The notes under the pieces are model-generated. The model saw only the letters and a program-made list of their open reading frames with translations, was not told the DNA's origin and searched no databases. From a virus (Duplodnaviria > Caudoviricetes), in IMG/VR virus record IMGVR_UViG_3300037419_000748, positions 1 to 43,984 of that record: a stretch of 43,984 nt of DNA. One strand, given 5' to 3'. Both the position numbers and the translations under genes were made by a program. This document shows, one piece after another, positions 1 through 43,984 of this stretch. How positions within the stretch are numbered: position 1 is the stretch's first letter; the number at the start of each line of letters is the position of its first letter.

Positions 1-2
1 GG

Positions 3-1430
3 CTCACGCTGGCTGGCACCAATACCGGCGATGAAACTACGACAACCATCGGCGCCCTGATCAACGGCGCCACTGCCAAGACGACGCCGGTCGACGCCGA
101 TTACGTCGGCCTGATGGACAGCGCGGCCAGCAACATCCTGAAGAAACTCAGCTGGGCGAATATAAAGGCCACGCTGAAAACGTATTTCGATACATTGTAT
201 GCAGTCTTCGGCGAGGCCGTCAATGCGCAGACCGGGACGACTTACACCTACGTGAACGGCGACGGCGGCAAGCTGGTTACACATACGAACGCGTCATCGA
301 TTGCTGGCACTTTGCCGCAGGCGGGAAGCGGCGGAAACTTTGCGGCGAACTGGTGGATGGACGTCCAGAACCGCGGCGCCGGGACGCTGACCATCACGCC
401 GACCACCTCCACTATTGACGGCGCGGCCACGCTGACATTTACGACCGGGCAGGGTGCGCGCATTGTCAGCGACGGAACGAACTACTTTACGCAGCGCGGC
501 GGGGCAGGTTCTTCTGGCGGGGGCGGCACGCCAGGCGGCTCGACTACCCAAGTGCAGTTCAACGACAGTGGTGCATTCGGCGGCTCTTCGACCTTCACAT
601 GGGATAAGACCAACAACATTCTGTACCTCGGGTCTTCCACCACCGCCGCATCGATCGCCGTGCCGAGCGTGGGTTCTGGTAGCAATCTTACAGGACGAGC
701 ACTATCGGTCACCGCAGGCACTGGAGATGGGTTCCAAACTGGCGGAGCCCTGTCGCTAACTGGCGGTACCGGTGGCGACAATGGCAATGGTGGTGCGATC
801 ACTATCACTGGCGGGGCGACCGGGGCTTCGTCCAACTCCATCGGTGGGGCTGTTACCATCACAGGCGGGTCGTCCTCGTCTTCCACGGTGCGAGGCGGTG
901 ACGTTAGCCTCCTGGGCGGGGTAGGCAAAGGCGCGAATCGCGGCGGGAATGCAACCCTTCAGGCGGGTGACACCGGGAGTGGTACGGGCGGTAACGTTAC
1001 GATTCAAGCGGGTACGTCAACGTCCGGCTTTGCTGGGGCCGTTACGATCACGGCTGGTGGAACCAGTGCGACTAGCGTTGCCGGCGGCGCCGTGAACATC
1101 AACGGAGGTGCTCCCACCAATGGCAAGGGCGGCTCCGTCAACCTTACCGCCGCGGCTGGCGTGGGCACCAATAAGGATGGTGGCGACATCATCCTGACGC
1201 CGGGAGCCAAGACTGGCACTGGCACTCCAGGTAATGTCGTGTTGAATGGCGGCGGGGCCGCGCTATCCACCTCGGCGACGGGCGGCTTTACCTGCATCCC
1301 AACTTGCGCCGGCACTCCAACGGGAACCCCTGCCGGGATCCCGACTGGTACTGCTGCTATGGTCTACGACACCACGAATAACAAGCTCTGGGTCTATAAC
1401 GGAGCTTGGAAAGGCGTCACGCTCGCCTAA
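3..1430 (+). CDS. Tail fibre / receptor-binding protein, 5'-truncated by window edge
   Basis: Frame open from base 3 (LTLAGTNTGDETTTTIG...KTTPVDAD...KKLSWANIKATL); PGGSTTQVQFND linker; ~10 GGxVxIxGG repeats; C-terminal MVYDTTNNKLWVYNGAWK; lies just before lysis genes. Confidence 0.8.
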   Translation, partial: LTLAGTNTGDETTTTIGALINGATAKTTPVDADYVGLMDSAASNILKKLSWANIKATLKTYFDTLYAVFGEAVNAQTGTTYTYVNGDGGKLVTHTNASSIAGTLPQAGSGGNFAANWWMDVQNRGAGTLTITPTTSTIDGAATLTFTTGQGARIVSDGTNYFTQRGGAGSSGGGGTPGGSTTQVQFNDSGAFGGSSTFTWDKTNNILYLGSSTTAASIAVPSVGSGSNLTGRALSVTAGTGDGFQTGGALSLTGGTGGDNGNGGAITITGGATGASSNSIGGAVTITGGSSSSSTVRGGDVSLLGGVGKGANRGGNATLQAGDTGSGTGGNVTIQAGTSTSGFAGAVTITAGGTSATSVAGGAVNINGGAPTNGKGGSVNLTAAAGVGTNKDGGDIILTPGAKTGTGTPGNVVLNGGGAALSTSATGGFTCIPTCAGTPTGTPAGIPTGTAAMVYDTTNNKLWVYNGAWKGVTLA

Positions 1431-1493
1431 CCCCGGCCTTAACCGTCGCATCTACCGAGCCGGCGCAGACTGGCAAACGCTTCCCCTCAACCC

Positions 1494-1516
1494 GCCCGCA
1501 CATGCGGGCTTTTTTA
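1494..1516 (+). terminator. Rho-independent terminator
   Basis: GCCCGC-ACAT-GCGGGC followed by T7. Confidence 0.75.
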
Positions 1517-1526
1517 CGGGCTCACC

Positions 1527-1787
1527 GTGACTGATATCAACCACTCCGAGGCGCTGTCTCAGGCCCGCATCGACATCGCCCGGCTCGAAGTTCAAGTCGC
1601 TCATCTCTCCGCAAGTACAGCGCGCCTTGAAGAGAGCAATCAGCAACTGACCGAAAAATTGGATCAGGTGCTGCTCACTCTTTCCGAAGCTCGGGGCGGG
1701 TGGAAAACGCTGATGGTCATTGGCGGCGCGGCTTCGGCTGTCGGCGGCCTCGTGACGTGGCTGGTGCAGCACTTGTTCAAGGGGTAG
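1527..1787 (+). CDS. Holin/antiholin-like protein (coiled coil plus C-terminal TM, XhlA-like architecture)
   Basis: GTG start; heptad N-terminus; hydrophobic LMVIGGAASAVGGLVTWLV; first lysis-cassette gene. Confidence 0.6.
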   Translation: MTDINHSEALSQARIDIARLEVQVAHLSASTARLEESNQQLTEKLDQVLLTLSEARGGWKTLMVIGGAASAVGGLVTWLVQHLFKG

Positions 1788-1790
1788 GGC

Positions 1791-2021
1791 ATGAACATTT
1801 CTCTCGTCGAGGACTGGCAGACCATCCTGCGCAAAGCATGGTCGGTCAAATTCAACATCGCCGCAGTGATCTTCGGCGCGGCCGAACTGGTCGTGCAACT
1901 GGTGCAGCCGGAATCCATCCGGCCCGGGGTGTTCGCCGGCATAGCAGCGTGCGTCTCGATCGCAGCAACTGGCGCGCGGGTGCTGGCGCAGACGGAGCTC
2001 TCGAATGGCACTGGAAAATAG
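1791..2021 (+). CDS. Holin
   Basis: 76 aa, LVEDW..ILRKAWSV motif, two TM segments, directly upstream of endolysin. Confidence 0.75.
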   Translation: MNISLVEDWQTILRKAWSVKFNIAAVIFGAAELVVQLVQPESIRPGVFAGIAACVSIAATGARVLAQTELSNGTGK

Positions 2022-2493
2022 ACCCGGCAGGCGCGGCCTGGCTGCGTTCGTCGGCGCCGCTGCTGCTGCCGGCCTGCTGCTGTTCACGCCAGCGCAGGAA
2101 GGGACGAAGCTCACCACCTACCGCGACATGGGTGGCGTCCTGACCTACTGCACCGGCGCGACTGAGAACGCGCAATGGGGAAGGACGTACACGCCTGCCG
2201 AGTGCGCCGCTCAGTTGGACCGCGACCTTGAACGGCACGCGGCCGGCATCGCCAAGTGCATCCCGCTCGAGCGCCTGACCGACAGCCAGAAGATCGCCTT
2301 CGTGGACGCGGCGTACAACATCGGCGTCGCCAACTTCTGCTCGAGCAGCATGGCGCGCAAGACGAACATCGGCGACATGGTCGGCGCCTGTAACGCGCTG
2401 CTGCTGTGGAACCGGGTCGGCGGCCGGGAGGTGCTGGGGCTGACGAAGCGTCGACAGCGGGAGCGGGAACTTTGCATGAAGGGGCTGAGATGA
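2005..2493 (+). CDS. GH24 lysozyme, probable SAR endolysin
   Basis: EG....YRDMGGVLTYCTG (E-8-D-5-T triad), YNIG, GLTKRRQRERELC; Ala/Gly-rich N-terminal hydrophobic segment. Confidence 0.93.
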   Translation: MALENRPGRRGLAAFVGAAAAAGLLLFTPAQEGTKLTTYRDMGGVLTYCTGATENAQWGRTYTPAECAAQLDRDLERHAAGIAKCIPLERLTDSQKIAFVDAAYNIGVANFCSSSMARKTNIGDMVGACNALLLWNRVGGREVLGLTKRRQRERELCMKGLR

Positions 2494-2603
2494 GCACCGA
2501 ATCGTCATTTTTCCTTGGGATGGCCATCGGCGCCATCGTGGCCGGGGTTGTGGTCGTCTACGCGGTAGCGACATGCCTGCCTGATGGATGGGCGCGTCGA
2601 TGA
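2490..2603 (+). CDS. Small membrane peptide (37 aa)
   Basis: MSTESSFFLGMAIGAIVAGVVVVYAVATC...; ATGA overlaps with both neighbours. Confidence 0.55.
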   Translation: MSTESSFFLGMAIGAIVAGVVVVYAVATCLPDGWARR

Positions 2604-3112
2604 TCGCCGCCTTACTCCTGCGGCTGGCGCCGTACAAGCTCGCGTTCGAGATCTTGGTATTCGGCGCGCTGGCCGCCGGCGTGGTGTATGGGGCGCACCA
2701 GGTTCTCGAGCATGAGCGCGAGATCGGCCGCCAGGAAGTCCGCGCCGAATGGGATCAGCAAATCGCCAAGGACAAGGAGGCCGCGCGTGCGCAGACCGAC
2801 GACTGGCGTGCTCAGCGCGATACCGCCGCAACCGAGGGAGCTAAACGTGAAGAAACTATCCGCAGCCTGGCTGCTACCTCTGCCGCTGCTGCTGGCAGCC
2901 TGCGCGACGCCGTCGCCAAGATCAACGGCGCAGTGCCCAACTATTCCGCCGATACCCTACGTGCGCTCTCCAGCACCTACGGGCAGCTTCTTGAGGAGTG
3001 CGCAGGACGACGTCGAGAGTTGGCGGAGGAAACTGAGCGCATCAACTCAGAGAAACGAACCCTGATCGAAGCGTGGCCCAAGAACCCGCCGGGTGACTCG
3101 CCCCAGAAATAG
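2600..3112 (+). CDS. Rz-like inner-membrane spanin
   Basis: N-terminal TM followed by long helical/coiled-coil region; follows endolysin. Confidence 0.8.
   Translation: MIAALLLRLAPYKLAFEILVFGALAAGVVYGAHQVLEHEREIGRQEVRAEWDQQIAKDKEAARAQTDDWRAQRDTAATEGAKREETIRSLAATSAAAAGSLRDAVAKINGAVPNYSADTLRALSSTYGQLLEECAGRRRELAEETERINSEKRTLIEAWPKNPPGDSPQK
2847..3065 (+). CDS. Rz1-like outer-membrane spanin lipoprotein embedded in Rz in another frame
   Basis: GAGGGAG RBS, GTG start, MKKLSAAWLLPLPLLLAA-C lipobox, Pro-rich mature part. Confidence 0.85.
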   Translation: MKKLSAAWLLPLPLLLAACATPSPRSTAQCPTIPPIPYVRSPAPTGSFLRSAQDDVESWRRKLSASTQRNEP

Positions 3113-3114
3113 CC

Positions 3115-3285
3115 ATGGACGAGCTTCTACAGAAGATGCGCGCCTTCGCCTCCGAGCCGGGCGCGCTCTTTTACGTCGTCAAGACTGCAACTCGCGGCGC
3201 CGTGCCCGTTTGGGCCGACGATATCCGCGCAACAGCCACCGATGCGGAATTGCTCGCGCTTGTACAGGCACGCATCAACTCGTGA
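3115..3285 (+). CDS. Hypothetical protein (56 aa)
   Basis: MDELLQKMRAFASEPG...; fills the gap between Rz and the next gene. Confidence 0.55.
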   Translation: MDELLQKMRAFASEPGALFYVVKTATRGAVPVWADDIRATATDAELLALVQARINS

Positions 3286-3292
3286 GGAAAGC

Positions 3293-4489
3293 ATGTCCGA
3301 AGCACGCAAGTACGACCCGCAGCTGCGTCAATTCGCCACGCCGCAGCAGGCACGATACCTCGACGCCGTGATTGAGCACGGTGGCATCCGGCCAGCATCG
3401 CGTGCGCTGGGTGTGAGCAAGGGCACGATTTGCTCCGCCCTTGACCGCATCGACAGAGCCGCCGCGCGTCAGGGATACTCGCCGGCGCACGACATGGCAC
3501 ACGTTGTGCCTGATGGGTTCTTCGTGAAAGGCGTGTCGACGTATTACGACAAGGAGGGCAAGCCATCGGGGCAGTGGGTCAAGTCGGCGATCGACCAGGA
3601 GCGCCAGCGCGAGATCATGCGGGCCGCCGTAGCCGCCATGGTCGAGGAACTCCCGCGCGCAGAACCGATGAAGGCGCCGGCGCTGACCGATGCGAAGCTG
3701 GCCAGCGTCTATACCCTGACCGATAGCCACGTCGGCGCCATGTGTTGGCACCGCGAGAACCTGGACCCGAACGGTGATTGGGATCTATCGATCGCCGAGC
3801 GAACTCTGGTCGGCTGCTTCGAGCACATGGTCAATGCAAGTCCGGCAGCCCGGGTAGGAATTGTTGCCCAACTAGGGGATTTTCTGCACTCAGACGGCAT
3901 GGGTCTGATTGAAGGCAGAACGCCCACCTCCGGTCACATTTTGGACCAAGACGGCCGCTTCTCGAAGGTCGTGCAGACTGCAATCCGGATCCTGCGCCGC
4001 GTGGTCGGCTTCGCGCTGCTGAAGCATGAGCGTGTCGTCGTGCTCATGGCAGAGGGAAACCACGACCTGGCCAGCTCTGTTTGGTTGCGCGCGATGTTCA
4101 AGGCGCTGTACGAGAACGAGCCACGGGTCGAAGTCATCGATTCGGAGCTTCCGTATTATGTCTATCAGCACGGCAAGACCATGTTAGCGTGGCATCACGG
4201 CCATCTGAGAAAGAACGACCAACTTCCGCTATTGTTTGCCGCGCAGTTCCCGAAGGTGTGGGGCGATACGACGCGCAGATATGCTCACACGGGCCACCGC
4301 CACCATTTCGAGGAGAAAGAGCATTCCGGTATGTCTGTCGTGCAGCACTCGACTTTGGCGACTCGCGATGCCTACGCGGCACGCGGCGGCTGGATGAGCG
4401 ATCGGCAATGCACGGCTATCACTTACCATACGGACTTTGGTCAGGTCTGCCGAAACACGGTCACTCCGGAGATGCTGCAAGTGCCGTGA
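3293..4489 (+). CDS. N-terminal HTH plus calcineurin-like metallophosphoesterase
   Basis: HTH (GIRPASRALGVSKGTI); motifs DSH, GDFLHSD, GNHD, HGH, GHRH; RBS GAGGA. Confidence 0.85.
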   Translation: MSEARKYDPQLRQFATPQQARYLDAVIEHGGIRPASRALGVSKGTICSALDRIDRAAARQGYSPAHDMAHVVPDGFFVKGVSTYYDKEGKPSGQWVKSAIDQERQREIMRAAVAAMVEELPRAEPMKAPALTDAKLASVYTLTDSHVGAMCWHRENLDPNGDWDLSIAERTLVGCFEHMVNASPAARVGIVAQLGDFLHSDGMGLIEGRTPTSGHILDQDGRFSKVVQTAIRILRRVVGFALLKHERVVVLMAEGNHDLASSVWLRAMFKALYENEPRVEVIDSELPYYVYQHGKTMLAWHHGHLRKNDQLPLLFAAQFPKVWGDTTRRYAHTGHRHHFEEKEHSGMSVVQHSTLATRDAYAARGGWMSDRQCTAITYHTDFGQVCRNTVTPEMLQVP

Positions 4490-4658
4490 TATCGATCCGG
4501 CGCCGGGCCATCGGCAGGGCCAATACGCGGGCTGCGACGTCGGCCGGCACACCGTTGGCCGCAAGCGTGCATGACGCCTCCAGCCACCCTATGAATGGTA
4601 GGAGGATGAGGATGGCGTCGATCCTGGCGGCCGTGATGAGGTCAATACGTTCGATCAT
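4461..4658 (-). CDS. Hypothetical protein (65 aa)
   Basis: Fills gap; divergent from the LexA-box gene; overlaps the 3' end of the upstream gene. Confidence 0.45.
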   Translation of the reverse strand: MIERIDLITAARIDAILILLPFIGWLEASCTLAANGVPADVAARVLALPMARRRIDITALAASPE

Positions 4659-4707
4659 GCCGGCATAATACGGACGCGCCGGCGCCTGACGTTGAGATCG
4701 CGCACGC

Positions 4708-4730
4708 TGCTATACTGTTTAAATGTACAG
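4708..4730 (+). promoter_or_regulatory. Extended -10 promoter overlapped by a LexA (SOS) box
   Basis: TGcTATACT (4708-4716) and CTGT-TTAAATGT-ACAG (4715-4730). Confidence 0.8.
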
Positions 4731-5016
4731 CATCGTCAAACGACTTCGACAGCGCGGCCGGCGCCTGGCAGACCGCGAGATATCCGCCAGCACCGGCGTT
4801 CGTGGTGAAATGGCGGTAGCGATTGTTGGGTTCCGGCCGCAAGCCAAGCTGTACGACCCAAACGACCAACAACGGAAACCGCTCATCCCTGAGCTTCAAA
4901 ACGCCCAGTTGATCACCATGACGATGACGGGCATGCTCTTTTACGGTACTGAGCAGGCCGACGACGGCGCCGAGTATGTGCAGGAATGGTCGGTGCGGCT
5001 GGTCGGCTCCGATTAG
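4723..5016 (+). CDS. SOS-regulated hypothetical protein (97 aa), probably leaderless
   Basis: ATG sits inside the LexA box 7 nt after the -10; no SD. Confidence 0.75.
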   Translation: MYSIVKRLRQRGRRLADREISASTGVRGEMAVAIVGFRPQAKLYDPNDQQRKPLIPELQNAQLITMTMTGMLFYGTEQADDGAEYVQEWSVRLVGSD

Positions 5017-6269
5017 GCGGCCCTGGGCGACCCCTTCAGCGGGACGACGTTCCAGGGCAGACCCTTCTCGCACGCGACGAGGAACGATGCCCATAGCTCG
5101 AGCGCCTGGCGCCGCTCCGGGATTTCGTCGCGCACGTCGTAGACAGCCTCCATTCCCTTGAGGGTGTGGTTCAGCGCGATCTCTGAAATTTCCCGCGATA
5201 CGCCGAGGTTGCGCATGTGGCCCTTCGCGGTACTGCGGGTGTCGTGCGGGGTGAATTTCCGTGTCTGCAAAGCGCCGCGCTCGAACGCGCGATACAGGGC
5301 GGCCGATAGGGTCGACCTTCCCACATGCTGGCCAGCGCGGCGATCATCCCTGGCTGGCAACACCCACGGCGAGCCGCCGGCGAGCCGCTCCAGTTCCTTG
5401 AACCATCCAGCAACGGTCGGGGTGATCGGGACCAGAAAGCCGACCCGGGTCTTTACGGACTCGTCGGGCACGAACCAGGTGCCGCGGTCGAAGTCGATAT
5501 GTTCCCACCGCGCCTTGACGAGTTCAATGGTACGGACGCAGGTCGCCAGCATGATTTTCAGTGCCAGCCCATTCTCGTCGCCGATATCGCCGACGGACGA
5601 GAGTAACTTGCGCAGCTCGTCTTCCTGGAGCATGACGCGCTTGCGTATGGGTGGGCGCGGTCCCATCAGGGCTGCCAATTTGATCCCCGACGTTGGGCTG
5701 ATCTTGATCAACTGCCGGCCAATGGCGTGCTCGAACAATTGCGTGGTCGTGCTCAAGATCCGTTTCTGCATGACCCAGCCGCGGCCGGATCGCTCGAGCA
5801 TGCTGACGATATCCTCGGCGATGACCGACTGAACATCGAGAGGCCCGAGCTTCGGCAGGATCACTTTTTCCAGATCCCACTTCTTTGCCTTGACGGTCCC
5901 GGGTGCTAGCTCGCCGGCGTCAAGCACCTTTGCAGTCAAATCATCGGCCAGCCGGCGCACGGTCCAGGCTCCGCGCAACTTCAGGCGCTCTGCGCGCTTT
6001 TCGGCCGCTGGATCCTGTCCTTTGTCGACCGCGACGCGGTGTTCGCTTGCCATCTTGCGCGCCGCCGCCAGACTGATATCGGGGTAATTCCCGATGGTCA
6101 ACTCCCGCGCGCGACCTTCGCGCATGTACCGCAGTATCCATGAGGCAGTCCCGGCTTTGGACAGAGTGAACGTCAGGCCGCCGCCATCGGACTTTGCGAC
6201 TGGTTCGCCGGCCGCTATCCACCGGCGGATCTGGATGTCACTGAGCAGGTTTGTTCCGCGCTTCGCCAT
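5013..6269 (-). CDS. int: Tyrosine integrase with N-terminal arm-binding domain (P4-like)
   Basis: SDGGGL...W..RY...GRARELTIGNYPDISLAAAR; catalytic R (CVRTIEL), K, HDTR, LNH, Y. Confidence 0.96.
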   Translation of the reverse strand: MAKRGTNLLSDIQIRRWIAAGEPVAKSDGGGLTFTLSKAGTASWILRYMREGRARELTIGNYPDISLAAARKMASEHRVAVDKGQDPAAEKRAERLKLRGAWTVRRLADDLTAKVLDAGELAPGTVKAKKWDLEKVILPKLGPLDVQSVIAEDIVSMLERSGRGWVMQKRILSTTTQLFEHAIGRQLIKISPTSGIKLAALMGPRPPIRKRVMLQEDELRKLLSSVGDIGDENGLALKIMLATCVRTIELVKARWEHIDFDRGTWFVPDESVKTRVGFLVPITPTVAGWFKELERLAGGSPWVLPARDDRRAGQHVGRSTLSAALYRAFERGALQTRKFTPHDTRSTAKGHMRNLGVSREISEIALNHTLKGMEAVYDVRDEIPERRQALELWASFLVACEKGLPWNVVPLKGSPRAA

Positions 6270-6283
6270 CGCTCCACCTCAAA

Positions 6284-6577
6284 TTTGTAGTTAGACGCGG
6301 TCGGCGTAGCTAGCTACAAATCTAGCTACAAATTGCGGCCGCGCCAATGACGTCCAATAAGATACGAAAGATACATTAAATTGGCGTGCCATAGGGGGGA
6401 ACTGCTGGATGACGTACTCAGAAGAAATTATAAGAGTGACCAATGATGATTGAAAGTGGCGATCTTCATTTTTATCCTAAAACTCACTATCCATGCGGGT
6501 TTTAAGGGGTCTGCCTCATCCGAAAACTGCGCTAGCTACAAATCTGGCTACAAATTGCGGATGAGTCAGAAAGATAC
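6284..6577. other. attP region with integrase arm-type sites
   Basis: Non-coding AT-richer gap between int and xis; tandem TAGCTACAAA units on both sides; inverted unit at 6284-6293. Confidence 0.75.
6309..6560 (+). repeat. 30-bp direct repeat pair (6309-6338, 6531-6560), 1 mismatch
   Basis: GCTAGCTACAAATCT(A/G)GCTACAAATTGCGG. Confidence 0.9.
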
Positions 6578-6599
6578 AACAATGCGCAATAATAGCCGA

Positions 6600-6779
6600 T
6601 CAGCTTTTCACCTTGCCGGCGGCAATCGCGCGCTCGATGCTCTCGGCCGTGATCCGCGTGGCGCGCTGGCCGATCCGCACCAGTTCCAGTTCGCCGCGGG
6701 CGGCCATGCGGTAGATCGTCGCACGGCAGACGTCCAGGCGCTTCATTGCGGTGCTGACTCGATAAAGCAGTTGTTCCAT
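6600..6779 (-). CDS. xis: Excisionase / AlpA-like HTH recombination directionality factor
   Basis: MEQLLYRVSTAMKRLDVCRATIYRMAARGEL..VRIG..ATRI; adjacent to attP. Confidence 0.85.
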   Translation of the reverse strand: MEQLLYRVSTAMKRLDVCRATIYRMAARGELELVRIGQRATRITAESIERAIAAGKVKS

Positions 6780-6813
6780 ATTCGTACTCCCTACAGTTTG
6801 ATGGCCGTAGCCA

Positions 6814-7020
6814 TTATTCCATTCCGCCGTCCAGATACCGCCTGCGCTCCTTCGGCGGCATTGCCTCGCCAACGCCTGGTCGAACCAGCCCCGGCACCAT
6901 CTGCGCAGGACCAACCCTGCGTTCGTAATTCGGGCGTCGTCTGTCGTTGACCGGGCTGCTGAAGTGCGACGACACACCTCGTCGCCGGTCTGGCCCGCGT
7001 TCCTTCATCGTTTCCTGCAT
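6814..7020 (-). CDS. Small Arg-rich protein with four [D/E]RR motifs
   Basis: GPDRRR, NDRRR, YERR, KERRR; GGAG upstream. Confidence 0.6.
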   Translation of the reverse strand: MQETMKERGPDRRRGVSSHFSSPVNDRRRPNYERRVGPAQMVPGLVRPGVGEAMPPKERRRYLDGGME

Positions 7021-7071
7021 GTACTATCTCCGATCTTGAAAATCACATCTCCCACATCAGCCGCCACACGG

Positions 7072-7518
7072 TCACGACCCACATGACGGGCTCCGGGCGT
7101 TGTGCGCTTCGGCTTCGTCGGATGCCGTTAGGGCTTGTTCGATCTGCGCGCTGACAGCGGCTGCGCGCGGCGTCATCTTTTTGCCAGTGCTAATGAACGT
7201 TTCGGCCAGCAGCAAGTTTGCACTGCGCAGCGCCTCGACCAGGGCCTGATAGTTTTGCTCGGTGTGATAGCGGCCCTTAGCCTTCACCAGCCTGCGCGCA
7301 GCCTCGATCACCGCATCCTTCTCCACCGTTCCCGCTGCGGGAGCTGCGCAGTTGTTCGAAGATTTCAATGCACTGTTTGTTTGGGCCGCGCGCAGCCGCT
7401 CGACTTCGGCCTCAAGTTCGGCAATGCGCTTGTCGCGCCGCTCGATGGTCTGGTTTGCATGTGCAAGCCCTTCACCAGCTATTGCCAAGAGAACGTTCTT
7501 CAGTGCGTCCACGCTCAT
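7072..7518 (-). CDS. Hypothetical phage protein
   Basis: ATGA-coupled to upstream gene; coiled coil IAELEAEVERLRA. Confidence 0.7.
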   Translation of the reverse strand: MSVDALKNVLLAIAGEGLAHANQTIERRDKRIAELEAEVERLRAAQTNSALKSSNNCAAPAAGTVEKDAVIEAARRLVKAKGRYHTEQNYQALVEALRSANLLLAETFISTGKKMTPRAAAVSAQIEQALTASDEAEAHNARSPSCGS

Positions 7519-7931
7519 GCTTTCTCCTTCTCGATAGCTGCGTCGACAAACACGTCCATCACGGCGTCCAGTCGCGCACCGTGCAAACTGTCAGTCCAGC
7601 AGAGAGCATCTTCAGGGTTGCAATTAAAGACCATCGGTGCACGCCCCAGTTGGCTGTTGGCCTTGTCGCGCAGCCAGCGATACCTATTCGCATCCGCCCG
7701 CAGCCGCTCGACCTCCGCGATCAGTTCAAGCACAGCAGCGGGGCAAGCAGCGGCGATGTAGGAGGCGTTGCAAATGGCCGTTTTGTAGTCAGTGTCAAGC
7801 TCAGCAGTATTGGCCAAATATATGATGTCGTTGTCATCCTCGCAGTACACAATATGAGGATCGTCTGTGCTCCATGGTCCAGGGGATGCCGCCAGTGCCA
7901 GCGCCTTCAGCTTGTCGATGTCTACGGTCAT
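7515..7931 (-). CDS. Ead/Ea22-like protein
   Basis: DIDKLKALALAASPGPW...NASYIAAACPAAVLELIAEVERLR...RYRWLR. Confidence 0.8.
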   Translation of the reverse strand: MTVDIDKLKALALAASPGPWSTDDPHIVYCEDDNDIIYLANTAELDTDYKTAICNASYIAAACPAAVLELIAEVERLRADANRYRWLRDKANSQLGRAPMVFNCNPEDALCWTDSLHGARLDAVMDVFVDAAIEKEKA

Positions 7932-8221
7932 TTCGTTCCTTTCGGTGCATGGTCCAGCGGATAGATGTATTTCGGGTCGGTGGCCCACATCGGATGCGAT
8001 GCCCTGGCATCCCCGGCGTCGATCTTTGCCTTGAGGCGCGCCGCCGCATCGCACAGCTTGTTGTAGGCGTCGACGGTGCCCATCTGCGTCTCCATACTGT
8101 GCACGACGTTCATCAGGCCGTACTCACATGGGCGCACGATGCGCTTTGGCGGCTCGCGGTGCGACGTTCCGGCTACTGGCAACTGATGCACTTCGCCCTT
8201 GCGCTCCTTTTCGATGTCCAT
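7928..8221 (-). CDS. Hypothetical protein
   Basis: MDIEKERKGEVHQLP...; AGGAGG RBS; overlapping coupling. Confidence 0.65.
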   Translation of the reverse strand: MDIEKERKGEVHQLPVAGTSHREPPKRIVRPCEYGLMNVVHSMETQMGTVDAYNKLCDAAARLKAKIDAGDARASHPMWATDPKYIYPLDHAPKGTK

Positions 8222-8222
8222 T

Positions 8223-8471
8223 TCATGCCTCCTTGGTGGCGACCGGCTCCATAAACTCGAAGAATGCGTCGGTGCAGGATAGGCAAAGCCACGCTTTGCC
8301 GAGCAGGTTGATGCCGCCCGCACTGCCGTCATACGCTCGGCCGCCCTTGTCGCCAGTCCACGAAAGTGAAAGCTGACCCCACTGATTCCCTGACATGTAG
8401 TCGGCTTCCTTGTGCTGTGCGCCGCAGCGGTCACAAGTGCAAATAGTGATGGTTTGCGTGACCTTACCCAT
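8223..8471 (-). CDS. Small Zn-binding-type protein
   Basis: CDRC...CLSC pairs. Confidence 0.65.
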   Translation of the reverse strand: MGKVTQTITICTCDRCGAQHKEADYMSGNQWGQLSLSWTGDKGGRAYDGSAGGINLLGKAWLCLSCTDAFFEFMEPVATKEA

Positions 8472-9147
8472 TGCCTTCCTCCTTCCCACTGTTCATAGGT
8501 GTTGGGGCGGCAACTCGTTTCCAGTGTGTGACATAGCCGGTACTGGTCAGGTCACACAGAAATCCGGCGAAGCGCTCCGGGATTTGAGACACCTCAATCC
8601 ACGCGTTATCGGGGTAGCCTGGATGCGCATCGTTGGCGACTCTGCCAGCGTAACGTGAGACCAGCACACGCTCTCCCGGCTGCGGCAACTCGTCTTTCAC
8701 GTCGATCCATGCCTCTGCTGCTCCAGCAGGGCGACCGTCGATGTAGGCGATGAGGGTGCGTAGAGCCTCGCGGTCATCGCCAATGAACAGGGCTCGCACG
8801 TCGTACAGAAGTTCGCGGAACTTGGGATCGTCGCCGATGCTCGCCGTCTTCCGCTCTGCCAGGTCGCGCTCAAGCTGGCGGATACGGGCGGCACACTGGC
8901 TTTGCATGCTCTCGATGTACGCAATCACATCGTCCATGAACGGGTCCGCGCCCTTGTGGTCGTCGATCCACTTCGGCAGTTCTTCCCCCATAGGGGCGGA
9001 AGGAGCGGTGCGGCGGCCACGATCTTCTTCCAGAACGCGCTTGATCTTGCGAAGCGTCGCCTCGGTGTAAGCGCCGGGGCCGCGCCAACCCATGATGCCC
9101 GCGATTTCCATATCGCTGATGCCGATGCCTTTCAGTTCGTTGCTCAT
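8464..9147 (-). CDS. DUF551-like C-terminal domain protein
   Basis: WIDVKDELPQPGERVLV...VTHWK. Confidence 0.7.
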   Translation of the reverse strand: MSNELKGIGISDMEIAGIMGWRGPGAYTEATLRKIKRVLEEDRGRRTAPSAPMGEELPKWIDDHKGADPFMDDVIAYIESMQSQCAARIRQLERDLAERKTASIGDDPKFRELLYDVRALFIGDDREALRTLIAYIDGRPAGAAEAWIDVKDELPQPGERVLVSRYAGRVANDAHPGYPDNAWIEVSQIPERFAGFLCDLTSTGYVTHWKRVAAPTPMNSGKEEGNG

Positions 9148-10520
9148 TTCCCCTCCTGTGCCGCGCTGGAGGCGATTGCTGCGTCCAGTTGCTCTCGCGC
9201 TGGCCTGTCGGTCACGAAGTCGTAACTATTCCACTTGAAGCCGCGTTCTTTGCTGCGTTGAAGCCACGCTTCGATGTGTTCGACTCGCTCGGTATCCTCG
9301 CCAGCATTCGCTGCATGTGAAGCTCCCTGCTTGGCGAGTGCATCCTCGGCCTTGACTGCGCGCTCCAGCAACGTGCCATAGTATTTGCGTGCCTCGGGGT
9401 ATTCCATGCCCTCGTAACCAGCGGCATCAAGTGCCGCAACCAGCGGGTATACGTGCTCGGACCAATTCAGCGTATTCAGGCCGACGATGCTGTTCCGGAT
9501 TTCGTTGATCTTGCGCAGCGCTTCGTCCATCGCAGCATCCCGGCTGAGTGCTGTGGCGCGGGTCTCCAACTCGACTAAGCCAAGCCCCTTGCAGGAAATG
9601 CAGGTTTCTTTGCTGGGGTAGACGCCCGTCCCGAAACAATCAAGGCATTGCTCCCCGCTCGCGCTTGCCATGGTTATTGCTTGGGCGCGACCACTTTCCT
9701 TGTCGAGCCACGCAACGTGCTCGGCTTTGGCCTGATCTTTCGCGCTTGCCGTGGTGGCCGCAGGGGTAAAGCGCTCGGGCCGACGTTTGCAGCCATCCCG
9801 ATGTTCGCTGCCCCAGCTATTGCAGTCGGCGCAATACCCCGCTCCTGCCTGCTGTGCGGCCCGTGCGCGCTGCAATACTTCGATCCGATGCAAGATGACG
9901 TCGGGAGATACCCAGCCGGTGCGGGTGATGCCAAGGGCTTCTTGCACGCGCAGCACAGTTTCGCCATGGTCCGGCTCTTCAAACTCGCCTTCATCGTCTT
10001 CGTCTTCGGCAGGTACGGCTTTCTGACTGACTGCGGGCGCCGCTTCGATCATCGCGCGATAGCTGGCGTTGTATCCGTGTGCGCCGGGTGTATCGAAACC
10101 TGCCTGCTGCATCTCGAGCGTCGGCTCCAGCGGCACCAACTTGTAGCCTTCGGGGACTGCGGGCGATGCGAGGGCGGCGCGGGCGCGCTGCATCTTTGTC
10201 TTCACCTGCTGCGCGAGTTTCTGCCCAGCCTCATGGCCCTCATTCGATGCGCGCCCAAACAGATAGGCCAGATCGCATTCGATTTCGTCGTACAGATCCA
10301 GCGTCCTCTCATCTCCTGCCGCAACGCTCGGCTCTGCGCGGCGAACGAGCGAATCGGCGATGTCTCGCAGTTCGTTGGCCTTGTAGATCAGGTCGTCAGC
10401 CAGCATACCGTCGATTTCGATTGCCTCATCTTCAAGGTCGCGCGCGATTTCCTTGATGTGCTCTGCAACTTCGTTTGGCGTCAGGCTGTCCATGTCGACG
10501 CCTTCGGTCTGGTTATCCAT
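9144..10520 (-). CDS. Mosaic hypothetical protein
   Basis: Long ORF; modules VPEGYKLVPLEPT..M...YRAMIEAAP and CxxCxGxG...CxxCxGxG. Confidence 0.7.
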   Translation of the reverse strand: MDNQTEGVDMDSLTPNEVAEHIKEIARDLEDEAIEIDGMLADDLIYKANELRDIADSLVRRAEPSVAAGDERTLDLYDEIECDLAYLFGRASNEGHEAGQKLAQQVKTKMQRARAALASPAVPEGYKLVPLEPTLEMQQAGFDTPGAHGYNASYRAMIEAAPAVSQKAVPAEDEDDEGEFEEPDHGETVLRVQEALGITRTGWVSPDVILHRIEVLQRARAAQQAGAGYCADCNSWGSEHRDGCKRRPERFTPAATTASAKDQAKAEHVAWLDKESGRAQAITMASASGEQCLDCFGTGVYPSKETCISCKGLGLVELETRATALSRDAAMDEALRKINEIRNSIVGLNTLNWSEHVYPLVAALDAAGYEGMEYPEARKYYGTLLERAVKAEDALAKQGASHAANAGEDTERVEHIEAWLQRSKERGFKWNSYDFVTDRPAREQLDAAIASSAAQEGK

Positions 10521-11919
10521 GGTTCTGTCCTTTCTCTGCGCGGGCATAGTTACGGCAGGTCTTTTTCGGCCAGCCGCATTCGCAGTTCGATCCATCATCC
10601 CCCTCGTAGGCGCAGGCGTTTTGCGTCGGCAGTTCGCCGATCTTCACCAGCTTTCTGGAATCGATGCCGTAAGCGGCCAATTCATTGCTTTCCTCACTGC
10701 TGAATGCACCGCCTTCCTGGGTGTTAGCTGATCCAGTCTGGAGAGCGCGAATCGCGTCCGAGCACATATCGGCGCCGTCACCGACACCTTCTGTGTGGGA
10801 GTTCGCGCGGTTGGGATTGTTGGGCGCGTGCTTCCCGCGTCCCTTGTACTGGTCCCAATAGTCCGAGCAGATCTCGTCGCAGAGCTTCGCCGCTTCTTCC
10901 AGAGCCTGATTGCGGATTGCCTCGGCGTTCTGTGCGCCGGCAGGAGCGACCTCGGCAAGAAGGGCTTTGGCGCGCGGAATCCAGCAGGAGCCGTTCATGT
11001 CCTTGCCAGACTCGCAAACATCTTCCAGAAACTCGCGCCAGCCTTCCGGTACTCCCTGCGCCTGTCTTGCCAGGGATGCAGCGACAGCGTTTACAAGCGC
11101 GAAGTCCCAGTCATCGCCATCCATGCCGTCCTGTTGCCTGATGCCGTCGCGGATCTGCTTCATGCGCGCCATGCTGATCAGTTCGTTCTCGCTTTCCAAG
11201 CCAGTCGCCGGCTGCTCTGCTTTCGCTTGGCGTGCCAGATATGCGGCAATCGCAGCGCGGGCGATGGCACGGGCGAAGCTGATCGGCAGGATATAATCGC
11301 CGTCGCGGCTTTCGGCAGTGCGTGTTTTGTCTGCGATTTCGATGATCTGCTCATCCGTCAGATCGACGGTCGGCTGGCTTGCGATGTGCAATGCAATCGC
11401 AGCGCGGGCGTAGTTGACCGCATATGCGTGGGCGCGCTCTTTCTCGGCCTCGGAAATTCCGAAGTATTCGGGCAGCGGCGGCAGATCGCCGGTCGGATGC
11501 GATAGTGGAGCAGGAGCGGCGAGAAGCGCTTTGATGACGGCATGGCAGTCCGACAGGCGGCAGGCCAAGTCCATCGCGCCTTCGTTGTAGCTGGTTTCTT
11601 CCAGGTTGCGCAGAAGTCGAGCAATGTTCACGCCTGCGATTTCTTCTGGCGCGGTCGGCTGCTCTGCGCCATCCTCGTCCATCATCTTGCCGGCCATCGA
11701 CAGAATGCCTTTCAGCGTACCGGCGACAGCGTATTTCTGCGATGCAGGAGGAGTAGGAGCGGCGGCGAGCATTGCGCGGTAGATTGCCTCAGCCTTGATA
11801 GCGTCGCTCGGGCGCCAGTTGCCGCTCACTGGGAGGCCTGCCGCATCGCACATTTCATTGGTGGCGGTCAGCGGCACCAGTTTCCAGCCTGCCGTAGTTT
11901 CGAATTCTCGGTTGCTCAT
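10513..11919 (-). CDS. Mosaic hypothetical protein
   Basis: Modules GWKLVP..AT.EM..YRAMLAAAP, LPPLP..YARAAIA, LTDEQI..FARAI, RNQALEEAAKLCD..AIRAL. Confidence 0.75.
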   Translation of the reverse strand: MSNREFETTAGWKLVPLTATNEMCDAAGLPVSGNWRPSDAIKAEAIYRAMLAAAPTPPASQKYAVAGTLKGILSMAGKMMDEDGAEQPTAPEEIAGVNIARLLRNLEETSYNEGAMDLACRLSDCHAVIKALLAAPAPLSHPTGDLPPLPEYFGISEAEKERAHAYAVNYARAAIALHIASQPTVDLTDEQIIEIADKTRTAESRDGDYILPISFARAIARAAIAAYLARQAKAEQPATGLESENELISMARMKQIRDGIRQQDGMDGDDWDFALVNAVAASLARQAQGVPEGWREFLEDVCESGKDMNGSCWIPRAKALLAEVAPAGAQNAEAIRNQALEEAAKLCDEICSDYWDQYKGRGKHAPNNPNRANSHTEGVGDGADMCSDAIRALQTGSANTQEGGAFSSEESNELAAYGIDSRKLVKIGELPTQNACAYEGDDGSNCECGWPKKTCRNYARAEKGQNHG

Positions 11920-12308
11920 GCTGTCTCTTTCTCGTTTTGGTTGAACTGCACGTTTTGCTGTGCGCCGAATGCCTGGATCAGTTCCAGCAGGTCTGACATC
12001 TCGCGCTTGGTCATGCTGCTGGTGGACTGGCCAAGTACAACAAAACCGCCATCAAGGCCCGGAACCACGTCTTGCTTTTTCAGCGATGACGAGAAGATGT
12101 GCTTCCACGACTCCGGGCTCAAGCGCCGGCCGTGCCATACAACCTGCTCGCTTACGTCGGTCAACATGGCCCACATGGCGGCGTTCTGCTCAAGGTTACG
12201 GGTCGGCTCGGACACGGTGACGCAGTAGCCGACCGGCGCTTCCTCGATGAATCGCAGCGCGTTACGCCGAGCCTGATCGTGAGCCAAAATAAACGTACGC
12301 TTAGCCAT
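11916..12308 (-). CDS. ninB: NinB/Orf recombination mediator
   Basis: RNLEQNAAMWAMLTDVSEQV.WHG..LSPESWK...VPGLDGGFV.LG.STS.M...EMSDLLELI.AFG. Confidence 0.92.
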   Translation of the reverse strand: MAKRTFILAHDQARRNALRFIEEAPVGYCVTVSEPTRNLEQNAAMWAMLTDVSEQVVWHGRRLSPESWKHIFSSSLKKQDVVPGLDGGFVVLGQSTSSMTKREMSDLLELIQAFGAQQNVQFNQNEKETA

Positions 12309-12532
12309 TACGCCATCACTTCCCTGCGCAGCGCATTGAAGTCCAGGCCCTGCAACCGGTCGATCATCTCGTCGTGGGTCAGGTCGAACACTTCGACCAG
12401 TGCGTCGACGATCTCGATGTCGGACGGCTCGTCGCTGAAGACGTCGGCCGCGTCGACCAGGTGCGGATACTCGGTGGCGCTGGCGTCGTGCAGGAACTGC
12501 GCTACCAGTGCGTTGGCGTGTTGGGGTGTCAT
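12308..12532 (-). CDS. Hypothetical acidic protein
   Basis: Coupled between exonuclease and ninB. Confidence 0.65.
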   Translation of the reverse strand: MTPQHANALVAQFLHDASATEYPHLVDAADVFSDEPSDIEIVDALVEVFDLTHDEMIDRLQGLDFNALRREVMA

Positions 12533-14340
12533 GCTGCGACCTCATTGGCTTGAACTGCATTGATGTGACGGACCAGGGCGGCACAGATTGCCGGGAACGA
12601 ATCCTCGTGATACAGCTTGGCTGACTTGTCGGTGGCGGCCGGCGCGAAGCCGAGACGCATCAGGCCGTCTACCGTCAGCGCAATGGGGGCCAGGCGCTCG
12701 TTGATTTGGCCCAGGCGCAGCGTCGGCGCCGTCGCCGGCGGCATGCGCACACCATCTGAGTCCGTGTTGCCCAACACCGCCGATGCAATTGCCGGCCGAT
12801 TTGACACGGGATGCAGCGTCACCGGAGCGGGAATAATTTGCGGCTCGGTTTGCACCTGGGCGACCTCGGCCGGCCGGGACTGCGCACGTGCGATGGCATC
12901 CTCGCGTGCGTGCGCATCCGCCTCGGCTTGGACCCGGGCAGCTTCCTGATCCTTACGCGCACGCTCGGCATCAGCTGCTACCTTCTCAGCCTTGACGCGC
13001 TCCTCCTCGGCGATCCGCACGCGCAACGCTTCCGCCTTCGCGGCTTCGGCCTTCTCGTGCTCGGCGATGCGTAGCTTGACCAACGCGGTCAAGTCGTCTG
13101 CATCCTTGAGCACGATGGACGGTGTGTCGGCGAACAGGAACGCATGGGCGCCAGCCAGTTCGCGCAGTGTGGCCAGGTTGATCTGGATGCGATCAGCAAC
13201 CGCGTTCGCCTCGATCTTGAAGCGTGCCAGCTCGGTGTCGACCGCATCGCGCAGGCTGGTGACGGTCTTTTTCCCCTTCATGACGCCGGCGAAGTCGACA
13301 GCGATGGTCGGCATGTACGGCTTGCCGAGGCGCGCATTCAGCGCCGCGATGTGGGCCGCGGCCTTGTCCTTGCCGGCCTGCTGGATCTCGACACGGATCG
13401 TTTCCTTGCGCGCCTTGACGACCTTTTCCAGCATCAGGCGCGTCTTGCGGGCCAGTTCCTTGTAGCTGGCGACGGTGCGCACCATCTCGTCGACGGCCGA
13501 GACCTGGCCCAGCGCGGAGGCTTCGGCGGCACCCAGCGCATTCTCGGCGCGTTCCATCACCTTGATAGCCTGCTCGGCATCGGCAAAGGCCTGGTCGTCG
13601 CTGGGGTTCGTGTCGATGTCGGCGATGAACGACTGTAGCCGCTCGCCGAACAGGACCAAGTTGTGGTTCAGCGTGAGTTGACCGTCGACGCGGATCGATA
13701 GGGCAGGGAGGTCTTGCACGGCGGCAGCGACCGCGGCTGGAAGCGCTTCGACCGGTTGGTATGCGGCCACGTCGATCTCAAACTGCGCCCAGCCGGCGAC
13801 GATGTCTGCGCGCAGTGATTCATTCGCTTCGTACCAGCAATGGCGTTCCTCGACCAGTTCGTCGTTTTCCCACTTCGAAGCCATGAACAGGATTCGGCCG
13901 GCTCCGGAGACCATGCATTGCTGTTCCATCTGAACCTGGTACATCATCGGCAGGTCGTGACCGTCGCATCCCTCAACCATCACAGCGCGCAGGTCGTCGT
14001 TGAGCGACTTGTGTTCAAAACCTATGGCTTCGGACATCGTCAGGCCGTCGAAGCTGGCCGAATACTTCCCCTCGGAGCCAACGACCGGGTACAGGTCTTC
14101 GCCGATGATATGTTCGGCCAGCGGGCGGGCCAGCGCTTCGAAGTGATGACCATCGTCGAAGCGAGCCTGCGTGAAGGCGTCGACCTCTTTGCTGACGCCG
14201 GTCGCGTACTCGCGGACCAGCTCGGAGCGTGTCTTGTACGCCGACACGCCCATCATGGCCGGTGCGTCACTGGCGTTGAAATGAGCGGCGCGATAGGCCG
14301 CCCATTCCGGCGTTCCTTGAATCAGGTCATGGATGAACAT
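12529..14340 (-). CDS. YqaJ-like (lambda-exonuclease family) recombination nuclease with long helical C-terminus
   Basis: QGTPEW..R...ASDA..MMG.S.YKT; SASFDG; FEHK; YQVQMEQQ. Confidence 0.92.
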   Translation of the reverse strand: MFIHDLIQGTPEWAAYRAAHFNASDAPAMMGVSAYKTRSELVREYATGVSKEVDAFTQARFDDGHHFEALARPLAEHIIGEDLYPVVGSEGKYSASFDGLTMSEAIGFEHKSLNDDLRAVMVEGCDGHDLPMMYQVQMEQQCMVSGAGRILFMASKWENDELVEERHCWYEANESLRADIVAGWAQFEIDVAAYQPVEALPAAVAAAVQDLPALSIRVDGQLTLNHNLVLFGERLQSFIADIDTNPSDDQAFADAEQAIKVMERAENALGAAEASALGQVSAVDEMVRTVASYKELARKTRLMLEKVVKARKETIRVEIQQAGKDKAAAHIAALNARLGKPYMPTIAVDFAGVMKGKKTVTSLRDAVDTELARFKIEANAVADRIQINLATLRELAGAHAFLFADTPSIVLKDADDLTALVKLRIAEHEKAEAAKAEALRVRIAEEERVKAEKVAADAERARKDQEAARVQAEADAHAREDAIARAQSRPAEVAQVQTEPQIIPAPVTLHPVSNRPAIASAVLGNTDSDGVRMPPATAPTLRLGQINERLAPIALTVDGLMRLGFAPAATDKSAKLYHEDSFPAICAALVRHINAVQANEVAA

Positions 14341-14349
14341 AGTGGCTCC

Positions 14350-15189
14350 TTATTCGTTTTCGTGAGCCCACGAATCAATCGTGAGCTTCTGTTCTTCCGA
14401 CAGCGTCGTCTTCGTGCTGAGCATGGCGATCAGCGCCGCCGGCGTCTTCTTTCCGGAGACGATCAACTCGCGCCACGCGGCCTGGTTCTCGGCGAACTTT
14501 TCAGCCGAGCACGAGGGCAGGGCGGCCGCTACCTTCGGCTGCGTGGCCTGCTTGGGCGTGATGTCGACTTCCGCAACCTCGAAATTCTTGCCTTCCATTT
14601 CGTCGGCCGTGGGGGCGCCGCCAGTCATTTCAGGGAACGCCTTGCGCAGCGCCTGGGCTTCGGCGCACTTCCCGAGTTGTCCCATCGAGCGCTTTTTCCA
14701 CATGGTGTTTGGCGCTTCGGTATCCTTGCCGGCGGTGGCGTAGTTCTCGATCCAGTACTCTTTCGCGAAAAATTCCGCGATGGCGCCGTTTGGCATCAGG
14801 CGCTTCACGACGACGCGGCACCACTCCGGAACGCGCAGGCTGACCCCGCTCAAGGTGAGGTCGATCATCGGACCGTATTCCGGCTCGCCGATTCCTGCGA
14901 GTGCGCCGCTGCGCGCCGCCTGGGTGCGGTACAGCCCAATGCCGGGCATGATGACGTCGCGCATCGACTTACTGTGCTTGTCCCACATCGGCACGATATG
15001 CACCGGCTTTTGCATGGGATCGAGGCCGGCCGCACGGCAGTAGCCGATCACCAGCTTGATGCTACCCATCGCCGCGCCCGGGTACAGACTCGATTGCAGG
15101 ACATCAATGAGCTCTTCCTCCAGCATCGTCAGCGCGGTCCCGCCGAAATCCTGACGAACGGTCAGGGCGTTTTGAACTGGTGCGTTCAC
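14350..15189 (-). CDS. bet: Bet/RecT-family single-strand annealing protein
   Basis: YCRAAGLDPMQKPVHIVPMW...MPGIGLYR..AARSG...W.K....QL.KCAEAQALRKAFPE. Confidence 0.93.
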   Translation of the reverse strand: MNAPVQNALTVRQDFGGTALTMLEEELIDVLQSSLYPGAAMGSIKLVIGYCRAAGLDPMQKPVHIVPMWDKHSKSMRDVIMPGIGLYRTQAARSGALAGIGEPEYGPMIDLTLSGVSLRVPEWCRVVVKRLMPNGAIAEFFAKEYWIENYATAGKDTEAPNTMWKKRSMGQLGKCAEAQALRKAFPEMTGGAPTADEMEGKNFEVAEVDITPKQATQPKVAAALPSCSAEKFAENQAAWRELIVSGKKTPAALIAMLSTKTTLSEEQKLTIDSWAHENE

Positions 15190-15244
15190 GTCTCTCTCCT
15201 GGTCAATTGATGATGTGGATCGCTTTCCCTGTCAGTCCCACAGA

Positions 15245-15397
15245 TCACGGCGGCCACTTCGTGCACGCGATCACCAGAAGATCAACCACGGCCAGCAGCG
15301 TCAGGCCGAGCAGCTTGACCTTGGCGGCGGCGAGTTCGCGTTCGGTGATACGGGAGCGACGCGATGCGGGAACGGCGGCGTTCGTGTGGAAGTCCAT
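15245..15397 (-). CDS. Small membrane peptide (50 aa)
   Basis: MDFHTN...LLGLTLLAVVDLLVIAC; AAGGAG RBS. Confidence 0.5.
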   Translation of the reverse strand: MDFHTNAAVPASRRSRITERELAAAKVKLLGLTLLAVVDLLVIACTKWPP

Positions 15398-15416
15398 GAC
15401 GATCTCCTTGGTTGAA

Positions 15417-15623
15417 TTACCAGCTGCGGATTTGATTCCGGCGCGCGATCAGCACGACAGCGTGCACGCGCATGTCCTTTTCCATGCCGACCAGGTCCGA
15501 GCGCAGCCGCATGTAGTGGTCGGCCTGCGCTTCGGCCTCGGCGATCTGCAGGTCGGCCAGCCACAGCGCGATTGGCTTGAGGATCTTGCGCACCAGGCGG
15601 CGCGCGATGCGGGCGGCGATCAT
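15417..15623 (-). CDS. Hypothetical protein
   Basis: ATGA-coupled ORF in the leftward operon. Confidence 0.6.
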   Translation of the reverse strand: MIAARIARRLVRKILKPIALWLADLQIAEAEAQADHYMRLRSDLVGMEKDMRVHAVVLIARRNQIRSW

Positions 15624-15877
15624 TTGGCACGCTCCGCGAGCATGGCGTCGGCCTCTCTGTACGCAGCTGCAGCTCGTGCGTTTGCGCCGATGCCCTGATC
15701 CATAAGGGCCTGCATCGCCTTCGCCGCGAAGTAGTCGCGCAGCGTCATGCCGGGGAAGTGGTGGCCGTGCTTACAGCCGTCCGGGACGTTTGCTCCAGTC
15801 ACCGGATCGATCGCCGGTCCGTCGACCACGAATGTCTGCGGAAATGCATATCCGCCGTCGTTACGTCGTTCCATCAT
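15620..15877 (-). CDS. Conserved small phage protein (GG.AFP...GMTLRDYFAAKAM family)
   Basis: Recognisable motif GMTLRDYFAAKAMQ...AY..ADAML.ER. Confidence 0.8.
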   Translation of the reverse strand: MMERRNDGGYAFPQTFVVDGPAIDPVTGANVPDGCKHGHHFPGMTLRDYFAAKAMQALMDQGIGANARAAAAYREADAMLAERAK

Positions 15878-16009
15878 CTCTCCTCGTCCTGGCCTGCGGT
15901 TGTTGTTAGGCGTGGCGTCGGGCTACTTTCGCGACTCCCGATCCTTGGCACACTCGTGCCGGGCATATCGGGGCATGGGTACTAGCCATGCGGCTACGGT
16001 CATGCGACT

Positions 16010-16177
16010 GCCACACAGAAGCGGGCCGGTGCTGATCTCCGGCTTTCGGTAGGTTCAACCGCGACGCGCAGGTTCACTTGTTACTGCTCGACGCTCAGGA
16101 CGCTTATGCCACCTTGTGGGTGGGTTCGCGTTTTCCCTCATCTGCGCATCAGCCTGCGCATTCCGCTTCTGTGTGGC
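16010..16177 (-). ncRNA. Candidate structured RNA with kissing loops
   Basis: Perfect 15-bp closing stem; two hairpins with complementary loops GCUGA/UCAGC; intergenic. Confidence 0.6.
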
Positions 16178-16206
16178 GACTGGCTTACGACCAGTCAGGC
16201 GTCCTG

Positions 16207-16419
16207 CTACGCGCCAGTGCGCGCCACTTGTGTCGCACCGGCCTGTTTTCCGTGCTGGTAGATAGTCCACACGTCGTGCTGTTGAACCATCGGCGCAACG
16301 CGTCGCGCCCAGGCTTCAACTCGCATACGCTCTAACGCGGTATCGCAGTAACCGCAATCCAACTGGCCCCATGTCTGTTTCGACAGGCTGCCAGTGTCAT
16401 TGCAATGAGGGCAGTTCAT
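16207..16419 (-). CDS. Small Zn-finger-like protein
   Basis: CPHC...CGYC. Confidence 0.65.
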   Translation of the reverse strand: MNCPHCNDTGSLSKQTWGQLDCGYCDTALERMRVEAWARRVAPMVQQHDVWTIYQHGKQAGATQVARTGA

Positions 16420-16778
16420 GCGAGCACTCCGTTAGTCCACAGCCAGCGCATGGCGCGCTCGGACAGCGATTCCTCGACCCGGTGCCGCTCCATGTCGTCG
16501 ACGTCCTTCTCGGCCAGCGCCTCGGCTTCATGGAAGATCGCCAGTTCGACGGCTGCCGCGTGATCCACGCCCACCGCTGCGGAATGGCCGATCACGGCTT
16601 GGCGCAGCACGTCGCACGCATCGCCTTCGAAGTCGCCCAGGTCGAGCCGTTCCAGCACGGCAGAGACGGTCGACGCGCGGTTCACACGGATGTCGTGCTT
16701 GATTGCTTGGATACGGGCGTCGATCAACTGGCAGATCTTGTCTTCGCGCGCCTCGGCGTCGTAGGGGAAGCGGTCCAT
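16416..16778 (-). CDS. Hypothetical protein
   Basis: MDRFPYDAE...; GGAGG RBS. Confidence 0.65.
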   Translation of the reverse strand: MDRFPYDAEAREDKICQLIDARIQAIKHDIRVNRASTVSAVLERLDLGDFEGDACDVLRQAVIGHSAAVGVDHAAAVELAIFHEAEALAEKDVDDMERHRVEESLSERAMRWLWTNGVLA

Positions 16779-16779
16779 G

Positions 16780-17184
16780 TCAAGCCTCCGCTGCGGCAAG
16801 GGCGGCGCGGGCACGCTGAATACGAGCGTCGTCAGCGGGATCTTTTCCACTCTGCTCGATCTCCACAGCCAGATCGTTGGTCGTCACGCGCAGTGCCGCC
16901 ACCAACTTCTCACGCAGCGCGCGCTCCTTCGTCAGCACCTCTTCCGCCTCGCGCACATCCTCGGTAGCCTGCTCCCAGCCAGTGCGGGCGTCGTTCAGGT
17001 CTTCGCGCAGAATGACGTTTTCTGCCACCAGTTGCCTCTCGCGCTCGGTCGTAGTTCCATGCACGATGGCGTTCAGGTCACTCCACTGCGCCAGGCTGAT
17101 CGTTGCACTGCAGTCGGCCTCGTAGCCGGTGCTGGCTTCCAGTTTCATCGTCAGCTTGGCGCTGACAGGTTCGGTGCTTGGCAT
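16780..17184 (-). CDS. Hypothetical coiled-coil protein
   Basis: MPSTEPVSAK...RARAALAAAEA; GGAGAG RBS. Confidence 0.65.
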   Translation of the reverse strand: MPSTEPVSAKLTMKLEASTGYEADCSATISLAQWSDLNAIVHGTTTERERQLVAENVILREDLNDARTGWEQATEDVREAEEVLTKERALREKLVAALRVTTNDLAVEIEQSGKDPADDARIQRARAALAAAEA

Positions 17185-17237
17185 CACTCTCTCCGTCTGA
17201 CATGTAGGGCGTGGCAATCAGAAGTTCAAATCGTTCG

Positions 17238-17341
17238 GTTACAAGGGAGTCGGCTGCCCGGGTTTCCCCGTACGCTCGGTGACAGCCACCGCATACGCCT
17301 CACCGAATGGGCGCATGCAGCACAACCGACTCTCTTGTAAC
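17238..17341 (-). ncRNA. Candidate structured RNA / pseudoknot
   Basis: 16-bp closing stem (1 mismatch); internal hairpins with G-U pairs on the minus strand; GAAA tetraloop; UCGGUGA/UCACCGA complementarity. Confidence 0.5.
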
Positions 17342-17474
17342 GCCCGTCTTCCCGGGCTGCCAGGCATGCCGCGCGTCCCGAAAACCTCGTGGAGATCGAG
17401 GGGAACCAGGACTTCCCATACGCACATGCCTGCTGGTGTTATGTGCCGACAGCCAGCTACGGTCTGCCGTGAAA

Positions 17475-17717
17475 CTAGTACGACTGCTTGACGTCCCGGT
17501 ACTGGTACGGCTTGAGCGGCTTGTCCAATCGGAGCGCGTCGACTTCAGCGCGCGCTTCCTCCAGCAGTGCCGGGTCGGGGCGCAAGCAGAGTGCGATCGC
17601 ATCCACGTATCCGCGCTGGTAAATCCGGTCATATAAGTCGGCCGGGTGCTTGGCGATGCGCAGGTTGTCGAGCAGGATGCGCAGCGCGATGTCGCCGGGG
17701 CGTGTGGAGTTCAACAT
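17475..17717 (-). CDS. Hypothetical protein
   Basis: GAGGA RBS; leftward operon. Confidence 0.6.
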   Translation of the reverse strand: MLNSTRPGDIALRILLDNLRIAKHPADLYDRIYQRGYVDAIALCLRPDPALLEEARAEVDALRLDKPLKPYQYRDVKQSY

Positions 17718-17725
17718 GGCGTTCC

Positions 17726-17866
17726 TCAGCGGTCGCAGTTGGTGTTCTTGGCCGGGACGTTCAGACCCCAGCCCAAGGCCCTACGCACTTCAGCCGGAGC
17801 AGGGGGAGGAGTCTTCGCCTGCTGGCGTTGCTGCATCCACTGCCTGATTTGTTCTTTGTTCGGCAT
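17726..17866 (-). CDS. Small protein (46 aa)
   Basis: MPNKEQIRQWMQQRQQAKTPPPAPAEVRRALGWGL; GGAG RBS. Confidence 0.65.
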   Translation of the reverse strand: MPNKEQIRQWMQQRQQAKTPPPAPAEVRRALGWGLNVPAKNTNCDR

Positions 17867-17878
17867 TTTCGACTCCGA

Positions 17879-18010
17879 TTAGTTGACGTTCAGGATCAAA
17901 GAAACTGCGTGTACAGCGTGGTCAATCGCCGTGAACAGAAATCGGCCGAGCACTGTCGCGCAGATCAGCATCACGAAGGACAGCAGCGCGTAGGTGATAG
18001 CGGTTTTCAT
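17879..18010 (-). CDS. Small membrane peptide (43 aa)
   Basis: MKTAITYALLSFVMLICATVLGRFLF... Confidence 0.5.
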   Translation of the reverse strand: MKTAITYALLSFVMLICATVLGRFLFTAIDHAVHAVSLILNVN

Positions 18011-18012
18011 GG

Positions 18013-18192
18013 CTAGTTGAACTTCATGGCCGGGACGTCGAACCCATCGGCCATCAGGTTCGCTTCCACGTGGTTTATGATCGGGTTCTCGCGCCAGGCC
18101 TTCGAGAAGCGGAAGCCGGTCAGGCGCATCACGGGCGCCGCGATCACGGCCATCGCGCGCATGGGCTTGTAGTGGGTTTTGCTGACGTCCAT
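18013..18192 (-). CDS. First gene of pL operon (59 aa)
   Basis: MDVSKTHYKP...; GAGGAG RBS downstream of pL. Confidence 0.6.
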   Translation of the reverse strand: MDVSKTHYKPMRAMAVIAAPVMRLTGFRFSKAWRENPIINHVEANLMADGFDVPAMKFN

Positions 18193-18232
18193 GATTTGCT
18201 CCTCACTGTTATCTTGTGCTGAACCAATGACT

Positions 18233-18263
18233 CCAGTTTAGTGTGGACTAAACTGGTCGTCAA
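18233..18263 (-). promoter_or_regulatory. pL-like promoter with repressor operator
   Basis: -35 TTGACG, 17 bp, -10 TAAACT; palindrome CCAGTTTAGT-GTGG-ACTAAACTGG (GTTTAG-N6-CTAAAC, also at oR). Confidence 0.8.
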
Positions 18264-18313
18264 GCGAAATATAAACAGTTTAGAGAAAATTTGGCTTGGA
18301 TTGCAACAGGCGT

Positions 18314-18335
18314 AAAAAAACCCGCGATTGCGGGT
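18314..18335 (-). terminator. Rho-independent terminator ending the cI/arc transcript before pL
   Basis: CCCGC-AATC-GCGGG-T7 on the minus strand. Confidence 0.8.
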
Positions 18336-18452
18336 CGGTGCGTGCCAACTATTTTCTTTAAGTCAATATCTTGTGACTCGTCCTTTGATGGAAATCAGTG
18401 TTTCCGACGCTACATTGTAAAGTAGCCTTCCGGTTTAGAATGCTATACACTA

Positions 18453-18468
18453 CTGTTCATATATACAG
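18453..18468. promoter_or_regulatory. LexA (SOS) box
   Basis: CTGT-TCATATAT-ACAG, near consensus; preceded by -10-like TGcTATACACT. Confidence 0.8.
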
Positions 18469-18577
18469 TGGTTCTGAACCAAAAAGCCAAGGAACATCGG
18501 TGCCGGTACCTCCGGCACACCCTTCGATATGACGCCAAGGACATCTAATAGTGTTTGCGATGGAACGGCTGCCAGAG

Positions 18578-18793
18578 CTATGCGAGCAGCTGGCGAATCA
18601 GCGATTTCATCTCCGCGACTTCGCTGCTCAGCCTGGCAAGCTCATCCGCCTTGAACGAGGCCTGCAGTCTTGCAACGATTTCCGCGTTGAGTGACACGCC
18701 GCGAGCATCCGCTGCAGCCTGGATCTCATCATTAAGCGCACGGGGAAGACGAAGTGTCTTCTTGACTAGTTCTTGGTTTTTGGAAATTTCCAT
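18578..18793 (-). CDS. Arc-family ribbon-helix-helix DNA-binding protein
   Basis: KTLRLPRALNDEIQAAADARGVSLNAEIVARL. Confidence 0.85.
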   Translation of the reverse strand: MEISKNQELVKKTLRLPRALNDEIQAAADARGVSLNAEIVARLQASFKADELARLSSEVAEMKSLIRQLLA

Positions 18794-19030
18794 CGCGCGA
18801 TTTTGCGCGACAGGAGAAGAAAGTGTTGTTTTTGGTGGCGCATATGCCACCAGAATCCGGCATAAAACGTAAAATCGATTTTGCCGTCAAGTATGCTTTC
18901 TACAGGGAAGCGATGTTTTTCGGCTATCAAAAATCGAAAGTAAAACGGGAATGCCTCTCTATTTCCGTTTATGTAACATTTAGATTTCTATAGCATTTAA
19001 TTCTTAGTTGCCATCCGTATAAGAGACACC

Positions 19031-19270
19031 ATGCCAAATAAGACTGAGCGGTGGAATGCAGCTTTCGCCTCGATGGATGATCGTGCGCAGGATGAGATTT
19101 TGCGATGGGCCGAGCAAATGGCCCAGGATCACCCCCGGAAACAGGTTGGCAGACGCAAGCAGGATACCCTGCTAACCCTCGTTGCCTCGAACGTTCTGGC
19201 TCGGCCGGCACAAGGTCTCGGCCAGGCGGAGCATGTCCGACCGGCCACGCTCATCAGTTCTGTGAAATAA
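19031..19270 (+). CDS. Small protein resembling the CI C-terminal helix pair; candidate antirepressor
   Basis: RWNAAFASMDDRAQDEILRWAEQM aligns to CI RLLELFHRTDERGRSDMLRLAETL. Confidence 0.6.
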   Translation: MPNKTERWNAAFASMDDRAQDEILRWAEQMAQDHPRKQVGRRKQDTLLTLVASNVLARPAQGLGQAEHVRPATLISSVK

Positions 19271-19552
19271 CTCAAGCAATCGGATGGCCTGGAGAAGCGT
19301 GTCAGGGGCCTGCGCATGATGCAGGTGAGAGTTCATGTTGCTCGACGCTGGCTCTTGGTTATCTGGGGCGTCGACGGTATCTAGAAACATCTCGCCCATG
19401 CCGTAAGTGTTTTCTAGGCGTCGCGCCGCGCGCTCACCGAAGGGATTGCCTTCCTTCAGGAGCTGGGAGATGTAGCTCTTTTCCTTGGGCGGGATGGATC
19501 GCGTCGCGAACCACTCTCGCAGCCTTGCTCGGCGGATGTCTTGGATTTGCAT
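19172..19552 (-). CDS. cI: CI-like repressor (126 aa), no S24 peptidase domain, probably leaderless
   Basis: IRRARLREW....SYISQLL...FGERAARRLE...G..FLD HTH; divergent from cro; TTGCTT-17-CACAAT places +1 at the ATG. Confidence 0.8.
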   Translation of the reverse strand: MQIQDIRRARLREWFATRSIPPKEKSYISQLLKEGNPFGERAARRLENTYGMGEMFLDTVDAPDNQEPASSNMNSHLHHAQAPDTLLQAIRLLELFHRTDERGRSDMLRLAETLCRPSQNVRGNEG

Positions 19553-19563
19553 CCTAGTATTGT

Positions 19564-19629
19564 GATTAGCATTCCCTAAACAAGCAAATACTTGACTTCG
19601 TGCGCCTTGTGGTTTAGAGTGCTCTAAAC
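19564..19629. promoter_or_regulatory. oR region: two operators and pR
   Basis: GATTAG-N6-CTAAAC (19564-19581), GTTTAG-N6-CTAAAC (19612-19629); TTGACT-17-TAGAGT. Confidence 0.75.
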
Positions 19630-19659
19630 TAGTTAAGTTTTCTTTCGAAAAGAGGTCGC

Positions 19660-19911
19660 ATGAAGCTCCGTGAATACCTGAATGCAGAGCGCGGCTCGTC
19701 GGCGCGCCTGGCTGCTCAACTTGAAGTCTCACCGTCGTACCTTTCACAAATGGCAGCGGGGGATGCCGCGATCTCGCCGGCGCGCTGCGTGCTGATCGAA
19801 CAGTACACCGACGGTGCCGTTACGCGCCGTGATCTGCGCCCAAAAGACTGGATGGACATCTGGCCCGAGATCAGGCCGGCGCGGAAACAGCAATGCAGCA
19901 GGGCTTCGTAG
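19660..19911 (+). CDS. cro: Cro/YdaS-family regulator
   Basis: LAAQLEVSPSYLSQMA.G...ISPARC..IE..TDGAVTRRDLRP.DW..IWPE. Confidence 0.9.
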   Translation: MKLREYLNAERGSSARLAAQLEVSPSYLSQMAAGDAAISPARCVLIEQYTDGAVTRRDLRPKDWMDIWPEIRPARKQQCSRAS

Positions 19912-20046
19912 CCCTGATTGCAGATTAGTCGTTGCAACAACCTTTTTAAAGCAGTCCCTGAAGTCGTGTAGCACGGTTCACAAAAACAGTACCAGCAACG
20001 CCAGGCAACAGCAGTCACTTCCTTGTAGCACCGCTTTATAGGAGTA

Positions 20047-20307
20047 GTGATGAAGAGCAGGAAGAGCGTAGTTGTTAAAGCTTTGTTCAGCGTCGACCAA
20101 TTCATGGCGCTGGACGAAGAGTGCACTGATGCAGACCTATCACATAGCGAGCTCCTTCGAGAGTTAGCGAATGCTTGGGTACAGCAGCGTCAGTCTACTA
20201 AAGCCGGGAACCAGGGTAAATGGGCAGTCACTGGCCAGAAACTGGCCATTCCAAACGCCCACTCCCGGGTGAACTATGGCATCGCCCCCGTGCGCCTGAG
20301 GGTTTGA
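20047..20307 (+). CDS. Putative regulator at the cII position (RHH-like)
   Basis: VVVKALFS...ALDEEC...LSHSELLRELA; AGGAG RBS. Confidence 0.55.
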   Translation: MMKSRKSVVVKALFSVDQFMALDEECTDADLSHSELLRELANAWVQQRQSTKAGNQGKWAVTGQKLAIPNAHSRVNYGIAPVRLRV

Positions 20308-20374
20308 CGACGCTCGATACACGTGGCAGGACCGCCGGGAATTTTCGTAAGCGAGAGCAGGCGGGAACAGATAA

Positions 20375-20629
20375 GTGACACAACAAGACGGCCCGCCATC
20401 GAGCGGGCCCAACAAGTCCGAACGCAGCAGGGGATCTATGGAACCGGAGACGTCATCTATGTCGAAAGCCGAACAACGTGTAATTCACTGCGCGATCGCG
20501 TGGCGAGAGACGGAGAAATCCGCCATTGGCGCCCCGGATGGCGAAAAGAGCGCCGCCAACGAGAAGTATTCGGAAGCAAAGCGAAATCTGCGGAAAGCCG
20601 TGGACCATCTTACTAGGGGCAAGCCATGA
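20375..20629 (+). CDS. Hypothetical protein
   Basis: ATGA-coupled to next gene; start uncertain. Confidence 0.55.
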   Translation: MTQQDGPPSSGPNKSERSRGSMEPETSSMSKAEQRVIHCAIAWRETEKSAIGAPDGEKSAANEKYSEAKRNLRKAVDHLTRGKP

Positions 20630-20934
20630 CGAACGAATGCCGTTCCGACAGCCGGAACGAAGTGCTGCAAATGGTCAGGACGAGCCAGGGCATCACGGCG
20701 GGACAGATCCAAGAAGAAGTTGGCCTGTCGAATCGCCAGGTCCTGAAGATCCTGTCGGACCTGACGGACGAAGGCGTCATCAGCTGGAAGATGCTCCGGC
20801 CGAAAGGCGGTATCAGACGCTCGCCGCGTCGCAGCTACTTCATCACGGCGCGGCACGACACGACGATCCCGGCGGCTTGGGACGTCCTGGCGCACTTCTT
20901 CGGCCGCATCGCAGCAGAACCCGCAATCGTTTGA
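20626..20934 (+). CDS. Winged-helix protein
   Basis: GITAGQIQEEVGLSNRQVLKILSDLTDEGVI. Confidence 0.7.
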   Translation: MTNECRSDSRNEVLQMVRTSQGITAGQIQEEVGLSNRQVLKILSDLTDEGVISWKMLRPKGGIRRSPRRSYFITARHDTTIPAAWDVLAHFFGRIAAEPAIV

Positions 20935-21069
20935 TCGAGCACCGATGGCGCCGCAGCTGTGGCGCCATCCCCTAACGCCCGTAGGAGGCACCATGCATCG
21001 CCGACCCGACAACAGCTTCGAGCGCTTCACGCAAGCGCATCGCCGTATCGTTTCGGTGCGGGGGATGCC

Positions 21070-21525
21070 ATGAGTGTCCTGCCACTAAAACGCTCTTCCA
21101 CGCTGAAGCAGAAGACGCCACTGGTGCGCAAGACGGCCATGAAGCGCAGCGGCTTCCTGCGCATGGATCACTCGAAAGAGCACGTCACCAAGAAGCCGGT
21201 CGGCCTCAAATCACGCGGCCCGAAGATGACGCCAATTCGCCGCGCGGCACGAGGCCAGGACTGCCAACTGCAGATTCTCGGCGTGTGCAACGGCGACTCC
21301 ACCACGACCGTCCTGTGCCACTCCAACCGACTAGCTGACGGCAAGGGCATGGGACTGAAGGCTCCCGATACCGAAGCCTGTTTCGGTTGCTCATCCTGCC
21401 ATGAAATTCTGGACGGCCGTGCCCCGCGACCGGCCGGCATGTCGATGGACGACGTGCAGCGTCTCTTCGATTACGCGCGCGATCGCACGCACGTCATCCT
21501 GCGCGCAATGGGGCTCATGCCATGA
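21070..21525 (+). CDS. DUF1364/YbcO-like nuclease
   Basis: IRRAARGQDCQLQILGVCN....TTVLCH...GKGMGLK.PD....FGCSSCH..LDG. Confidence 0.88.
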   Translation: MSVLPLKRSSTLKQKTPLVRKTAMKRSGFLRMDHSKEHVTKKPVGLKSRGPKMTPIRRAARGQDCQLQILGVCNGDSTTTVLCHSNRLADGKGMGLKAPDTEACFGCSSCHEILDGRAPRPAGMSMDDVQRLFDYARDRTHVILRAMGLMP

Positions 21526-21944
21526 GAACGAAAACCGTAAAACGCTTCTGGTGCGACTTCTGCAACCGCGCCGGCCTTCGTGCTCACTCGATGATCAAGC
21601 ACGAGCGCCATTGCACGATGAACCCGGCGCGCGCGTGCCGCACCTGTCGGCTGATCGACGGTGGTAACGGTACGGACGCCGAGGGCTTGCGTGCTCTGAT
21701 CGCAATCTTGCCATCTGGCCCCGTGCCGGAATTGGGTGACGAGCTTGACGCCTTTCTGGAGACGGTTGACGCCGCAATCCCGAAGCTGCGCGAGGCTGCT
21801 GGTGGGTGCCCGGCCTGCATGTTGGCCGCTATCCGTCAGGCAGGCATCCCGGTGCCTGCAATCCAGAGCTTCGACTTCAAGAAGGAAATGGCAGAAGTAC
21901 TGCGCTGCTATGCGGTTGAGCACATGAACACGGGGTACTACTGA
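21522..21944 (+). CDS. Cys-rich hypothetical protein
   Basis: CDFC...HERHC..NP.R.CRTC...CPAC. Confidence 0.7.
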   Translation: MRTKTVKRFWCDFCNRAGLRAHSMIKHERHCTMNPARACRTCRLIDGGNGTDAEGLRALIAILPSGPVPELGDELDAFLETVDAAIPKLREAAGGCPACMLAAIRQAGIPVPAIQSFDFKKEMAEVLRCYAVEHMNTGYY

Positions 21945-21945
21945 C

Positions 21946-22173
21946 ATGCTGACCTACGAAGTCAAAGGCCCGACCGAAAGCGGTCACTACCTCGTCGGCT
22001 ACCCGACGCCGGGCGCCCCGCAAGTGTTCACCTTGGCCGGCTGCGCAACAAGCGTAGCAACAGCGCAACGCGAATGCGACCGCCTGAACGAAGAACAGGT
22101 AGTTGAGCGTCGCGTCGATCTGGTCCGCGCGGCGAACTTCCTGCCGCTGGACCTGGATAGGGGCGAACCGTGA
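21946..22173 (+). CDS. Hypothetical protein
   Basis: Tightly packed ORF. Confidence 0.6.
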   Translation: MLTYEVKGPTESGHYLVGYPTPGAPQVFTLAGCATSVATAQRECDRLNEEQVVERRVDLVRAANFLPLDLDRGEP

Positions 22174-22685
22174 ACAAGGCTAAGCATCAAGCCGCACGGC
22201 CGGCACCGGAATGGCTCGCACGAATTTGCTACGACCCGGCATCAGGCGAGTTCACCTGGGCATGCTCTGATCGAGGGATAACCAAGGGGAAACCAGCTGG
22301 TTCCAGAACAGCGGACGGGTATATCCAGGTAAAGCTAGGGCGGTCGACATATCGTGCGCATCGCCTCGCGTGGCTCGTCGTACATGGCGAGTGGCCGCAG
22401 GGCGAGATAGATCATATCAATGGCGACCCGATCGATAACCGCATTGCGAATCTGCGTGTCGTCGATCGCGCGCAGAACTCTCAGAACCGCTGGAGAGCGC
22501 ATCGGGACAACAAGTCTTGTGGACTCCTTGGGGTGGCGTGGAATAAGCAGCATAAGCGCTGGCAAGCGAAGATCGTGGCGAACAAAGTTCGTTACCACCT
22601 TGGGTATTTCGACGATCCGCAACTGGCTCACGAAGCTTACATCTCAGCCAAGAAGCGACTTCACGTGCACGGAGGCTGCCATTAA
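22170..22685 (+). CDS. HNH endonuclease with AP2 DNA-binding domain
   Basis: YRAHRLAW....G.WP..EIDHING...DNRIANLR; GVAW.K..KRWQAKI......LGYF.....AH.AY. Confidence 0.92.
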   Translation: MNKAKHQAARPAPEWLARICYDPASGEFTWACSDRGITKGKPAGSRTADGYIQVKLGRSTYRAHRLAWLVVHGEWPQGEIDHINGDPIDNRIANLRVVDRAQNSQNRWRAHRDNKSCGLLGVAWNKQHKRWQAKIVANKVRYHLGYFDDPQLAHEAYISAKKRLHVHGGCH

Positions 22686-23499
22686 CTTCTATCCTTTCCA
22701 TCTGGGCGATTACGCGGCCCACACGCGCCACCTGAGCCTCATGGAAGACCTGGCCTACCGCCGCATGCTCGACCTGTACTACACAGCCGAGGCACCTTTG
22801 CCGGCCGACCCCGCAAAGGTGGCACGTCTGATCGGCATGCGCGATCACATGCAAGAGGTGTGCGACGTGCTGTCTGAATTCTTTGTGAAATCAGAGGCGG
22901 GTCACACCAGCGCACGTTGCGAGCGCGAGATCGAGGTCTACAAGGCGAAGGCGGAGCGCGCGAAATCCGCCAACAAAGCGCGTTGGAGTCCTAAGCAGTC
23001 CGACGATGGATCAAACAAGGATCTGAAATCAGATGCGAAATCAGATACTAAGTCTGATGAGAAGTCTGATCTGAAATCAGATACGGATCAGGTCCCAACC
23101 AATAACCAAGAACCATTAAAAGAAATACCCCCCATACCCCCCAAGGGGGGCGAAGAGGCCAAGCAAGACGAAGGGCCGAAACGCAAAGCAGCCATCTCGT
23201 TGCAGACCTACCTCGACGACTGCCGCAAAGCCGGCATCAAGGCCATCCCTGAGGGTCATGCCGTTTTTGCCTACGCCACGAGGGTCGGCATACCCGACGA
23301 GTTCCTGCGGCTGCACTGGTACGAGTTCAAGGACCGCTACACGATGCCCGACGCCAAGCGCTACAAGTCCTGGGCGACGGTGTTCCACAAGTCAGTGAAG
23401 GGCAACTGGTTCCGGCTCTGGCGCGCCGCGAACGACGGTTCGTACGTCCTGACGACAGAGGGCCAGCAGGCGCAACGAGATCACGGGGAGGCAGCATGA
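22681..23499 (+). CDS. Replication initiator, DUF1376/YdaU family, apparent ATT start
   Basis: (M)NFYPFHLGDYAAHTRHLSLMEDLAYRRMLDLYY; GGAGG 5 nt before ATT; internal iterons; followed by DnaB. Confidence 0.88.
   Translation: MNFYPFHLGDYAAHTRHLSLMEDLAYRRMLDLYYTAEAPLPADPAKVARLIGMRDHMQEVCDVLSEFFVKSEAGHTSARCEREIEVYKAKAERAKSANKARWSPKQSDDGSNKDLKSDAKSDTKSDEKSDLKSDTDQVPTNNQEPLKEIPPIPPKGGEEAKQDEGPKRKAAISLQTYLDDCRKAGIKAIPEGHAVFAYATRVGIPDEFLRLHWYEFKDRYTMPDAKRYKSWATVFHKSVKGNWFRLWRAANDGSYVLTTEGQQAQRDHGEAA
23021..23130. repeat. Probable replication origin: 12-bp-period iterons plus A-rich tract
   Basis: ATCTGAAATCAGAT at 23021 and 23069 with AAATCAGAT/AAGTCTGAT units between (KSD repeats), then AACCAATAACCAAGAACCATTAAAAGAAATA. 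Confidence 0.7.
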
Positions 23500-24836
23500 T
23501 CGACCAATTCAACATCGAAGCCGAGCAGGCCGTCCTGGGAGCCATCCTGCGCGACAACGACGCGTTCGACCAGATCCCAGAACTGGATGCTGGCCACTTC
23601 TTCCGTGGCGACCACCGGACCATCTTTGCCGAGATCACGACGCAACTCGCCGCCGGCAAGCGCGTCGACGCGATCACGCTGGCCGAGCGCCTGGACGGGG
23701 AACTGTTCCCGTACCTGGGCCAGTTGCACGCCTCGGCGCCGAGCAGCGCGAAGATCGCCTACCACGCCGGCATCGTGATCGAGAAGGCGACGAAGCGCGC
23801 CTTGCATGCCCTGTCGATCGATCTGGCTGCCGATGCCGAATCTGGCAAGGACAGCACGGAGTGCATCGCTGACGCCGCCGCGAGGCTGGATGCGATGGGT
23901 CAGCGCAGGATGACGAAGAGCCCGCGGCGCCTTGACGAAACGCTGCACGAATACCTGACCCTGCTGCAGCATCGCATGGAAGGGAAGATTCGCCCGATTC
24001 CGACCGGCTATCAGCACGTGGACGAGATGCTTGATGGGGGGCTCGAGCGCGGGACGTTGACCGTCATCGCCGGCCGCCCCGGCACTGGCAAGACCGCCGC
24101 CGGCTTGGGGATCTGCCGCAATGCTGCGCGCGACTACTCCTCTCTGTTCCTGTCGATGGAGATGTCGACGAACCAGGTCAACGACCGCAACATCGCGGCG
24201 CTTGCCCGGGTCGACATGAGGTGGCTGCGCCGACCGGGTGAGGGTCACGACGACACGGCGCGTTGGGAGGCCATCACGGCGGCGACGATCAACTCGCGCA
24301 ACCTGAACTTGTTCATCGACGATCAGACCGGGTTGAGCATCCCCGAGATCCGCGCGAAGGCCCGTCAAATCAAACGCCAGCGCGGCCTGGACATGCTCTG
24401 CATCGACCAGCTGTCGTTCATCACCGGATCCAAGTCCGACAAGCTCCACGAGGCGATGGGCGAGTACACGCGCGGCCTGATCGCCATCGGCAAGGAACTG
24501 GACGTCGTGATCATCCTGCTGGCCCAGTTGAACCGCGAGTGCGAGAAGCGCACCGACAAGCGCCCGATCATGTCCGACCTCGGCGTGTCCGGCTACATCG
24601 AGCAGGACGCCGCCAACATCATCTTCCTGTACCGCGACGAATTGTGGAACCCGGAGACGCAGGACAAAGGCATCTGCGAATGGATTGGCGCGAAGCAGAG
24701 ACAAGGATGCCCTGGCGTCGTTGGCTTGCAATACATCGGCGCGCAGACGCGGTTCGAGGACTTGCCGTATCGCTGGCACCGCCGGGCACCGCAACCCGGG
24801 CCGCGTCTGGCATCGAACCGCGGCGGATTCAACTGA
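23496..24836 (+). CDS. dnaB: Replicative DNA helicase, DnaB family
   Basis: EAEQAVLGAIL; GRPGTGKT; SMEM; LAQLNR..E.R.DKRP..SDL..SG.IEQDA; KQRQG. Confidence 0.96.
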   Translation: MIDQFNIEAEQAVLGAILRDNDAFDQIPELDAGHFFRGDHRTIFAEITTQLAAGKRVDAITLAERLDGELFPYLGQLHASAPSSAKIAYHAGIVIEKATKRALHALSIDLAADAESGKDSTECIADAAARLDAMGQRRMTKSPRRLDETLHEYLTLLQHRMEGKIRPIPTGYQHVDEMLDGGLERGTLTVIAGRPGTGKTAAGLGICRNAARDYSSLFLSMEMSTNQVNDRNIAALARVDMRWLRRPGEGHDDTARWEAITAATINSRNLNLFIDDQTGLSIPEIRAKARQIKRQRGLDMLCIDQLSFITGSKSDKLHEAMGEYTRGLIAIGKELDVVIILLAQLNRECEKRTDKRPIMSDLGVSGYIEQDAANIIFLYRDELWNPETQDKGICEWIGAKQRQGCPGVVGLQYIGAQTRFEDLPYRWHRRAPQPGPRLASNRGGFN

Positions 24837-24841
24837 CGAGA

Positions 24842-25589
24842 CCATTTCGCGCGAGAGCGCATCCACGAGGAGATAAGAGCAATGAACGCACCTGAGCAAG
24901 TATCGCTGGAAGGAATCCCCGAGCAAGAGCTGGCCGCCCACATGATCGCCCGTGTGAGCGCGGTAGCCGTCAAGCTCGTTTTCCCATTCGCCGCCGTGCA
25001 GGATATCCGCTACTACCTGAATGGCATCAACATCCGCCCGCTGGAGGATGGGACGGTGATGATCGTGGCAACGAACGGCCACCGCTACATCGTCGTGCGT
25101 GATCCGAACGGCTTTGCCGAGCGCGAGATCATCGTGAGCATCAGCAAGGACGCGCTGAAACACGCCACCAATGCCAAGCACACGCTGGACGTGATGTCGA
25201 ATGGCTCTGCAATGTTCTCCGGCGATGTGGCGCAGCCGCTGTTCATCCAGCCCGGGAATTCAATCATAGAAGCAGATTTCCCGCGCATCGAACGCGTGGC
25301 CAGCACGCTTGGATACAAGGAAGGGATTGCCGGCGCAGTCAATCCAACGTATCTCGCTGACGCGCTGGCGATCGCCAAGAGCTTTGGTAACTCGATTCGC
25401 TTCTTCACGCGTGACGGCGACAGTCCGCTTAACTTCGTGCTCGGTGGACTGGGTGACCTGGAATGCTTCGGCGGGATCATGAAGCTGCGTGACTCCTTCG
25501 ATGCACTGCCGGCGTGGTTCCCGATTCCAGGCGAGGTCGAGACGCTTGCCGACGTCTGACCGGCAGAGCCCATTTCGCGCGCAAGCGCA
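24842..25589 (+). repeat. 20-bp direct repeats (24842-24861, 25570-25589) flanking the clamp-like gene
   Basis: CCATTTC-GCGC-GAGA-GCGC-A and CCATTTC-GCGC-GCAA-GCGC-A. Confidence 0.7.
24882..25559 (+). CDS. DNA polymerase III beta-clamp-like protein (short, ~2 domains)
   Basis: QDIRYYLNG, VATNGHR, FPRIERV, VNPTYLAD resemble DnaN motifs. Confidence 0.8.
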   Translation: MNAPEQVSLEGIPEQELAAHMIARVSAVAVKLVFPFAAVQDIRYYLNGINIRPLEDGTVMIVATNGHRYIVVRDPNGFAEREIIVSISKDALKHATNAKHTLDVMSNGSAMFSGDVAQPLFIQPGNSIIEADFPRIERVASTLGYKEGIAGAVNPTYLADALAIAKSFGNSIRFFTRDGDSPLNFVLGGLGDLECFGGIMKLRDSFDALPAWFPIPGEVETLADV

Positions 25590-25620
25590 GCCAACCAAAG
25601 CATCTACCTGAAAGGCAGAC

Positions 25621-25776
25621 ATGAAAATCGAAACTATCCGCGACACCTTAAACGCTCTCACACCGGTCACGAAGCTGCTGTATGCCGCGTTGGTTGGACT
25701 GAACGTGCACAACGGGGATTACGGCTTGGCTGCGTTCTTTGCCTGCTTGTTTCTGGACGCGGCGCTGGACGACTGA
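25621..25776 (+). CDS. Small hydrophobic protein (51 aa)
   Basis: MKIETIRDTLNAL...; AAGG upstream. Confidence 0.5.
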   Translation: MKIETIRDTLNALTPVTKLLYAALVGLNVHNGDYGLAAFFACLFLDAALDD

Positions 25777-25832
25777 GTATGAACCCGCCCGTACACAGGG
25801 CGGCAACAACAACGATACGGGGATCCTGAACT

Positions 25833-25991
25833 ATGAGCAAAGTGAACGTATGGAACACGATGGGAGACATCCTGAAGCAGTTCGACACTGTCGATGAGGC
25901 CGAAGAGTGGATCGCGGAGTGCGAGTACGAAGAGCTACATCGCACCGAGAAAAACGGCGATACGAACATCGCGGTTCTGGAATCGCTTTGA
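25833..25991 (+). CDS. Small acidic protein (52 aa)
   Basis: MSKVNVWNTMG...FDTVDEAEEWI. Confidence 0.5.
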   Translation: MSKVNVWNTMGDILKQFDTVDEAEEWIAECEYEELHRTEKNGDTNIAVLESL

Positions 25992-26001
25992 GGAGCCGAG
26001 C

Positions 26002-26556
26002 ATGACTCCGATGAAACTATTCCGAGAACTGAAGCAGCGCGCCAGCCTCGCATGGCGCATCCTGTGCGACTTCGACAGCAACCTTGAGGCCTACGCGGAA
26101 AGCGAGATGTGCTGGGCTGGCTACTTCGACGGCGACGAGATGAACGAGTACATGGCGCAAGGCGTAGTGGACATGGTTCGCGTGTTCTCGCTGCAGGGGC
26201 ACAGCGGCATGAGCGCATCGGTTGCACTTGATCTGTTCGGCCTGCTGGCACGCTTCAAGCCGATTGGACCGCTGACCGGCGCCGACAGCGAATGGGTGGA
26301 CGTTGCTGATCTGTCGGGCCGGCCACTGTGGCAGAACAAACGCTGCGGGCACGTCTTCAAGGCCGGCGACGGTCAGGCATACGACCTTGACGCCGTGATC
26401 TTCGAGGAGCCTAGCGGCGTGCGCTTCACCAGCTTTCACAGCCGCCAGTTCGTCACGTTCCCGTACACACCGCGTTCGGTCGTCGCACGCGTGGCGGCAG
26501 ACGCCAGCGACGCCGACAAGCGGCTGGCCGCGCAGAACGCATGGAGCGCAGCATGA
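26002..26556 (+). CDS. Conserved phage hypothetical protein
   Basis: FSLQGHSGMSA...PIGPLTGADSEW...QNKRC..VFK; GAGGAG RBS. Confidence 0.75.
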   Translation: MTPMKLFRELKQRASLAWRILCDFDSNLEAYAESEMCWAGYFDGDEMNEYMAQGVVDMVRVFSLQGHSGMSASVALDLFGLLARFKPIGPLTGADSEWVDVADLSGRPLWQNKRCGHVFKAGDGQAYDLDAVIFEEPSGVRFTSFHSRQFVTFPYTPRSVVARVAADASDADKRLAAQNAWSAA

Positions 26557-26894
26557 GCAAGCAATTCAAAGTTGGCGATGTGTGTGTAGGACGAGGGTTC
26601 GTTGTCAACACGGATCGAAATGGGCTTGAGTGCGTGATCCTACAGGGGCTTGCGGTGCGCCATGCCCACAATTTAGAACTCGGCATAAAGAGCGAATTTC
26701 CCGGGTATTTAGTCGAATGGTCGGACGGTCAGGTGGCACACGTAAGACCGGAAACGCTTCACCGTAAGCGCCCACCGCGCCGCGACATCGACGAGGTCGT
26801 CAGCTGGGAGTCAGTCGGATGGATGCCGATGGACGTGAAGCTGGATCGGGCCATCAAGGAATCGTTGAGGGGTCGGGTTAGGGAGAGGGCATGA
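26553..26894 (+). CDS. Hypothetical protein
   Basis: FKVGD start; ATGA-coupled. Confidence 0.65.
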   Translation: MSKQFKVGDVCVGRGFVVNTDRNGLECVILQGLAVRHAHNLELGIKSEFPGYLVEWSDGQVAHVRPETLHRKRPPRRDIDEVVSWESVGWMPMDVKLDRAIKESLRGRVRERA

Positions 26895-27316
26895 GCACCA
26901 AGAACCGAGGCATCACAAGCCGCAACGTCATCGTTCCCATGGCTCGCCTAATCGGAAAGCAGCGCGTCGGCAAGGAAGAGGCAGACGAACTTGTGCTGCC
27001 GACCCTGATATACCTTGACGCGGCCAAGCGCGGCGCCTGCCCCCACGCTGGCTATAACTCGCTCGCTACCACCTTGCTTGCCGCGGCCAGCATCGCGGTG
27101 CAGACGCAATCGAAGCGCTTCTACGACATCGTGCACAGTGCCTACAACCTGCTCGTGAAGGCTGGATTGCGTGAAACGAAGTTGCTCGACCTGACCACGA
27201 CGGAGTATCAGGCGATCCGCTCCGCGCTGGCGTGGTACGTGCGATCGCTGCCGATGATCGAGGTGGGCGTGCTGAGCAAGGCGTATGCCCGCGCACAGGC
27301 AATGATGGCGCATTGA
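26891..27316 (+). CDS. Hypothetical protein
   Basis: ATGA-coupled, helical. Confidence 0.7.
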   Translation: MSTKNRGITSRNVIVPMARLIGKQRVGKEEADELVLPTLIYLDAAKRGACPHAGYNSLATTLLAAASIAVQTQSKRFYDIVHSAYNLLVKAGLRETKLLDLTTTEYQAIRSALAWYVRSLPMIEVGVLSKAYARAQAMMAH

Positions 27317-27326
27317 GGAGCGATCA

Positions 27327-27746
27327 ATGGCAAAGAGCACCTACACGACAGCACCTGCGCTCCTCAAGATGGATCGCATCGTCGCCATGCTGAAGGAGGA
27401 CGACTTGATCTGGACGCAGGTAGCGGAAAAGCTTCACATCCACAGGCAGACGGCCAGCCGCTACCTGTGGCACATGGTTCAAGAAACGCCGCGCCGCATC
27501 CACATTTGCAGTTGGATTGAAGACGAGAAGACCTTTCGCAAGATTCCCGTGTTCGCTGCGGGGAATAAGCCGAACAAGCGCAAGCCTAAGCGGTTGACGT
27601 CAGAAGAGGTATTCGCGCGAATCCAGGCGGACCCAGTGCGCCACGCCAAGCGCCGCGAGAAGTACCGCGTGGAATGGCATCTCAGGAAGGGGCGACCGGT
27701 TCCTCCGCGTCCTGTTGCCAGTCCATTTGCCGCGCTGGGGTTATGA
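27327..27746 (+). CDS. HTH-containing protein
   Basis: WTQVAEKLHIHRQTASRYL...IHICSW; GAGGAG RBS. Confidence 0.7.
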   Translation: MAKSTYTTAPALLKMDRIVAMLKEDDLIWTQVAEKLHIHRQTASRYLWHMVQETPRRIHICSWIEDEKTFRKIPVFAAGNKPNKRKPKRLTSEEVFARIQADPVRHAKRREKYRVEWHLRKGRPVPPRPVASPFAALGL

Positions 27747-27976
27747 CCATGAGCCTATACGGATGCCACAACAAGCCGCGGCCAGTGGCCGGCGCACCGC
27801 TACAGGTGCAAGACGGCTATTTTGGTACGTTTGATCCCGCTCACGTTGCCACGACACGCATCGCGCGCTGGATCGCAGTCCCATACGCCATGTCGACCGA
27901 GTGCCAGTACACAAAGCAGCACGCCAGCGATCCGAGGTGCATGGGGTGCGTGCATAAAACCAAGGAGACCAAATGA
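27743..27976 (+). CDS. Small Cys-containing protein
   Basis: YGCHN...CQY......DPRCMGC. Confidence 0.65.
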   Translation: MTMSLYGCHNKPRPVAGAPLQVQDGYFGTFDPAHVATTRIARWIAVPYAMSTECQYTKQHASDPRCMGCVHKTKETK

Positions 27977-29535
27977 AGCGTGACCTCATGACGCTGGCCC
28001 TCGACCTGGGCCACGAGCTGATCATCGACAACTTCGCAGGAGGTGGCGGGGCATCCGAGGGCATCGAGCAGGCATTTAGGCGTCCGGTCGATGTCGCGAT
28101 CAACCACGACGGCGAGGCGCTGGCCATGCACGAAGCGAACCATCCGCGGACCGCGCACTACCGTGAGGACGTGTTTGCCGTACACCCTGGCTTCGTGACC
28201 CGACAGCAGCCAATCGGACTTGCCTGGTTCAGCCCCGACTGCAAACACCACAGCAAGGCCAAGGGCGGCAAACCGCGCGAGAAGAATATCCGCGGCCTCG
28301 CCTGGGTCACACTTAAATGGGGCACATTTCAGAAGCCTCGCTGTATCGGCTTGGAGAACGTCGAGGAGTTTCTGGACTGGGGGCCACTGGACCCGGAAGG
28401 CCATCCGATCAAGGCGGAAAAGGGCCGCACGTTCCGTGCGTTCATCGACGCGCTGTCGACCGGCCTTGCGCCGGATCACCCGGACGTGCAGGAGATCTAC
28501 GACGCCCTGGGCGCGGACTTTCCGATGGAGCGGCTGTACGCTGGCCTCGGCTACAAAGTCGACTATCGTATCCTGCGCGCGTGCGACTACGGCACGCCGA
28601 CCATTCGGAAGCGCTTGTTTGTGTTCGCCCGCCGCGACGGCCTGCCGATCCGGTGGCCTTCGCCGACGCATGGCAACCCAAAGGCGCCTGGCTTCGCCAA
28701 GAGCGGCCTGCTTCCATGGCGCACCGCCGCCGAGTGCATCGACTGGTCAATCCCTTGCGCGAGCATCTTTGGCCGTTCCAAACCTCTGGCCGAGAAGACT
28801 CTAGCCCGCATCGCCAAAGGCATGAAGAAATTCGTCATCGAGGCGAAGGATCCGTACATCTTCGACACCGGCAAAGTGCTGATGCCGTTCATTACCGAGC
28901 ATGCCAATGGTTCGACCCAGCGCGTGTTCGATGCGAACGAACCGTTGCGCACTCAATGCGCCGAGATCAAGGGCGGGCACTTTGCCTTGGTGTGCGCCTT
29001 CCTGGCAAAGCATTATGGCGGCCATGAGACGCCTGGCGCTTCTCTTGCGGATCCGTTTAGCACGGTCACGTCGGTTGATCATCACGCCCTGGTTGCATCT
29101 CATTTGGTCAAGCTGCGAAACAACTGCGCAGGGCAGGCGCTTGACGAACCCGTGCACACCGTCGCAGCCAGTGGTTTCCATTTCGGCGAAGTGCGGGCCT
29201 TCCTGATCAAATACTACAGCGAGGGTGGTCAAGACCAATCGCTGCACGAGCCGATGCACACGATCCCGACGAAGGACCGTATCGGCTTGGTGATGGTTCG
29301 CGGCGAGCCGTACGCGATCGTGGACATCGGTATGCGCATGCTCAGTCCGCGCGAACTGGCCCGAGCCCAAGGATTTCCCGACACGTACATTCTCGAGGCG
29401 ATCCATAACGGCAAGCCGCTTTCGAAATCGGCCCAGGTCCGAATGATCGGAAATTCAGTCTGCCCGCCATTAGCCAAGGCACTGATCGAGGCGAATTTCG
29501 CGCACGAACGTCAAATTGCCGGGAGGGCGGCCTGA
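27973..29535 (+). CDS. DNA (cytosine-5) methyltransferase, orphan
   Basis: DNFAGGGG, SPDC, ENV, R.R, RML.PREL.RAQGFP, IGNSV. Confidence 0.95.
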   Translation: MKRDLMTLALDLGHELIIDNFAGGGGASEGIEQAFRRPVDVAINHDGEALAMHEANHPRTAHYREDVFAVHPGFVTRQQPIGLAWFSPDCKHHSKAKGGKPREKNIRGLAWVTLKWGTFQKPRCIGLENVEEFLDWGPLDPEGHPIKAEKGRTFRAFIDALSTGLAPDHPDVQEIYDALGADFPMERLYAGLGYKVDYRILRACDYGTPTIRKRLFVFARRDGLPIRWPSPTHGNPKAPGFAKSGLLPWRTAAECIDWSIPCASIFGRSKPLAEKTLARIAKGMKKFVIEAKDPYIFDTGKVLMPFITEHANGSTQRVFDANEPLRTQCAEIKGGHFALVCAFLAKHYGGHETPGASLADPFSTVTSVDHHALVASHLVKLRNNCAGQALDEPVHTVAASGFHFGEVRAFLIKYYSEGGQDQSLHEPMHTIPTKDRIGLVMVRGEPYAIVDIGMRMLSPRELARAQGFPDTYILEAIHNGKPLSKSAQVRMIGNSVCPPLAKALIEANFAHERQIAGRAA

Positions 29536-29780
29536 TGCGTTCCACCAACCCCGATGAAATCTGCGCCCTCTGCGACGAATACTCGGTCAAGCAAGCCGCG
29601 CCTGAATACGTCGCCCTTGGCATGGCCCGTTGCCTCGCTCGCCACGACCACGGGCACCTATCCGTGCACGTAGGGTGGGATAGCGAAACGTGCGTGAGCT
29701 TCCGCCTCGATCGCGCGAACTTGGCAAAACGCCGGCACTACGTCCAGATCCAGCGCCAGAAGCAGGAGGCCGGCCAATGA
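29535..29780 (+). CDS. Hypothetical protein
   Basis: CALC...C...C; coupled ORF. Confidence 0.6.
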   Translation: MRSTNPDEICALCDEYSVKQAAPEYVALGMARCLARHDHGHLSVHVGWDSETCVSFRLDRANLAKRRHYVQIQRQKQEAGQ

Positions 29781-30250
29781 CGATCTTGGCAATTGATCCG
29801 GGCACCACGGAAAGTGGCTGGTGCATCTATGACGGGGCGCGCGTCCTTGATTCTGGCGTGATGGGAAACGCCGAGATGCTGTATGCGATACCCGACGTCC
29901 CAGCCGACCGCCTTGCAATCGAGATGATCGCCAGCTACGGCATGCCTGTGGGCCGCGAAGTTTTCGAGACTTGCGTATGGGTGGGCAGGTTCGTCCAGGC
30001 ATGTCGCGCACCCGAGAAGGTTGAACTGGTCTACCGCAAGGACGTGAAGCTGCACCTGTGCGGCACCGCGCAGGCAAAAGACCCGAACGTGCGCCAAGCC
30101 TTGCTCGACATGTTCCCGCGCACCGGTGGAGGGAAGACGCCGCAGATCGGGACAAAGGACCAGCCTGGGCCGTTATACGGGGTTTCGAGCCACGCATGGG
30201 CGGCGCTTGGGGTAGCAGTCACAGTAATGGCACAAAACCAGAGGAGGTAG
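29777..30250 (+). CDS. RuvC-like Holliday junction resolvase
   Basis: MTILAIDPGTTESGW; AIE; VKLHLCG..AKD. Confidence 0.8.
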   Translation: MTILAIDPGTTESGWCIYDGARVLDSGVMGNAEMLYAIPDVPADRLAIEMIASYGMPVGREVFETCVWVGRFVQACRAPEKVELVYRKDVKLHLCGTAQAKDPNVRQALLDMFPRTGGGKTPQIGTKDQPGPLYGVSSHAWAALGVAVTVMAQNQRR

Positions 30251-30252
30251 GG

Positions 30253-31152
30253 ATGTTCAACGAAAAGATACTTGAAGTGATCGCGACGACGCCTGGCTGT
30301 CGCGAAGCCGCCATCTACGACGCAGTGTCCGTGGATGCGGACGAGACCCGCGCGGCCATTAGCGTATTGGAGACGTCGGGCGCCATCGTTGCAATCGAGT
30401 CGGAGGGCGTCACCGAATGCGGGCGCGTGTTCGAGTTCACCGAGGAATTCAAGGCAACGGATGCCTGGAAGCGCATCACGCTGAAGGCCACGGCGGCCAA
30501 GATGCCAGGCACGAACCGCATCGAGCGCGCGATTGCCTTCGTCAAGGAGCGCGGCACCGCGACGTCGGCTGAACTGCATTCCCTCATGGGCCTGCCGCCG
30601 GACGAGCTTGCATCGAATGTCCTCGCCGGCGCCGTGCGCACAAAACGGCTGGTCAAGAACGGCAAGCATTGGACGCTCGGCCCCGGACCCGGCGGACCGG
30701 CCGCACCGGCCTTGCCGGTCGACGAGGATCGCGAGCCGACGCGCGTGACGTGGGGATCCAAGACCGCGCCGTTCCCGGTGCCGATGTTTCTGCAAAAGGA
30801 GGCGAAGGCTGCGGAGGCCAGCGACGCTGCGACCTTTAAGGCTGAGGAGGAGCTAACGCCACCCTCGGCCGCTGCGGTCCCGGCGCCCGTCGACAACGTG
30901 GTATCGCTCGAACCGCAGCGCACCGCGCGCATCAAGCCGATGGACAAGATCGATTTCGCCGCATTCGCCGACATGGTGAATAGCCAGGCCACACCCGGCA
31001 CCGCGCCCGCCATTCGCTGCGGTCTGTGGTCGGATGGATCGGTCGAGGTGCAGCGCGACGGCAAGACGTCGGCAGTGCTGGCCGTGGAGGAGGTGGCGTG
31101 TCTGGCTGACTTCTGGGGCAGGATCAAAACCAGTGCAAAGGAGGCGTCATGA
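30253..31152 (+). CDS. Hypothetical protein with winged-helix-like segments
   Basis: GAGGAGG RBS; MFNEKILEVIATTPG. Confidence 0.7.
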   Translation: MFNEKILEVIATTPGCREAAIYDAVSVDADETRAAISVLETSGAIVAIESEGVTECGRVFEFTEEFKATDAWKRITLKATAAKMPGTNRIERAIAFVKERGTATSAELHSLMGLPPDELASNVLAGAVRTKRLVKNGKHWTLGPGPGGPAAPALPVDEDREPTRVTWGSKTAPFPVPMFLQKEAKAAEASDAATFKAEEELTPPSAAAVPAPVDNVVSLEPQRTARIKPMDKIDFAAFADMVNSQATPGTAPAIRCGLWSDGSVEVQRDGKTSAVLAVEEVACLADFWGRIKTSAKEAS

Positions 31153-31376
31153 GCTTCAAAATCGACAATTACGACGAACATTGTCCGCAGCTGCGCATCC
31201 AGTTTGGCGACCGCGAGATGAGTTTCACGGTTAAGGATGTGGCGCCGCAGGCGCGAGAATGGCTCGGCGGCGTGATCGAGCGGCAGGTGAGCGAATTGAT
31301 AAACCTGCGCGTGCGACAGGCGCTGGAAAATCACAAGGCTGCACTGCGCGAACTTCTTGGGGTGCGCAATGGATAA
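31149..31376 (+). CDS. Hypothetical protein
   Basis: ATGA-coupled. Confidence 0.6.
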   Translation: MSFKIDNYDEHCPQLRIQFGDREMSFTVKDVAPQAREWLGGVIERQVSELINLRVRQALENHKAALRELLGVRNG

Positions 31377-31761
31377 CGGCCAACTCGATGCGCTGTGCCA
31401 GGAATGGGCATCGTGGTGCTTCACTCGCCGCTTCTACCTGAAGCCGGGGTCGCAGAGTCTTCTTGCTCGCATGCACCCGAGCAAATCAGGGCGGGAGCCG
31501 AACGCGCGGAACAGCGCGCTCATGCAGCACTTTAACCAAGCACTCCACGCGTTCGCATCGGATCCGAAATACGCCGATGAACTCGCGTGCTTCCGCCTGA
31601 TGTACGTCGAGGAGGCCGACCACATCAAGCGGCAGGCCGACAAGCTCGGCATCAGCCGGCCGACGTATTACAACCGCGCGCGGGCCTTTGCTCGCCGCTC
31701 TTGGTCGCTTGCGCTGCAACTGAGGAGCGCGCAGGAAGTCGAGTGCGTCGACGTCGATTAG
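31369..31761 (+). CDS. Late regulator / antitermination Q-like protein
   Basis: EWASW N-terminus; C-terminal HTH ADKLGISRPTYYNR; last early gene before AT-rich gap. Confidence 0.7.
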   Translation: MDNGQLDALCQEWASWCFTRRFYLKPGSQSLLARMHPSKSGREPNARNSALMQHFNQALHAFASDPKYADELACFRLMYVEEADHIKRQADKLGISRPTYYNRARAFARRSWSLALQLRSAQEVECVDVD

Positions 31762-31772
31762 AGCGAGGTAGC

Positions 31773-31832
31773 GTGTAAACAGCTGGCTTTACAAAATAGT
31801 GCTCACAGTCATTTTACACATTGCAATAAAAT
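31773..31832 (+). promoter_or_regulatory. Putative late promoter region
   Basis: TGTAAA-N8-TTTACA palindrome (31774-31793), further TTTACAC, -10-like TAAAAT. Confidence 0.45.
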
Positions 31833-31871
31833 AGGGGCTTATCAGATAGTCTGAAAAACTGTCTCTACGAA

Positions 31872-31902
31872 AAGCCCGCTCCCAAAAGGTCAGCGGGCTT
31901 GT
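31872..31902 (+). terminator. Terminator-like hairpin (tR'-like)
   Basis: AAGCCCGCT...AGCGGGCTT followed by GTTCGTTT. Confidence 0.55.
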
Positions 31903-31941
31903 TCGTTTACAGCATCAATTCCACACACCAGCGAGCCAGAT

Positions 31942-32088
31942 ATGCGCAGGGAGCCAGAACCGACCGGCGCCGACGCGGTATTCGTCGTGGTGTGCCTGCT
32001 GATCGTGTTTGTCTGGTTCGCCTCGGTAATGCTCGACGTGACGCAGGACATGATGCGCGAGGCGTTGGCGAGATTCACGTTGCGATAA
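31942..32088 (+). CDS. Small membrane peptide (48 aa)
   Basis: AVFVVVCLLIVFVWFASVML. Confidence 0.45.
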   Translation: MRREPEPTGADAVFVVVCLLIVFVWFASVMLDVTQDMMREALARFTLR

Positions 32089-32124
32089 TAAATGCGCAAC
32101 TAACCGATACTTGATACCGAAAAT

Positions 32125-32412
32125 ATGACTGAGCAACAATTTGCATACTGGTTGCAGGGCTTCGCTGAGCTTTGCCCCGATGCTCCGACCGCTGAGCAGT
32201 GGCAGTCTATTCGGGAGCACCTTGCCACAGTGTTTAATAAGGTGACGCCGCCGGTCAAAGTGACGGTTAAGCTTCCCGAGGTGGGTGAAAGCCAAGCGAT
32301 CAAAGACCTGATCGAAAAGGCTCGCAAGGAGCGCGTGATCGAACCGCCCCATACCCCGTATCAGCCTTACTCTTTGGAGCAAGGCATTCTTCCCGGCACG
32401 CTTATCTGTTAG
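32125..32412 (+). CDS. Hypothetical phage protein
   Basis: MTEQQFAYWLQGFAEL....PT.EQW..I.EHL..VF.KVTP. Confidence 0.75.
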   Translation: MTEQQFAYWLQGFAELCPDAPTAEQWQSIREHLATVFNKVTPPVKVTVKLPEVGESQAIKDLIEKARKERVIEPPHTPYQPYSLEQGILPGTLIC

Positions 32413-32524
32413 ACCAAAGATGGCCCCACCGACCCAACCGGCGGCCACAACCAACGCAGGGCCGCAAGACCGTAAGACCAAAGCCCTATAACCGCGCCCG
32501 CAAGGGCAACGTAGGGAGCTTCAA

Positions 32525-32767
32525 ATGATTGACCGAGTAGTGGCAAAGATGACCTGCAACGCGCTGGGGACGACGCAGTATGAGTTCGGCTCGCAAACGA
32601 AGGTCGAGCTTGGCGCTGTGTACAGCACCAAGGGCGAGAACAAGGATTTCTGCGACGCCACGCCGTCCGGCGCGTGCTGGATGAACATTGCGCCGGGTTA
32701 TCCGGCGGCCGAGTTCTTCAAGCCCGGCAAGCGTTATTACGTGACGTTCACGGAAGCGCCCGATTAA
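32525..32767 (+). CDS. Hypothetical phage protein
   Basis: AKM.C...ENKDF..ATPSG...FKPGKRYYVTF. Confidence 0.8.
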   Translation: MIDRVVAKMTCNALGTTQYEFGSQTKVELGAVYSTKGENKDFCDATPSGACWMNIAPGYPAAEFFKPGKRYYVTFTEAPD

Positions 32768-32810
32768 GTAAGTACCGAGTCTCCTCCAAAACCTCCCTGG
32801 TTCTGGATTC

Positions 32811-32846
32811 GCCGCCTGCCGCAGCAATGCGCCGGCGGCTTTTTTA
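32811..32846 (+). terminator. Terminator hairpin between convergent genes
   Basis: GCCGCC...GGCGGC followed by T6. Confidence 0.6.
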
Positions 32847-32848
32847 CA

Positions 32849-33265
32849 TCAGCGCACGACCAGGTCGAGTTCGCGCCCGAGTGCCGCCATGGCATCGGCG
32901 ATGCGGTCGATCTTCGTCGCGTGCTTCAAGTCGGTCAGACGGTTTGCCTCTTGCTTCGACGTGCCCATCCGGCGCGCCAACTCGGACGGCCCTACATCCT
33001 GGGTCAGCATCTCGTTGAGAAGCAAGACCTTCGACGCCGCGCTCAAGGGCAACGGAATCATCCGCTCGCCTTCTTGTGGCGCCGACGGCATCGGAACCGG
33101 GCGGCGATCTTCGAAGTAGAAGTCCATGACCGTCAACAGGACGTCAGCGGCCATGTCGAGTGCTTCGGCTTCGTCGTCGCCTTGCGTGATGGCCTCGGGG
33201 ATGTCGCGGAACTCGATAACGAATCCGCCTTCTTCGGCTGGTGTGAACGTAGCTGGATATTTCAT
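32849..33265 (-). CDS. hicB: HicB antitoxin
   Basis: YPA.F...EEGGFVIEFRDIPEAITQGD...EAL.MA.D plus C-terminal HTH. Confidence 0.95.
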   Translation of the reverse strand: MKYPATFTPAEEGGFVIEFRDIPEAITQGDDEAEALDMAADVLLTVMDFYFEDRRPVPMPSAPQEGERMIPLPLSAASKVLLLNEMLTQDVGPSELARRMGTSKQEANRLTDLKHATKIDRIADAMAALGRELDLVVR

Positions 33266-33334
33266 GTGCTCCCTTTCGTGGTAGTGCGGAGGTGTGGCTA
33301 AGCAGAGTGGGGAACCCCTTGCGGGGCTCCCTCC

Positions 33335-33511
33335 CTATTTCAGTTTCAGTCGTTTCAGAATCCCGTTCACCGTTCCTTGTTTCAGTTCCTTGCTTGGATG
33401 CCGGGGAATCGGGGCCTTTTCACCGTTGAGATGAGCAATCATGTGCTCCTTCCCTTGGGTGAAGGTGGCGCCCTTGCTGGCTAACCACCTGACGAACTCA
33501 CTCTGCTTCAC
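33335..33511 (-). CDS. hicA: HicA mRNA interferase toxin
   Basis: GTG start after GGAGG; SEFVRWL...GA.F..GKEH...IPRHPSKELKQGTV..ILK.L. Confidence 0.93.
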   Translation of the reverse strand: MKQSEFVRWLASKGATFTQGKEHMIAHLNGEKAPIPRHPSKELKQGTVNGILKRLKLK

Positions 33512-33542
33512 CACACCTCCTTTTCTCGTTGACCGTGAATAC

Positions 33543-33571
33543 ATAGTAAACAAATTCGTTTACCAAGTCAA
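33543..33571 (-). promoter_or_regulatory. hicAB promoter with palindromic operator
   Basis: TTGACT-17-TACTAT; GTAAAC-N6-GTTTAC at 33546-33563. Confidence 0.75.
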
Positions 33572-33699
33572 GAGAAAAGTAGACATTTTTGAGTACTTTT
33601 TAGGTGTGCCATGCAGATGACCATCGAAGCGGAGCGCGCATGGCTGATGGTTCTCATCCAGTTGGAACGGGATCGCATTGCGCTGCTTCGGGGCTCGTC

Positions 33700-33936
33700 A
33701 TGAGCGGCCCTGTCGACGCATACCGCGCCCAGATCATCCGCGCAGTCGTAGGTCGGAAGCCGATCGCCGTCGAAGATATTGCCGCGCTCGATCGCATCTG
33801 CCAGCGCCTGGTCGAAGCGGAGGAGGCGCATGAGATCCTTCGTTCGCTCGGCTACGGCAAGGCATGGGATAGCGTCGCCGAACTCGCGCAGCTGGTCCCG
33901 CATTCGACAGCCTTGCTGATCCGGCCGCAGAAGTAG
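33700..33936 (+). CDS. Hypothetical protein
   Basis: MSGPVDAYRAQIIRAV...; preceded by a coupled 30-aa ORF (33611-33703). Confidence 0.6.
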   Translation: MSGPVDAYRAQIIRAVVGRKPIAVEDIAALDRICQRLVEAEEAHEILRSLGYGKAWDSVAELAQLVPHSTALLIRPQK

Positions 33937-33946
33937 GCCGGTCGAC

Positions 33947-34258
33947 ATGGACTTCGACAACCTGTTCCGCCTCTACCAGCAGAACAAGAGGAACGCCGAG
34001 AAGCGCGGCATCGCCTACCGGCTGACGTTCAAGGACTGGTTAGACACATGGGGCGAGCGCATCCTCGACGAGCACCGCGGCGCCGGGAATGACCGGCTTC
34101 GCCTGGAGCGCATCGACAAGGCAGGCATCTTCGAGGTCGGCAACGTGCACGTCGTGCGCGGGCTGTTGCCCGGGGAACTGCGCAGTCACGAACACATGCG
34201 GGACCGCCAGCGCACTCCCAGTGGCGGGGAATCGAATAACGGGTGCAAGCTCCGATGA
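33947..34258 (+). CDS. His-Me/HNH-like endonuclease-related protein
   Basis: KRNAEKRGI...LTFKDW..W...RID..G.FEVGNV. Confidence 0.55.
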   Translation: MDFDNLFRLYQQNKRNAEKRGIAYRLTFKDWLDTWGERILDEHRGAGNDRLRLERIDKAGIFEVGNVHVVRGLLPGELRSHEHMRDRQRTPSGGESNNGCKLR

Positions 34259-34373
34259 GCAAAGGGCGGAATGGTTCTCCCCTGCAGCTGGATCGCAGGT
34301 CTGACCGTCGCAGGCGGGGCTGATTTATTCACTGTGACGCAAGGAGCGCCGCACACACCACGGATGGATCGTT

Positions 34374-34913
34374 ATGGGCCGCAAATCAGCGCTGACAGAA
34401 AAGCAGTGGCAGCAGATCGGCGAGCGACTCCTAAAGGGTGAAGCTGGTCGTGTCCTGGCTCGCGAGTTCGGCGTCTCCGAGGCAGCGATCCGCAAGCGCT
34501 TTAGTGCGCAAACGAAGCAAATAAAATCCGTTGCGAATCAATTGGTTGCAGCGGAAACGGCTTTTGCGTCTCTTCCGATAAGTGCGCAAATAAGTGCGCG
34601 CACTTTGGCGGACGAACTGAAGGAAATCTCCATGCACCTGGCCGGCGCCGCCCGGTATGGCGCAGCGACCGCGCATCGCTTATCAGGCATCGCGCACGCC
34701 AAGGTCGAAGAGATTGACGACGCCAAGCCGCTGGACGATGAGAGCCTCAAGACGCTGAAGGGCATCTCGGTTCTGACGCAGCTCGCCAACAACGCTGCCG
34801 AGATTCCGATCGGGCTGCTGAAGGCGAACAAAGAGCAGATCGACCAGATGAACAACCCCGAGACCGACAGCGCCCAACTGCTGAAGGACATCGCGGCGCA
34901 GTTGCCCGACTAA
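34374..34913 (+). CDS. Terminase small subunit
   Basis: MGRKSALT..QW..I..RL..GE..R.LAREFGVSEAAIRKR HTH; directly before TerL. Confidence 0.8.
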   Translation: MGRKSALTEKQWQQIGERLLKGEAGRVLAREFGVSEAAIRKRFSAQTKQIKSVANQLVAAETAFASLPISAQISARTLADELKEISMHLAGAARYGAATAHRLSGIAHAKVEEIDDAKPLDDESLKTLKGISVLTQLANNAAEIPIGLLKANKEQIDQMNNPETDSAQLLKDIAAQLPD

Positions 34914-36232
34914 TGGTGCTCAGCCTGCAAACCCAGCGCGAGTTAGCCCGCTGGTACAAGCTGGTCGATCATCCGGTGCAGATGGCCCTGATCGCGGCAG
35001 TGTCAAACGGCGTGCGGTTTCCTGTTGTTCCTGCCGGCCGCCGCTCCGGGAAGACCGAGCGCGCGAAGCGGTTTGTGGCGAAGATGGCGATGAAGAACGC
35101 GAACGAGCGTTACTTCATCGCGGCACCAACGCACGCCCAAGTCAAGAAGATGTACTGGTCGGATATGAAGCAGCTTTGCCTGTGCAGCCTGCAGACGAAA
35201 GCGCCGTCTGAAACCGATCTGATCATCTACCTGAACAACGGCACCGAGATCCACCTGATTGGACTGGATCGACCGCAACGCATTGAGGGTGTGTTCTGGT
35301 CCGGCGGTGTGATCGACGAGATTGCGGACGTGAAGCCCGAAGCGTGGGAAGCGAACATTCGCCCCGCATTGGACACGTTCAATCCGTCGCGCCCGAACTA
35401 TCGGGCCTGGTGCTGGCTGATCGGCGTGCCTGATGGCCTGAACCACTACTACGACATGGCGCAGTACGCCGAGACTGCGAACGATCCGGATTGGCAATGC
35501 TTCCACTGGAAGAGCGCCGAGATCCTGCCGGCCGACACAATCGCCGCCGCTAAGCGGCAGATGTCGGCGAAGCAGTACAAGCAGGAATACGAGGCCAGTT
35601 TCGAAGGCGCGACCGGCCGTATCTACGAAGACTACAGCAAGGCGAACCACACGGATGCGCGGATCGAGCCGCACGAGCAGCTGATGTGGATGCACGACCA
35701 GAACTACACGCCGCTGTCTTCGGCTGTGGGTGTTCGGCGCGACAACGCGCTGTACCTGCTGGACGAGATTGTGTTGACCAGCGCCGTGTCGAAGCAGTCG
35801 GCCATGGAGTTCGTCGAGAAGTTCAAGGACCACAAGAACAAGCATGTGCTGATCTACGGCGATCCTGCCGGCCAAGCCGGCGAGAAGCACGGCCACGCAT
35901 CCGACTACACCGACATCGAGGGCGTACTCCGGGCGCACGGCTGGAAGTACGCGCGCAAAGTCAAGCCGGCACACCCTGCGATCAAGGACCGCCAGAACGC
36001 TGTGCGCGCCAAGATCTGCACGGCTGATGGCCATCGATCGCTGTTCGTGAATCCGGTGACGGCTAAATGGTGCGACAAGGGCCTGGCGACTGTGCAGTTG
36101 CAGGAAGGGTCGACCTTCCAGGAAGACCAGAAGAACAAGTATCAGCACATCACGACCGCGATTGGCTACTGCGTTGATGTGGAGTGGCCGAGCATCAAGC
36201 GCGTCGCGAGCGTCACCGAGTTGCGCATCTAA
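34913..36232 (+). CDS. Terminase large subunit
   Basis: AGRRSGKT Walker A, APT..Q, VIDE Walker B, QEYEASF, nuclease domain. Confidence 0.95.
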   Translation: MVLSLQTQRELARWYKLVDHPVQMALIAAVSNGVRFPVVPAGRRSGKTERAKRFVAKMAMKNANERYFIAAPTHAQVKKMYWSDMKQLCLCSLQTKAPSETDLIIYLNNGTEIHLIGLDRPQRIEGVFWSGGVIDEIADVKPEAWEANIRPALDTFNPSRPNYRAWCWLIGVPDGLNHYYDMAQYAETANDPDWQCFHWKSAEILPADTIAAAKRQMSAKQYKQEYEASFEGATGRIYEDYSKANHTDARIEPHEQLMWMHDQNYTPLSSAVGVRRDNALYLLDEIVLTSAVSKQSAMEFVEKFKDHKNKHVLIYGDPAGQAGEKHGHASDYTDIEGVLRAHGWKYARKVKPAHPAIKDRQNAVRAKICTADGHRSLFVNPVTAKWCDKGLATVQLQEGSTFQEDQKNKYQHITTAIGYCVDVEWPSIKRVASVTELRI

Positions 36233-36249
36233 ACGAAGGAAGTCAGCAC

Positions 36250-37647
36250 ATGACCAACCCAGCACAGCAGGCCACGCCCGCGACGCCATCGCCGGAAGTC
36301 GAGGCAATGGCGCAAGAGTGGCCGCTCATCACCGCGTTGCTGGGCGGGACGTCGACCATGCGCGCTGCAGGCAAGGAATATCTGCCGCAGGCGCCGGCCG
36401 AATCGGACGCGGCATATCAGTACCGCCTGTCGACGTCGACCCTGTTCAACGGCTTTCGTCGCACGGTCGAGACGTTGGCCGGCAAGCCGTTCTCCGAGCC
36501 GCTGCATCTGAATGACGACGTGCCGCCGGCGATTGTCGAGTACGAGAAGGACATCGACCTGGAAGGCCGCAACCTGCAGGCGTTCGCGCACGGCGCCATT
36601 CAGACGGCGCTAGCGTACGGCCTAGCACACATCCTCGTCGACTATCCGCCCACGCCGGTCGGCACGCTGGAAGACCAACGCAAGTCCGGTGCACGGCCGT
36701 ACTTCGTCGCGATCCATCCGAAGAACCTGCTGGGCTGGAAGTCGGAGCGCATCAATGGCGCCGAAACGCTCACGCAGATTCGCATCATGGAGTCCGCGCG
36801 CGAAGACGACGGTGAGTGGGGCGTCAAGATCATCCCGCAGGTCCGCGTACTGGAGCGCGACAATTTCCGCATCTATCGCCAGAACGAGAAAGAGGAGTGG
36901 TTCCTGTTTGGCGAGGGTGAAGTGTCGCTCGGCATGATCCCGCTCGTCACGATCTACGGCGACCGCACTGGCTTCATGACCGCCCGCCCGCCACTGCTTG
37001 ATCTGGCCTACCTGAACGTCGAGCACTGGCAGTCGTCATCGGACCAGAGCAATATCCTGCACGTCGCGCGCGTGCCGATCCTGTTTGCTGCCGGATTCGA
37101 AGATGGACAGTTGACCATCGGCGCGAATACCGCCGTTGCCGCAACCGACCCGAACGCCAAGCTGCAGTACGTGGAACACACGGGCGCCGCCATCGGCGCC
37201 GGCCGCGAGTCGCTGAAGGCTCTGGAAGAGCGCATGTCGCTCATGGGCGCGCAGATGCTCGTGCGCAAGCCGGGCAGCCGCACCGCGACCGAGAAGGCGA
37301 TCGATACCGCGGAATCCGATTGCGCATTGTCCGCCGTCGTTCTGAACGCCGAGGACGCGCTCGAGCAAGCACTCGACTTCATGGCGAAGTGGGAAGGCCT
37401 GGAAGATGGTGGTTCGATCGAGATCAACGACGATTTCGGCGGCTGGATGGATACGCTCGACGAGACGACGCTCCTGCGCTGCCGTGAGCTCGGCATCCTG
37501 AGCGCCGAAACCGTGTTCAACGAGCTGCAGCGCCGCAAGGTGATCTCCGAAGAGCTGACCTGGCTCGAAGAGGCCGACCGTCTGAAGAAGGAAGGTCCGC
37601 CAGTTGGCGTCGTCGGCAGTTTCGAAGCCGCCTCGTCGGACGCGTGA
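36250..37647 (+). CDS. Portal protein (DUF4055-like)
   Basis: LLGGT..MR.AG..YLP...E....Y..RL; PPLLDLA.LN..HWQ..SD. Confidence 0.9.
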   Translation: MTNPAQQATPATPSPEVEAMAQEWPLITALLGGTSTMRAAGKEYLPQAPAESDAAYQYRLSTSTLFNGFRRTVETLAGKPFSEPLHLNDDVPPAIVEYEKDIDLEGRNLQAFAHGAIQTALAYGLAHILVDYPPTPVGTLEDQRKSGARPYFVAIHPKNLLGWKSERINGAETLTQIRIMESAREDDGEWGVKIIPQVRVLERDNFRIYRQNEKEEWFLFGEGEVSLGMIPLVTIYGDRTGFMTARPPLLDLAYLNVEHWQSSSDQSNILHVARVPILFAAGFEDGQLTIGANTAVAATDPNAKLQYVEHTGAAIGAGRESLKALEERMSLMGAQMLVRKPGSRTATEKAIDTAESDCALSAVVLNAEDALEQALDFMAKWEGLEDGGSIEINDDFGGWMDTLDETTLLRCRELGILSAETVFNELQRRKVISEELTWLEEADRLKKEGPPVGVVGSFEAASSDA

Positions 37648-37667
37648 TTTACCGATTTAGTTTTTCG

Positions 37668-37701
37668 AAGCCGCCCGCGTGATGCAGGCGGCTTTTCTTT
37701 T
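37668..37701 (+). terminator. Terminator hairpin
   Basis: AAGCCGCC...GGCGGCTT followed by TTCTTTT. Confidence 0.65.
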
Positions 37702-37743
37702 GGGCGAGATGCCCGCAACACCATATCCGAGAGGGATAACGCA

Positions 37744-38466
37744 ATGGCACTTGATCTGATCGTTGACGCGCTGGACGCCGTACCGGAAGCATTTCGCCCC
37801 CTGTATGTGCAGAACGGCGACAAATACAAGCTGGATGTTTCGGGCGTCGAAGACACGTCGGGCCTGAAGAGCGCGCTGGAGGCTGAGCGTCGCGCCGCCC
37901 GCGAGGCCAGCAAACAGGCTGCGGCGTGGAAGGCGTTGGGCAAAACGCCGGATGAAATCCAGGCGCTGGTCGAAGCGCAGGCTAAGGCTGAGCAGGAGCG
38001 ACTGACCAAGGCAGGCGATTGGGACAAGCTCGCCAAGCAAATGAACGATGCCCACGCACAAGAACTCAACACCCTGAAGTCGACGCTGGAAACCAAGGAC
38101 AAGGCTTTGGCCAAGCACCTGGTCGATTCGGCCGCAGTCAACGCCATTGCAGCAGCGAAGGGGGTACCGGAGCTGCTGTTGCCGCATATCCGAAGCGCCG
38201 TGAAGGTGATCGAGGAAAACGGCGATTACGCCGTGCGTGTCGTCGACAGCACCGGCAGCCCGCGCGTGAATGGCAAGGGCGAATTCCTCTCAATCAAGGA
38301 TCTGGTCAGCGAGATGCGCCAGTCCGAAGTGTTCGGTCGCGCTTTCGACGGGTCGGGAGCTAGCGGCAGCGGCGCACAAACATCGTCCGCACGGCAGCAA
38401 ACAAAAGACCTATCCCATCTACCGCCAACCGAGCGCATGACAGCAGCAAGGGCGGCGAAAAAATAA
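37744..38466 (+). CDS. Capsid scaffolding protein
   Basis: LDAVPE....LY....DKYKLDV.G.ED..GLKSALEAER coiled coil; SGSGA tail; before MCP. Confidence 0.85.
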   Translation: MALDLIVDALDAVPEAFRPLYVQNGDKYKLDVSGVEDTSGLKSALEAERRAAREASKQAAAWKALGKTPDEIQALVEAQAKAEQERLTKAGDWDKLAKQMNDAHAQELNTLKSTLETKDKALAKHLVDSAAVNAIAAAKGVPELLLPHIRSAVKVIEENGDYAVRVVDSTGSPRVNGKGEFLSIKDLVSEMRQSEVFGRAFDGSGASGSGAQTSSARQQTKDLSHLPPTERMTAARAAKK

Positions 38467-38478
38467 AGGTAACACATC

Positions 38479-39405
38479 ATGGCACTGACTCTTGTCGAAG
38501 CAGCGAAACTGGAAACTGGCGACGTGCTGCGCCAGGCAATCATCGAACTGTATGCCGGCTCGTCCTCGATCCTGCAAACGCTGCCGTTCGAAACGATCGC
38601 CGGCAATGCGCTCAAGTACAACCGCGAAGACTCGCTGCCCGGCATCGGCTTCCGCGGCGTGAACGAAGCCTACACGGCGTCGACCGGCGTTCTGAATCCG
38701 CTGACCGAGTCGCTGGTGATCGCCGGCGGTGACCTGGACGTGGACAAGTTCATCATCGACACCATGGGCGCCAACCAGCGCTCGGTGCACGAAGCGATGA
38801 AGATCCGCGCGTTGTCCCTCGCCTGGACGAAGAAGTTCATCAAGGGCGACAACCAAAGCGATCCGCGCGAGTTCGACGGCCTGCAAGTGCGCGTGACTGG
38901 CAATCAGCTGATCGCCGCCGGCTCGACCGCCAACGGCTCCGCGCTGTCGCTGTCCAAGCTGGACGAGGCAATCGACCAGACCCTGAATCCGACGCACCTG
39001 CTGATGAGCAAGGCCATGAAGCGTCGCCTCACTCAAGCATCGCGTTCGACCACGGTCGGCGGCTTCATCACCATGGGCATCGATGGCTTCGGCAAGCCGG
39101 TCGAGATGTACAACGGCCTGCCGATCCTGACCGTCGACCTGGACAACGCCGGCGCCCCCATCCTGCCGTTCACGGAAGCGGCCACCAGCGGCACCGCAAC
39201 GGCGACGTCGATCTACGTTCTGAGCTTCGGCAACGACGGCGTGCTGGGCCTGCAAAACGGCGGCGTCGACGTGCGCGACCTGGGCGAACTGCAAACCGCG
39301 CCGGTGTTCCGCACCCGCGTGGAGTGGTACAACGGCTTCGGAGTTTTCAACGGCCGTGCCGTAACCCGCCTCTGGTCCATCGCTGACGCCGCTGTCGTCG
39401 CCTAA
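38479..39405 (+). CDS. Major capsid protein
   Basis: LTLVEAAK...LPF....G....YNRE..LP...FR.VNE; FDGL..R. Confidence 0.9.
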   Translation: MALTLVEAAKLETGDVLRQAIIELYAGSSSILQTLPFETIAGNALKYNREDSLPGIGFRGVNEAYTASTGVLNPLTESLVIAGGDLDVDKFIIDTMGANQRSVHEAMKIRALSLAWTKKFIKGDNQSDPREFDGLQVRVTGNQLIAAGSTANGSALSLSKLDEAIDQTLNPTHLLMSKAMKRRLTQASRSTTVGGFITMGIDGFGKPVEMYNGLPILTVDLDNAGAPILPFTEAATSGTATATSIYVLSFGNDGVLGLQNGGVDVRDLGELQTAPVFRTRVEWYNGFGVFNGRAVTRLWSIADAAVVA

Positions 39406-39434
39406 CCAACCGCCAACGATAAGGACTCGACATC

Positions 39435-39857
39435 ATGGCAAATCTTTACTCTCAACGCACTTACGACAACGCCCTGCTGCTGAAGGCTGCGGGACTGGTC
39501 GCCGCTACCGCCACCGAATCGGTAATTCTCGACCTCGGCGCTGGCCTGGTCGATGCCGATCTGGTGATCGACGTTTCGGCGGTCGAAGTCGCGACCGGCG
39601 ACGAGAAGTACACCATCCACCTGGAAGGTTCGAACGTCGCAGCGATGACGTCGGGCTCGGTCACGCTGGCCAATATCCCGATGGGCAACAAGACCGATCC
39701 GGCTGACGCCGCTACGGGCACGGGGCGGTTCATCGTTCCGTTCCGTAACGAGCAGAACGGCACCACCTACCGCTACGTGCGCATCTACACCCTGGTCGCA
39801 GGTACGGTGGCAACCGGCATCAACTTCATGGCGTTCATCGCGAAAGACGAGGACTAA
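39435..39857 (+). CDS. Capsid decoration/cement-like protein
   Basis: Beta-rich, DE.Y.I...S, YRYVR.Y; directly after MCP. Confidence 0.65.
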   Translation: MANLYSQRTYDNALLLKAAGLVAATATESVILDLGAGLVDADLVIDVSAVEVATGDEKYTIHLEGSNVAAMTSGSVTLANIPMGNKTDPADAATGTGRFIVPFRNEQNGTTYRYVRIYTLVAGTVATGINFMAFIAKDED

Positions 39858-39860
39858 GCC

Positions 39861-40505
39861 ATGACCGACCGTTACGTTGAGGCGGAAGTGCTCGTCAATG
39901 CGAACATCACTCAGCGTAAGCGGGTTCTGCTCGCCGACTCCGGTGATGTTCCGACGACGACTTCCGCCGGAGTCGGCGCGCTGCCAGCAGCATTCAACAA
40001 CGACGCGAGCCTGACTGTTGTCGAGTATGGGAACGGGGTGGTCCACAAAACCGTTTTCACGCTCAATGCACTGAGCGTGCCTGTCACGGACGCGCTGGCC
40101 TACGCATCCAGGCAGCTCTACGATTTCCCTGAGGGCAGGATACTGGTCCTGGGCGTCACCGGATCGCTGCAATGGGCGGTGACGACGGACAGAACAACCA
40201 CGATCAACGATAGCGCCGCCCTGAAGTGGGCGCTCGGCACGGCCGCGGCATCCAACATCACCCTGTCGGGAACGATGGTCGATTTGCTGCCGAAGACGGC
40301 TGTAACGCTCTCCGCAGCGGCTGCGGCGCTCAACACGGCATCAAGCGCCGCGCTGGCGGCCTCGGCGCAATTCGATGGCACGTCGACCGCGAAGGATGCG
40401 CTGCTCAACGTCGGATTCGAGACCAACACCGATATCGATGCAGATGGCACGTTGACAGCCACGGGCCAGATCACGCTGGTCTGGATCAATCTGGGAGATT
40501 ACTAA
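39861..40505 (+). CDS. Putative virion structural protein
   Basis: Ala/Thr-rich beta protein in head module. Confidence 0.6.
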   Translation: MTDRYVEAEVLVNANITQRKRVLLADSGDVPTTTSAGVGALPAAFNNDASLTVVEYGNGVVHKTVFTLNALSVPVTDALAYASRQLYDFPEGRILVLGVTGSLQWAVTTDRTTTINDSAALKWALGTAAASNITLSGTMVDLLPKTAVTLSAAAAALNTASSAALAASAQFDGTSTAKDALLNVGFETNTDIDADGTLTATGQITLVWINLGDY

Positions 40506-40507
40506 AA

Positions 40508-40720
40508 ATGGGCCTCGTTACCTGTTACGACGCGCAAGGCGGTGAATACCAGAAGGAGCCGGTCGACGCGCGCGAATGCGTGAAGCACTGCGGCTTTACG
40601 TTGACACCGCCCCAACTGGAGCCTGTCGGCGCTGATTCTGCGCCAGATGCGTCGGCGCCTGAAGTATCTGAGGCCACGGCTGCGCCGGCGGCCAAGGCTG
40701 GCAAGACCAACCAAAAGTAA
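40508..40720 (+). CDS. Hypothetical protein
   Basis: EPVDARE motif; low-complexity tail. Confidence 0.65.
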   Translation: MGLVTCYDAQGGEYQKEPVDARECVKHCGFTLTPPQLEPVGADSAPDASAPEVSEATAAPAAKAGKTNQK

Positions 40721-40722
40721 TC

Positions 40723-41130
40723 ATGGCACTTACCGATGCTCAGAAAGTGGACGTGCGTCGCTGGGCCGGATATCCGGTTTCCGGCGACGCCAGCGTGGCG
40801 ATCTATTCGGACCCAGTGTATTTCCACGCCGGCCCGCGCGATGCCCTGAACGCGCTGACGCTGGAAGGGCGCCTTAATCACCTGACCGACGGCGAGGAAT
40901 CGGTGCTCGTCAACACGTACCTGCAGAACCTGACCGCGCTCGAGCAGGCGATTCTGGACTCGGCTGCGAACCTCGACACGAACAAGGCCGCCGTCTGGGA
41001 GCGCAATCCGCGCGAGGTGCAAGAACGTGCGCGCCTGTTCGATGGCTGGCGCCGTCGCATGTGCGGCTTCCTCGGCATTCCGCCAGGCCCGGATCTCGGC
41101 GCCAGCGGCATGACGGTGGTGCGGGCATGA
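40723..41130 (+). CDS. Head-tail adaptor-like protein
   Basis: LTDAQKVDVRR..GY...LDT..AAVW..N..E; position. Confidence 0.65.
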   Translation: MALTDAQKVDVRRWAGYPVSGDASVAIYSDPVYFHAGPRDALNALTLEGRLNHLTDGEESVLVNTYLQNLTALEQAILDSAANLDTNKAAVWERNPREVQERARLFDGWRRRMCGFLGIPPGPDLGASGMTVVRA

Positions 41131-41558
41131 CTTGCATTGCGTGGGACGGCGTGACGCTCGCGGCCGACAAGCGAGCAACAAGCGGCGGCGGTATCGCGCG
41201 CACGGTGACGAAGATCGAACGTCACGGCAGCAACCTTCTCGCCGTGATTGGCAGCTGGGATGTGGCGACGGAACTGCGCGCATGGTTCAAGGCCGGCGCG
41301 AAGCCCGAGGCATTTCCGGAAAGCGCGCGTAGCGGCGAAGGCACGCTCGTCGTCATCACTCCCGGCAAACACCCGCGCACTTACGCAACAGGCCCGCATG
41401 CGCTGCCGATCGAGCAGAAATGCTTGGCGTTTGGCTCGGGGCGCGACTACGCCGAAGCAGCGATGTTCCTCGGCTGCGACGCGAAGCGGGCCGTTGAGGT
41501 GGCCTGCCAGTTCCAGACCGATTGCGGCAACGGCATCGACACATTGAGGTTGAAATGA
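41127..41558 (+). CDS. Ntn-hydrolase (proteasome beta/HslV-like) protein
   Basis: M-T-C-I-A-W-D-G..LAAD...KI...G; GSG..A..A. Confidence 0.75.
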   Translation: MTCIAWDGVTLAADKRATSGGGIARTVTKIERHGSNLLAVIGSWDVATELRAWFKAGAKPEAFPESARSGEGTLVVITPGKHPRTYATGPHALPIEQKCLAFGSGRDYAEAAMFLGCDAKRAVEVACQFQTDCGNGIDTLRLK

Positions 41559-42172
41559 GCATGACCGGCGACCGCCTGCAAGGCCTGATCTACGCAGGTT
41601 ATGCGAAGCTGGCCGCAAAGGCAGGCTTCATGTACGACGTCTACCGCTTCGACGAGCCGATCGCCGTCACCGACGACATCTACAAGATCGAGCGCATCCC
41701 GGTTGCATTCGCGGCCGAGAAGAAATTCGCGATCCCGAACAAGTACCAGATCCCGACGTGGTACTGCTACGCCGACGGCCGCGTGCTGCAGCCGCGTGAC
41801 ATCCTGATTGGACCAGCTGGCACGTTCTACATCGGCGACATGCAACCGAACCTGCCGATCCAGGCGGTTCAGACGAACCATGTAATCTCGATTGGCCGCG
41901 GCTCGTACGGCGGGGGCGACCAGTCCATCGAGTATTACGCGACCGATATCCCGTGCTTCATGCAATTCAAGCGTGAGGACATCAAGCAGAGCCAATACGC
42001 GACCACGATGGGCCAGGCGATCACGCATTGGACTACGTTCATTCCGCTGCCCGAGGGCACGCTGACGCAGGACGACGTCGTGCGGGACGAGAACGGCATC
42101 CGGTACATCGTCGACGCGCCGGATTTCACCAGCATCGGCTACGTCGCGCATTTGAGGCTGATCACGATATGA
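41555..42172 (+). CDS. Head closure/neck protein
   Basis: Position; DVVRDENG.RY.V C-terminus. Confidence 0.55.
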   Translation: MSMTGDRLQGLIYAGYAKLAAKAGFMYDVYRFDEPIAVTDDIYKIERIPVAFAAEKKFAIPNKYQIPTWYCYADGRVLQPRDILIGPAGTFYIGDMQPNLPIQAVQTNHVISIGRGSYGGGDQSIEYYATDIPCFMQFKREDIKQSQYATTMGQAITHWTTFIPLPEGTLTQDDVVRDENGIRYIVDAPDFTSIGYVAHLRLITI

Positions 42173-42594
42173 CGATGACCATCGATTTGGCGCAGGCGCT
42201 CGCGTGCCTGAACCGCCTCGCCGCGCTGAACATGTCGCCGTGGATGGCGAAAGTCGGCCAGCAGGCGCAACAGGGCGTCAAGCAGCGCATCCAGCAGTCC
42301 AAGCAGGATCCGGACAATGCGGCATGGTCGCCGTGGATGCCGCGCACCGAGAAGTACCGCACGAAGAAGGGCAACGCAGCCCAGGGTCTGTTGTGGGACG
42401 ACGGGACGCTGCTCAATTCGATCACATTTCACTCCGCCGCCGATGGCGTGTCGGTTAGCTCCGACGTGCCGTATGCGGGCTACCTACAGGACGGCACGGA
42501 ACGCATGGCCGCGCGCCCGTTCATGGGCTGGTCCGACGAGGATATCGCCGGCATGGAGTTCTCGGCCGTCCAGTTCATCGAGGCGCTGCTGTGA
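42169..42594 (+). CDS. Phage virion morphogenesis / tail completion protein
   Basis: DPD..AW.P...L.D.G.L.NSI...VPYA.Y.Q.GT..M.ARPFMG. Confidence 0.85.
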   Translation: MTMTIDLAQALACLNRLAALNMSPWMAKVGQQAQQGVKQRIQQSKQDPDNAAWSPWMPRTEKYRTKKGNAAQGLLWDDGTLLNSITFHSAADGVSVSSDVPYAGYLQDGTERMAARPFMGWSDEDIAGMEFSAVQFIEALL

Positions 42595-42621
42595 AAGCGG
42601 CGCAGGAAAGGATACGCAAGC

Positions 42622-43071
42622 ATGATCTCTGAAAACGCCGCCGACCTCGTCGCGCGCGTGACGTCCGTTGCGGGCTTCGAAGGGCGAGCCGGCCTCGCGA
42701 TTGGTGGCCGCGGCGCCGATCCTGCGATGACCAAGATCCCGCTGCCAGCCGCCTGGGTGATGTTCGGCAAGGACCAGGTCGACGAATCGCCGTATGGCTC
42801 GTCACAGTCCGGCGGGCGCGGCGGCCTGATCCCGAGCGGCGAGAACGTGCAGCAGGTCTTCAGCGTGGTGATCTACGTGCCGTACTTGAGCCAGGACGAC
42901 CTGCTGACGACGCAATTCCCGCTGCTCGAATCCGTCATTGCCGCAGTTCGCGACAACGGCCGTGAGGCGCCGAGCGGCAATCGTTGGCGCTACATCGGCC
43001 AGAAGCTCGCCATGGTCTACCCGGACCGCCTCGCCTACGAACAGCATTACACGCTCGACGCTTTCATGTAG
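42622..43071 (+). CDS. Tail terminator-like protein
   Basis: PAAWV.F..D; position before tail genes. Confidence 0.6.
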   Translation: MISENAADLVARVTSVAGFEGRAGLAIGGRGADPAMTKIPLPAAWVMFGKDQVDESPYGSSQSGGRGGLIPSGENVQQVFSVVIYVPYLSQDDLLTTQFPLLESVIAAVRDNGREAPSGNRWRYIGQKLAMVYPDRLAYEQHYTLDAFM

Positions 43072-43072
43072 T

Positions 43073-43098
43073 AACCCGCCCGCGACGAGCGGGTTTCT
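43073..43098 (+). terminator. Weak terminator-like hairpin
   Basis: AACCCGC...GCGGGTT-TCT. Confidence 0.45.
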
Positions 43099-43122
43099 CC
43101 ACCCCGTAAATAAGGAAATACC

Positions 43123-43911
43123 ATGCCCCTCATCAGCAACAGTGACCTTCAGGCCATCGGCGACAAGCTGGCACGCTTCGGCGCCACGTCGGTGGGCGAT
43201 CCGAACTTCGACAATGCGTTCACCGCCGGTCTCGATGCCGCCAGCAATGCGGTCCTGTCGGGCTCGAACAGCATCGCGCAGTACCTGCTCGATTCGAACG
43301 ACGAAGCCGTGACGGCCGACCTGCTGCCCGCCGCGCGCGACCTGGACGAGTCACACCCGGTCATGCCGACCGGCTTCCTGCTCGGCATCCCGGGCATCAG
43401 CGCGATGATCAAGGCGCTGGACACCCACGTGAAGCGCTACGCCGGCGCCGCGAACCTCGACGCCTACCTGTCGACGCTGAACGCATCGAGCCCGACACTG
43501 CGATTCCATGCCGCGTTCACGGATCACCTCAAGACGCTGTCGGCCCGAAATGTGTTCATCGGCGCCGACCTCGACATCGCACGCGTGAACGTCACCGGCG
43601 CCACGACCGGCACCTACACGCACCTGGCCGCGATCGACAAAACCAAATACAGCGGCGCCAAGCTGGTTGCCAAGAACGTCGGCGCTCTGACCGCGACGAC
43701 CGCGCTGTCGATCACCGGCAAGAAGTTCGACGGCACGACCGCGACGCTGACCGTATCGATCTCGACGCTGACCGACGGAACCGAGACGAACCTGTCCGAC
43801 ACCGCGAAGATTTTCGTCGACGTGACCGGCATCACCGTCACCTCGGGCGGCACCTCCGGCAACGTCATCAAGATCGTCGCCAAGACGGACCGCGATATCT
43901 CGGCCGCCTAA
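43123..43911 (+). CDS. Putative structural protein
   Basis: TAAGGA RBS; phage-like codon usage; Thr-rich beta C-terminus. Confidence 0.7.
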   Translation: MPLISNSDLQAIGDKLARFGATSVGDPNFDNAFTAGLDAASNAVLSGSNSIAQYLLDSNDEAVTADLLPAARDLDESHPVMPTGFLLGIPGISAMIKALDTHVKRYAGAANLDAYLSTLNASSPTLRFHAAFTDHLKTLSARNVFIGADLDIARVNVTGATTGTYTHLAAIDKTKYSGAKLVAKNVGALTATTALSITGKKFDGTTATLTVSISTLTDGTETNLSDTAKIFVDVTGITVTSGGTSGNVIKIVAKTDRDISAA

Positions 43912-43937
43912 TCAACTCCCTCGAAAGGTAAATCACC

Positions 43938-43984
43938 ATGGCATTCAACGACAGTTCCTACGGTCTCTTTCAGGGCCAGTTGTT
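43938..43984 (+). CDS. Probable major tail tube protein, start only
   Basis: AAAGG RBS; MAFNDSSYGLFQGQL; position. Confidence 0.5.
   Translation, partial: MAFNDSSYGLFQGQL

Follow-up and report, generated by a model that had tools for sequence, protein, structure and literature searches.

In the arbitrium phages of Bacillus, such as phi106, aimX is a gene of 29-80 aa that lies opposite to, and sometimes overlaps, the gene for a short repressor, aimC; the AimX-AimC heterodimer was shown to block AimC oligomerisation (10.1101/2025.11.23.689978). According to the available portion of that report, aimX lies downstream of a LexA site and is LexA-controlled in phi106, and many of its relatives have no LexA site (10.1101/2025.11.23.689978). 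The classic small helical mimic of an oligomerisation domain is SinI of Bacillus subtilis, which forms a heterodimer with SinR and thereby releases the DNA (PMC6123443; the mimicry as described in 10.1101/2025.11.23.689978). LexA-controlled antirepressors are also described for other temperate phages and elements: Tum in phage 186, AntC in N15, GfoA and GftA in Gifsy, and Rem, which acts on DicA (PMC3121763, PMC10448788, as excerpted). The repressor PaaR2 is reported to be without an autocleavage motif and unresponsive to mitomycin C (PMC8630535). Here we compare these systems with a small gene that converges on the gene for a short phage repressor.

The immunity region and its repressor

The window, by which we mean the whole stretch of 43,984 nucleotides that was analysed (IMG/VR record IMGVR_UViG_3300037419_000748), is one virus record with a lambdoid prophage layout. 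An integrase gene (5013-6269) is followed by a leftward recombination operon, the immunity region (18235-19911), and then replication, terminase, portal, and head genes. The closest named genome match of the repressor CI was Massilia polaris (46% identity), and repressors with the same type of tail were named from Herbaspirillum, Pseudoduganella, and Massilia; together these matches point to a host of the Oxalobacteraceae type. The immunity region contains a PL-like promoter on the minus strand (18235-18263), with a perfect operator palindrome at 18235-18254, and a PR-like promoter on the plus strand (19592-19630), with a perfect operator palindrome at 19611-19630. A Cro/YdaS-like gene is encoded on the plus strand (19660-19911; PF15943, E 1.9e-11), and an intrinsic-terminator-like site on the minus strand (18319-18336) closes leftward cI/arc transcription ahead of PL. 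The CI-operator pattern was matched four times in the window, each time inside the immunity region, where 1.17 matches in the window would be expected. A search of positions 18100-20100 for known RNA families returned two matches, both below the gathering score. The gene after cro (20047-20307) had a weak RHH_1 match (E 0.055) and is not a homologue of CII or YdaT. At the other end of the layout, an ORF at 3242-4489, just outside the integrase end and near a second SOS box, matched phrog_704 (DNA repair exonuclease, E 3e-116).

The initial annotation described CI as a repressor of 126 aa without an S24 autoprotease domain. The length was confirmed (cI, 19172-19552, minus strand), and a Pfam scan of CI gave no match, hence no S24 domain; the peptidase that marks a lambda-type repressor was not found. 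The DNA-binding domain at the N-terminus is instead homologous to that of PaaR2/RacR-type repressors: the alignment of CI matched the solved PaaR2 domain (PDB 7NKV) with an E value of 1.2e-27 in a sequence-profile comparison, and a Foldseek search paired the CI model with the PaaR2 N-terminal domain at E 1.4e-4. In the predicted fold of CI, a disordered linker joins this three-helix domain to a hairpin of two helices (residues 85-115; 19208-19300, minus strand; predicted helices 85-98 and 101-115), which we infer to be the self-association domain. The hairpin may be a distant relative of the long helical C-terminus typical of PaaR2 (hhalign 54.6% for one of five such profiles), and the predicted helix of CI stops at residue 115. 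Among isolated phages in GenBank, CI had four matches, all to its N-terminal part.

The small convergent gene and its family

On the plus strand, a 79-aa ORF (19031-19270) encodes the candidate decoy antirepressor; as the initial annotation had observed, it overlaps the 3' end of cI, and the convergent overlap measures 99 nt (19172-19270). Substitution patterns showed this to be a genuine gene under purifying selection. Over 33 codons outside the overlap in eight close relatives, this phage included, pooled pS was 0.74 and pN 0.19, and dN/dS ranged from 0.06 to 0.29 in the 15/28 pairs that were not saturated. The codons for the hairpin core of the protein (residues 4-33; 19040-19129, plus strand) lie outside the overlap. 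In the structural model, helices at residues 4-14 and 17-33 have pLDDT values of 85-98 and the tail is of low confidence. The gene has a weak ribosome-binding site.

The ORF is widely conserved: a search with a 17-sequence profile recovered a family of 244 clusters at 50% identity (E <= 1e-3). Among the best 150 of these clusters, lengths were mostly 49-87 aa and several members were tandem two-domain proteins. In the consensus, two helices are separated by a turn at MD and followed by a P and an LxLV motif. The natural tandem fusions, with two family domains per chain (P0063, P0076, P0091, P0092, P0102, P0156, P0182), suggest that the domain works as a dimer. When 120 aligned members were scanned, Pfam, PHROG, and NCBIfam gave no meaningful match for any of them; a SinI domain was detected in 0/120 at E <= 0.01, a KilAC/ANT match in none, and the Tum, AntC, GfoA, and Ant families were likewise unmatched in these three libraries, which may not model all of them. 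A PDB sequence search with the 17-member profile found nothing significant, a fold search of the model against a viral structure library found nothing at E <= 0.001, the ESM Atlas offered only unnamed clusters below 0.9, and isolated phages in GenBank held no real match. A literature search, drawn mostly from articles outside subscription, found no paper describing the family.

A 24-residue ungapped alignment between the small protein and the CI C-terminus, on which the initial annotation drew, was recovered with 8/24 identities; taken alone it is modest, as 7/1000 shuffles reach its score, and pairwise BLASTP of the two proteins gave no alignment. The resemblance is convincing only at the family level, where hhalign matched the small family to the tails of 32 paired repressors at 90.2% (E 1.5e-6, score 31.7 over 32 columns). 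Controls scored lower: 8.4 for the reversed alignment, at most 13.1 for 100 column shuffles, at most 11.5 for eight unrelated helical profiles from the same loci, and 6.6-20.0 for five other repressor tails, the highest being the profile of a PaaR2-type C-terminus from enterobacteria, probably a distant relative. A six-frame search of the window with the family HMM (two candidates scored) matched the small gene and the CI hairpin (E 2.1e-4), and the CI tail and the core of the small protein are both predicted to form helix-turn-helix hairpins. By these profile comparisons, the small family was shown to be homologous to the CI C-terminal hairpin.

The hairpin is also a generic module. Four of six weak class-level matches belong to a different, unrelated family of about 120 aa that opens with the same hairpin motif (L259, L260, L263, L264; no Pfam match for the one member scanned). 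Cognate CI and small-protein pairs were slightly more alike than non-cognate ones (p 0.027; 22 dereplicated pairs, 10 near-copies having been dropped), with many cognate ranks poor. The conserved LxLV tail of the small family is absent from the CI hairpin, so the small protein may have another partner. In many paired repressors, a strand-like LVYV or LMWV stretch stands just before the hairpin (L009-L011, L017, L019, L139, L142, L147, L156, L161), and the CI of the window is without it; where present, this stretch might pair as a sheet with the LxLV motif that follows the hairpin in the small protein.

Echoes between the DNA of the two genes had been taken as traces of an old inverted duplication. 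The echoes exist, but identity over the alignment is 37/72 against 32.4 +/- 2.6 expected from the amino acids, with 10/24 at third positions; because DNA identity is near that given by the amino acids alone, a local inverted duplication is unsupported, and we rejected it as the origin of the small gene. The module of small gene and repressor is old and widespread.

The pairing of the two genes was followed through 141 distinct relatives of CI, of which 129 were complete with at least 200 nt of downstream sequence. Within these 129 loci, the small gene was found beside 19/94 short CIs and 0/35 long ones (a length class starting at 195 aa), a count that is partly circular because 17/19 positives helped seed the profile. 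By eye, a diverged copy missed by the HMM was seen in L169 and L173; L170 has a CI tail of this type and no small gene. Searching from the small protein yielded 17 further convergent pairs. At the level of the family to which the M. polaris genome belongs, 30/301 genomes, one of them unpublished, were matched (20 candidates scored per genome), and the 30 best loci comprised 13 convergent pairs, 13 unpaired copies, three unconfirmed, and one spurious. A genus search added five more pairs, two of them near-identical, and at the class level 7/400 genomes matched, with zero new true members.

All 37 repressor-paired copies overlap the 3' end of a short repressor gene in one fixed codon phase (32/32 pairs and 5/5 later ones), even though the DNA-binding domains of the repressors differ. 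In each of the 37, the repressor stop lies antisense to the LxLV motif or close to that position; in the window, a Leu codon of that motif, read in reverse complement, is the cI stop. An S24 domain was found in 0/22 paired repressors scanned. The N-terminal domains of 32 paired repressors form 10 clusters, and an eight-member subgroup that spans four of these appears in both the tail tree (support 99/97) and the small-protein tree (93/92, under the threshold set by the tool). A subgroup shared across DNA-binding-domain clusters implies that tail and small gene travel as a cassette; this co-travel is not evidence of contact between the proteins, because the overlap alone explains co-inheritance. 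The LxLV motif is kept in unpaired copies as well, which marks it as a constraint on the protein and not a shadow of cI. The comparative part of the decoy idea in the initial annotation thus stood: a real protein, homologous to the CI tail, that in its paired form is always head-on with a short repressor of non-S24 type.

We extended 14 unpaired copies to 14 kb and scanned 96 selected proteins from them. A Pfam integrase was present in 6/14 regions and an AlpA or excisionase gene in two; Arc pairs, ORF6N, and Rha/KilAC genes were common neighbours. Unpaired copies are often in tandem and far from any matching CI. One (L270) sits in a prophage whose repressor is of the S24 type, within its early operon. 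In another (L277), which lies between tail genes and behind a divergent Arc/Arc pair, the domain continues into a longer, fused C-terminus; this segment (L277:6830-7943) is a P22 immI-like module flanked by the genes for tail tube and tape measure, its gene encoding the family domain at the N-terminus, and P22-like phages are reported to carry ant in a comparable slot (PMC2629481). Compact satellite-like elements (integrase, AlpA or Arc pair, small genes) hold one to three unpaired copies each (L265, L266, L268, L269, L272, L274, L275, L276), and one copy in L265 is fused to a longer C-terminal region.

LexA boxes and Arc-like genes upstream

A strict LexA-type SOS box, CTGTTCATATATACAG (18453-18468), is kept in 8/8 close relatives. 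It is one of two strict boxes in the window, where 0.40 would be expected, and it agrees at 17/20 positions with the E. coli consensus. Two -10-like elements on the plus strand, TAGAAT (18436-18441) and TACACT (18446-18451), face arc and the small gene. The box had been placed about 560 bp upstream of the ORF, and this was borne out: it starts 578 bp and ends 562 bp before it, with arc in between. An imperfect CI-operator-like site (18432-18451; two mismatches to the operator pattern) abuts the box, so CI may help LexA keep the promoter shut. The promoter points head-on at arc, 110 bp past the arc stop. Between the box and the small gene, no conserved terminator was found in the eight close relatives (weak hairpins in 5/8), nor was a short conserved ORF found right after the box across the same eight. 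A 41-aa frame after the box, open in 5/8 relatives, overlaps arc, looks like an antisense by-product, and was rejected.

Among all pairs, a LexA box precedes 17/37 copies, 43-152 nt upstream of the small gene in nine pairs (one box imperfect) and 555-756 nt upstream in eight close relatives, this phage included. In the first set of pairs, 15/32 have no box or only a weak one, and 0/5 of the later pairs have one. A supposed box in L017 was spurious on inspection. A -10-like hexamer faces the small gene at 14/17 boxes and away from it at 1/17. Strict boxes within 1 kb downstream of cI occur in 12/19 loci with the small gene, in 0/75 short-CI loci without it, and in 2/35 long-CI loci. The boxed loci are not independent, since the eight distant-box loci are one clade and 7/9 near-box loci are another. 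SOS control through the 18453 promoter is plausible but less well founded than first annotated, and a feature of this clade, 20/37 paired copies being without a convincing box within 1.2 kb. At six loci (L003, L008, L013, L014, L030, L057), variable lipoprotein-like or membrane moron genes lie between the LexA box and PL, on the box side far from the small gene; the window has none. The second LexA box of the window (4715-4730) overlaps a TATACT -10 element and contains the ATG of a 97-aa ORF (4723-5016; phrog_5560, unknown function) whose end abuts the integrase; this segment (4709-5016) likely holds a leaderless SOS-induced gene.

The intervening gene is an Arc/Mnt-like ribbon-helix-helix gene (18578-18793, minus strand; PF03869, E 1.4e-7), 71 aa from its ATG or 90 aa from a GTG at 18850, and divergent from the small gene. 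The initial annotation had cast arc as an antisense target only; a divergent Arc-like gene turned out to be the commoner neighbour, present in 25/37 pairs. A palindrome, GGTGGC-N6-GCCACC (18834-18851), sits 41-58 nt before the Arc-like gene start and is the only perfect copy in the window. It is perfect in the eight close relatives and L016, and with up to two mismatches it was found in 12/25 Arc loci (in L140 far off, probably by chance) versus 0/12 non-Arc loci; it is likely the operator of the Arc-like protein. In the segment 18793-18851 and in relatives, a -10-like nAAAAT ends 7 nt before the Arc-like gene's ATG, with CAACA at the -35 position. The gene looks leaderless, and a leaderless layout with a locus-specific palindrome just upstream of arc would fit self-activation.

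A probable decoy for a non-cleavable repressor, its rivals, and its relatives

We think it probable that the small protein is a SinI/AimX-like decoy that caps CI, and so a likely antirepressor of a repressor that cannot cleave itself. By form it fits the decoy class, being small, predicted to be helical, similar to the repressor C-terminus, and without a DNA-binding domain. If the CI hairpin self-associates, a free hairpin that binds it would replace one CI subunit in the CI oligomer; CI would leave OL and OR, PL and PR would be derepressed, and lytic growth would follow. With no DNA-binding head, the small protein is expected to be dominant-negative, like SinI. DNA damage would free the LexA-boxed promoter (18436-18468), and a rightward transcript from it would cross arc in antisense and continue into the small gene; for this phage, we put the chances of that SOS route at about even. 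The Arc-like protein, bound at 18834-18851, would be a likely second layer of control, like Mnt and Arc on P22 ant.

Homology predicts binding and not its sign, and the small protein might bind the CI hairpin yet protect or tune lysogeny, as a co-repressor subunit or as a sink for foreign antirepressors. Pairs with no nearby LexA box (20/37) would suit such a role, as would the unpaired members in other mobile elements, which could be the attackers to soak up. We regard it as improbable: the LexA boxes directly upstream in nine pairs, mostly with a -10 element facing the gene, fit expression on DNA damage, and a protein that has the domain but no DNA-binding head should act as a dominant negative, as reported for SinI (PMC6123443, in part). 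To a similar degree, we doubt that the true target is a repressor of another prophage in the same cell, or some other protein that the LxLV tail binds, the gene remaining beside cI by descent. That proposal would account for the 13/30 best family-level loci that are unpaired, often tandem, and distant from a matching CI, for the early-operon copy of L270, a prophage that has an S24 repressor, and for the weak cognate specificity; the Gifsy antirepressors, too, are described as acting in trans (PMC3121763, as excerpted). It sits poorly with the fixed in-phase overlap with short repressors in 37/37 pairs and the absence of the gene beside 35 long CIs, and with a CI that has no self-cleavage domain in a window where no other antirepressor family was found among 73 ORFs scanned.

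Induction might alternatively operate on RNA, with the LexA promoter shutting down arc and cI through antisense RNA or colliding transcription and a secondary role left to the small protein. The promoter does indeed point head-on at arc from 110 bp beyond the arc stop, the box is not followed by a conserved ORF, and the 3' end of the small gene is antisense to 99 nt of cI; but selection on the hairpin is strong at the protein level, unpaired copies keep hairpin and LxLV with no cI to be antisense to, and the authors of the AimX work, in the available text, judged an antisense effect most likely not consequential (10.1101/2025.11.23.689978), so that we consider this quite unlikely. Very unlikely indeed is a chance antisense frame whose resemblance to CI reflects helix periodicity. 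The missing BLASTP alignment, the lack of a Pfam or PHROG family, and the weak ribosome-binding site would be expected of one; a family of 244 clusters, a profile score well clear of the controls (shuffled, or helical but unrelated), and selection outside the overlap (dN/dS about 0.1) contradict it.

A decoy of this kind would suggest how prophages with short, non-cleavable repressors can be induced, and the candidate antirepressor family, which Pfam, PHROGs, and NCBIfam do not annotate, is recognisable from sequence. Its cassette recurs with DNA-binding domains that are unrelated, and its upstream control is of at least two kinds. Should the unpaired copies act in trans, they would offer a simple route for cross-induction between prophages and satellites. 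We raise only tentatively, as a possibility we rather doubt, that prophages and satellites of Massilia-like bacteria are linked by the free-hairpin family in a network of cross-talk. Each temperate phage would own a decoy as a swappable cassette, with repressor tail and decoy head-on under various DNA-binding heads and LexA or Arc wiring, and solo, tandem, or fused copies would cap foreign repressors in trans; satellites or rival prophages could then induce helpers or break immunity.

Several described systems share parts of this arrangement. The repressor itself resembles PaaR2/RacR with YdaS (PDB 7NKV; PMC8630535) in its N-terminal domain family, its YdaS-like Cro, and the reported lack of a peptidase motif; it differs in that their hairpin runs into a long helix, and no enterobacterial-type locus examined had the convergent gene. 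P22 immI (mnt, arc, sar, ant) is described as placing ribbon-helix-helix repressor genes beside an antirepressor gene, with possible antisense control (PMC2629481), whereas here the cI immunity region itself contains the Arc-like gene and that of the candidate antirepressor, a protein with no relation to Ant. With Tum, AntC, GfoA/GftA, and Rem the likeness would be indirect SOS induction of a short, uncleaved repressor. In contrast, the available text of those reports describes no mimicry of a repressor tail (PMC3121763, PMC10448788), the small proteins match none of them in the three libraries scanned, and the Gifsy antirepressors are reported in a module apart from the immunity region (PMC3121763). 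SinI shares with the small protein its small size, its helical nature, and its resemblance to the repressor's oligomerisation domain, putative in the case of CI; SinI/SinR is a chromosomal biofilm switch whose genes are co-transcribed and not convergent, and no SinI Pfam match was found among the 120 family members scanned.

The closest known system is AimX/AimC. As there, the small gene lies opposite to and overlaps a short repressor gene, here beside cro. AimX is located downstream of aimR-aimP, whereas the upstream neighbours here are the Arc-like gene and the PL operon, and neither an AimR-like match nor an aimP gene was found among the 73 ORFs scanned. AimX is highly divergent, with homology to the AimC tail unreported in the available portion of that work; the family described here is detectably homologous to the repressor hairpin, and it further differs in its proteobacterial host, its divergent Arc gene, and its unpaired copies. 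The module is real, conserved, and unannotated, and its probable mechanism is one already known from Bacillus; it would extend the SinI/AimX design to proteobacterial phages, with visible ancestry in the repressor's own tail.
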